NCBI GenBank assembly: GCA_964016885.1
Contig: OZ024742.1
Span: 284,890,001 to 284,954,000, forward strand
Reading direction: 5' to 3'
Length of the DNA stretch: 64,000 bases
From: Eledone cirrhosa
Taxonomy: Eukaryota
Position 1 is the stretch's first letter. Each line of letters starts with the position of its first letter. Positions 1 through 64,000 of this stretch are shown one piece after another. Below the pieces are notes generated by a model. That model had not been told where the DNA came from. It did no database searches and saw only the letters and a program-made list of their open reading frames with translations. A program made the translations under genes and the position numbers.

Positions 1-3000
1 GCCACCACCATTACTACAAACACCACCACTGCCTTTACCACAAACACCACCACTGCCATTACCACAAACACCACCACCACCACCACCATTACTACAAACG
101 CCACCACTGCCATTACCACAAACACCACCACCGCCATTACCACCACCACCACCACCACCATTACTACAAACACCACCACCTCCATTACTACAAACACCAC
201 CACCACCATTACTACAAACACCACCACCTCCATTACTACAAACACCACCACTGCCATTACGACAAAAACCACCACCACCACCACCATTACTACAAACACC
301 ACCACTGCCATTACCACAAACACCACCACCGCCATTACCACAAACACCACCACCTCCATTACTACAAACACCACCACCTCCATTACTACAAACACCACCA
401 CCACCATTACTACAAACACCACTACCTCCATTACCACAAACACCACCACTGCCATTACCACAAACACCACCACTGCCATTACTACAAACACCACCACCGC
501 CATTACCACAAACACCACCACCTCCATTACTACAAATACCACCACCACCATTACCACAAACACCACCACCACCATTACCACAAACACCACCACCTCCATT
601 ACCACCACCACCACCACCACCATTACCACAAACACCACCACCACCATTACCACAAACACCACCACCTCCATTACCACCACCACCACCACCACCATTACCA
701 CAAACACCACCACCTCCATTACTACAAACACCACCACCTCCATTACTACAAACACCACCACCACCATTACTACAAACACCACCACCACCATTACCACAAA
801 CACCACCACTGCCATTACTACAAACACCACCACCACCACCATCATTACTACAAACACCACCACTGCCATTACCACAAACACCACCACCACCACCACCATT
901 ACTACAAACACCACCACTGCCATTACCACAAACACCACCACCGCCATTACCACCACCACCACCACCACCATTACTACAATCACCACCACTGCCATTACCA
1001 CAACCACCACCACCACCACCACCATTACTACAAACACCACCACCGCCATTAATACAAACACCACCACCTCCATTACTACAAACACCACCACCACCATTAC
1101 TACAAACACCACCACCTCCATTACTACAAACACCACCACCTCCATTACTACAAACACCACCACCACCATTACTACAAACACCACCACCTCCATTACTACA
1201 AACACCACCACTGCCATTACCACAAACACCACCACCTCCATTACTACAAACACCACCACCTCCATTACTACAAACACCACCACTGCCATTACCACAAACA
1301 CCACCACCTCCATTACTACAAACACCACCACCTCCATTACTACAAACACCACCACTGCCATTACCACAAACACCACCACCTCCATTACTACAAACACCAC
1401 CACCTCCATTACTACAAACACCACTACTGCCATTACCACAAACACCACCACTGCCATTACCACAAACACCACCACTGCCATTACTACAAACACCACCACC
1501 GCCATTACTACAAACACCACCACTGCCATTACTACAAACACCACCACCTCCATTACTACAAACACCCCCACCACCATTACCACAAACACCACCACCTCCA
1601 TTACTACAAACACCACCACCTCCATTACTACAAACACCACCACCACCATTACTACAAACACCACCACCTCCATTACTACAAACACCACCACTGCCATTAC
1701 CACAAACACCACCACTGCCATTACCACAAACACCACCACTGCCATTACTACAAACACCACCACCGCCATTACCACAAACACCACCACCTCCATTACTACA
1801 AACACCACCACTTCCATTACCACAAACACCACCACCTCCATTACTACAAACACCACCACCACCATTACTACAAACACCACCACCACCATTACCACAAACA
1901 CCACCACCACCATTACTACAAACACCACCACTGCCATTACCACAAACACCACCACCACCATTACTGCAAACACCACCACCACCATTACTACAAACACCAC
2001 CACTGCCATTACCACAAACACCACCACTGCCATAACTACAAACACCACCACCGCCACCACCATTACTACAAACACCACCACTGCCATTACTACAAACACC
2101 ACCACCACCATTACTACAAACACCGCCACCACCATTACTACAAACACCACCACTGCCATTACCACAAACACCACCACTGCCATTACCACAAACACCACCA
2201 CCACCACCACCATTACTACAAACACCACCACTGCCATTACCACAAACACCACCACCGCCATTACCACCACCACCACCACCGCCATTACTACAAACACCAC
2301 CACCTCCATTACTACAAACACCACCACCTCCATTACTACAAACACCACCACCACCATTACTACAAACACCACCACCACCATTACCACAAACACCACCACT
2401 GCCATTACTACAAACACCACCACCACCACCACCATTACTACAAACACCACCACTGCCATTACCACAAACACCACCACCGCCATTACCACCACCACCACCA
2501 CCACCATTACTACAAACACCACCACTGCCATTACCACAAACACCACCACCTCCATTACTACAAACACCACCACCTCCATTACTACAAACACCACCACCAC
2601 CATTACTACAAACACCACCACCACCATTACCACAAACACCACCACTGCCATTACTACAAACACCACCACCACCACCACCATTACTACAAACACCACCACT
2701 GCCATTACCACAAACACCACCACCGCCATTACCACCACCACCACCACCACCATTACTACAAACACCACCACTGCCATTACCACAAACACCACCACCACCA
2801 CCACCATTACTACAAACACCACCACTGCCATTACCACAAACACCACCACCGCCATTACCACCACCACCACCACCACCATTACTACAAACACCACCACTGC
2901 CATTACCACAAACACCACCACCACCACCTCCATTACTACAAACACCACCACTGCCATTACGACAAACACCACCACCGCCATTACCACCACCACCACCACC

Positions 3001-6000
3001 ACCATTACTACAAACACCACCACCGCCATTAATACAAACACCACCACCTCCATTACTACAAACACCACCACCACCATTACTACAAACACCACCACCTCCA
3101 TTACTACAAACACCACCACCTCCATTACTACAAACACCACCACCACCATTACTACAAACACCACCACCTCCATTACTACAAACACCACCACTGCCATTAC
3201 CACAAACACCACCACCTCCATTACTACAAACACCACCACCTCCATTACTACAAACACCACCACTGCCATTACCACAAACACCACCACCTCCATTACTACA
3301 AACACCACCACCTCCATTACTACAAACACCACCACTGCCATTACCACAAACACCACCACCTCCATTACTACAAACACGACCACCTCCATTACTACAAACA
3401 CCACCACCACCATTACCACAAACACCACAACCACCATTACTACAAACACCACCACTGCCATTACCACAAACACCACCACCTCCATTACTACAAACACCCC
3501 CACCACCATTACCACAAACACCACCACCTCCATTACTACAAACACCACCACCTCCATTACTACAAACACCACCACCACCATTACTACAAACACCACCACC
3601 TCCATTACTACAAACACCACCACTGCCATTACCACAAACACCACCACTGCCATTACCACATACACCACCACTGCCATTACTACAAACACCACCACCGCCA
3701 TTACCACAAACACCACCACCTCCATTACTACAAACACCACCACTGCCATTACTACAAACACCACCACCACCATTACCACAAACACCACCACCACCATTAC
3801 CACAAACACCACCACCACCATTACTACAAACACCACCACCTCCATTAGTACAAACACCACCACTGCCATTACTACAAACACCACCACCACCATTACCACA
3901 AACACCACCACCACCATTACTACAAACACCACCACCACCATTACTACAAACACCACCACTGCCATTACTACAAACACCACCACCACCATTACCACAAACA
4001 CCACCACCACCATTACCACAAACACCACCACCGCCATTACTACAAACACCACCACCACCATTACCACAAACACCACCACTGCCATTACCACAAACACCAC
4101 CACTGCCATTACTACAAACACCACCACTACCATTACTACAAACACCACCACCGCCATTACCACAAACACCACCACCACCATTACTACAAACGCCACCAGC
4201 ACCATTACTACAAACACCACCACCGCCATTACCACAAACACCACCACCACCACCACCATTACTACAAACACCACCACCACCATTACCACAAACACCACCA
4301 CCGCCATTACCACAAACACCACCACCACGATTACTACAAACACCACCACCACCATTACTACAAACACCACCACCACCATTACCACAAACACCACCACCAC
4401 AATTACTACAAACACCACCACTGCCATTACCACAAACACCACCACCACCATTACTACAAACACCACCACCTCCATTACTACAAACACCACCACCACCATT
4501 ACTACAAACACCACCACCACCATTACCACAAACACCACCACCACCATTACTACAAACACCACCACTGCCATTACCACAAACACCACCACCACCATTACTA
4601 CAAACACCACCACTGCCATTACCACAAACACCACCACTGCCATTACTACAAACACCACCACCGCCACCACCATTACTACAAACACCACCACTGCCATTAC
4701 TACAAACACCACCACCACCATTACTACAAACACCACCACCACCATTACTACAAAAACCGCCACCACCATTACTACAAACACCACCACTGCCATTACCACA
4801 AACACCACCACCGCCATTACCACCTCCACCACCACCACCATTACTACAAACACCACCACTGCCATTACCACAAACACCACCACCACCACCTCCATTACTA
4901 CAAACACCACCACCTCCATTACTACAAACACCACCACCACCATTACTACAAACACCACCACCACCATTACCACAAACACCACCACTGCCATTACTACAAA
5001 CACCACCACCACCACCACCATTACTACAAATACCACCACTGCCATTACCACAAACACCACCACCGCCATTACCACCACCACCACCACCATCATTACTACA
5101 AACACCACCACTGCCATTACCACAAACACCACCACCACCACCACCATTACTACAAACACCACCACTGCCATTACCACAAACACCACCACCGCCATTACCA
5201 CCACCACCACCACCACCATTACTACAAACACCACCACTGCCATTACCACAAACACCACCACCACCACCACCATTACTACAAACACCACCACTGCCATTAC
5301 CACAAACACCACCACCGCCATTACCACCACCACCACCACCACCATTACTACAAACACCACCACCGCCATTAATACAAACACCACCACCTCCATTACTACA
5401 AACACCACCACCACCATTACTACAAACACCACCACCTCCATTACTACAAACACCACCACCTCCATTACTACAAACACCACCACCACCATTACTACAAACA
5501 CCACCACCTCCATTACTACAAACACCACCACTGCCATTACCACAAACACCACCACCTCCATTACTACAAACACCACCACCTCCATTACTACAAACACCAC
5601 CACTGCCATTACCACAAACACCACCACCTCCATTACTACAAACACCACCACCGCCATTAATACAAACACCACCACCTCCATTACCACAAACACCACCACT
5701 GCCATTACCACAAACACCACCACTGCCATTACTACAAACACCACCACCGCCATTACTACAAACACCACCACTGCCATTACTACAAACACCACCACCTCCA
5801 TTACTACAAACACCCCCACCACCATTACCACAAACACCACCACCTCCATTACTACAAACACCACCACCTCCATTACTACAAACACCACCACCACCATTAC
5901 TACAAACACCACCACCTCCATTACTACAAACACCACCACTGCCATTACCACAAACACCACCACTGCCATTACCACAAACACCACCACTGCCATTACTACA

Positions 6001-9000
6001 AACACCACCACCGCCATTACCACAAACACCACCACCTCCATTACTACAAACACCACCACTTCCATTACCACAAACACCACCACCTCCATTACTACGAACA
6101 CCACCACTGCCATTACTACAAACACCACCACCACCATTACCACAAACACCACCACCACCATTACCACAAACACCACCACCACCATTACTACAAACACCAC
6201 CACCTCCATTACTACAAACACCACCACTGCCATTACTACAAACACCACCACCACCATTACCACAAACACCACCACCACCATTACTACAAACACCACCACC
6301 ACCATTACTACAAACACCACCACTGCCATTACTACAAACACCACCACCACCATTACCACAAACACCACCACCACCATTACCACAAACACCACCACCACCA
6401 TTACTACAAACACCACCACCACCATTACCACAAACACCACCACTGCCATTACCACAAACACCACCACTGCCATTACTACAAACACCACCACTGCCATTAC
6501 TACAAACACCACCACCGCCATTACCACAAACACCACCACCACCATTACTACAAACACCACCACCACCATTACTACAAACACCACCACCACCATTATCACA
6601 AACACCACCACCACCACCACCATTACTACAAACACCACCACCACCATTACCACAAACACCACCACCGCCATTACCACAAACACCACCACCACCATTACTA
6701 CAAACACCACCACCACCATTACCACAAACACCACCACCACCATTACCACAAACACCACCACCTCCATTACTACAAACACCACCACCTCCATTACTACAAA
6801 CACCACCACCACCATTACCACAAACACCACCACCTCCATTACTACAAACACCACCACCACCATGACTACAAACACCACCACCACCATTACCACAAACACC
6901 ACCACCACCATTACTACAAACACCACCACTGCCATTACCACAAACACCACCACTGCCATTACTACAAACACCACCACCGCCACCACCATTACTACAAACA
7001 CCACCACTGCCATTACTACAAACACCACCACCACCATTACTACAAACACCACCACCACCATTACTACAAACACCGCCACCACCATTACTACAAACACCAC
7101 CACTGCCATTACCACAAACACCACCACTGCCATTACCACAAACACCACCACCACCACCACCATTACTACAAACACCACCACTGCCATTACCACAAACACC
7201 ACCACCGCCATTACCACCACCACCACCACCACCATTACTACAAACACCACCACCTCCATTACTACAAACACCACCACCACCATTACTACAAACACCACCA
7301 CCTCCATTACTACAAACACCACCACTGCCATTACGACAAACACCACCACCACCACCACCACCATTACTACAAACACCACCACTGCCATTACCACAAACAC
7401 CACCACCGCCATTACCACCACCACCACCACCACCATTACCACAAACACCACCACTGCCATTACTACAAACACCACCGCTGCCATTACTACAAACACCACC
7501 ACCTCCATTACTACAAACACCACCACCACCATTACCACAAACACCACCACCACCATTACTACAAACACCACCACTGCCATTACCACAAACACCACCACCA
7601 CCATTACTGCAAACACCACCACCACCATTACTACAAACACCACCACTGCCATTACCACAAACACCACCACTGCCATTACTACAAACACCACCACCGCCAC
7701 CACCATTACTACAAACACCACCACTGCCATTACTACAAACACCACCACCACCATTACTACAAACACCGCCACCACCATTACTACAAACACCACCACTGCC
7801 ATTACCACAAACACCACCACTGCCATTACCACAAACACCACCACCACCACCACTATTACTACAAACACCACCACTGCCATTACCACAAACACCACCACCG
7901 CCATTACCACCACCACCACAACCACCATTACTACAAACACCACCACTGCCATTACCACAAACACCACCACCGCCATTACCACCACCACCACAACCACCAT
8001 TACTACAAACACCACCACCACCATTACTACAAACACCACCACCTCCATTACTACAAACACCACCACTGCCATTACGACAAACACCACCACCACCACCACC
8101 ACCATTACTACAAACACCACCACTGCCATTACCACAAACACCACCACCGCCATTACCACCACCACCACCACCACCATTACCACAAACACCACCACTGCCA
8201 TTACTACAAACACCACCACCACCATTACTACAAACACCACCACCTCCATTATTACAAACACCACCACCTCCATTACCACAAACACCACCACTGCCATTAC
8301 CACAAACACCACCACTGCCATTACTACAAACACCACCACCGCCATTACCACAAACACCACCACCACCATTACCACAAACACCACCACCTCCATTACTACA
8401 AACACCACCACCACCATTACCACAAACACCAACACCACCATTACCAGAAACACCACCACCTCCATTACCACCACCACCACCACCACCATTACCACCACCA
8501 CCACCACCACCATTACCACAAACACCACCACCTCCATTACCACCACCACCACCACCACCATTACCACAAACACCACCACCTCCATTACTACAAACACCAC
8601 CACCTCCATTACTACAAACACCACCACCATCATTACTACAAACACCACCACCTCCATTACTACAAACACCACCACTGCCATTACCACAAACACCACCGCT
8701 GCCATTACTACAAATACCACCACCACCATTACCACAAACACCACCACCACCATTACTACAAATACCACCACCACCATTACCACAAACACCACCACCTCCA
8801 TTACCACAAACACCACCACTGCCATTACTACAAACACCACCACCTCCATTACTACAAACACCACCACCTCCATTACTACAAACACCACCACCACCATTAC
8901 TACAAACACCACCACCACCATTACCACAAACACCACCACTGCCATTACTACAAACACCACCACCACCACCACCATTACTACAAACACCACCACTGCCATT

Positions 9001-12000
9001 ACCAGAAACACCACCACCGCCATTACCACCACCACCACCACCACCATTACTACAAACACCATCACTGCCATTACCACAAACACCACCACCACCATTACTA
9101 CAAACACCACCACCACCATTACTACAAACACCACCACCACCATTACCACAAACACCACCACTGCCATTACCACAAACACCACCACCACCACCACCATTAC
9201 TACAAACACCACCACTGCCATTACCACAAACACCACCACCGCCATTACCACCACCACCACCACCACCATTACTACAAACACCACCACTGCCATTACCACA
9301 AACACCACCACCACCACCACCATTACTACAAACACCACCACTGCCATTACCACAAACACCACCACCGCCATTACCACCACCACCACCACCACCATTACTA
9401 CAAACACCACCACCGCCATTAATACAAACACCACCACCTCCATTACTACAAACACCACCACCACCATTACTACAAACACCACCACCTCCATTACTACAAA
9501 CACCACCACCACCATTACCACAAACACCACCACCACCATTACCACAAACACCACCACCTCCATTACCACCACCACCACCACCACCATTACCACAAACACC
9601 ACCACCACCATTACCACAAACACCACCACCTCCATTACCACCACCACCACCACCACCATTACCACAAACACCACCACCTCCATTACTACAAACACCACCA
9701 CCACCATTACTACAAACACCACCACCTCCATTACTACAAACACCACCACTGCCATTACCACAAACACCACCGCTGCCATTACTACAAATACCACCACCAC
9801 CATTACCACAAACACCACCACCTCCATTACCACAAACACCACCACTGACATTACTACAAACACCACCACTGCCATTACTACAAACACCACCACCGCCATT
9901 ACCACAAACACCACCACCTCCATTACTACAAACACCACCACCTCCATTACTACAAACACCACCACCTCCATTACTACAAACACCACCACCTCCATTACCA
10001 CAAACACCACCACCTCCATTACCACAAACACCACCACCTCCATTACTACAAACACCACCACCTCCATTACTGCAAACACCACTACCTCCATTACTACAAA
10101 CACCACCACCTCCATTACTACAAACACCACCACCTCCATTACCACAAACACTACCACCTCCATTACAACAAACACCACCACCACCATTACCACAAACACC
10201 ACCACCGCCATTACCACAAACACCACCACTGCCATTACTACAAACACCACCACCACCACCACCATTACTACAAACACCACCACTGCCATTACTACAAACA
10301 CCACCACCACCACCATTACCACAAACACCACCACCGCCATTACCACCACCACCACCACCACCATTACTACAAACACCACCACTGCCATTACCACAAACAC
10401 CACCACCACCACCACCATTACTACAAACACCACCACTGCCATTACCACAAACACCACCACCGCCATTACCACCACCACCACCACCACCATTACTACAAAC
10501 ACCACCACTGCCCTTACCACAAACACCACCACCACCACCACCATTACTACAAACACCACCACTGCCATTACCACAAACACCACCACCGCCATTACCACCA
10601 CCACCACCACCACCATTACTACAAACACCACCACCGCCATTAATACAAACACCACCACCTCCATTACTACAAACACCACCACCACCATTACTACAAACAC
10701 CACCACCTCCATTACTACAAACACCACCACCTCCATTACTACAAACACCACCACCACCATTACTACAAACACCACCACCTCCATTACTACAAACACCACC
10801 ACTGCCATTACCACAAACACCACCACCTCCATTACTACAAACACCACCACCACCATTACTACAAACACCACAACCACCATTACTACAAACACCACCACTG
10901 CCATTACTACAAACACCACAACTGCCATTACCACAAACACCACCACCTCCATTACTACAAACACCACCACCTCCATTACCACAAACACCACAACTGCCAT
11001 TACCACAAACACCACCACCTCCATTACTACAAACACCACCACCACCATTACCACAAACACCACAACCACCATTACTACAAACACCACCACTGCCATTACC
11101 ACAAACACCACCACCTCCATTACTACAAACACCCCCACCACTATTACCACAAACACCACCACCTCCATTACTACAAACACCACCACCTCCATTACTACAA
11201 ACACCACCACCACCATTACTACAAACACCACCACCTCCATTACTACAAACACCACCACTGCCATTACCACAAACACCACCACTGCCATTACCACAAACAC
11301 CACCACTGCCATTACTACAAACACCACCACTGCCATTACCACAAACACCACCACCTCCATTACTACAAACACCACCACTGCCATTACTACAAACACAGCC
11401 ACCACCATTACCACAAACACCACCACCACCATTACCACAAACACCACCACCACCATTACTACAAACACCACCACCTCCATTACTACAAACACCACCACTG
11501 CCATTACTACAAACACCACCACCACCATTACCACAAACACAACCACCACCATTACTACAAACACCACCACTATCATTACTACAAACACCACCACTGCCAT
11601 TACTACAAACACCACCACGACCATTACCACAAACACCACCACCATCATTACCACATACACCACCACCACCATTACTACAAACACCACCACCACCATTACC
11701 ACAAACACCACCACTACCATTACCACAAACACCACCACTGCCATTACTACAAACACCACCACTGCCATTACTACAAACACCACCACCGCCATTACCACAA
11801 ACACCACCACCACCATTACCACAAACACCACCACCACCACCACCATTACTACAAACACCACCACCACCATTACCACAAACACCACCACCGCCATTACCAC
11901 AAACACCACCACCACCATTACTACAAACACCACCACCACCATTACCACAAACACCACCACCACCATTACTATAAACACTCCCACCACCATTACGACAAAC

Positions 12001-15000
12001 ACCACCACCACCATTACTACAAACACCACCACCGCCATTACCACAGACACCACCACCACCATTACTACAAACACCACCACCACCATTACTACAGACACCA
12101 CCACCACCATTACTACAAACACCACCACCACCATTACTACAAACACCACCACCACCATAAACACCACCACCACCACCATTGCCACAAACACCACCACCAC
12201 CATTACTACAAACACCACCACCACCATTACTACAAACACCACCACCACCATTACCACAAACACCACCACCACCACCACCATTACTACAAACACTACCACC
12301 ACCATTACCACAAACACCACCACCACCATTACCACAAACACCACCACCACCATTACTACAAACACCACCACTGCCATTACTACAAACACCACCACTGCCA
12401 TTACTACAAACACCACCACCACCATTACCACAAACACCACCACTGCCATTACTACAAACACCACCACTGCCATTACTACAAACACCACCACCTCCATTAC
12501 TACAAACACCACCACCACCATTACTACAAACACCACCACCTCCATTACTACAAACACCACCACCTCCATTACTACAAACACCACCACCACCATTACCACA
12601 AACACCACCACCACCACCTCCATTACTACAAACACCACCACTGCCATTACTACAAACACCACCACCACCATTACCACCACCACCACCACCACCATTACTA
12701 CAAACACCACCACTGCCATTACCACAAACACCACCACCGCCATTACCACCACCACCACCACCACCATTACCACAGACACCACCACTGCCATTACTACAAA
12801 CACCACCGCTGCCATTACTACAAACACCACCACCTCCATTACTACAAACACCACCACCACCATTACCACAAACACCACCACCACCATTACTACAAACACC
12901 ACCACTGCCATTACCACAAACACCACCACCACCATTACTGCAAACACCACCACCACCATTACTACAAACACCACCACTGCCATTACCACAAACACCACCA
13001 CTGCCATTACTACAAACACCACCACCGCCACCACCATTACTACAAACACCACCACTGCCATTACTACAAACACCACCACCACCATTACTACAAACACCGC
13101 CACCACCATTACTACAAACACCACCACTGCCATTACCACAAACACCACCACTGCCATTACCACAAACACCACCACCACCACCACCATTACTACAAACACC
13201 ACCACTGCCATTACCACAAACACCACCACCGCCATTACCACCACCACCACCACCACCATTACTACAAACACCACCACCTCCATTACTACAAACACCACCA
13301 CCACCATTACTACAAACACCACCACCTCCATTACTACAAACACCACCACTGCCATTACGACAAACACCACCACCACCACCACCACCATTACCACAAACAC
13401 CACCACCGCCATTACCACCACCACCACCACCACCATTACCACAAACACCACCACTGCCATTACTACAAACACCACCACCACCATTACTACAAACACCACC
13501 ACCTCCATTATTACAAACACCACCACTGCCATTACCACAAACACCACCACTGCCATTACTACAAACACCACCACCACCATTACCACAAACACCACCACCA
13601 CCATTACTACAAATACCACCACCACCATTACCACAAACACCACCACCTCCATTACCACAAACACCACCACTGCCATTACTACAAACACCACCACCTCCAT
13701 TACTACAAACACCACCACCTCCATTACTACAAACACCACCACCACCATTACTACAAACACCACCACCACCATTACCACAAACACCACCACTGCCATTACT
13801 ACAAACACCACCACCACCACCACCATTACTACAAACACCACCACTGCCATTACCAGAAACACCACCACCGCCATTACCACCACCACCACCACCACCATTA
13901 CTACAAACACCATCACTGCCATTACCACAAACACCACCACCACCATTACTACAAACACCACCACCACCATTACTACAAACACCACCACCACCATTACCAC
14001 AAACACCACCACTGCCATTACCACAAACACCACCACCACAACCACCATTACTACAAACACCACCACTGCCATTACCACAAACACCACCACCGCCATTACC
14101 ACCACCACCACCACCACCATTACTACAAACACCACCACTGCCATTACCACAAACACCACCACCACCACCACCATTACTACAAACACCACCACTGCCATTA
14201 CCACAAACACCACCACCGCCATTACCACCACCACCACCACCACCATTACTACAAACACCACCACCGCCATTAATACAAACACCACCACCTCCATTACTAC
14301 AAACACCACCACCACCATTACTACAAACACCACCACCTCCATTACTACAAACACCACCACCACCATTACCACAAACACCACCACCACCATTACCACAAAC
14401 ACCACCACCTCCATTACCACCACCACCACCACCACCATTACCACAAACACCACCACCACCATTACCACAAACACCACCACCTCCATTACCACCACCACCA
14501 CCACCACCATTACCACAAACACCACCACCTCCATTACTACAAACACCACCACCACCATTACTACAAACACCACCACCTCCATTACTACAAACACCACCAC
14601 TGCCATTACCACAAACACCACCGCTGCCATTACTACAAATACCACCACCACCATTACCACAAACACCACCACCACCATTACCACACACACCACCACCACC
14701 ATTACTACAAATACCACCACCACCATTACCACAAACACCACCACCTCCATTACCACAAACACCACCACTGCCATTACTACAAATACCACCACTGCCATTA
14801 CTACAAACACCACCACCGCCATTACCACAAACACCACCACCTCCATTACTACAAACACCACCACCTCCATTACTACAAACACCACCACCTCCATTACTAC
14901 AAACACCACCACCTCCATTACCACAAACACCACCACCTCCATTACTACAAACACCACCACCACCATTACCACAAACACCACCACCGCCATTACCACAAAC

Positions 15001-18000
15001 ACCACCACCTCCATTACTACAAACACCACCACCTCCATTACTACAAACACCACCACCTCCATTACTACAAACACCACCACCTCCATTACTACAAACACCA
15101 CCACCTCCATTACCACAAACACCACCACCTCCATTACTACAAACACCACCACCACCATTACCACAAACACCACCACCGCCATTACCACAAACACCACCAC
15201 TGCCATTACTACAAACACCACCACCACCACCACCATTACTACAAACACCACCACTGCCATTACTACAAACACCACCACCACCACCATTACCACAAACACC
15301 ACCACCGCCATTACCACCACCACCACCACCACCATTACTACAAACACCACCACTGCCATTACCACAAACACCACCACCACCACCACCATTACTACAAACA
15401 CCACCACTGCCATTACCACAAACACCACCACCGCCATTACCACCACCACCACCACCACCATTACTACAAACACCACCACTGCCCTTACCACAAACACCAC
15501 CACCACCACCACCATTACTACAAACACCACCACTGCCATTACCACAAACACCACCACCGCCATTACCACCACCACCACCACCACCATTACTACAAACACC
15601 ACCACCGCCATTAATACAAACACCACCACTTCCATTACTACAAACACCACCACCACCATTACTACAAACACCACCACCTCCATTACTACAAACACCACCA
15701 CCTCCATTACTACAAACACCACCACCACCATTACTACAAACACCACCACCTCCATTACTACAAACACCACCACTGCCATTACCACAAACACCACCACCTC
15801 CATTACTACAAACACCACCACCTCCATTACTACAAACACCACAACTGCCATTACCACAAACACCACCACCTCCATTACTACAAACACCACCACCACCATT
15901 ACTACAAACACCACAACCACCATTACTACAAACACCACCACTGCCATTACTACAAACACCACCACCTCCATTACTACAAACACCCCCACCACCATTACCA
16001 CAAACACCACCACCTCCATTACTACAAACACCACAACTGCCATTACCACAAACACCACAACTGCCATTACCACAAACACCACCACCTCCATTACTACAAA
16101 CACCACCACCTCCATTACTACAAACACCACAACTGCCATTACCACAAACACCACAACTGCCATTAACACAAACACCACCACCTCCATTACTACAAACACC
16201 ACCACCACCATTACCACAAACACCACAACCACCATTACTACAAACACCACCACTGCCATTACCACAAACACCACCACCTCCATTACTACAAACACCACCA
16301 CCTCCATTACTACAAACACCACCACCACCATTACTACAAACACCACCACCTCCATTACTACAAACACCACCACTGCCATTACCACAAACACCACCACTGC
16401 CATTACCACAAACACCACCACTGCCATTACTACAAACACCTCCACTGCCATTACCACAAACACCACCACCTCCATTACTACAAACACCACCACTGCCATT
16501 ACTACAAACACAACCACCACCATTACCACAAACACCACCACCACCATTACGACAAACACCACCACCACCATTACTACAAACACCACCACCTCCATTACTA
16601 CAAACACCACCACTGCCATTACTACAAACACCACCACCACCATTACCACAAACACAACCACCACCATTACTACAAACACCACCACTATCATTACTACAAA
16701 CACCACCACTGCCATTACTACAAACACCACCACCACCATTACCACAAACACCACCACCACCATTACCACATACACCACCACCACCATTACTACAAACACC
16801 ACCACCACCATTACCACAAACACCACCACTGCCATTACCACAAACACCACCACTGCCATTACTACAAACACCACCACTGCCATTACTACAAACACCACCA
16901 CCGCCATTACCACAAACACCACCACCACCATTACCACAAACACCACCACCACCACCACCATTACTACAAACACCACCACCACCATTACCACAAACACCAC
17001 CACCGCCATTACCACAAACACCACCACCACCATTACTACAAACACCACCACCACCATTACCACAAACACCACCACCACCATTACTACAAACACTCCCACC
17101 ACCATTACGACAAACACCACCACCACCATTACTACAAACACCACCACCGCCATTACCACAGACACCACCACCACCATTACTACAAACACCACCACCACCA
17201 TTACTACAGACACCACCACCACCATTACTACAAACACCACCACCACCATTACTACAAACACCACCACCACCATAAACACCACCACCACCACCATTGCCAC
17301 AAACACCACCACCACCATTACTACAAACACCACCACCACCATTACTACAAACACCACCACCACCATTACCACAAACACCACCACCACCACCACCATTACT
17401 ACAAACACTACCACCACCATTACCACAAACACCACCACCACCATTACCACAAACACCACCACCACCATTACTACAAACACCACCACTGCCATTACTACAA
17501 ACACCACCACCACCATTACCACAAACACCACCACTGCCATTACTACAAACACCACCACTGCCATTACTACAAACACCACCACCTCCATTACTACAAACAC
17601 CACCACCACCATTACTACAGACACCACCACCTCCATTACTACAAACACCACCACCTCCATTACTACAAACACCACCACCACCATTACCACAAACACCACC
17701 ACCACCACCTCCATTACTACAAACACCACCACTGCCATTACTACAAACACCACCACCACCATTACCACAAACACAACCACCACCATTACTACAAACACCA
17801 CCACCATCATTACTACAAACACCACCACTGCCATTACTACAAACACCACCACCACCATTACCACAAACACCACCACCACCATTACCACATACACCACCAC
17901 CACCATTACTACAAACACCACCACCACCATTACTACAAACACCACCACCACCATTACTACAAACACCACCACCACCATTACCACAAACACCACCACCACC

Positions 18001-21000
18001 ATTACCACATACACCACCACCACCATTACTACAAACACCACCACCACCATTACTACAAACACCACCACCACCATTACTACAAACACCACCACCACCATTA
18101 CCACAAACACCACCACTGCCATTACCACAAACACCACCACTGCCATTACTACAAACACCACCACTGCCATTACTACAAACACCACCACCGCCATTACCAC
18201 AAACACCACCACCACCATTACTACAAACACCACCACCACCATTACTACAAACACCACCACCACCATTACCACGAACACCACCACCACCACCACCATTACT
18301 ACAAACACCACCACCACCATTACCACAAACACCACCACCGCCATTACCACAAACGCCACCACCACCATTACTACAAACACCACCACCACCATTACCACAA
18401 ACACCACCACCACCATTACTACAAACACTCCCACCACCATTACGACAAACACCACCACCACCATTACTACAAACACCACCACCGCCATTACCACAGACAC
18501 CACCACCACCATTACTACAAACACCACCACCACCATTACTACAGACACCACCACCACCATTACTACAAACACCACCACCACCATTACTACATACACCACC
18601 ACCACCATAAACACCACCACCACCACCATTACCACAAACACCACCACCACCATTACTACAAACACCACCACCACCATTACTACAAACACCACCACCACCA
18701 TTACCACAAACACCACCACCACCACCACCATTACTACAAACACTACCACTGCCATTACCACAAACACCACCACCACCATTACTACACACACCACCACTGC
18801 CATTACTACAAACACCACCACCACCATTACCACAAACACCACCACCACCATTACCACAAACACCACCACTGCCATTACTACAAACACCACCACCTCCATT
18901 ACTACAAACACCACCACCACCATTACTACAAACACCACCACCTCCATTACTACAAACACCACCACCTCCATTACTACAAACACCACCACCACCATTACCA
19001 CAAACACCACCACCACCACCACCATTACTACAAACACCACCACCACCATTACCACAAACACCACCACCACCATTACCACAAACACCACCACCACCATTAC
19101 TACAAACACCACCACTGCCATTACTACAAACACCACCACTGCCATTACTACAAACACCACAACTGCCATTACCACAAACACCACCACCACCATTACCACA
19201 AACACCACCACCACCATTACTACAAACACCACCACCTCCATTACTACAAACACCACCACTGCCATTACTACAAACACCACCACCGACATTACCACAAACA
19301 CCACCACCTCCATTACTACAAACACCACCACCACCATTACTACAAACACCACCACCACCATTACTACAAACACCACCACTGCCATTACTACAAACACCAC
19401 AACTGCCATTACCACAAACACCACCACCACCATTACCACAAACACCACCACCACCATTACTACAAACACCACCACCTCCATTACTACAAACACCACCACT
19501 GCCATTACTACAAACACCACCACCGACATTACCACAAACACCACCACCACCATTACTACAAACACCACCACCTCCATTACTACAAACACCACCACCACCA
19601 TTACTACAAACACCACCACCACCATTACCACAAACACCACCACTGCCATTACTACAAACACCACCACCTCCATTACTACAAACACCACCACCACCATTAC
19701 CACAAACACCACCACCTCCATTACTACAAACACCACCACCTCCATTACTACAAACACCACCACCACCATTACTACAAACACCACCACCACCATTACCACA
19801 AACACCACCACTGCCATTACTACAAACACCACCACTGCCATTACCACAAACACCACCACCACCATTACTACAAACACCACCACCTCCATTACTACAAACA
19901 CCACCACCACCATTACTACAAACACCACCACCACCATTACCACAAACACCACCACCTCCATTACTACAAACACCACCACCTCCATTACTACAAACACCAC
20001 CACCACCATTACCACAAACACCACCACCTCCATTACTACAAACACCACCACCACCATTAATACAAACACCACCACCACCATTACCACAAACACCACCACC
20101 ACCATTACTACAAATACCACCACTGCCATTACCACAAACACCACCACCACCATTACTGCAAACACCACCACCTCCATTACTACAAACACCACCACCACCA
20201 TTACTACAAACACCACCACCACCATTAGCACAAACACCACCACCACCATTACTACAAACACCACCACTGCCATTACCACAAACACCACCACCACCATTAC
20301 TACAAACACCACCACTGCCATTACCACAAACACCACCACTGCCATTACTACAAACACCACCACCGCCACCACCATTACTACAAACACCACCACTGCCATT
20401 ACTACAAACACCACCACCACCATTACTACAAACACCACCACCACCATTACTACAAACACCGCCACCGCCATTACTACAAACACCACCACTGCCATTACCA
20501 CAAACACTACCACTGCCATTACCACAAACACCACCACCACCACCACCATTACTACAAACACCACCACTGCCATTACCACAAACACCACCACCGCCATTAC
20601 CACCACCACCACCACCACCATTACTACAAACACCACCACCTCCATTACTACAAACACCACCACCACCATTACTACAAACACCACCACCTCCAATACTACA
20701 AACACCACCACTGCCATTACGACAAACACCACCACCACCACCACCATTACTACAAACACCACCACTGCCATTACCACAAACACCACCACTGCCATTACCA
20801 CCACCACCACCACCACCACCATTACCACAAACACCACCACCTCCATTACTACAAACACCACCACTGCCATTACTACAAACACCACCACCGCCATTACCAC
20901 AAACACCACCACCTCCATTACTACAAACACCACCACCTCCATTACTACAAACACCACCACCACCATTACTACAAACACCACCACCACCATTACCACAAAC

Positions 21001-24000
21001 ACCACCACTGCCATTACTATAAACACCACCACCTCCATTACTACAAACACCACCACCACCATTACCACAAACACCACCACCTCCATTACTACAAACACCA
21101 CCACCTCCATTACTACAAACACCACCACCACCATTACCACAAACACCACCACTGCCATTACTACAAACACCACCACCTCCATTACTACAAACACCACCAC
21201 CACCATTACCACAAACACCACCACCACCATTACTACAAACACCACCACCACCATTACCACAAACACCACCACTGCCATTACCACAAACACCACCACTGCC
21301 ATTACTACAAACACCACCACTGCCATTACTACAAACACCACCACTGCCATTACCACAAACACCACCACCTCCATTACCACCACCACCACCACCACCATTA
21401 CCACAAACACCACCACTGCCATTACTACAAACACCACCACTGCCATTACCACAAACACCACCACTGCCATTACTACAAACACCACCACTGCCATTACTAC
21501 AAACACCACCACTGCCATTACCACAAACACCACCACTGCCATTACTACAAACACCACCACTGCCATTACTACAAACACCACCACCTCCATTACTACAAAC
21601 ACCACCACCTCCATTACTACAAACACCACCACCTCCATTACTACAAACACCACCACCACCATTACCACAAACACCACCACCTCCATTACTACAAACACCA
21701 CCACCTCCATTACTACAAACACCACCACCACCATTACCACAAACACCACCACCGCCATTACCACAAACACCACCACCGCCATTACCACAAACACCACCAC
21801 CTCCATTACTACAAACACCACCACCTCCATTACTACAAACACCACCACCTCCATTACTACAAACACCACCACCTCCATTACTACAAACACCACCACCACC
21901 ATTACTACAAACACCACCACCACCATTACCACAAACACCACCACTGCCATTACTACAAACACCACCACCACCACCACCATTACTACAAACACCACCACTG
22001 CCATTACCACAAACACCACCACCGCCATTACCACCACCACCACCACCACCATTACTACAAACACCACCACTGCCATTACCACAAACACCACCACCACCAC
22101 CACCATTACTAAAAACACCACCACTGCCATTACCACAAACACCACCACCGCCATTACCACCACCACCACCACCACCATTACTACAAACACCACCACTGCC
22201 ATTACCACAAACACCACCACCACCACCACCATTACTACAAACACCACCACTGCCATTACCACAAACACCACCACCGCCATTACCATCACCACCACCACCA
22301 CCATTACTACAAACACCACCACCGCCATTAATACAAACACCACCACCTCCATTACTACAAACACCACCACCACCATTACTACAAACACCACCACCTCCAT
22401 TACTACAAACACCACCACCTCCATTACTACAAACACCACCACCACCATTACTACAAACACCACCACCTCCATTACTACAAACACCACCACTGCCATTACC
22501 ACAAACACCACCACCTCCATTACTACAAACACCACCACCTCCATTACTACAAACACCACCACTGCTATTACCACAAACACCACCACCTCCATTACTACAA
22601 ACACCACCACTGCCATTACCACAAACACACCCACCTCCATTACTACAAACACGACCACCTCCATTACTACAAACACCACCACCACCATTACCACAAACAC
22701 CACAACCACCATTACTACAAACACCACCACTGCCATTACCACAAACACCACCACCTCCATTACTACAAACACCCCCACCACCATTACCACAAACACCACC
22801 ACCTCCATTTCTACAAACACCACCACCTCCATTACTACAAACACCACCACCACCATTACCACAAACACCACCACCTCCATTACTACAAACACCACCACTG
22901 CCATTACCACAAACATCACCACTGCCATTACTACAAACACCACCACTGCCATTACCACAAACATCACCACTGCCATTACTACAAACACCACCACCTCCAT
23001 TTCTACAAACACCACCACCACCATTACTACAAACACCACCACCTCCATTACTACAAACACCACAACCGCCATTACCACAAACACCACCACCTCCATTACT
23101 ACAAACACCACCACCTCCATTACTACAAACACCACCACCTCCATTACTACAAACACCACCACCACCATTACCACAAACACCACCACCTCCATTACTACAA
23201 ACACCAACACCTCCATTACCACAAACACCACCACCACCATTACTACAAACACCACCACTGCCATTACCACAAACACCACCACTGCCATTACTACAAACAC
23301 CACCACCGCCACCACCATTACTACAAACACCACCACTGCCATTACTACAAACACCACCACCACCATTACTACAAACACCACCACCACCATTACTACAAAC
23401 ACCGCCACCACCATTACTACAAACACCACCACTGTCATTACCACAAACACCACCACCGCCATTACCACCACCACCACCACCACCATTACTACAAACACCA
23501 CCACCACCATTACTACAAACACCACCACCACCATTACCACAAACACCACCACTGCCATTACCACAAACACCACCACTGCCATTACTACAAACACCACCAC
23601 TGCCATTACTACAAACACCACCACTGCCATTACCACAAACACCACCAACTCCATTACCACCACCACCACCACCACCATTACCACAAACACCACCACTGCC
23701 ATTACTACAAACACCACCACTGCCATTACCACAAACACCACCACTGCCATTACTACAAACACCACCACTGCCATTACTACAAACACCACCACTGCCATTA
23801 CCACAAACACCACCACTGCCATTACTACAAACACCACCACTGCCATTACTACAAACACCACCACCTCCATTACTACAAACACCACCACCTCCATTACTAC
23901 AAACACCACCACCTCCATTACTACAAACACCACCACCACCATTACCACAAACACCACCACCTCCATTACTACAAACACCACCACCTCCATTACTACAAAC

Positions 24001-27000
24001 ACCACCACCACCATTACCACAAACACCACCACCGCCATTACCACAAACACCACCACCGCCATTACCACAAACACCACCACCTCCATTACTACAAACACCA
24101 CCACCTCCATTACTACAAACACCACCACCTCCATTACTACAAACACCACCACCTCCATTACTACAAACACCACCACCACCATTACTACAAACACCACCAC
24201 CACCATTACCACAAACACCACCACTGCCATTACTACAAACACCACCACCACCACCACCATTACTACAAACACCACCACTGCCATTACCACAAACACCACC
24301 ACCGCCATTACCACCACCACCACCACCACCATTACTACAAACACCACCACTGCCATTACCACAAACACCACCACCACCACCACCATTACTACAAACACCA
24401 CCACTGCCATTACCACAAACACCACCACCGCCATTACCACCACCACCACCACCACCATTACTACAAACACCACCACTGCCATTACCACAAACACCACCAC
24501 CACCACCACCATTACTACAAACACCACCACTGCCATTACCACAAACACCACCACCGCCATTACCATCACCACCACCACCACCATTACTACAAACACCACC
24601 ACCGCCATTAATACAAACACCACCACCTCCATTACTACAAACACCACCACCACCATTACTACAAACACCACCACCTCCATTACTACAAACACCACCACCT
24701 CCATTACTACAAACACCACCACCACCATTACTACAAACACCACCACCTCCATTACTACAAACACCACCACTGCCATTACCACAAACACCACCACCTCCAT
24801 TACTACAAACACCACCACCTCCATTACTACAAACACCACCACTGCTATTACCACAAACACCACCACCTCCATTACTACAAACACCACCACTGCCATTACC
24901 ACAAACACACCCACCTCCATTACTACAAACACGACCACCTCCATTACTACAAACACCACCACCACCATTACCACAAACACCACAACCACCATTACTACAA
25001 ACACCACCACTGCCATTACCACAAACACCACCACCTCCATTACTACAAACACCCCCACCACCATTACCACAAACACCACCACCTCCATTTCTACAAACAC
25101 CACCACCTCCATTACTACAAACACCACCACCACCATTACCACAAACACCACCACCTCCATTACTACAAACACCACCACTGCCATTACCACAAACATCACC
25201 ACTGCCATTACTACAAACACCACCACTGCCATTACCACAAACATCACCACTGCCATTACTACAAACACCACCACCTCCATTTCTACAAACACCACCACCA
25301 CCATTACTACAAACACCACCACCTCCATTACTACAAACACCACAACCGCCATTACCACAAACACCACCACCTCCATTACTACAAACACCACCACCTCCAT
25401 TACTACAAACACCACCACCTCCATTACTACAAACACCACCACCACCATTACCACAAACACCACCACCTCCATTACTACAAACACCAACACCTCCATTACC
25501 ACAAACACCACCACCACCATTACTACAAACACCACCACTGCCATTACCACAAACACCACCACTGCCATTACTACAAACACCACCACCGCCACCACCATTA
25601 CTACAAACACCACCACTGCCATTACTACAAACACCACCACCACCATTACTACAAACACCACCACCACCATTACTACAAACACCGCCACCACCATTACTAC
25701 AAACACCACCACTGTCATTACCACAAACACCACCACCGCCATTACCACCACCACCACCACCACCATTACTACAAACACCACCACCTCCATTACTACAAAC
25801 ACCACCACCACCATTACTACAAACACCACCACCTCCATTACTACAAACACCACCACTGCCATTACGACAAACACCACCACCACCACCACCATTACTACAA
25901 ACACCACCACTGCCATTACCACAAACACCACCACCGCCATTACCACCACAACCACCACCACCATTACCACAAACACCACCACCTCCATTACTACAAACAC
26001 CACCACCTCCATTACTACAAACACCACCACCACCATTACTACAAACACCACCACCTCCATTACTACAAACACCACCACCACCATTACTACAAACACCACC
26101 ACCACCATTACTACAAACACCGCCACCACCATTACTACAAACACCACCACTGCCATTACCACAAACACCACCACCACCACCACCATTACTACAAACACCA
26201 CCACCTCCATTACTACAAACACCACCACCACCATTACTACAAACACCACCACCTCCATTACTACAAACACCACCACTGCCATTACGACAAACACCACCAC
26301 CACCACCACCATTACTACAAACACCACCACTGCCATTACCACAAACACCACCACCGCCACTACCACCACAACCACCACCACCATTACCACAAACACCACC
26401 ACCTCCATTACTACAAACACCACCACCTCCATTACTACAAACACCACCACCACCATTACCACAAACACCACCACTGCCATTACCACAAACACCACCACTG
26501 CCATTACTACAAACACCACCACCGCCATTACCACAAACACCACCACCTCCATTACTACAAACACCACCACCACCATTACCACAAACACCACCACCACCAT
26601 TACCACAAACACCACCACCTCCATTACCACCACCAACACCACCACCATTACCACAAACACCACCACCACCATTACCACAAACACCACCACCTCCATTACC
26701 ACCACCACCACCACCACCATTACCACAAACACCACCACCTCCATTACTACAAACACCACCACCTCCATTACTACAAACACCACCACCACCATTACTACAA
26801 ACACCACCACCTCCATTACTACAAACACCACCACTGCCATTACCACAAACACCACCACTGCCATTACTACAAACACCACCACTGCCATTACTACAAACAC
26901 CACCACCGCCATTACCACAAACACCACCACCTCCATTACTACAAACACCACCACCTCCATTACTACAAACACCACCACCTCCATTACTACAAACACCACC

Positions 27001-30000
27001 ACCACCATTACCACAAACACCACCACCTCCATTACTACAAACACCACCACCACCATTACCACAAACACCCCCACCACCATTACTACAAACACCACCACCA
27101 CCATTACCACAAACACCACCACCACCATTACCACAAACACCCCCACCACCATTACCACAAACACCACCACCACCATTACCACAAACACCACAACCTCCAT
27201 TACTACAAACACCACCACCTCCATTACTACAAACACCACCACCACCATTACTACAAACACCACCACCACCATTACTACAAACACCACCACCTCCATTACT
27301 ACAAACACCACCACTGCCATTACCACCACCACCACCACCACCATTACTACAAACACCACCACTGCCATTACCACAAACACCACCACCACCACCACCATTA
27401 CTACAAACACCACCACTGCCATTACCACAAACACCACCACCGCCATTACCACCACCACCACCACCACCATTACTACAAACACCACCACCGCCATTACTAC
27501 AAACACCACCACCTCCATTACTACAAACACCACCACCTCCATTACTACAAACACCCCCACCACCATTACCACAAACACCACCACCTCCATTACTACAAAC
27601 ACCACCACCTCCATTACTACAAACACCACCACCACCATTACTACAAACACCACCACCTCCATTACTACAAACACCACCACTGCCATTACCACAAACACCA
27701 CCACTGCCATTACCACAAACACCACCACTGCCATTACTACAAACACCACCACCGCCATTACCACAAACACCACCACCTCCATTACTACAAACACCACCAC
27801 TGCCATTACCACAAACACCACCACCTCCATTACTACAAACACCACCACTGCCATTACTACAAACACCACCACCGCCATTACCACAAACACCACCACTGCC
27901 ATTACCACAAACACCACCACTGCCATTACTACAAACACCACCACCACCATTACTACAAACACCACCACTGCCATTACTACAAACACCACCACCACCATTA
28001 CCACAAACACCACCACTGCCATTACTACAAACACCACCACCACCATTACTACAAACACAGCCACTGCCATTACTACAAACACCACCACCACCATTACTAC
28101 AAACACTACCACCACCATTACTACAAACACCACCACCACCATTACCACAAACACCACAACCACCATTACTACAAACACCACCACCACCATTACCACAAAC
28201 ACCACAACCACCATTACTACAAACACCACCACCACCATTACTACAAACACCACCACTGCCATTACTACAAACACCACCACCACCATTACTACAAACACTA
28301 CCACCACCATTACTACAAACACCACCACCACCATTACCACAAACACCACAACCACCATTACTACAAACACCACCACCACCATTACCACAAACACCACAAC
28401 CACCATTACTACAAACACCACCACGGCCATTACTACAAACACCACCACTGCCATTACTACAAACACCACCACCACCATTACTATAAACACCACCACCTCC
28501 ATTACTACAAACACCACCACCACCATTACTACAAACACCACCACCACCATTACTATAAACACCACCACCTCCATTACTACAAACACCACCACCACCATTA
28601 CCACAAACACCACAACCACCATTACTACAAACACCACCACTGCCATTACTACAAACTACCACCACTGCCATTACCACAAACACCACCACCACCATTACTA
28701 CAAACACCACCACCACCATTACTACAAACACCACCACCACCATTACTACAAACACCACCACCACCATTACTATAAACACCACCACCACCATTACTACAAA
28801 CACCACCACCACCACCATTACCACAAACACCACCACTGCCATTACCACAAACACCACCACCACCATTACTATAAACACTACCACTGCCATTACCACAAAC
28901 ACCACCACCACCATTACTACAAACACCACCACCACCATTACTACAAAGACCACCACCACCATTACTATAAACACCACCACTGCCATTACCACAAACACCA
29001 CCACCACCATTACTACAAACACCACCACTGCCATTACCATAAACACCACCACCACCACCACCATTACTACAAACACCACCACTGCCATTACCACAAACAC
29101 CACCACCACCATTACCACAAATACCACCACCACTATTACTACAAACACCACCACTGCCATTACCACAAACACCACCACCACCATTACTACAAACACCACC
29201 ACTGCCATTACCACAAACACCACCACCACCACCACCATTACTACAAACACCACCACCACCATTACTACAAACACCACCACCACCATTACTACAAACACCC
29301 CCACCACCATTACTACAAACACCACCACCACCATTACTACAAACACCACCACCACCATTACCACAAACACCACCACCACCATTACTATAAACACCACCAC
29401 TGCCATTACCACAAACACCCCCACCACCATTACTACAAACACCACCACCACCATTACTACAAACACCACCACCACCATTACCACAAACACCACCACCACC
29501 ATTACTATAAACACCACCACTGCCATTACCACAAACACCACCACCACCATTACTACAAACACCACCACCACCATTACTACAAACACCACCACCACCATTA
29601 CTACAAACACCACCACCACCATTACTACAAACACCACCCCCACCATTACCACAAACACCACCACCACCATTACTATAAACACCACCACTGCCATTACCAC
29701 AAACACCACCACCACCATTACTACAAACACCACCACCACCATTACCACAAACACCACCACTGCCATTACTACAAACACCACCACCACCATTACTACAAAC
29801 ACCACCACCACCATTACCACAAACACCACCACCACCATTACTATAAACACCACCACTGCCATTACCACAAACACCACCATTACTACAAACACCACCACCA
29901 CCATTACCACAAACACCACCACTGCCATTGCTACAAACACCACCACCACCATTACTATAAACACCACCACTGCCATTACCACAAACACCACCACCACCAT

Positions 30001-33000
30001 TACTACAAACACCACCACCACCATTACCACAAACACCACCACTGCCATAACCACAAACACCACCACCACCATTACTACAAACACCACCACTGCCATTACC
30101 ACAAACACCACCACCACCACCACCATTACTACAAACACCACCACTGCCATTACCACAAACACCACCACCACCATTACCACAAACACCACCACCACCATTA
30201 CTACAAACACCACCACTGCCATTACCACAAACACCACCACCACCATTACTACAAACACCACCACTGCCATTACCACAAACACCACCACCACCACCACCAT
30301 TACTACAAACACCACCACCACCATTACTACAAACACCACCACTGCCATTACCACAAACACCACCACCACCATTACTACAAACACCACCACTGCCATTACC
30401 ACAAACACCACCACCACCACCACCATTACTACAAACACCACCACTGCCATTACCACAAACACCACCACCACCATTACCACAAACACCACCACCACCATTA
30501 CTATAAACACCACCACTGCCATTACCACAAACACCACCACCACCATTACTACAAACACCACCACTGCCATTACCACAAACACCACCACCACCACCACCAT
30601 TACTACAAACACCACCACTGCCATTACCACAAACACCACCACCACCACCACCATTGCTACAAACACCACCACCACCATTACTACAAACACCACCACCACC
30701 ATTACTACAAACACCCCCACCACCATTACTACAAACACCACCACCACCATTATTACAAACACCACCACCACCATTACCACAAACACCACCACCACCATTA
30801 CTATAAACACCACCACTGCCATTACCACAAACACCACCACCACCATTACTACAAACACCACCACCACCATTACCACAAACACCACCACTGCCATTACTAC
30901 AAACACCACCTCTGCCATTACTACAAACACCACCACCACCATTACTACAAACACCACCACTGCCATTACCACAAACACCACCACCACCATTACTACAAAC
31001 ACCACCACTGCCATTACCACAAACACCACCACCACCACCACCATTACTACAAACACCACCACTGCCATTACCACAAACACCACCACCACCATTACCACAA
31101 ACACCACCACCACCATTACTATAAACACCACCACTGCCATTACCACAAACACCACCACCACCATTACTACAAACACCACCACTGCCATTACCACAAACAC
31201 CACCACCACCACCACCATTACTACAAACACCACCACCACCATTACTACAAACACCACCACCACCATTACTACAAACACCCCCACCACCATTACTACAAAC
31301 ACCACCACCACCATTACTACAAACACCACCACCACCATTACCACAAACACCACCACCACCATTACTATAAACACCACCACTGCCATTACCACAAACACCC
31401 CCACCACCATTACTACAAACACCACCACCACCATTACTACAAACACCACCACCACCATTACCACAAACACCACCACCACCATTACTATAAACACCACCAC
31501 TGCCATTACCACAAACACCACCACCACCATTACTACAAACACCACCACCACCATTACTACAAACACCACCACCACCATTAATACAAACACCACCACCACC
31601 ATTACTACAAACACCACCACCACCATTACCACAAACACCACCACCACCATTACTATAAACACCACCACTGCCATTACCACAAACACCACCACCACCATTA
31701 CTACAAACACCACCACCACCATTACCACAAACACCACCACTGCCATTACTACAAACACCACCACTGCCATTACCACAAACACCACCACCACCATTACTAC
31801 AAACACCACCACCACCATTACTACAAACACCACCACCACAATTACTACAAACACCACCACCACCATTACTACAAACACCACCACCACCATTACCACAAAT
31901 ACCACCACCACCATTACTATAAACACCACCACTGCCATTACCACAAACACCAACACCACCATTACTACAAACACCACCACCACCATTACCACAAACACCA
32001 CCACTGCCATTACTACAAACACCACCACCACCATTACTACAAACACCACCACCACCATTACTACAAACACCACCACCACCATTACCACAAACACCACCAC
32101 CACCATTACTATAAACACCACCACTGCCATTACCACAAACACCACCACCACCATTACTACAAACACCACCACCACCATTACCACAAACACCACCACTGCC
32201 ATTGCTACAAACACCACCACCACCATTACTATAAACACCACCACTGCCATTACCACAAACACCACCACCACCATTACTACAAACACCACCACCACCATTA
32301 CCACAAACACCACCACTGCCATAACCACAAACACCACCACCACCATTACTACAAACACCACCACTGCCATTACCACAAACACCACCACCACCACCACCAT
32401 TACTACAAACACCACCACTGCCATTACCACAAACACCACCACCACCATTACCACAAACACCACCACCACCATTACTACAAACACCACCACTGCCATTACC
32501 ACAAACACCACCACCACCATTACTACAAACACCACCACTGCCATTACCACAAACACCACCACCACCACCACCATTACTACAAACACCACCACCACCATTA
32601 CTACAAACACCACCACTGCCATTACCACAAACACCACCACCACCATTACTACAAACACCACCACTGCCATTACCACAAACACCACCACCACCATTACTAC
32701 AAACACCACCACCACCATTACTACAAACACCACCACCACCATTACTACAAACACCACCACCACCATTACTACAAACACCACCACCACCATTACCACAAAC
32801 ACCACCACCACCATTACTATAAACACCACCACTGCCATTACCACAAACACCACCACCACCATTACTACAAACACCACCACCACCATTACCACAAACACCA
32901 CCACTGCCATTACTACAAACACCACCACTGCCATTACCACAAACACCACCACCACCATTACTACAAACACCACCACCACCATTACTACAAACACCACCAC

Positions 33001-35030
33001 CACCATTACCACAAACACCACCACCACCATTACTATAAACACCACCACTGCCATTACCACAAACACCACCACCACCATTACTACAAACACCACCACCACC
33101 ATTACCACAAACACCACCACTGCCATTACTACAAACACCACCACCACCATTACTACAAACACCACCACCACCATTACCACAAACACCACCACCACCATTA
33201 CTATAAACACCACCACTGCCATTACCACAAACACCACCACCACCATTACTACAAACACCACCACCACCATTACCACAAACACCACCACTGCCATTACTAC
33301 AAACACCACCACCACCATTACTATAAACACCACCACTGCCATTACCACAAACACCACCACCACCATTACTACAAACACCACCACCACCATTACCACAAAC
33401 ACCACCACTGCCATTACCACAAACACCACCACCACCATTACTACAAACACCACCACTGCCATTACCACAAACACCACCACCACCACCACCATTACTACAA
33501 ACACCACCACTGCCATTACCACAAACACCACCACTGCCATTACCACAAACACCACCACCACCATTACTACAAACACCACCACTGCCATTACCACAAACAC
33601 CACCACCACCACCACCATTACTACAAACACCACCACTGCCATTACCACAAACACCACCACCACCATTACCACAAACACCACCACCACCATTACTACAAAC
33701 ACCACCACTGCCATTACCACAAACACCACCACCACCATTACTACAAACACCACCACCACCATTACTACAAACACCACCACCACCATTACTACAAACACCA
33801 CCACCACCATTACTACAAACACCACCACCACCATTACCACAAACACCACCACCACCATTACTATAAACACCACCACTGCCATTACCACAAACACCACCAC
33901 CACCATTACTACAAACACCACCACCACCATTACCACAAACACCACCACTGCCATTACTACAAACACCACCACTGCCATTACCACAAACACCACCACCACC
34001 ATTACTACAAACACCACCACCACCATTACTACAAACACCACCACCACCATTACCACAAACACCACCACCACCATTACTATAAACACCACCACTGCCATTA
34101 CCACAAACACCACCACCACCATTACTACAAACACCACCACCACCATTACCACAAACACCACCACTGCCATTACTACAAACACCACCACCACCATTACTAC
34201 AAACACCACCACCACCATTACCACAAACACCACCACCACCATTACTATAAACACCACCACTGCCATTACCACAAACACCACCACCACCATTACTACAAAC
34301 ACCACCACCACCATTACCACAAACACCACCACTGCCATTACTACAAACACCACCACCACCATTACTATAAACACCACCACTGCCATTACCACAAACACCA
34401 CCACCACCATTACTACAAACACCACCACCACCATTACCACAAACACCACCACTGCCATTACCACAAACACCACCACCACCATTACTACAAACACCACCAC
34501 TGCCATTACCACAAACACCACCACCACCACCACCATTACTACAAACACCACCACTGCCATTACCACAAACACCACCACCACCATTACCACAAACACCACC
34601 ACCACCATTACTACAAACACCACCACTGCCATTACCACAAACACCACCACCACCACCATTACTACAAACACCACCACTGCCATTACCACAAACACCACCA
34701 CCACCACCACCATTACTACAAACACCACCACCACCATTACTACAAACACCACCACTGCCATTACTACAAACACCACCACGACCATTACTACAAACACCAC
34801 CACTGCCATTACCACCACCACCACCACCACCATTACTACAAACACCACCACTGCCATTACTACAAACACCACCACCTCCATTACTACAAACACCACCACT
34901 GCCATTACTACAAACACCACCACCACCAGTACTACAAACACCACCACTGCCATTACTACAAACACCACCACCACCATTACTATAAACACCATCACCACAG
35001 ACACTACCACCGCCATTTCAACAAATAGCA
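1..35030. repeat. Giant 24-bp minisatellite, consensus (ACC)3-ATT-ACY-ACA-AAC-ACC, roughly 1,400 units, open at the left window edge
   Basis: Continuous tandem units. Variation is mainly ACC/GCC/TCC before ATT, ACT/ACC, and gains or losses of whole ACC triplets. One +1 insertion (T at 28657). Decays into unique sequence near 35000-35050. Copy number estimated from length/24. Confidence 0.98.
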
Positions 35031-35269
35031 ACATTACAACAAGCCCCATTAATTACACTCACCACTTATACATTAATTTACGATTTGGATGTTCAGTTGA
35101 TCGAACAACAAATTGCTCATCGTCGAAACCGACGGAGAATCCATCATATTTTGTTGCAGCAACGTTTCAACCTTGAGAGGATTTATCTGTGGATCACAAT
35201 TTTTTTTCTTTAAATAGTCATGGCAGTGAAGAAAATGGCCAGTCTTTGTAATGATGTCCTTGTCTCGAG

Positions 35270-35856
35270 CAGCGGTTGCCAACGTTTTGGCCCTCACAGA
35301 CCTCTAAATTCTTAATTTTACATCCTATCCCACGGGCCACTAATAAGAATTGTTTAAAAAAGATAAATACATTTGTAAAATAATGATCAGAGAACTTCCA
35401 TTTTATTAAACAAATCTGAAGTCTACGTCTGTGATATTGTCGATAGATGATACATATGTGTAAAATTCTTTCATGGATCTCTTTTATTTACTGGGGAGAA
35501 ACTTTTTTTAGGGGTTATAAAATATATTTTAAGCGAATATTATTTTAGTTTTATTATAAATAAAACATAAGGGCGGTGGATTGGCAGTATCGGTAGAGAA
35601 TCGGACACCATGCTTTGAGCATAGAGTTACGTCCCTTTATGATCTGATTTCAAATCCCGCCGAGGTTAACTTTGCCTTTCATCCTTACGGTGTCGATAAA
35701 ATAAAGTACCAGTAATACACTTGGTAATTGCTGGCCTTGTGCCAAAATGTAGAAACAATTATTAATAAAACATAAAAATTGCAAATTTTTCTTTGGACCA
35801 TAAAAATTTTCTTTTGGACCACCAGTGATCCACAGACCACTGGTTGGCGACCACTG
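35270..35856. mobile_element. Non-autonomous hAT (Charlie/Buster-like) MITE
   Basis: TIRs CAGCGGTTGCCAAC (35270) and GTTGGCGACCACTG (ending 35856) match at 12/14. The 8-bp flanks GTCTCGAG and GTCTAGAA resemble the NTCTAGAN target of Charlie-type hATs. Confidence 0.7.
35572..35760 (+). mobile_element. tRNA-derived SINE nested in the hAT MITE
   Basis: A-box-like TGGCAGTATCGG and B-box-like TTCAAATCC, then core GCCTTTCATCCTTACGGTGTCGATAAAATAAAGTACCAGT (Meta-domain-like, recalled as an abundant Octopus SINE). Second copy at 48762-48949. Confidence 0.8.
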
Positions 35857-35868
35857 GTCTAGAAGATG

Positions 35869-36470
35869 TATTGCATTGGACAGAAAGTGCACGACATTTT
35901 TTAAAAGGAGGTATTTTGGTAGAGTTTTCTGGAAATGTTGAAGGTTTCGCATGCGCACATACATAAAAAGTGATGTTGGTATGCACTATGAGCATTTCTC
36001 ATTTTCTGTTAGGTCGCCGAAAGGGAAGTAATCTAGATCTATCCAAATCGTTTATTTGTGGCTGTTTACTTTATTACTTCAAATCTGGCCTAAGCGCTGC
36101 AGCATCAAGTCGTAGCATTAACAGTGCATTTGGGTCATACACCATGTCTGAACACAGTGCCAGGGACTGATTCGAACGCTTCCGTTCCGGTGCATCAATC
36201 TGACTGATCGTAATCGTGAATGTCGGGCAGCAGTTGAGACTTCTCTACTCTCCTACCATCGCGCAACCAACTGGTTACGTTCCAATATCACTGACCGTGG
36301 AAAAGGGTGTATCTATATTAATGTCAAGTGCAAGCGATCATGGGTTGATAAAGAGAGTGTGTCACAACGTCAAGCAAAGGCTGGTTTAGGGTGATGGAAG
36401 GGTTTAACGACTGCTGGAAGGAAAGAATATTTACCGATAGTACCTATCCACGGCCTAAACATTGGTTTAA
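35869..36470 (+). mobile_element. Degraded, internally deleted mariner-type transposon
   Basis: Translation LLYYFKSGLSAAASSRSINSAFGSYTMSEHSARD*FERFRSG resembles the N-terminal HTH of mariner/SETMAR-type transposases. Mariner-like left end TATTGCATTGGACAGAAAGT. Boundaries approximate. Confidence 0.55.
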
Positions 36471-36862
36471 TAATGAGAAATCCACCCCCACTCCCCAAAT
36501 TCTGGATTATTTTGCAAATTAATTGAAAATCATAGGCAGCGTATTTCATTACAAAATGTGGTAACGAAAGCGATATACATATATTTTTAGCTTCGGAATC
36601 CTAACAAAATGTATTGTGTATTTATAGCAAAATTCGAGATTACCTACCCTTGAAGAGCTCTCCGGTGTTTTCTAAAACTTCACGATAATCTGCAGAGGTA
36701 GCCATTTTTATTTTATATAACAGGCTGAATGAGTTGAGGTGAATAACCCAACGAAACTTAAGTACCTGTATATGTCACTGTTGTAACTAATTATACTTAG
36801 CTCGTCTTGTGGACTGAGTGCTCTTACCCTTGGATATTCCTACCAAGCTTATACTACAGTAC

Positions 36863-36866
<4 letters not shown>

Positions 36867-36920
<54 letters not shown>
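36867..36920. repeat. (GT)n microsatellite
   Basis: Pure GT run. Confidence 0.97.
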
Positions 36921-36922
<2 letters not shown>

Positions 36923-37544
36923 TCGGCAAACTCATATATATTGTACATGACCTTTCACCTCCTATTTTATCGTTAATTTCCGAATGGAGGCCAGATTCAT
37001 TGGTTGAAAACATAAAAAAAAGGAAAAATTCATTTCACTTCCAATGCGAGACGAATCTAATAGTAAGAACTTACCAATTCAACAACACATCATTTAATTC
37101 AAAATATAACTTTTAGTAACTGGAAGAAAATCAAAATATATACGTAATTCTAACAGAGCCGGATTTAGACCATGGAGGACCCGGGTCACTATTGGCATGG
37201 TGTTGCCTTCCCCTTACACAAAATTGTAATACACAGCAAACCCACAAATTTACATATCACTCTCCTTATTGCAAATAATTGGAATTGGTAAGTTATATAT
37301 ACATACAAATGTTAATGGCAAAAAACTGATCAGTAATATAGAAATGTAAATACATCAGAATAGAACCAGTTTTATACTGGTTAGACCATTACTCAACAGA
37401 GTACCCGATACTTGAGATAGTAGAGTATGGTTATATTATAAAGAATCGGGGCCCAACGGCTGAGCTATTGCCGTTTTAACAGCGAGTTCCAAAATCTGGA
37501 ACTCGCTGTTGAAACGACAAGAGCTCAGTATGATATATGTACGT

Positions 37545-37785
37545 GTACACATATAATTCAAAACATACAGATCTACACACGCAAGAACACCCATATCTGC
37601 ACACACACATGCACACGCGCGTAAACACATAGATATACATATGTATTTACCTAGTTGATGTCTAAATTCCAATGAAAGAGTCTTGTTTGTATGTTAGAAA
37701 CCGATTCCCTCTATTGGTGAACATTTTTTAAATAATAAAACCTGAAGAACATACCTATCTACCTACATACATACATACATACATA
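37545..37785 (+). mobile_element. 3' UTR remnant of R4-like family A, ending in (CATA)n
   Basis: Aligns by eye with 39090-39275 (CCTAGTTGATG...AAATTCCAATGA.AGAGTCTTG...GTTAGAAACCGA...GAAGAACATAC). Confidence 0.75.
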
Positions 37786-38085
37786 TGGCTGCCCCCTCGT
37801 TATCGAGTATAGCCATTGCACGATATACCATTATTGATAATTATTAATTAATTCTATCGTACAATGCCTGTGCATGAAGATTTTTTTAAAGTGAGAAAAG
37901 ACTGTGCACTGAGCAATTTCCCGCTCTGAGCGACAGTAGCTATAACCCGAAAAGAAGAAAAGATCAACATCATCGGTAACTACTGAACCGCAGGGTTTAT
38001 GTCGGAGTTATCCCAGTTTCCTGAGTTGCCTTCTCTTAGAAGAATGCCCTGACAAAGGCTAGGGGTCCTTCACTCCCAGTGGTTT
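37785..38085 (-). mobile_element. Short RTE-derived non-autonomous element, family B
   Basis: RTE-type 3' stem-loop CTCG-ATAA-CGAG followed by an (ATGT)n tail on the minus strand. Body is homologous to 48223-48416 and related to family C. Confidence 0.65.
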
Positions 38086-38156
38086 AACCGCACGATCGGG
38101 TATCCAGCCCGACTATTTCTATGTCCCCGCGCATATACATACACATACATACATAC

Positions 38157-38569
38157 ATGGTGGCTGCCAACTCGTTTTCGAGTACGGCCACTACTTTATA
38201 TCCATGTAGGAGAACCCCTACCGATGCGCTGAACGAGTGTGACTTTTTAGTCCAGCCAGCGACTTGAAAACTCTGGTACAAACACTACACTTGTGACAAT
38301 TATTGACACATAGTGCTGGGCCCATGGTACCATGTGACGACAAGTGCAGAGAGATCTACAGATATAAAGCAATGCCTGTGCTGTGAAGCTTTTATAGTGA
38401 GCAAAGGCACTGCACAAAGCCAGTCCCACTCTCTTAACCAAGATGATATTTACCAAAAAGAAGAACAAGTCAACATCATTGGATACCATCAGGGTTGCAG
38501 GTGTTACATCAGAGTTTTCCTTCTCCTAGAATTCTGCCTTGACATAGGCTAAGGGATCATCTCTCCTGG
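38157..38569 (-). mobile_element. RTE-derived non-autonomous element, family C copy 1 (5'-truncated)
   Basis: Closely similar to 39275-39690 and 39970-40385. 3' hairpin CTCG-AAAA-CGAG plus (ATGT)n tail. Contains the RTE 5'UTR-like motif CTAGGAGAAGGAAAACTCTGA. Confidence 0.8.
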
Positions 38570-38612
38570 ACATGCATACATACATACATACATACATGCA
38601 TACATACATACA

Positions 38613-39275
38613 TTACAACAATGTGGAAGACATCCATGTACATAATATGAAAGAGTACTGGTGGAATGTTCCAGTAAAAGCTCCAATAAAATGCAGGCAT
38701 AACAGACCAGATATTATGATATGGGACAGGGAGAAGCAAACATGCACAGTAGTGGAAATTAGCTGCCCAGCAGATGCCAATATAATATCAAACATTAGTG
38801 AAAAGGAGAATATTTATGCAGAACTGATGAGAAATCTGCAGATACTCCACCCTGATTACACCTTCAGATTTATGCCTGTGATTATTTGGGCACTGGGATA
38901 TGTTAGTAACTGCCTCAATACAAATCTTGAGAAGCTAGGCTTCACAGTAGCAGAAAGAACACAACTAGTTAGGAAACTACAAGTACAATCCATTACTGGA
39001 CCAGTAAAAATATGTAAAACATTCCAAAAAATGTGCATCTAATAACTGCATATACACATGTACAGATGCAAAGCATATACACATGCACACATACAACTCA
39101 AAACATACACATCCACACATACAATAATATCCATATCTACTCATGCATACATACATATCTACCTAGTTGATGTTGTGTAAATTCCAATGAGAGAGTCTTG
39201 TGTCTATGTTAGAAACCGACTCTCTCTCTATTGGTAAAACTTTGTGAAATTATAAAACCAGAAGAACATACATAC
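38613..39275 (+). pseudogene. 5'-truncated R4-clade retrotransposon (family A): restriction-like endonuclease C-terminus plus 3' UTR
   Basis: HNRPDIMIWD...VVEISCP...EKENIY...PVIIWALG parallels HNRPDLVVVD...DVACP...EKINRY...PIVIGALG in the intact ORF at 44722. Stop at 39042. (CATA)n on both sides. Confidence 0.85.
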
Positions 39276-39837
39276 ATGGTGGCTGCCAACTCGTTTTCGA
39301 GTACGGCCACTACTTTATATCCATGTAGGAGAACTCCTACCGATGCGCTGAACGAGTGTGACTTTTTAATCCAGCCAGCGACTTGAAAACTCTGGTACAA
39401 ACACTACACCTGTGACAATTATTGTCACATAGTGCTGGGCCCATGGTACCATGTGACGACAAGTGCAGAGAGATCTGCACATATAAAGCAATGCCTGTGC
39501 CGTGAAGCTTTTATAGTGAGCAAAGGCACTGCACAAAGCCAGTCCCACTCTCTTAACCAAGATGATATTTATCAAAAAGAAGAACAAGTCAACATCATTG
39601 GATACCATCAGAGTTGCAGGTGTTATATCAGAGTTTTCCTTCTCCTAGAATTCTGCCTAGACAAAGGCTAAGGGGTCATCTCTCCCGGTGATTTTGGATG
39701 GCCATTGACTCTTAAGAGCTCCTTTGCCCTTTGACAGGTTTTGTTTTTAGTCCTGCAGGATGTCCAAAGTCACCCTCCTCACCAAGAAACCTTGGTGGGG
39801 TTGCCAGTTTAGTCGCCAACGACCCCACCATGAGACA
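39275..39837 (-). mobile_element. Family C copy 2
   Basis: Direct repeat of copies 1 and 3, extending further 5' than copy 1. Confidence 0.8.
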
Positions 39838-39851
39838 TACATACATACATG

Positions 39852-39891
39852 ATGGCTGCCCCCTTGTTATCGAGTATGGCCATTGCACGAG
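39852..39891 (-). mobile_element. Isolated 3' tail of a family-B-type element
   Basis: ATGGCTGCCCCCTTGTTATCGAGTATGGCCATTGCACGA matches 37785-37823, next to a (CATA)n run. Confidence 0.7.
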
Positions 39892-39969
39892 GAGAAAAAA
39901 AAAATTAATAAATAAATAAAAAATAAAAAAAATAATAAAAAAATAAATATATATATATATATATATATA

Positions 39970-40580
39970 CATGGTGGCTGCCAACTCGTTTTCGAGTACG
40001 GCCACTACTTTATAACCATGTAGGAGAACCCCTACCAATGGGCTGAACGAGTGTGACTTTTTAGTCCAGCCAGCGACTTGAAAACTCTGGTACAAACACT
40101 ACACTTGTGACAATTATTGACACTTAGTGCTGGGCCCATGGTACCATGTAATGACAAGTGCAGAGAGATCTCCAGATACAAAGCAATGCCTGTGCCGTGA
40201 AGCTTTTATAGTGAGCAAAGGCACTGCACAAAGCCAGTCCCACTCTCTTAACCAAGATGATATTTACCAAAAAGAAGAACAAGTCAACATCATTGGATAC
40301 CATCAGGGTTGCAGGTGTTATATCAGAGTTTTCCTTCTCCTAGAATTCTGCCTTGACTAAGGCTAAAGGGGTCATCTCTCCCGGTGATTTTGGATGGCCA
40401 TTGACTCTTAAGAGCTCCTTTGCCCTTTGACAGGTTTTGTTTTTAGTCCTGCAGGATGTCCAAAGTCACCCTCCTCACCAAGAAACCTTGGTGGGGTTGC
40501 CAGTTTAGTCGCCAACGACCCGACCATGAGACAGGTTGTACTGGGATACATGTTACCAGTAGCACCAACTGGTGACCTGA
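39970..40580 (-). mobile_element. Family C copy 3 (longest, about 610 bp, possibly full length)
   Basis: Direct repeat of copies 1 and 2 with about 45 extra 5' bases. Confidence 0.8.
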
Positions 40581-40757
40581 CATACACACATACATACACA
40601 TATATACACACACACACATACATTAATAACAATAATAATAATAATAACAATAATAATAATAACGACAACAACAATAATAATATACATATACATATATATA
40701 CACATACACGCACACACATAAGCATATCTATACACATACACACACACACGATAACAA
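40581..40757. repeat. Compound (CA/CATA)n-(TAA/CAA)n microsatellite
   Basis: Visible simple repeats. Confidence 0.9.
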
Positions 40758-43700
40758 CTAACAGCGCTGCGATCGAATGTGGCTTTTTAGCCCAGCCAAT
40801 GATCTAAAATGTCTTGCACAGAGTCGGCAACCAAAACATTCACTGGGAATAGTCGGCTGTAGTTGGAGTTCGTGTACTTTTGCATGTCGCTTGAGCCCTC
40901 CTGCTGATTTACATTCTATACCACATGTTTGGCAAGCATGATGAGTAGCATCTCCAACAGCAGCCTGGTAGTCAACCACTGGTCTTACTTTATGACTGCG
41001 AAGATGACTTTCGAGTCCAGCTTTGCTTAGGCAGAGTCTCGCACAGACGCTGCATGTCAGCACCATAGGAGGACCCTCGCCGTCTGGAAGTGCAACAGCA
41101 ATGCCCTTCCTCACATCCCGCTTTACTTTCTCGTATGCGATTCGAGATGCCTCAAAGGCAACTTTTCCCTCATATACAGTCTTTCTCCATTTATTACGAT
41201 CAGCAGCAATATTTTCCCATGTATCAGCAGAGATGTTAGCGTCTTTCAGAGAAGCTTTCAAGGAATCCTTATACCTCTTTTTTGGTTTATGTGGCGGTCG
41301 TTTTCCTTTAACCAACTCTCCATAAAAGAGTTGTTTTGGTATTCTAGAATCTTTCATCCTGGCAAGGTGACCACTCCAACGGAGTAGTTGCTTAAGCACA
41401 AGAGCTTCTATACTGTCACACATAGAGCTTTCCAAAATCTCGACATCACTGATGTGGTCCCTCCAGTGAACGCCATGGATCCGTATGAGACACATCTGAT
41501 GGAAACGCTCCAATTGCTTAAGGTGGTGTCGATATGTGACCCAGGTCTCGCAGGCATAAAGAAGACAAGAGAGCACACATGCCCTGTACACCTTTACCTT
41601 TGTCCCCCGGCATATGTCTCGCCGACCCCAGAGTCGCCTTTCTAGCTTTCCGAAAGCATCACTTGCTTTCCTAATCCTAAGTGAGATTTCACTGTCAAGG
41701 TTGCTGTATCGATTGACAGTGCTTCCCAGGTAGACAAACTGATCAACCACTCCAAGTCGTTTGCCATACACATAGATGTTTGGTTCAGTGTACTGCTTAC
41801 CAGGGGCAGGTTGGTACATGACGACGGTTTTCTTGAGACTGACAGTCAATCCTAGGGCAGTGCAAGCGTCAGAAAATGCATTCAAAATGTGATGCATATC
41901 ACTCTCTGTGTGCGCTACAAGATCGCAATTATCTACATACAAGAGGTCTCTTATGATTGATGTAAATAGTTTTGTCTTCGCAGCAAAGCGCCTGATGTTA
42001 AATATGCTGCCTGAGGTTCGATATCGGATGTAAACACCATGCTCGCAATTCCTGAATGCAATACAGAAAACCATTGCAAAGTATATGGCAAACAGGGTCG
42101 GTGCTGGAATATCCCCTGTTTCACTCCATTTTTTACTGAGATAGGCTCCGACATTAACCCAAGCCTTCATGTCGTCATGGAAAGACCTAACTAAAGCAAG
42201 GAACTTATCAGGGCAACCAAGTTTCTGGAGAACTTTCCATAATGCATCTCTGTTAACAGTATCGAAAGCTTTTATCAGATAGACAAAAATCTGATACAGA
42301 TCCAAGCCTTGTTCCATGCACTTCTCCTGGAGCTGTCTAGCTGAGAAGATCATATCAGTAGTGCCGCGTCCAGCACGAAAACCTGATTGACTTTCAGGAA
42401 GAACACAATCTGCAATGTGTGTCAGCAGACGGTCCAGAAGCACCCTACATAAAACTTTCCCTACGACAGAAAGCAATGATATGCCTCTGTAGTTCCCACA
42501 ATCGTTCCTGTTACCCTTTCCCTTGTACAAGACCACCATTACTGCATCTCTCCAGTCCTCAGGTACGGATTCATTAGTCCATATCCTGCCAAACAAAGAG
42601 TGAAGATGTTGCAGGAGTCTCTCACCACCATATTGTAGGAGCTCAGCATGTATGCCATCCATACCTGGAGATCTTCCACTGTTCAGCTTCGAAATAGCCA
42701 CTGCAACCTCCACAAGCGTCGGAGGTTCTGCGAGAGCTACTTTCACAGGACTTTCTGGAATGAGATTGAGGAAATCTTCACTGACGACAGATGGCTGATT
42801 CAAAAGATCATCAAAGTGCTCTCGCCACCTTCGTAGAATTCCTTGTGAGTCACGAAGAAGTTCTTTGCCATCCTTGCTGCGAAGCGGTGTCACCAGAGAA
42901 GAAGACGGTCCATAAACCTCACGCAAGAGACTGTACAACAGCTTTGTGTTATTGGAATCTGACGCAGTTTGTATCTCACCAGCCTTCTCACTCCACCACT
43001 GATCCTTCATCTGAGAAAGACTCCGCCTAACACGTGATTTTTCATCCCTGAGTTCCTCATGTAACGTATTCCTCTCCTGTGGTTTTGCCGTCAAGTAGCG
43101 TAATAGAGCACGCCTCTTATCAGCCAACAAGTCTTCTATATGTACACCATTCTCATCAAACCAGTCCTGGTGTTTTCTCTGCACCAATCCCAGAACACGC
43201 CTGCCTACATCATAAACCGACTTTTTAAGGGTCGGCCAATCCTCACCAAGATCTGCAGCCTGCATCTCTTCTTCCAATGTCCTCTTCACATTTTTATCCT
43301 TAAGACGAGCAGCATTCAATCTTTTGGGCAGGGCAACACCAGGAGCCCGGATTTTACGTTTAGTGATTAGTTTCACTTTTGCGCGTACCAGGCGGTGGTC
43401 CGTCCAGCACTCAGCTCCACGAAGAGCACGAACACACTGCACATCCTGTCTGTCTCGCATCCTGACTAGGACGTAGTCCAAAAGATGCCATTCCTTAGAT
43501 GCAGGATGCATCCATGTGGTCTTGAATTTGTTCTTTTGTTGGAACATGGTGTTGGTAACACACAGATCCAGCTCCTCACACATCTGCAGCAGGAGCATAC
43601 CATTGTTGTTACACTTTCCCACCCCATGCCTTCCGATTACATTCCATGTGTTAAAATCCCTACCCACTCTAGCATTAAAGTCACCAAGCACGATGACTTT

Positions 43701-44200
43701 GTCTGCCTGAGGGATATTTCTTAAAACACCTTTCAAGGCATGGTAAAAGGACACTTTTTCTTCATCGACAGAATTCATAGTTGGAGCATACACACTCACT
43801 AGGGTAGCATATCTTCCTTTGTCCAGCGGAACTCTCGTGGACATAAGACGCTCACTAATCCCTACTGGGAATACTTCTAATTTATTCACAAGTACAGTCT
43901 TAACAGCAAATCATACCCCAGCCTCTCTTCTGGTTCCTTCATCTCTTCCTTTCCAGAAGAATGTATATTCTCCACAAAATTCTGTAAGATGACCATCTCC
44001 AGCTAACCTCGTCTCAGATAAAGCCACGATGTCAAGATCGTAACGTCGAAGCTCCTTTGCAACAAGAGCGGTCCTTCGTTCAGGACGCTCCAAGGAATCC
44101 CTGTCAAGCAGCATCCGTACGTTCCAGCAGCCAAGACTAAATGCCTTGTTTGGCTCTATTACAATTGCACGCTGACGAGCGGGCCCAGGCTGTGATAACC
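40758..44200 (-). pseudogene. Near full-length RTE-clade LINE (APE endonuclease, RT, three C2H2 zinc fingers), disabled
   Basis: APE motifs CWNVR, LSETR, SVYAPT, LGDFNARVG, LDY, TDH and RT motifs SPGMDG, NYRGISLL, QSGFR, KAFDTV, RWSGH. In-frame TGA at 43911-43913 joins the two listed ORFs (REAGV*FAVK). Catalytic YADD reads YVDN. GVKQG lies in another frame (two compensating frameshifts near 42115-42150). Confidence 0.93.
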
Positions 44201-44310
44201 TGGGGCCCCTGCCCTTATTGCCAATGATCTTTTTTGTTCCAGAACATAAATTGCCAATTATCTCTTTTATATTGTTCTGGAACATCATTGAATTGGGGGG
44301 AAAAAAAAAA

Positions 44311-47300
44311 AGTAATAATAATAGTAATAATAATAATATTAATAATAATAATAATAAGAAGAAGAAAAACAGAGAAAAACAAAAACAAAAAAAGAAACCC
44401 CAAAAACGTAAAGAAAATAAGAATGAAGAGAGAAGCAGGCGGACGGACAGAGAAGAGGGGGGGAAAAGTAAAACTTAAAAAACAAAAACTAAGTCAGACA
44501 TTCGAATACTACATTACAATGAAACTTATGCTTATTCATTTTTGGGGCCCTTTCTGCCCGTGTGTTTGTTTGTTTATGTGTGTCCGTATACAGCGTGGTG
44601 ATAATGCCACACAAGGGCCAAGTGGGATGGCGGATCCACAGATGGCTATGTAAACATACATTCGCCAATCCTCGATAAGAGTGTTTAAATATCGAACATA
44701 AACAGTTCGAATAACGGTGAAATGGAGACTAGAACGTCATGTGACAGACTCTCACCCAACAGGTGCCCCCTGGCTCAGCAGCAGGAACCTGACTGTCAAC
44801 CAAATACTGCTGATGTTGGAGGAAGAAGAAGAAGGAAAGGGGCCAGAACCAACTGGACGAAAGAATTGAATAGAACTGTTATGCAATGCTACCTGAAAAG
44901 TAACCCCAAGGAGAGGGGCTACAGGAGACGGATGCATAACATCTGGAACGAGATTGGTTTATTTAAATTAGATGAACAAAAATTGGCCGGGCAGGCTCGG
45001 GTAATAAGAACTAATGGGTGGATAAGCGAGCTGGAACTGGAGGAACTGAGCAGAGAGAATGGCTTGGAGATGGCGGGTGTAGTATGCCAGACAAGCGAGC
45101 CGGCAGGAAATGAAGGTGAGGAGGTCCTGAGAACGGAGGAACCACCCGAAGCAGACAATGATCTGAATACTGAGATAAATAATACCTGGAACAGAGATAC
45201 GGCCACTGAGGAGATGAATGCTGACGGGCTAGGACAAGATTCGGTTGACATCCTAAATTTAGTGGTAGATGAGTTGAACAATGATAGTGGGAGACCTATG
45301 AACCTAAGATTTGTAGACAGGAAAAAGTTAAAAGAAACAACAGCTAAGGTAAACAAAGTCATCCCATACCTTGAGGCGAGGAGTCTTCACCAGTGCAACA
45401 ATATCCTCAAAGCAACAGCAAATACGGTGAGGAAACTACTTGGTATAAAAGCGAGAGGAAACAACAGACAAGAAAGAGCAGAGCCGTGGTGGAAGAAGCG
45501 ACTGAGTGGGCAAATCGGGGAAATGAGAAATGACATAGGAAAGCTTGAGTCACTACTGAATGGGACACTAAAAAACATAGGCACTAAAAATAGACTGGAA
45601 ATAAAATACAAAACTAGGAGTAAAAAGCTAAATATTATCATAGAGGAATTGAAGCAACGCATTGTAGCAAAGAGTGCCAAAATCAGGCGATACGAGAACA
45701 GAGTCAGTCAGTATAAACAGAACCGCATGTTCGACAACAACCAGAAGATGCTGTTTGGACAGCTTGAGGGGAAAGAAAGAGGCAAGGACTTGATCCCTGG
45801 GGCGGAACAAGCTAAAACATTCTGGAGAGGAATATGGGAGCAGGATGTTAGACACAATGCCCAGGCAGGGTGGATTGAGACAGTACAGAGGGAGATCGGT
45901 GAGCAGGCACAGCAACAGACTGATTTGAGTATCACAGTTGAAACTCTTAAGGGGCAAGCCAAAAAACTAACCAACTGGAAATCACCAGGCCCAGATGGTG
46001 TGCAGGGGTATTGGATTAAACATTTAACATCCCTCCACCCGAAGCTGACGGCCATGTTCAATGACTGCTTGGTGTCGGGTGAGGTGCCAGAGTGGTTGAC
46101 AAAAGGTACCACAGTTCTGATAATGAAAGACCGAATCAAGGGTAATGATGTTACCAACTATAGACCTATCACATGTCTGCCCGTAATGTGGAAACTGTTG
46201 ACGAGCATTGTGTCTGAGGAAATCTACCATCACCTCCACACAAACAACTTGTTGCCGGACGAACAGAAAGGATGCCGAAAGAAGTCACGTGGTACAAAGG
46301 ACCAGTTGCTTATTGATAAGATGGTAATGGGGAATTGCAGGAGGAGACACACTGATCTTGCCATGGGATGGATAGACTACAGAAAGGCATTTGACATGGT
46401 GCCTCATTCCTGGATCACCAAAAGCCTGGAGATCTTCAGGGTGGCAGATAACATCAGACAGTTGCTGGGCAGGAGTATGGGGTCCTGGGAGACAGAGTTG
46501 ACATCAACTGGAGTATCCTTGGGAAGCGTGAAGATCAAGAGAGGTATCTTCCAGGGAGATAGCCTGTCCCCTCTGTTGTTTGTCCTTGCCCTGATGCCCT
46601 TGACCATTATGCTGCGAAAAGTGAGAGCAGGATACAAGTTGGGAAGGGGAGAGCTTACCATCAATCACCTCCTCTTCATGGACGATCTTAAGCTCTTCGG
46701 GAAAAGTGAGAAGGAGTTGGATGTGCTTGTTGACACTGTCCGTATTTTCAGCAGTGATATATGTATGCAGTTTGGTATTGGTAAATGTGGAGTCATTGTG
46801 ATGAGGAGGGGTAGGTTGAGCAGAAGTAACGGGATCCAGATACCAACAGGTGAGATGATAAAGGAAATTGACTCTGAGGAAGGATACAAGTATTTGGGCG
46901 TTCTGGAGGCTGATGGCATAAAGAACAAAAAAATGAAGGAATTGTTAAGAACTGAATACATTCGGAGAGTAAGGAGCGTATTGAAGTCACATCTGAACAG
47001 CAGAAATGCCATAAGCGCAGTAAATTCCCGAGCTGTGTCTATTATTAGGTACAGTGCGGGAATTCTGAGATGGAATGTTGCTGAACAAAAAGAAATGGAT
47101 AGGAAGACTAGGAAGCTATTGACTATCTACAACATGTTCCACAAGAGGAGTGATGTCGATAGACTCTACCTAAGGAGATCTGAGGGTGGAAGAGGTCTTA
47201 TCAGCATAGAGGACTGTGTTCAGATGGAGAAAAACAACCTATACAAATACGTGACCTATAGTAAGGAGCCAATGCTCAGAGCTGTACTGAAGGAGGGGAC

Positions 47301-48222
47301 AGTAGGCCAGGGGATACCCAAGGAGGAAATAACATCAAGGAGGAAGAGCAGCCTTAAGGGAAAATCCCTTCATAGTACCTTCTTTGAGAAAACTGAATTT
47401 AGAGATCCACAGACATGGAACTGGTTGAGAAGAGGAGACCTCAAAAAGGCTACAGAAGGAATGCTAATGGCTGCGCAGGAGCAGGCCCTCAAAACGAAGT
47501 GGTTGAAGCACCATATCTACAAGGAGGAGGCTAGCCCACTGTGCAGGATCTGTGGAGAGAGAGAGGAGACTGTGGCTCACATTGTGTCCGAGTGTAAACA
47601 CCTAGCCCAGACCCACTATAAGGGCTGGAGACACGATGTGATGGGCAGGGTGATCCACTGGCACCTGTGCAAAGTAAACAATCTACCACATTCTGAGAAA
47701 TGGTATGAGCATAGGCCAGAGGCGGTGATGGAGAACAGTCAGGTGAAGGTGCTGTGGGATTTTAGGATACAGACGGACAAAAAACTGGAACACAATAGAC
47801 CTGACCTGGTGGTTGTGGACAAAGAAAAAAGATCGTGCCTGATTGTGGATGTGGCCTGCCCGTTCGACACGAGAGTGCAAGAGAAGGAGAGGGAGAAAAT
47901 TAACCGATACCAGGACCTAAAGTGGGAGGTGAAAAGGATTTGGAACTGCCATGAAGTCAAAGTGATCCCGATTGTCATAGGCGCACTGGGGACTATCTCC
48001 AAAGGTTTCCAGGGATGGTTAAAGAAAATCGGCCCCTTCACGCTTTTTGGAACGCTTCAAAAGGCATGCTTGCTTGGAACGGCAAGAACCCTCCGATACG
48101 TCCTGAATATCTGAGGCTGCAGGTAGTGGCTTGATATTCAATCCAACGGACTTTCCAGTTAACCAACATCAATGACTGAGATTCAAGGAATAACAATAAT
48201 AATAATAATAATAATAATAATA
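44311..48222 (+). mobile_element. R4-clade (Dong-like) non-LTR retrotransposon inserted in (TAA)n
   Basis: Single long ORF, short 3' UTR, (TAA)n tail at 48191-48222 and a (TAA)n run upstream at about 44313-44357. Dong elements are known to target TAA repeats. The exact 5' end is uncertain. Confidence 0.9.
44722..48114 (+). CDS. R4/Dong ORF, 1130 aa: N-terminal DNA-binding region, reverse transcriptase, CCHC knuckle, restriction-like endonuclease
   Basis: SPGPDG, NYRPITCL, WIDYRKAFDMVPH, GIFQGDSLSPLLF, HLLFMDDLKL, DRLYLRRSEGGRGL, CRICGEREETVAHIVSEC, RHD, PDLVVVD...DVACP...EK. No stops. Confidence 0.95.
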   Translation: METRTSCDRLSPNRCPLAQQQEPDCQPNTADVGGRRRRKGARTNWTKELNRTVMQCYLKSNPKERGYRRRMHNIWNEIGLFKLDEQKLAGQARVIRTNGWISELELEELSRENGLEMAGVVCQTSEPAGNEGEEVLRTEEPPEADNDLNTEINNTWNRDTATEEMNADGLGQDSVDILNLVVDELNNDSGRPMNLRFVDRKKLKETTAKVNKVIPYLEARSLHQCNNILKATANTVRKLLGIKARGNNRQERAEPWWKKRLSGQIGEMRNDIGKLESLLNGTLKNIGTKNRLEIKYKTRSKKLNIIIEELKQRIVAKSAKIRRYENRVSQYKQNRMFDNNQKMLFGQLEGKERGKDLIPGAEQAKTFWRGIWEQDVRHNAQAGWIETVQREIGEQAQQQTDLSITVETLKGQAKKLTNWKSPGPDGVQGYWIKHLTSLHPKLTAMFNDCLVSGEVPEWLTKGTTVLIMKDRIKGNDVTNYRPITCLPVMWKLLTSIVSEEIYHHLHTNNLLPDEQKGCRKKSRGTKDQLLIDKMVMGNCRRRHTDLAMGWIDYRKAFDMVPHSWITKSLEIFRVADNIRQLLGRSMGSWETELTSTGVSLGSVKIKRGIFQGDSLSPLLFVLALMPLTIMLRKVRAGYKLGRGELTINHLLFMDDLKLFGKSEKELDVLVDTVRIFSSDICMQFGIGKCGVIVMRRGRLSRSNGIQIPTGEMIKEIDSEEGYKYLGVLEADGIKNKKMKELLRTEYIRRVRSVLKSHLNSRNAISAVNSRAVSIIRYSAGILRWNVAEQKEMDRKTRKLLTIYNMFHKRSDVDRLYLRRSEGGRGLISIEDCVQMEKNNLYKYVTYSKEPMLRAVLKEGTVGQGIPKEEITSRRKSSLKGKSLHSTFFEKTEFRDPQTWNWLRRGDLKKATEGMLMAAQEQALKTKWLKHHIYKEEASPLCRICGEREETVAHIVSECKHLAQTHYKGWRHDVMGRVIHWHLCKVNNLPHSEKWYEHRPEAVMENSQVKVLWDFRIQTDKKLEHNRPDLVVVDKEKRSCLIVDVACPFDTRVQEKEREKINRYQDLKWEVKRIWNCHEVKVIPIVIGALGTISKGFQGWLKKIGPFTLFGTLQKACLLGTARTLRYVLNI

Positions 48223-48416
48223 GTACACTATTAATAATTATTAATGCACTCGTGCAATGCCTGTGCGTGACGAATATTTTTAAAGTGAGGAAAGACTGTG
48301 CACTGAGCCAATCCCACTCTCTGAGCGACAGTAGCTATAACCCGAAAAGAAGAAAAGATCAACATCATCGGTAACTACTGAGCCGCAGGTTTTATGTCGG
48401 AGTTAACCCAGTTTCC
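48223..48416 (-). mobile_element. Family-B body (RTE 5'UTR-like sequence)
   Basis: Homologous to 37830-38021. Confidence 0.75.
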
Positions 48417-48550
48417 ATACATACATACATACATACATACATACATACATACATACATACATACATACATACATACATACATACATACATACATACATAC
48501 ATACATACATACATACATACATACATACATACATACATACATACATACAT
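48416..48550. repeat. Pure (CATA)n microsatellite
   Basis: About 33 perfect units. Confidence 0.98.
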
Positions 48551-49960
48551 AAGCTTCTCAGTGATACTGGAAACTTTAACATCAATGATAATGTGGATAG
48601 GCTATATTTGTCACGCAAGGAAGGTGGCTGGGTGTGTGATCGGGGCCTAAAATCTATATCAACATTATATGAGACCCGGAAAATAACACTGAAGATACAT
48701 TTTCAACAGAAGAAAAAGGTTAGCAGCCATCTTACCCAGGTTTATGAGCATGAAAATAATAATTGTTTCTACTTTTGGCACAAGGCCAGCAATTATCCCA
48801 GTGCATTACTGGTACTTTATTTTATCGACCCCGTAAGGATGAAGGGCAAAGTTAACCTAGGCGGGATTTGAACTCAGAATGGCAAGGGCTGTAACTCTAT
48901 GCATCAAAGCATGGCGTCCAACCCTCTACCGATACTGCCAATTCACCGCATGAAAATAATAATATTGTTAGGATAACCACTAATATAGAAGAGACATGAA
49001 ATAAAACCTGATACAAATCTCTCTCCCATGAATATTGGAAGACTCTACTCAATGCTCGAACAAACGAACAAAAAAAATCACTGAGAAGATTGTGCATGAG
49101 CACTTGAGACGAAAAACACAGACCATGAGGTGGGGGGAGGGGCTGGATAAACCATACTAAAAGCTTAACAAGGAGTTCCGACAAATTCATAACATCCCAC
49201 CTTAAAGGATGTCTCCAAGCAATCCAGGAACAAGAAATCCCCGCCAAATACATACTGCACAAATGAGGAAAGTCCTTAGTTGACAATAAATGTAGGCTGT
49301 GCAAAACAAAGAGTGAAGGTGTTAGCCACATTATTGCCAACTGTGAAAGTATGTCTTCTCGTTACTACCTCTCCATGAGGTATGATATGGTAGATAGAAC
49401 GATCTGGAATTCATTGCGGAAGACGAAAATCAAATCAAATAGGGAGGAATATGTTGATACTAATGGCTTAAAGGAAGACTAGTGGAACCTAAAAATAAAA
49501 GCAGCCACATTAAAGCACAACCGGCCTGATATTGTTGTTTGGAACCACACATTAAAAACATGTTCAAGGCGTCAGCTACCCACATGATATGGTAAGAAAA
49601 ATACAAGAGAAGAAGGATTTCTATGGAGCATTGATGAGGAGTTTGCAGATCCATTATCCAAGATACACGTTCATCTTCAAACCCGTCATTGTTGGAGCTA
49701 CAAGTATTATACCAACCCGCCTGGTCCAAAGTATAACTGAGCTTGGTTTTGTAGAGAAAGAACGCCACTCTTTAATTCAAATGGCCGCGAAATCTGGAAA
49801 CTTCGAAATTTGTAAAACATTCTTAACATTCAAAGGATGAACGCTTGCACAAGAGACGACGATAATGTCCTTTCTTTACAACCTTGCCACCGGGAAGGTG
49901 GCCAGTCAAAAATCAACTAAAAAAAACAACACAAAAATCAACTCAAAATTAAGAGAAAGA
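48551..49960 (+). pseudogene. Degraded 5'-truncated R4-like retrotransposon (family-A-related) interrupted by a SINE
   Basis: VDRLYLSRKEGG...RGL, AIQEQEI, KCRLCK...HIIANC, HNRPDIVVW, and a C-terminus EKKDFYGALMRSLQIHYPRYTFIFKPVIVGA...ICKTFL similar to 38800-39042. Many stops and frameshifts. Confidence 0.85.
48762..48949 (-). mobile_element. tRNA-derived SINE, same family as 35572-35760
   Basis: Reverse complement matches the 35572 copy, e.g. CTGGTACTTTATTTTATCGAC.CCGTAAGGATGAA.GGCAAAGTTAACCT. Confidence 0.85.
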
Positions 49961-49967
49961 GAGAACA

Positions 49968-50217
49968 CACATGCATACATACATATTCATACATACATAC
50001 ATAAAGACATACATACACACACACACACATACATGCATACATACACACACATATACATACATACATGAATACATACACACATACATATACTTACATACAT
50101 ACATACGTACATACACACATACATAACATAACATAACATAACATAACACAACATAACATAACATAACAACATAATATAACAAAACACTACAATATAACAT
50201 AACATACATACATACAT
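49968..50217. repeat. Degenerate (CATA)n/(CATAA)n microsatellite
   Basis: Visible simple repeats closing the R4-like copy. Confidence 0.9.
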
Positions 50218-50663
50218 CAGCTACTAAACATAAACAAGATGTGGCAGGTAAGGAAGGAATTTGTTTTGTTGTTGTTTTTTAATCTTGTTGGGTGGTCGAC
50301 AACGTAAAGAGAACCGCCGAGCCAGCCAAGAAGAGGCCGTTGACTGACAAACAGTAGCACCTCAAGCAAGCAGTAACTGCCATTCAATTTTGTCATCCTA
50401 TCTGACAAACATACTTGATGGTCGCCCCTTATCTTGATCGTACTTCTTCACTGGTTTGCACCACCGCCATTGCAGCTGCTATAGCTTTGGCAGTCGTCAT
50501 CAATGTCTGTCTTTCCTTTGCTTTTGCTTTCGCTCTCTTATCACATTTTCACATATTTGCAAGTGTGTGTGTGGGGGGGGGGGAGTGATGCAGGCATGGT
50601 ACGTGGAAAATAGCTTCTTCCTGAATAGCTCAGTATCCATGTATGTACGAGTGTGTATCTGCG

Positions 50664-50986
<323 letters not shown>

Positions 50987-51014
50987 GAATGTAGAGAGGT
51001 GACACACGCGTTGC

Positions 51015-51479
51015 TATATATAAACAAATAGTAAAAAGGGAAAAATACAGTAAAAATATGCTAGAGGGATTTTTCCAGTATAACATCAAAACATTTATTT
51101 ACAAGGTAGGGATTTCCGCATTTAATCATGTACCGGTTTCAGCTTTATATGCCTTTTCAATGACTGTCGAAGCCAACAATTTAACATGCTACTACCTCTG
51201 TTGGTCAACACTAACAGAGAACAAAAGAAAACTACGGACAAAAATATGAACTTTTCCCAAAAAAATTTCTTTTTCTCCATTTTATTATTATTCGTATAAA
51301 TATACAATTTAACTGCACTATACACTTCCGTCGTTGAAAAAGCATATAACGCTGAAACCGGTACACAATTAAATGCGAAAATCCCTACCTTGTAAATAAA
51401 TGTTTGATGTTATACTGGAAAAATCCCCCTAGCATTTTCTACTCTATTTTTTTTCCTTTTTACTATTTGTTTATATATA
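51015..51479. repeat. Long inverted repeat with arms of about 150 bp (51015-51165 and 51328-51479), Penelope pseudo-LTR-like
   Basis: Arms are reverse complements, e.g. TTTTTCCAGTATAACATCAAA and ACATTTATTTACAAGGTAGGGATTT. Each arm has TTGAAAA-RGC-loop-GCT-GAAA-CCGG-TA, a degenerate minimal-hammerhead-like motif. Confidence 0.85.
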
Positions 51480-51710
51480 AGAGGTTGACGGGACTAGCAT
51501 AAGGTTTCCCTGCTAGTACCGGTTGCACCTCAGCGTATTCAATAGGTAAGGTTATGTAAAAATTCCAGAGTAGACACAAAGTTATTTGCCTCAATACAAC
51601 ACACGTAAATGAGTACCATAAATTTATACCTGTACTCAAGTTTCGGCCACACTTAATGCAGCAAGAGAACGTACAGCATCTATTGTCTGCATTTATTTAT
51701 ATATAGAGAG

Positions 51711-52010
51711 AGTGTGTACCCCCGGCATTCAAGGTCCTGGTTATTCGCGATTTTCACTTTGAACCTAACTGGAAACCACCGCATATTCGTGGGATCGTAA
51801 ATATCTTCCACGATTTTTTAACGCTAAATTATTAATAACAATATACCGAATTTTCCGGTCTATTGGACGCCCCTTCGCATAAATTTCATTTTATGTCATA
51901 TTTTGACGTTTATAGGCATTTTTTATGGACCACGTCCAATATTCGCGTTTTTTTTTACTTTTCGCGGGTGCTCTAGGAACGCGACCCCTGTGAATACCGG
52001 GGGACAACTG
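51711..52010. mobile_element. Tc1/mariner-superfamily (pogo/Tigger-like) MITE, degraded
   Basis: Right end GAATACCGGGGGACAACTG followed by TA; left end GTGTACCCCCGGCATTC is its imperfect inverse. Confidence 0.55.
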
Positions 52011-52041
<31 letters not shown>

Positions 52042-52454
52042 ATTTTTGGAGAGAAACGTATGTATGTTTAGTCAGCCATTTTGGGGAAATACTCGACTAT
52101 CTATTGCTCTAAACTGACGAAGCTCAAAACTGTAGAAACAATCTATTTAGATATTTAGACGTAGAAGAAATATGAAATATTAAATACCTTTCAATTCAAA
52201 TGTATAAATACAACATAGTCCATTACACGAAAAGAAAACAAAAATATAAGTATGTACACGTACATACATATATGCATACCGACGTACAGTAGTATGTATA
52301 TATATATATACATACATGCACACATATATATATGCATGTATGGATTCACCGAACATTTATTATAATGCTCGGTGTGTTTGTAAACAAACATCCCGTATTA
52401 AGCCGTAGTGTCTAGCAACCACCGTTGCTCGTTTGTTCAACACTGACAAAGGAA

Positions 52455-52495
52455 CGCTGTACTAGTTTCAAGCTTGTTAGCTATCGTCAGCAACG
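52455..52495 (-). ncRNA. Type I hammerhead ribozyme motif, left arm copy 1
   Basis: Minus strand CGTTG-CTGACGA-T-AGCT-AACA-AGCT-T-GAAA-CTAG-TA-CAGCG: stem I, CUGAnGA, stem II, GAAA, minimal palindromic stem III, GUA cleavage triplet. Stem I extends over 52435-52521. Confidence 0.85.
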
Positions 52496-52876
52496 TATAC
52501 CTTCCTGCCAGATTGTTGAACGTATATACTTACCTTATGCATATTAACGGCTGAGTAGCCCAATATGCATATCGAGTGGGTTAATCGGCCGGGTGCACCG
52601 AAAACGATAAACGGAAAAAATGAAACGATATTTCATTTCCCACTCTTAGTACGGCTGTTACTTAAATATAAGTATGTACACGTACATACATATATGCATA
52701 CCGACGTACAGTAGTATGTATATATATATATACATACATGCACACATATATATATGCACGTATGGATTCACCGAACATTTATTATAATGCTCGGTGTGTT
52801 TGTAAACAAACATCCCGTATTAAGCCGTAGTGTCTAGCAACCACCGTTGCTCGTTTGTTCAACACTGACAAAGGAA

Positions 52877-52917
52877 CGCTGTACTAGTTTCAAGCTTGTT
52901 AGCTATCGTCAGCAACG
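52877..52917 (-). ncRNA. Type I hammerhead ribozyme motif, left arm copy 2
   Basis: Core identical to copy 1. Confidence 0.85.
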
Positions 52918-53298
52918 TATACCTTCCTGCCAGATTGTTGAACGTATATACTTACCTTATGCATATTAACGGCTGAGTAGCCCAATATGCATATCGAGTG
53001 GGTTAATCGGCCGGGTGCACCGAAAACGATAAACGGAAAAAATGAAACGATATTTCATTTCCCACTCTTAGTACGGCTGTTACTTAAATATAAGTATGTA
53101 CACGTACATACATATATGCATACCGACGTACAGTAGTATGTATATATATATATACATACATGCACACATATATATATGCACGTATGGATTCACCGAACAT
53201 TTATTATAATGCTCGGTGTGTTTGTAAACAAACATCCCGTATTAAGCCGTAGTGTCTAGCAACCACCGTTGCTCGTTTGTTCAACACTGACAAAGGAA

Positions 53299-53339
53299 CG
53301 CTGTACTAGTTTCAAGCTTGTTAGCTATCGTCAGCAACG
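53299..53339 (-). ncRNA. Type I hammerhead ribozyme motif, left arm copy 3
   Basis: Core identical to copy 1. Confidence 0.85.
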
Positions 53340-53720
53340 TATACCTTCCTGCCAGATTGTTGAACGTATATACTTACCTTATGCATATTAACGGCTGAGT
53401 AGCCCAATATGCATATCGAGTGGGTTAATCGGCCGGGTGCACCGAAAACGATAAACGGAAAAAATGAAACGATATTTCATTTCCCACTCTTAGTACGGCT
53501 GTTACTTAAATATAAGTATGTACACGTACATACATATATGCATACCGACGTACAGTAGTATGTATATATATATATACATACATGCACACATATATATATG
53601 CACGTATGGATTCACCGAACATTTATTATAATGCTCGGTGTGTTTGTAAACAAACATCCCGTATTAAGCCGTAGTGTCTAGCAACCACCGTTGCTCGTTT
53701 GTTCAACACTGACAAAGGAA

Positions 53721-53761
53721 CGCTGTACTAGTTTCAAGCTTGTTAGCTATCGTCAGCAACG
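53721..53761 (-). ncRNA. Type I hammerhead ribozyme motif, left arm copy 4
   Basis: Core identical to copy 1. Confidence 0.85.
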
Positions 53762-54142
53762 TATACCTTCCTGCCAGATTGTTGAACGTATATACTTACC
53801 TTATGCATATTAACGGCTGAGTAGCCCAATATGCATATCGAGTGGGTTAATCGGCCGGGTGCACCGAAAACGATAAACGGAAAAAATGAAACGATATTTC
53901 ATTTCCCACTCTTAGTACGGCTGTTACTTAAATATAAGTATGTACACGTACATACATATATGCATACCGACGTACAGTAGTATGTATATATATATATACA
54001 TACATGCACACATATATATATGCACGTATGGATTCACCGAACATTTATTATAATGCTTGGTGTGTTTGTAAACAAACATCCCGTATTAAGCCGTAGTGTC
54101 TAGCAACCACCGTTGCTCGTTTGTTCAACACTGACAAAGGAA

Positions 54143-54183
54143 CGCTGTACTAGTTTCAAGCTTGTTAGCTATCGTCAGCAACG
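54143..54183 (-). ncRNA. Type I hammerhead ribozyme motif, left arm copy 5
   Basis: Core identical to copy 1. Confidence 0.85.
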
Positions 54184-54564
54184 TATACCTTCCTGCCAGA
54201 TTGTTGAACGTATATACTTACCTTATGCATATTAACGGCTGAGTAGCCCAATATGCATATCGAGTGGGTTAATCGGCCGGGTGCACCGAAAACGATAAAC
54301 GGAAAAAATGAAACGATATTTCATTTCCCACTCTTAGTACGGCTGTTACTTAAATATAAGTATGTACACGTACATACATATATGCATACCGACGTACAGT
54401 AGTATGTATATATATATATACATACATGCACACATATATATATGCACGTATGGATTCACCGAACATTTATTATAATGCTCGGTGTGTTTGTAAACAAACA
54501 TCCCGTATTAAACCGTAGTGTCTAGCAACCACCGTTGCTCGTTTGTTCAACACTGACAAAGGAA

Positions 54565-54605
54565 CGCTGTACTAGTTTCAAGCTTGTTAGCTATCGTCAG
54601 CAACG
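54565..54605 (-). ncRNA. Type I hammerhead ribozyme motif, left arm copy 6
   Basis: Core identical; one substitution at 54608 in the stem I bulge. Confidence 0.85.
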
Positions 54606-54986
54606 TAAACCTTCCTGCCAGATTGTTGAACGTATATACTTACCTTATGCATATTAACGGCTGAGTAGCCCAATATGCATATCGAGTGGGTTAATCGGCC
54701 GGGTGCACCGAAAACGATAAACGGAAAAAATGAAACGATATTTCATTTCCCACTCTTAGTACGGCTGTTACTTAAATATAAGTATGTACACGTACATACA
54801 TATATGCATACCGACGTACAGTAGTATGTATATATATATATACATACATGCACACATATATGTATGCACGTATGGATTCACCGAACATTTATTATAATGC
54901 TCGGTGTGTTTGTAAACAAACATCCCGTATTAAGCCGTAGTGTCTAGCAACCACCGTTGCTCGTTTGTTCAACACTGACAAAGGAA

Positions 54987-55027
54987 CGCTGTACTAGTTT
55001 CAAGCTTGTTAGCTATCGTCAGCAACG
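54987..55027 (-). ncRNA. Type I hammerhead ribozyme motif, left arm copy 7
   Basis: Core identical to copy 1. Confidence 0.85.
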
Positions 55028-55408
55028 TATACCTTCCTGCCAGATTGTTGAACGTATATACTTACCTTATGCATATTAACGGCTGAGTAGCCCAATATGC
55101 ATATCGAGTGGGTTAATCGGCCGGGTGCACCGAAAACGTTAAACGGAAAAAATGAAACGATATTTCATTTCCCACTCTTAGTACGGCTGTTAATTAAATA
55201 TAAGTATGTACACGTACATACATATATGCATACCGACGTACAGTAGTATGTATATATATATATACATACATGCAGACATATATATATGCACGTATGGATT
55301 CACCGAACATTTATTATAATGCTCGGTGTGTTTGTAAACAAACATCCCGTATTAAGCCGTAGTGTCTAGCAACCACCGTTGCTCGTTTGTTCAACACTGA
55401 CAAAGGAA

Positions 55409-55449
55409 CGCTGTACTAGTTTCAAGCTTGTTAGCTATCGTCAGCAACG
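55409..55449 (-). ncRNA. Type I hammerhead ribozyme motif, left arm copy 8
   Basis: Core identical to copy 1. Confidence 0.85.
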
Positions 55450-56007
55450 TATACCTTCCTGCCAGATTGTTGAACGTATATACTTACCTTATGCATATTA
55501 ACGGCTGAGTAGCCCAATATGCATATCGAGTGGGTTAATCGGCCGGGTGCACCGAAAACGATAAACGGAAAAAATGAAACGATATTTCATTTCCCACTCT
55601 TAGTACGGCTGTTACTTAAATATAAGTATGTACACGTACATACATATATGCATACCGACGTACAGTAGTATGTATATATATATATACATACATGCACACA
55701 TATATATATGCACGTATGGATTCACCGAACATTTATTATAATGCTCGGTGTGTTTGTAAACAAACATCCCGTATTAAGCCGTAGTGTCTAGCAACCACCG
55801 TTGCTCGTTTGTTCAACATACTTATACATACTTATATTTAAGTAACAGCCGTACTAAGAGTGGGAAATGAAATATCGTTTCATTTTTTCCGTTTATCGTT
55901 TTCGGTGCACCCGGCCGATTAACCCACTCGATATGCATATTGGGCTACTCAGCCGTTAATATGCATAAGGTAAGTATATACGTTCAACAATCTGGCAGGA
56001 AGGTATA

Positions 56008-56048
56008 CGTTGCTGACGATAGCTAACAAGCTTGAAACTAGTACAGCG
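56008..56048 (+). ncRNA. Type I hammerhead ribozyme motif, right arm copy 1
   Basis: CGTTGCTGACGATAGCTAACAAGCTTGAAACTAGTACAGCG on the plus strand; predicted cut between 56043 and 56044. Confidence 0.85.
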
Positions 56049-56429
56049 TTCCTTTGTCAGTGTTGAACAAACGAGCAACGGTGGTTGCTAGACACTACGG
56101 CTTAATACGGGATGTTTGTTTACAAACACACCGAGCATTATAATAAATGTTCGGTGAATCCATACGTGCATATATATATGTGTGCATGTATGTATATATA
56201 TATATACATACTACTGTACGTCGGTATGCATATATGTATGTACGTGTACATACTTATATTTAAGTAACAGCCGTACTAAGAGTGGGAAATGAAATATCGT
56301 TTCATTTTTTCCGTTTATCGTTTTCGGTGCACCTGGCCGATTAACCCACTCGATATGCATATTGGGCTACTCAGCCGTTAATATGCATAAGGTAAGTATA
56401 TACGTTCAACAATCTGGCAGGAAGGTATA

Positions 56430-56470
56430 CGTTGCTGACGATAGCTAACAAGCTTGAAACTAGTACAGCG
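56430..56470 (+). ncRNA. Type I hammerhead ribozyme motif, right arm copy 2
   Basis: Identical core. Confidence 0.85.
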
Positions 56471-56851
56471 TTCCTTTGTCAGTGTTGAACAAACGAGCAA
56501 CGGTGGTTGCTAGACACTACGGCTTAATACGGGATGTTTGTTTACAAACACACCGAGCATTATAATAAATGTTCGGTGAATCCATACGTGCATATATATA
56601 TGTGTGCATGTATGTATATATATATATACATACTACTGTACGTCGGTATGCATATATGTATGTACGTGTACATACTTATATTTAAGTAACAGCCGTACTA
56701 AGAGTGGGAAATGAAATATCGTTTCATTTTTTCCGTTTATCGTTTTCGGTGCACCCGGCCGATTAACCCACTCGATATGCATATTGGGCTACTCAGCCGT
56801 TAATATGCATAAGGTAAGTATATACGTTCAACAATCTGGCAGGAAGGTATA

Positions 56852-56892
56852 CGTTGCTGACGATAGCTAACAAGCTTGAAACTAGTACAGCG
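56852..56892 (+). ncRNA. Type I hammerhead ribozyme motif, right arm copy 3
   Basis: Identical core. Confidence 0.85.
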
Positions 56893-57582
56893 TTCCTTTG
56901 TCAGTGTTGAACAAACGAGCAACGGTGGTTGCTAGACACTACGGCTTAATACGGGATGTTTGTTTACAAACACACCGAGCATTATAATAAATGTTCGGTG
57001 AATCCATACGTGCATATATATATGTCTGCATGTATGTATATATATATATACATACTACTGTACGTCGGTATGCATATATGTATGTACGTGTACATACTTA
57101 TATTTAAGTAACAGCCGTACTAAGAGTGGGAAATGAAATATCGTTTCATTTTTTCCGTTTAAAACAAAAATAATTTCGCCTATTCATTTCTCTCTCTATC
57201 GCGCTCTCTCTCCCCCTCTCTCTCTCTCTCTAGCTCTCTCTTTTTCTCTCTACCTGGCAATGGAGACAAACTCTTCCATATGCTACTTGAAATAACAAGA
57301 TTATGCTTTATACTGATTAAGTACAAAAAAATAAAGAAACAAACTGTTTATACATACAGATGAAAAAAGAATATGAAATACTAATTAAATTTAAACTTAA
57401 ATGGTTAAACATAATGTTTTGGGTGAACTAAAAAAATTGAATAGAATTTTTTTTACTTCTTCAATTACTTCTCTCTTTTTCATGGAAACGTAAATAAAAC
57501 CATGACACACACATACGCCAACACATACATATACACTCATTCACCTATATATATATATATATAAAGAAAAACGATGAAGTTT

Positions 57583-58898
57583 CGTTTACATGTAGTTTGT
57601 TTTTTTAATTGAGTTTCGACTTGTTACGTGCGTTTCGCAGAGGATTGACTCCAGGTCACACATAGAAATTATGGAGCCGACTCCATTAACGATCTGCTCT
57701 TCAGACTGGCAATTCAACAAAAAATATAGTGTTTGTAGTGATTTGTGAAATGATGGATATATATATATATATATAAACATCGGCCCTATTTTTTTTTTCG
57801 TGGGCGTGTGTAAGTGTTTGAGTGCATATGCAGGGCTACTCGTGTGCGTGTATATATATATATTTTTTTTCACGTACGCATGTGTGTGTGTGTGTTTATT
57901 CATATGTATCTGTGTGTGTGCCTTTGTTTTTAATTGTGGTGTTTATATATGTGTGCGCGTGGTATTGGTATGGGTGTTTGGTATGGGCGTTGTGAGCTGG
58001 ACACTCATAGCGTTGTTTTTGTCAGGTAGTGGAAACAATAGCCGCTCAACGGGGGGGGGGGGTAAGTAATGTCCAGTATTTGTGTCATGCTACGATGACT
58101 TCTTCTAGAGTCAAAACATCTGTAAACAAACTACAGTAGCCGCAACCTCCACGCCACGTTGGATGAATGAATTTGTCCTTACTGATAATAATGATAATAA
58201 TTCCTTTATTGTCCATAAAGGTTTACGCAAAGGAAAACATTAAGGACGGTAGAGTACAGTACAAAATGGGTTTTGTATGTATAAAAAGAAACACAATAAC
58301 AATAACAAAAGATGTAACAAAAAAAAATAGAAACAAAAACAAATTACCCAATAGTGGGGAAAACACAAAGGGTTACTAGTGAAGAAATCCCACAAAAAGT
58401 CATGGTCACCCTGACTTCTAGGGCAAGTGCCCTCTGCTAGTCGTTCTCCTTCAATACTACAGGCACACGCTCAGGGCAGGCCCATTCACATAGGCTATTC
58501 TTGCCTCTCTCTCCCACCTTTAAACAATCTTGCTGGAAAGCAGCATTTCCCTCTCCACCCTGATTATTCTTCTCTGGTGAAACTTGAAAAAGTTAATAAG
58601 AGAGTCGCTGAAGAGGAAAGTGCCCGTCTTTAACCCTTTCAGACGCTCCCACCATACGACCTCTTTCACCATGGCCACCAGGTAGATAAAATGCCTGTCC
58701 TTCCTGGTTAAAGGAGGGCGGCGGGACAATCTTCATGATGGACTCAGCTGATAGCCGGATCCGTCCTACACGCGACAGCAGATGTTCGACATAAACCCAC
58801 AAGTCAGCGATACTCGGACACTGGACGTGCAATCCTCTGCGAAACGCACGTAACAAGTCGATACTCAATACAAAATTTAAAAAAACTACATGTAAACG
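57583..58898. repeat. Inverted repeat pair of about 65 bp (57583-57647 and 58830-58898)
   Basis: TCGACTTGTTACGTGCGTTTCGCAGAGGATTG is the exact reverse complement of CAATCCTCTGCGAAACGCACGTAACAAGTCGA; CGTTTACATGTAG pairs with CTACATGTAAACG. Confidence 0.85.
58185..58829 (-). mobile_element. 3' fragment of a Tx1/L1-type LINE
   Basis: Frameshifted ORF2 C-terminus (QCPSIADLWVYVEHLL... and AMVKEVVWWERLKG), T-rich 3' UTR, AATAAA and an (ATT/ATC)n tail on the minus strand. Confidence 0.6.
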
Positions 58899-59040
58899 CA
58901 TTTCCATGGCTGTAAAGTTTATCTCGAACTGGCAACACTCCCCAGTAGCACTGCTAGAGCAGGGGTTTCTGGAAGTTACCCATTGGCCATTGATCAAAAG
59001 TCCTCCGGAAGATAATAGCTATAATAGCTAGTTGGCTTTC

Positions 59041-59079
<39 letters not shown>

Positions 59080-59324
59080 TTGTAACCGCAGTATAGTAGA
59101 TAACAATCGAATTGTTTGAGGCAGTCCCAAAGCACTCAATAGTGTGATGGTGTGAAAAGTTAATACATTTTCATCCAGAGTAAACATAAAAAGTTAATAA
59201 AGTGACACCAAGAATAAAGCGATCAAAAGTATCTGGCCATAGTTAATACCACAACATCGATTAATACAAACGGGTCGAATATGCATGTGTGAACGTAGCA
59301 TGGAAGAATTATTAAAATATTTAA

Positions 59325-59392
59325 GAAGTTCGCTTCCAGTTCCAGAGTCCTGGGTTCGATCCCACTGCATGACATCTTAGGTGAGTGTCATT
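59325..59392 (+). mobile_element. SINE head fragment (tRNA-derived)
   Basis: B-box GGTTCGATCCC followed by ACTGCATGACATCTTAGGTGAGTGTC. Confidence 0.55.
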
Positions 59393-59439
59393 TAGTGAGA
59401 AAAGAGGCGCGAACCAGGTTATTTTTCTGTTTCTATTTC

Positions 59440-60095
59440 TATTTCTGAGTGACGGTCTACTAGGCATGTAGTTGATCTGATCCCTGAATCCACTATTTCG
59501 GAGGGGGGGGGGGGGGCTTGTAGTACGTGCTGCCTTCTCAAATGTTTTTCTACTTGATGATAAGTTCGAAATTCTACGGCTAATGTTAGGTACCAGATGT
59601 TTAAAAACCGTCAGTGGGTAATATGATCCGTTGTTGATATATTTTGACCTCTCATTCGGTTTATGATAGGGTTTATGTGTGCCTGTTGATCGGTCCAGGT
59701 TGACGTCAAGAAAGTCTGCGCGAGTGAAGTTCGTTGTCTACTGTAACCCTAAGTCCTAGGGGGCTAAAGGTGTCTATCAAATCCTTACGGATCCTCCCTA
59801 GAGTGTGTCAGCTGCAATGACGGAGCAAAGAAAGGCCGTCGTTGCGGTATAAACCGAAGGTATGGTCGGGTAATTTAAGCGTATGGAGTATGTATAATCC
59901 AACGAGATTACATATATCCGCTCAGTCGTATGATCCCATCGATACGTCGAATGAATCTTCTGGGTCGGGCTTTTTTACCCAAGCGGTGCCGTTGTTGAAT
60001 AGAAGTGTTCTTCGTGTGTGGTAAATCAGATCAAGCTCTTGGTCACGGATAAACCCGAAGGTACGAGTAAAATCTAAGGCCTTGTTTAGTAACGG
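59440..60095 (-). pseudogene. Penelope-like element reverse transcriptase fragment
   Basis: AWVKK...FDVSMGSYD*ADICNLVGLYIL, GLYRNDGL (YRDD motif mutated), FLDVNLD...HKPYHKPN...RRISNLSS, matching Penelope-like RT core and thumb motifs. Contains stops. Confidence 0.75.
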
Positions 60096-60224
60096 TATGT
60101 ATGTATGTGTGTATGTGTGTGTGTGTGTGTGCCAGAGTGTATGTTTTGTAAAGTATCGGAATTCAGAATTCAATACAAAAAAAAACCCGTCTCTCTACCC
60201 ACTTCATCTACAACCACGCCACTT

Positions 60225-60436
60225 ATGCGTTCCAACAACCACCATCACTACCACCAACCATTACCAACACCACCAATGCCAACTACCACCACAATAAAAA
60301 ATATCAACACTACCACCTACCACCAACACCACTATAACAACCATTACACCAACCACCACCACTACAACGAACACAACAACCCACCAGCACAAGCACAAGC
60401 ACCACCATCAGCACCCCCATCACCAACACTACCCTG
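60225..60436. repeat. CAC/CAA-rich low-complexity tract
   Basis: Degenerate triplet repeat. Confidence 0.85.
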
Positions 60437-60697
60437 ATCTGTCACCAGAGCGGTTTTGAACAAACCAGATAAATATAGGTAAGTTAAAAGACACAAAAAA
60501 AAATCCAAAAGGCTTGATTTCAGCGTTGTCAAACACAGGTGTTGAAATGGAATATCTTACGGGACTCCTGCATTCTTCTAGAAAAGACTTCTGATTCATC
60601 GTTAGTTTGTTTTATTTACTTTCTTTACTTCATATTTTTTCTTTTCTTTTCTACTCTTTTGTTCTAATTCTCCCTTCCCCTCTCTCTCTATATATAT

Positions 60698-61375
60698 GCT
60701 GATTGCTACTTCTTGTCAGAAGAGTGCCATACCTTCATTGAACATCGCACGAACATGTGCACGCAGGTGACTTTTCAGACCCACTTTTTTTCACAGATGT
60801 GACACTTGAACCGTCTGTCTCCTGGCAAAACCGGCTGGGGTGTGACTTCATGTATTTTACCATGTCTGGCCGGTCCACCCACTGACTTGCAAATTAAGCT
60901 ACACTCACTGCAAATGTCCCGTGGCGTGTGTGGCGGTAGAACCATTTCACAGTTGGCTCGATTACCCCCGGCTCGTGTGATTTCAGATGGTTAACAAAAC
61001 CAGCTCTTGTTAGAAGAAATCGGCCACATACATTGCACTTCAATTCCTGCTGGATTTTTGCAGGCACTGCACTTCCCGCTTACGAAGTGAATGCTTCAAA
61101 ACAGCAAGCTCCACTCGCTTTTTCTCAAAGAAATCATTTCTATATTTTATGATCTTTTTCCATGATGTATGGCCTTCAGTCAGTCTTGCCCAATTCTCCA
61201 TATCAATCTTCAGAACTTTAAGATTGTTCCTCTAGTCAGCTCCCCATAAAATAACTGTTTAGGCGACCTTCCATCTTCCATCCTGACCACATGGCCAGCC
61301 CAACGCATCTGGTTCATAATAATCCTCCCCTCAATACTGGTGCTACCCGCTTTCTCAAGTACCGCAGCATCAGGT
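60698..61375 (-). mobile_element. Old 3' fragment of an RTE LINE
   Basis: QMRWAGHVVRMEDGRSPKQLFYGEL followed by frameshifted C2H2 remnants (CNVCGRF...HLKSH, CSECSLICKSVGGPARHGKIH, CHIC) and a 3' stem-loop TTCT-GACA-AGAA. Confidence 0.75.
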
Positions 61376-61609
61376 GTGTAAGTGCACCACTTGATGTTCA
61401 GGGTACGTCATATACAATACAAATGAAATCTTTCCAACTGCCGGATATGTGTAGGAGGAGTGTATGTGGTCGGAGTGGTGTTGGTGGTGGTCTAACTGGA
61501 TGCAGGTGTATGCGTGTATGACTAAACCATATTTGTGTATATGCAGGTTGTGTGCATGGAAAGCTATATCTTGTGCATGGTGAGCAGCCAAGTGGTGAAA
61601 CAATAGCTG

Positions 61610-62455
61610 ATGCTAAGGCTATAAATATTTAGGTATCATGGAGTTGGAATATATCATGGACAAGAAAATGGAAACCATAAATAGATTAACATGTAAAATA
61701 CTGATAAGAACGTAAATGCCTTGCGATTGTGCATGCCAAGAAAAATGGATGGAAAAAGGGTTGTTGAAATTCAGGAATGTGTGGCAGGTGAATGAAGTTG
61801 AGGGAAAAGTTTTCTTCAGTAAATCGCAAATGAGGCCGGACTATCAAATGAGTTTATTGGGAGCAAAAGTGATTACAAGAAGAGATTCAATAAAGCAGAA
61901 GCAGAAAACAGGGCAGCAATGTTAGTTTGAAACACAAAGTAGGTTGAGACAAGCAAATAATGGGATTGGCTAACTAGGGGAGATTTGAAGTAGAAAATAG
62001 GTTTGCCCAAGACCAGGCGCTGAACTCAGTATAGCATAACATTTACAATCAGGTAGAGTCAGAGAAGTGTCGGGTGTGTTGGGAAGGAGTTAAAATTGTC
62101 AGTCACATTGTGAATACCTGCTCAATGCTCATGAACAAGGATTACAAAAGGCGTCACAACGAAATGAACATACCAAAATCCTGAGGGACATCATGGTTCA
62201 AACAAATAGAGCTAATCAACACACAAAACCTGAAATCATGGTGGTGGATAAGAATGAGAAGTGTTGAATAATTGATGTCGCAGTACCAGGGGATCATTTT
62301 CTCAGAGAGAAAGAAAACCAAAAAATTGTTAACTTCTCTAAGTTGAGAGTCGAACAATCACTAAAAACTTAGAGTGTTATTTGAAGGAAATTGATATTTC
62401 ATCAAATATAACTACTCGTCAAAAATCTGCTTTGTTAGGAACAGCGAATATTCAG
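61610..62455 (+). mobile_element. Heavily degraded R4-clade fragment
   Basis: Scattered motifs GYKYLGIME, GDLK, AQDQAL, KCRVC, KPEIMVVDK, IIDVAVPG, ALLGTA, in the same order as in the 44722 ORF. Confidence 0.7.
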
Positions 62456-62746
62456 CATGTGAAACCCCACATAAAGTGCCGGTTACTTTGTATCGCCATG
62501 GGCAGTGAAAATGCCCTCTCCTGTATTAGAAAAGCCTAGTAAGAGTAGGCCTTTTCAGCCTCATCATGCTCTCACCACCATTAGTGAAATACTCTAAAAT
62601 GCAGTACCTCCCTCTCCACCGTCACTTTAATTTTCATGTGGTACTTGAAGTAAATGAAGGCTTCGCTGAAAAGGCAAGTTCCTGTTCTCAAACCTTCCAT
62701 AGCCAGTATACAGAGAAAAACATACTGCCCTTCCCCTTTATATATA

Positions 62747-62790
<44 letters not shown>

Positions 62791-63541
62791 TTGGCAGAAA
62801 TTCGTAGATCAAAAGGTCGCAGAAATTCGTAGATGAAATGCTCAATCTGTTCGAAGAGAGCTTACTTAGTGTAAACAAAGTTTCATACACTTAACATGTA
62901 TGTGCTACCAATGGTTTCGGGGTCCAGTTCTGGCCAACACTGTGTAATACAGGAGGCGCTTTTAAACTGGCCTTCTTTCAGGCACATGGACGAAAACACG
63001 GAAAAGGGAAGTTGATGTCTTTAGGCCAAATCTCATTTCCAATAGTAAAGAGTGATATTCGATGTAAGGGAGGTAATTCGGAGGGAAAAGTGTATAGGAA
63101 TTTATCAAATTTTCGTAAATAAAGGGAGCTAACTCTTCATATTCCAGGCAGAAAAACGAATGTAAAATGGATATATATATGTGTATGGGTGCCCTGAGTT
63201 TAATGGGGGTGGGGGACCCAATAAGTAAGGTACTCAATACTGTAAAGATAGTGTAAACATTATTTAATGTAGAAATAACTTCTAAAGGACTAGATCATTC
63301 AAAAGAAATCATCAGGAAAGCTTTCCTGGTGATTTATTTTGAATGAAACAGTTTTAGTCCTGTAGAACCTATTTCTATATTAAACATTATATATATATAA
63401 TGGCTTACAACAAACGACATTGGTCCGAGAATGAAATCGACCTCCTTATAAATGCATGGTTTTGACTGTCCCAAACTGAAAAATATAGACGCTTTATGTC
63501 TGACTGATATTGCCGAAAAACACAGCCCAAATATTTAATTA

Positions 63542-64000
63542 TTGGTGAGATACTGCAGAAACAATACTGATATGGTTGATCTGAGCTCTATCATTGATAT
63601 TAATCCTCAACATGCTATATCGGACATAACGTTTGACGCCCCTGATGTCTTAGCGGTAATAAACGAAATTAAACACAACTCAGCAGTAGGCCCCGATAGG
63701 TCCCCTGTTAGTGTCCTGAAAGTGTGGCGACACCAACTTGCCACTCCTCTAACTAATCTGTGGAGGAATTCACTGGACCCCGGCTATATACCTGAAAACT
63801 TTCTGTCCCAGTTTTCAAAAAGGGAAACAAGTCCCGTGCATAAATTACCGTCATTTCTCACTCACCTCTCATATCATTAAGGTATTTGAGAGAGTGGTGA
63901 GATCACGAATAACTCACTTTCTTGAAAGCAACAATCTGCTGGACCCCAACCAACACGGGTTCCGTAATGGAAGCGACTGCCTAATGCAGCTCCTGCATCA
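63542..64000 (+). pseudogene. CR1/L2/Jockey-group LINE RT N-terminal fragment running off the window
   Basis: SAVGPD, LATPLTNLWRNSL..GYIP, then frameshifted FKKG, NYR, SLTSHIIKVFERVVR...NQHGFR. Confidence 0.75.

Follow-up and report, generated by a model that had tools for sequence, protein, structure and literature searches.

A 64-kb stretch of the Eledone cirrhosa genome (hereafter the window) contains an array of approximately 4.9 kb in which two mirror-image arms of a 422-bp repeat lie between two 12-bp copies of the target, and this array was probably produced in a single insertion event by a Penelope-like element (PLE) reverse transcriptase/endonuclease working from two sides, with both arms probably copied as laps around one circular RNA monomer. 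A Penelope-like enzyme is very likely to have written the array, and a circular RNA template is the likelier form of the substrate. This reading draws on the target duplication, the arm geometry, the fixed ends, the use of one of each end per insertion (a rule also followed by an intact PLE), the sharing of a marker and the existence of PLE/retrozyme hybrids. The features of the array are as follows.

52235..52246, plus strand: left target-site duplication copy, its last 5 nt (AAATA) common to the unit
57161..57172, plus strand: right target-site duplication copy, its first base common to the unit
52242..55818, minus strand: left arm with 8.48 copies of the 422-bp unit, its outer end lying at the upstream fixed site (near unit position 420)
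55825..57161, plus strand: right arm with 3.17 copies of the unit, its outer end lying at the downstream fixed site (unit position 56/57)
55816..55835, no strand: head-to-head junction, with a 3-nt overlap with the left arm, 6 extra bases and a 10-bp tandem duplication
57104..57161, plus strand: 'tail', which spans the interval from one fixed start site to the other, is terminal only at the right end and has a predicted hairpin inside
57072, plus strand: a single instance of marker 389G, which is found 12 times across the locus where the family state is A; in the left arm it recurs at 422-bp intervals from 52275
52454..52496, minus strand: first of 8 predicted left-arm type I hammerhead motifs, repeating every 422 bp up to 55408-55450
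56007..56049, plus strand: first of 3 predicted right-arm type I hammerhead motifs, the others at 56429-56471 and 56851-56893

The initial annotation had placed a 12-bp direct repeat exactly at both ends of the array, and this was confirmed: AAAACAAAAATA occurs at 52235-52246 and 57161-57172, and a scan of both strands of the window gave no third copy. The 5-nt microhomology described between the left copy and the unit is also present, together with a 1-nt overlap at the right copy, so that the duplication is formally 6-12 bp in length, and is 12 bp if the bases in common represent primer ends. Chance similarity of an A-rich sequence, previously left as a possibility, was not borne out, as comparison of the left end with every local mock right flank on both strands gave repeats of at least 12 bp in 0/47,200 cases. 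The ribozyme strand does point outward in both arms (minus in the left, plus in the right), and the measured arm lengths match the earlier estimates of about 8.5 and 3.2 units. None of the four ends coincides with the ribozyme cut, as had also been noted, since the outer ends lie at unit positions 422 and 56, the inner ends at 222 and 408, and the cut is predicted after unit position 204. At the junction between the arms, the 6 extra bases create the 10-bp tandem duplication.

The same two-armed build was found again at 50 loci of the 422-bp family, which is young, with approximately 470 exact junctions at one end across the genome, and for which 40 of 355 candidate genomic places were scored. 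Adjacent arm pairs were oriented outward in 88 cases and inward in 6 (129 stretches), in agreement with the internal inversions for which a survey had been suggested. The permuted starts envisaged in the initial annotation did not appear at the other loci; the two outer ends of the family map to fixed sites on the RNA, separated by 59 nt and typically used once each per insertion. One end of each class was present in 50/59 pairs with both ends classifiable (a count that leaves outside it 24 pairs with an unclassified end, 10 of which represent a single duplicated segment), and likewise in 20/21 pairs when young loci from the first, unselected set were counted (p = 2e-5), the rule being violated by 9/59 pairs and by the hybrid L097. 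Inner ends, by comparison with these fixed sites, are scattered over the unit across the family and do not cluster at the ribozyme cut, with 1/68 lying within 10 nt of it against 3.4 expected. The earlier proposal that both target strands primed synthesis on the same type of RNA is supported, the template usually being the same for both arms.

Flanks were TA-like on both sides at 41/50 loci, a microsatellite (TA)n targeting that is characteristic of PLEs, and the array in the window is an exception in which the duplication can be read. Within (TA)n flanks duplications are unreadable, as mixed repeats of at least 10 bp occur in mismatched flank pairs (329/2,450) as well as in true pairs (18/50). 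Repeats of 12-14 bp were found in 4/5 one-of-each insertions whose two flanks are both not TA-like, and the suggested survey of duplications at other loci found lengths of 10, 11 or 12 bp each compatible with 11/12 hand-chosen sites; published PLE target duplications include lengths of 8-10 bp (PMC3846280).

A candidate source of the enzyme is present in the same genome, as a young intact PLE family whose open frames span 1,277-1,281 codons has its two ends separated by 58 nt and shows one of each end in 9/9 two-armed copies with both ends readable, with 2 further copies remaining unresolved. The PLE frame had no direct match in Pfam and none in PDB, and its look-alikes have RT, HTH_animal and GIY-YIG domains. 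The two kinds of element are also physically joined: among retrozyme arms without a retrozyme partner, 3/55 adjoin a PLE arm head-to-head, and one truncated PLE carries a fused retrozyme fragment of 76 nt. Within the one PLE family compared, no sequence common to the unit and the partner's pseudo-LTR was found, the best match between the unit and the PLE repeat being 14/15 nt, a score equalled by 67/200 shuffles.

The head-to-head arms, the tail at one end only and the two fixed start sites resemble EN+ PLEs, for which an inverted head-to-head build, an extension at one end only, 8-12-bp duplications and (TA)n targets are described (PMC3846280; PMC8557442). The tail of EN+ PLEs is reported as 30-40 nt, whereas that of the 422-bp family is 59 nt (PMC3846280; PMC8557442), and the family differs further in its non-coding unit and many laps per arm. 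The anole PLE protein, for which a dimer model is given, is reported to cut and extend both strands from two internal RNA start sites (PMC11167929), which is alike in both the cutting and the start sites; however, the two sites are strictly paired by count in the 422-bp family, while the in vitro account of the anole PLE gives no strand difference (PMC11167929). A 2013 paper accounted for the head-to-head arms of PLEs through self-priming on antisense RNA (PMC3846280). MRC1 and other Chlamys PLEs are comparable in being non-autonomous, PLE-driven and found as multicopy head-to-tail insertions, but MRC1-type elements are described as resembling the 3' end of their partner and as mostly without hammerheads (PMC8557442); no such 3'-end resemblance was found for the 422-bp unit in the one PLE family compared.

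In the proposed mechanism, the PLE reverse transcriptase/endonuclease likely cuts both target strands approximately 10-12 bp apart, and cDNA would be primed from each target 3' end at the fixed RNA sites that lie 59 nt from each other. Synthesis would then run, probably for 8.5 and 3.2 laps, around one circular RNA monomer, after which microhomology would serve to join the two cDNA ends head-to-head, leaving a short templated duplication, and gap filling would produce the target duplication. We infer that the target cut is staggered and that a dimer acts, with a single use of each site. Copying of an RNA circle by a PLE in retrozymes has been put forward as a proposal without demonstration (PMC7229834; 10.64898/2026.07.22.740005), and the mobilisation of animal retrozymes by PLEs via RNA circles is likewise a published suggestion not backed by direct evidence (PMC7229834).

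The initial annotation had allowed either a rolling circle or a multimeric RNA, and the marker 389G leans towards the circle without settling it. This marker is found in 71/1,992 exact matches (3.6% of units), yet in 12/12 units of the array in the window, and no other 389G array in the assembly exceeds 4 tandem units (exact-match search, one haplotype), too short to have served as template for the 8.5-unit arm; together these observations favour one circular monomer. Two-sided PLE insertion from an uncleaved linear multimer of a long source array, as one molecule or two, is accordingly rather unlikely, and the absence of a long marked array is joined by two further difficulties: a marker arising in RNA would demand the same change in at least 9 units, and one molecule serving both arms predicts aligned variants, which the arms do not have. 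A linear template would nonetheless be in keeping with the in vitro use by the anole PLE of unprocessed RNA, for which ribozyme cleavage is dispensable (PMC11167929), and with the 15-16-unit arrays in the family (L048, L052), while the seamless cut junctions, identical in 292/299 cases with one length change, are equally compatible with either template. A substitution at unit position 343 occurs in just a single unit of each arm (55275 in the left, 57026 in the right; probability by chance approximately 0.04); this sharing across arms is unexplained by one circle, and could be a source polymorphism under the linear alternative.

Across the family, 389G is present in both arms at 11/12 two-armed loci that have it, a concordance that could instead reflect a cell expressing the marked variant alone. 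The one G/A locus, L067, has arms discordant at position 389 and, together with the PLE/retrozyme hybrids, indicates that the two arms can derive from different RNAs.

Growth of a short two-armed PLE-type insertion to 11.7 units through later slippage or unequal exchange, accompanied by conversion among the units, is improbable for this array, even though unequal crossing-over is the route preferred for tandem retrozymes by Li, Clavereau and Pollet 2026 (10.64898/2026.07.22.740005). Variants are partly shared at L051 (in 7/15 units, all within one arm), L049 and L103, showing that growth or conversion after insertion occurs in the family, and within the window the 343 variant lies in both arms and left-arm units 2-4 are identical. 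Against such growth, 9/10 window substitutions are at different sites or constitute the cross-arm pair, with none common to units within one arm; both arms of near-invariant arrays contain numerous units (L052 has 16.2 and 5.7, with one small insertion); and arm lengths are correlated within loci (Spearman 0.56, n = 34, partly due to locus choice). The earlier view that the array was made largely in one retrotransposition event, rather than by unequal crossing-over, is supported.

An origin from repeated jumps between cleaved linear monomers as templates, or from twin priming of the L1 type by a LINE, is highly improbable and is largely refuted by the fixed two-site ends. Template switches do happen, as seen in the L160 chimera and the junction duplication, but neither ends nor scars cluster at the cut. 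L1 twin priming uses a poly(A) end and a variable internal site, with the inversion point at that site, and it resembles the 422-bp family in having sense strands outward within one duplication, the geometry on which the initial annotation had relied. The family differs in having both sites fixed, no poly(A) or simple tail and a scattered inversion point, with the inner end meeting the other arm's priming site in 4/34 cases against 2.5 expected, not above chance; the halt of the right arm near the left primer site in the array of the window (408 against 422) is accordingly attributed to chance at the family level. The fixed paired outer ends, shared with the intact PLE, are instead the tail and head-to-head signature of PLEs. 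An intact LINE-type frame is present within the window, a point in favour of the LINE alternative. An assembly fold-back artefact plus a chance A-rich repeat has a negligible probability, given the unequal arms, their ends at two different family-wide sites, their private variants, the empty chance control and the like build at 50 loci. Among the sequencing runs examined for the empty allele, contigs of four leave 52010-52226 uncovered, and a fifth run and three RAD-seq runs gave no sequence at the junction.

Judged by its sequence, the 422-bp family is a metazoan non-LTR retrozyme, its hammerhead being known here as a predicted motif. As in those elements, the units are tandem, dispersed, non-coding and within 150-450 bp, with low GC, a type I hammerhead in each unit, duplications of more than 4 bp (6-12 bp at this locus) and PLEs in the genome (PMC7229834; 10.64898/2026.07.22.740005); circular RNA has been demonstrated for metazoan retrozymes in these sources, whereas the 422-nt circle is a proposal here. 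The putative hammerhead, with core and stems readable in 11 copies (8 left, 3 right), has a 6-bp stem I with an extension, a 4-bp stem II and a 2-bp stem III with a palindromic loop, and is predicted to cut after GUA. A U.U at the base of stem II counts against the best explanation, and an Rfam search gave no hammerhead match at the gathering score; in vitro, 8/9 Xenopus retrozyme dimers are reported without cleavage (10.64898/2026.07.22.740005). The predicted fold of the unit is much more stable than that of shuffles (z = -10), which indicates structure only. Inverted or two-armed arrays, fixed ends and a tail did not appear in a term search of PMC7229834 and 10.64898/2026.07.22.740005, and among the openly accessible papers listed by literature searches, no title or abstract opening described a two-armed retrozyme build.

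The way in which PLEs produce tandem and inverted insertions is called unresolved in PMC8557442, and the 422-bp family supplies countable footprints of it: two start sites used once each, a stagger readable at the few sites outside (TA)n, such as this locus, markers common to every unit of an array, and hybrids with PLE arms. An RNA with its pair of start sites, and an intact enzyme as a candidate, can now be named from one genome for in vitro assay, and, if the one-step reading is true, satellite arrays can form by a route other than unequal crossing-over. A more specific model is offered tentatively, at somewhat less than an even chance: a dimeric PLE may hold one ribozyme circle at two sites 59 nt apart and conduct a double rolling circle that starts at both ends of a target cut staggered by 10-12 bp, giving an 11.7-unit palindromic satellite in one event from a single RNA, perhaps A-to-I-edited. 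The two-site rule would then account for PLE head-to-head arms and the one-sided tail generally, and the dimer could be loaded with two different RNAs. Position 389 as an A.C mismatch was ruled out, its partner in the predicted fold being U342. Editing is a possible origin of 389G but is not claimed, because the loci were selected for 389G; the features that fit it are an A>G change on the RNA strand, a long helix and occurrence on several haplotype backgrounds.

The array is enclosed by two exact copies of a 12-mer, of which there is no third copy within the 64-kb window, and is divided into two arms as follows.

52235-52246 and 57161-57172: copies of the 12-mer
52242-55818: left arm, 8.48 units of 422 bp
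55825-57161: right arm, 3.17 units of 422 bp

Every unit carries a type I hammerhead motif whose stem III has 2 bp and a palindromic loop, left unscored by Rfam, and the occurrence of eight copies on the minus strand and three on the plus strand means that the ribozyme strand points outward in both arms. There are 10 substitutions among units across 4.9 kb. Because the element shares 5 nt with the left copy of the duplication and 1 nt with the right, the formal duplication length is 6-12 bp. As a chance control, all local positions were paired with the left end and produced 0/47,200 repeats of 12 bp; the junction between the arms has a 10-bp duplication and a 3-nt overlap. The initial annotation is thereby upheld as to the flanking repeat, the outward ribozyme strands, the arm lengths (about 8.5 and 3.2 units) and the 5 nt shared between unit and left repeat, and its core proposal, a single insertion primed from both target strands, stands. 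Approximately 90 bp left of the duplication, a degenerate hammerhead-like motif (52108-52155, plus strand; core and 6-bp stem I present, stem III broken) may represent an ancient ribozyme element at the insertion site.

The array belongs to a retrozyme family spread through the 3.0-Gb genome, in which the unit has 355 candidate places, 40 of them scored and those listed 99-100% identical. Comparison was made with 128 other stretches, comprising 29 from the scored list, 39 chosen by marker and 60 chosen for ends other than (TA)n. The internal inversion recurs as anticipated, with neighbouring opposite arms pointing outward in 88/94 cases. Outer ends lie around unit positions 420 and 57, sites separated by 59 nt once the unit is read as a tandem repeat; exact junction patterns gave 472 matches for the second site (~57) and 1,662 for the first (~420), the latter including related subfamilies that share the junction. 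Inner ends are dispersed and fall within 10 nt of the predicted ribozyme cut in only 1/68. Both flanks were visible in 83 pairs and both ends classifiable in 59, of which 50 use each of the two sites once, as do 20/21 pairs in the unselected young set. The permuted starts envisaged earlier are thus replaced by fixed ones, and the geometry ascribed to twin priming is that of two-site initiation by Penelope-like elements (PLEs), not of L1 twin priming. A single short two-armed insertion (L081-L085, L087-L090 and L096) recurs on several contigs with its flank also repeated, and was therefore carried by a larger duplicated segment.

PLEs are described as having head-to-head arms, one-ended extension and 8-10-bp duplications (PMC3846280; PMC8557442), and the retrozyme array resembles them in its head-to-head arms, extension at a single end and short target duplication. 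The anole PLE protein, modelled as a dimer, is reported to cut and extend both strands and to initiate at two sites within the RNA, the distance between them being the tail (PMC11167929). The same genome contains a young autonomous PLE family (L189-L194) whose copies occur in tandem and head-to-head and whose open frames, many of them intact, span 1,277-1,281 codons. Its repeat carries a hammerhead of the retrozyme's minimal type, then a TATA run, and its ends, 58 nt apart, are used one of each in 9/9 readable two-armed copies. The nearest named relative of a PLE protein from this genome is from Octopus vulgaris, and the match between the 422-bp unit and the one PLE repeat tested was not significant. 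PLE two-site initiation is the likely mechanism, in which the enzyme would start at two RNA sites and prime insertion from both target strands.

Among the 50 insertions using one site of each, 41 have TA-like flanks on both sides, which makes the duplication unreadable; in the five with neither flank TA-like, terminal direct repeats of 12-14 bp occur in four, the studied locus among them. At 11/12 sites hand-picked as readable, the flanks accommodate a duplication of 10, 11 or 12 bp. With such a duplication, cDNA on the top strand in the left arm and the bottom strand in the right would imply a staggered cut leaving 3' overhangs, the ends of which may have primed cDNA.

The proposal that both arms copied the same RNA species is supported. 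At unit position 389, the arms agree in 11/12 two-armed loci carrying G and in 44/44 others, indicating that they usually share a template type. In three of 55 arms lacking a retrozyme partner (L097, L106 and L113; two detected when all 55 were searched at the protein level, the third by reading 17), a retrozyme arm stands head-to-head against a PLE arm, each from a different PLE family, so that two RNAs are usable in one insertion. The one-of-each pairing is obeyed by L106 and L113 and broken by L097, the flanks of which are mismatched. In L160, a truncated PLE has 76 nt of the unit fused at its 5' end. These hybrids suggest loose RNA choice by PLE enzymes.

The 389G marker is present in 12/12 locus units covering the position, whereas the family state is A in 1,921/1,992 exact matches. 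For a mark that originated in the template, one copy would suffice on a circular monomer but nine would be required on a linear multimer; other marked arrays have at most four tandem units, making read-through RNA too short if the locus descends from one. The marker thus favours reverse transcription round a circular RNA monomer carrying 389G once. An uncut linear multimer fits the seamless cut junctions (292/299 identical) as well as the circle does, but faces these limits on the marker, and the same junctions argue against jumping between cut monomers. A pure one-circle account of both arms is itself weakened by the hybrids, by the same substitution at 55275 and 57026, one unit per arm (chance ~0.04), and by variants common to part of the array at other loci, which point to post-insertion growth or conversion in the family; further, a long marked source array may be absent from this assembly. 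The 55275/57026 substitution occurs in none of the other loci read and may have arisen from a mixed template or through inter-arm conversion. Loci L069, L070, L072, L076, L081 and L086 share A>G differences, as read in the RNA sense, within the long hairpin region (unit positions 363, 389 and 399), which are candidates for a sublineage or for editing scars.

The component parts of the proposed mechanism are already known or proposed, and a literature search covering titles and abstract openings of non-subscription papers did not find the counted one-of-each rule, readable stagger, circle-marker argument or hybrids. What the locus contributes is a cleanly readable duplication, together with a marker carried locus-wide across the longest marked array. 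Elsewhere in the window, positions 44689-48111 (plus strand) contain an intact LINE-type frame of 1,141 codons that includes an RT domain (RVT_1, E 6e-23) and C-terminal Cys/His and nuclease-like motifs. Positions 1-35000 form a 24-bp repeat array, a candidate giant mucin-like exon or satellite, with a near-open plus frame (10,526 codons, one stop) whose units, for example ITTNTTT, are rich in Thr, Ile and Asn, and a minus frame that is entirely open.
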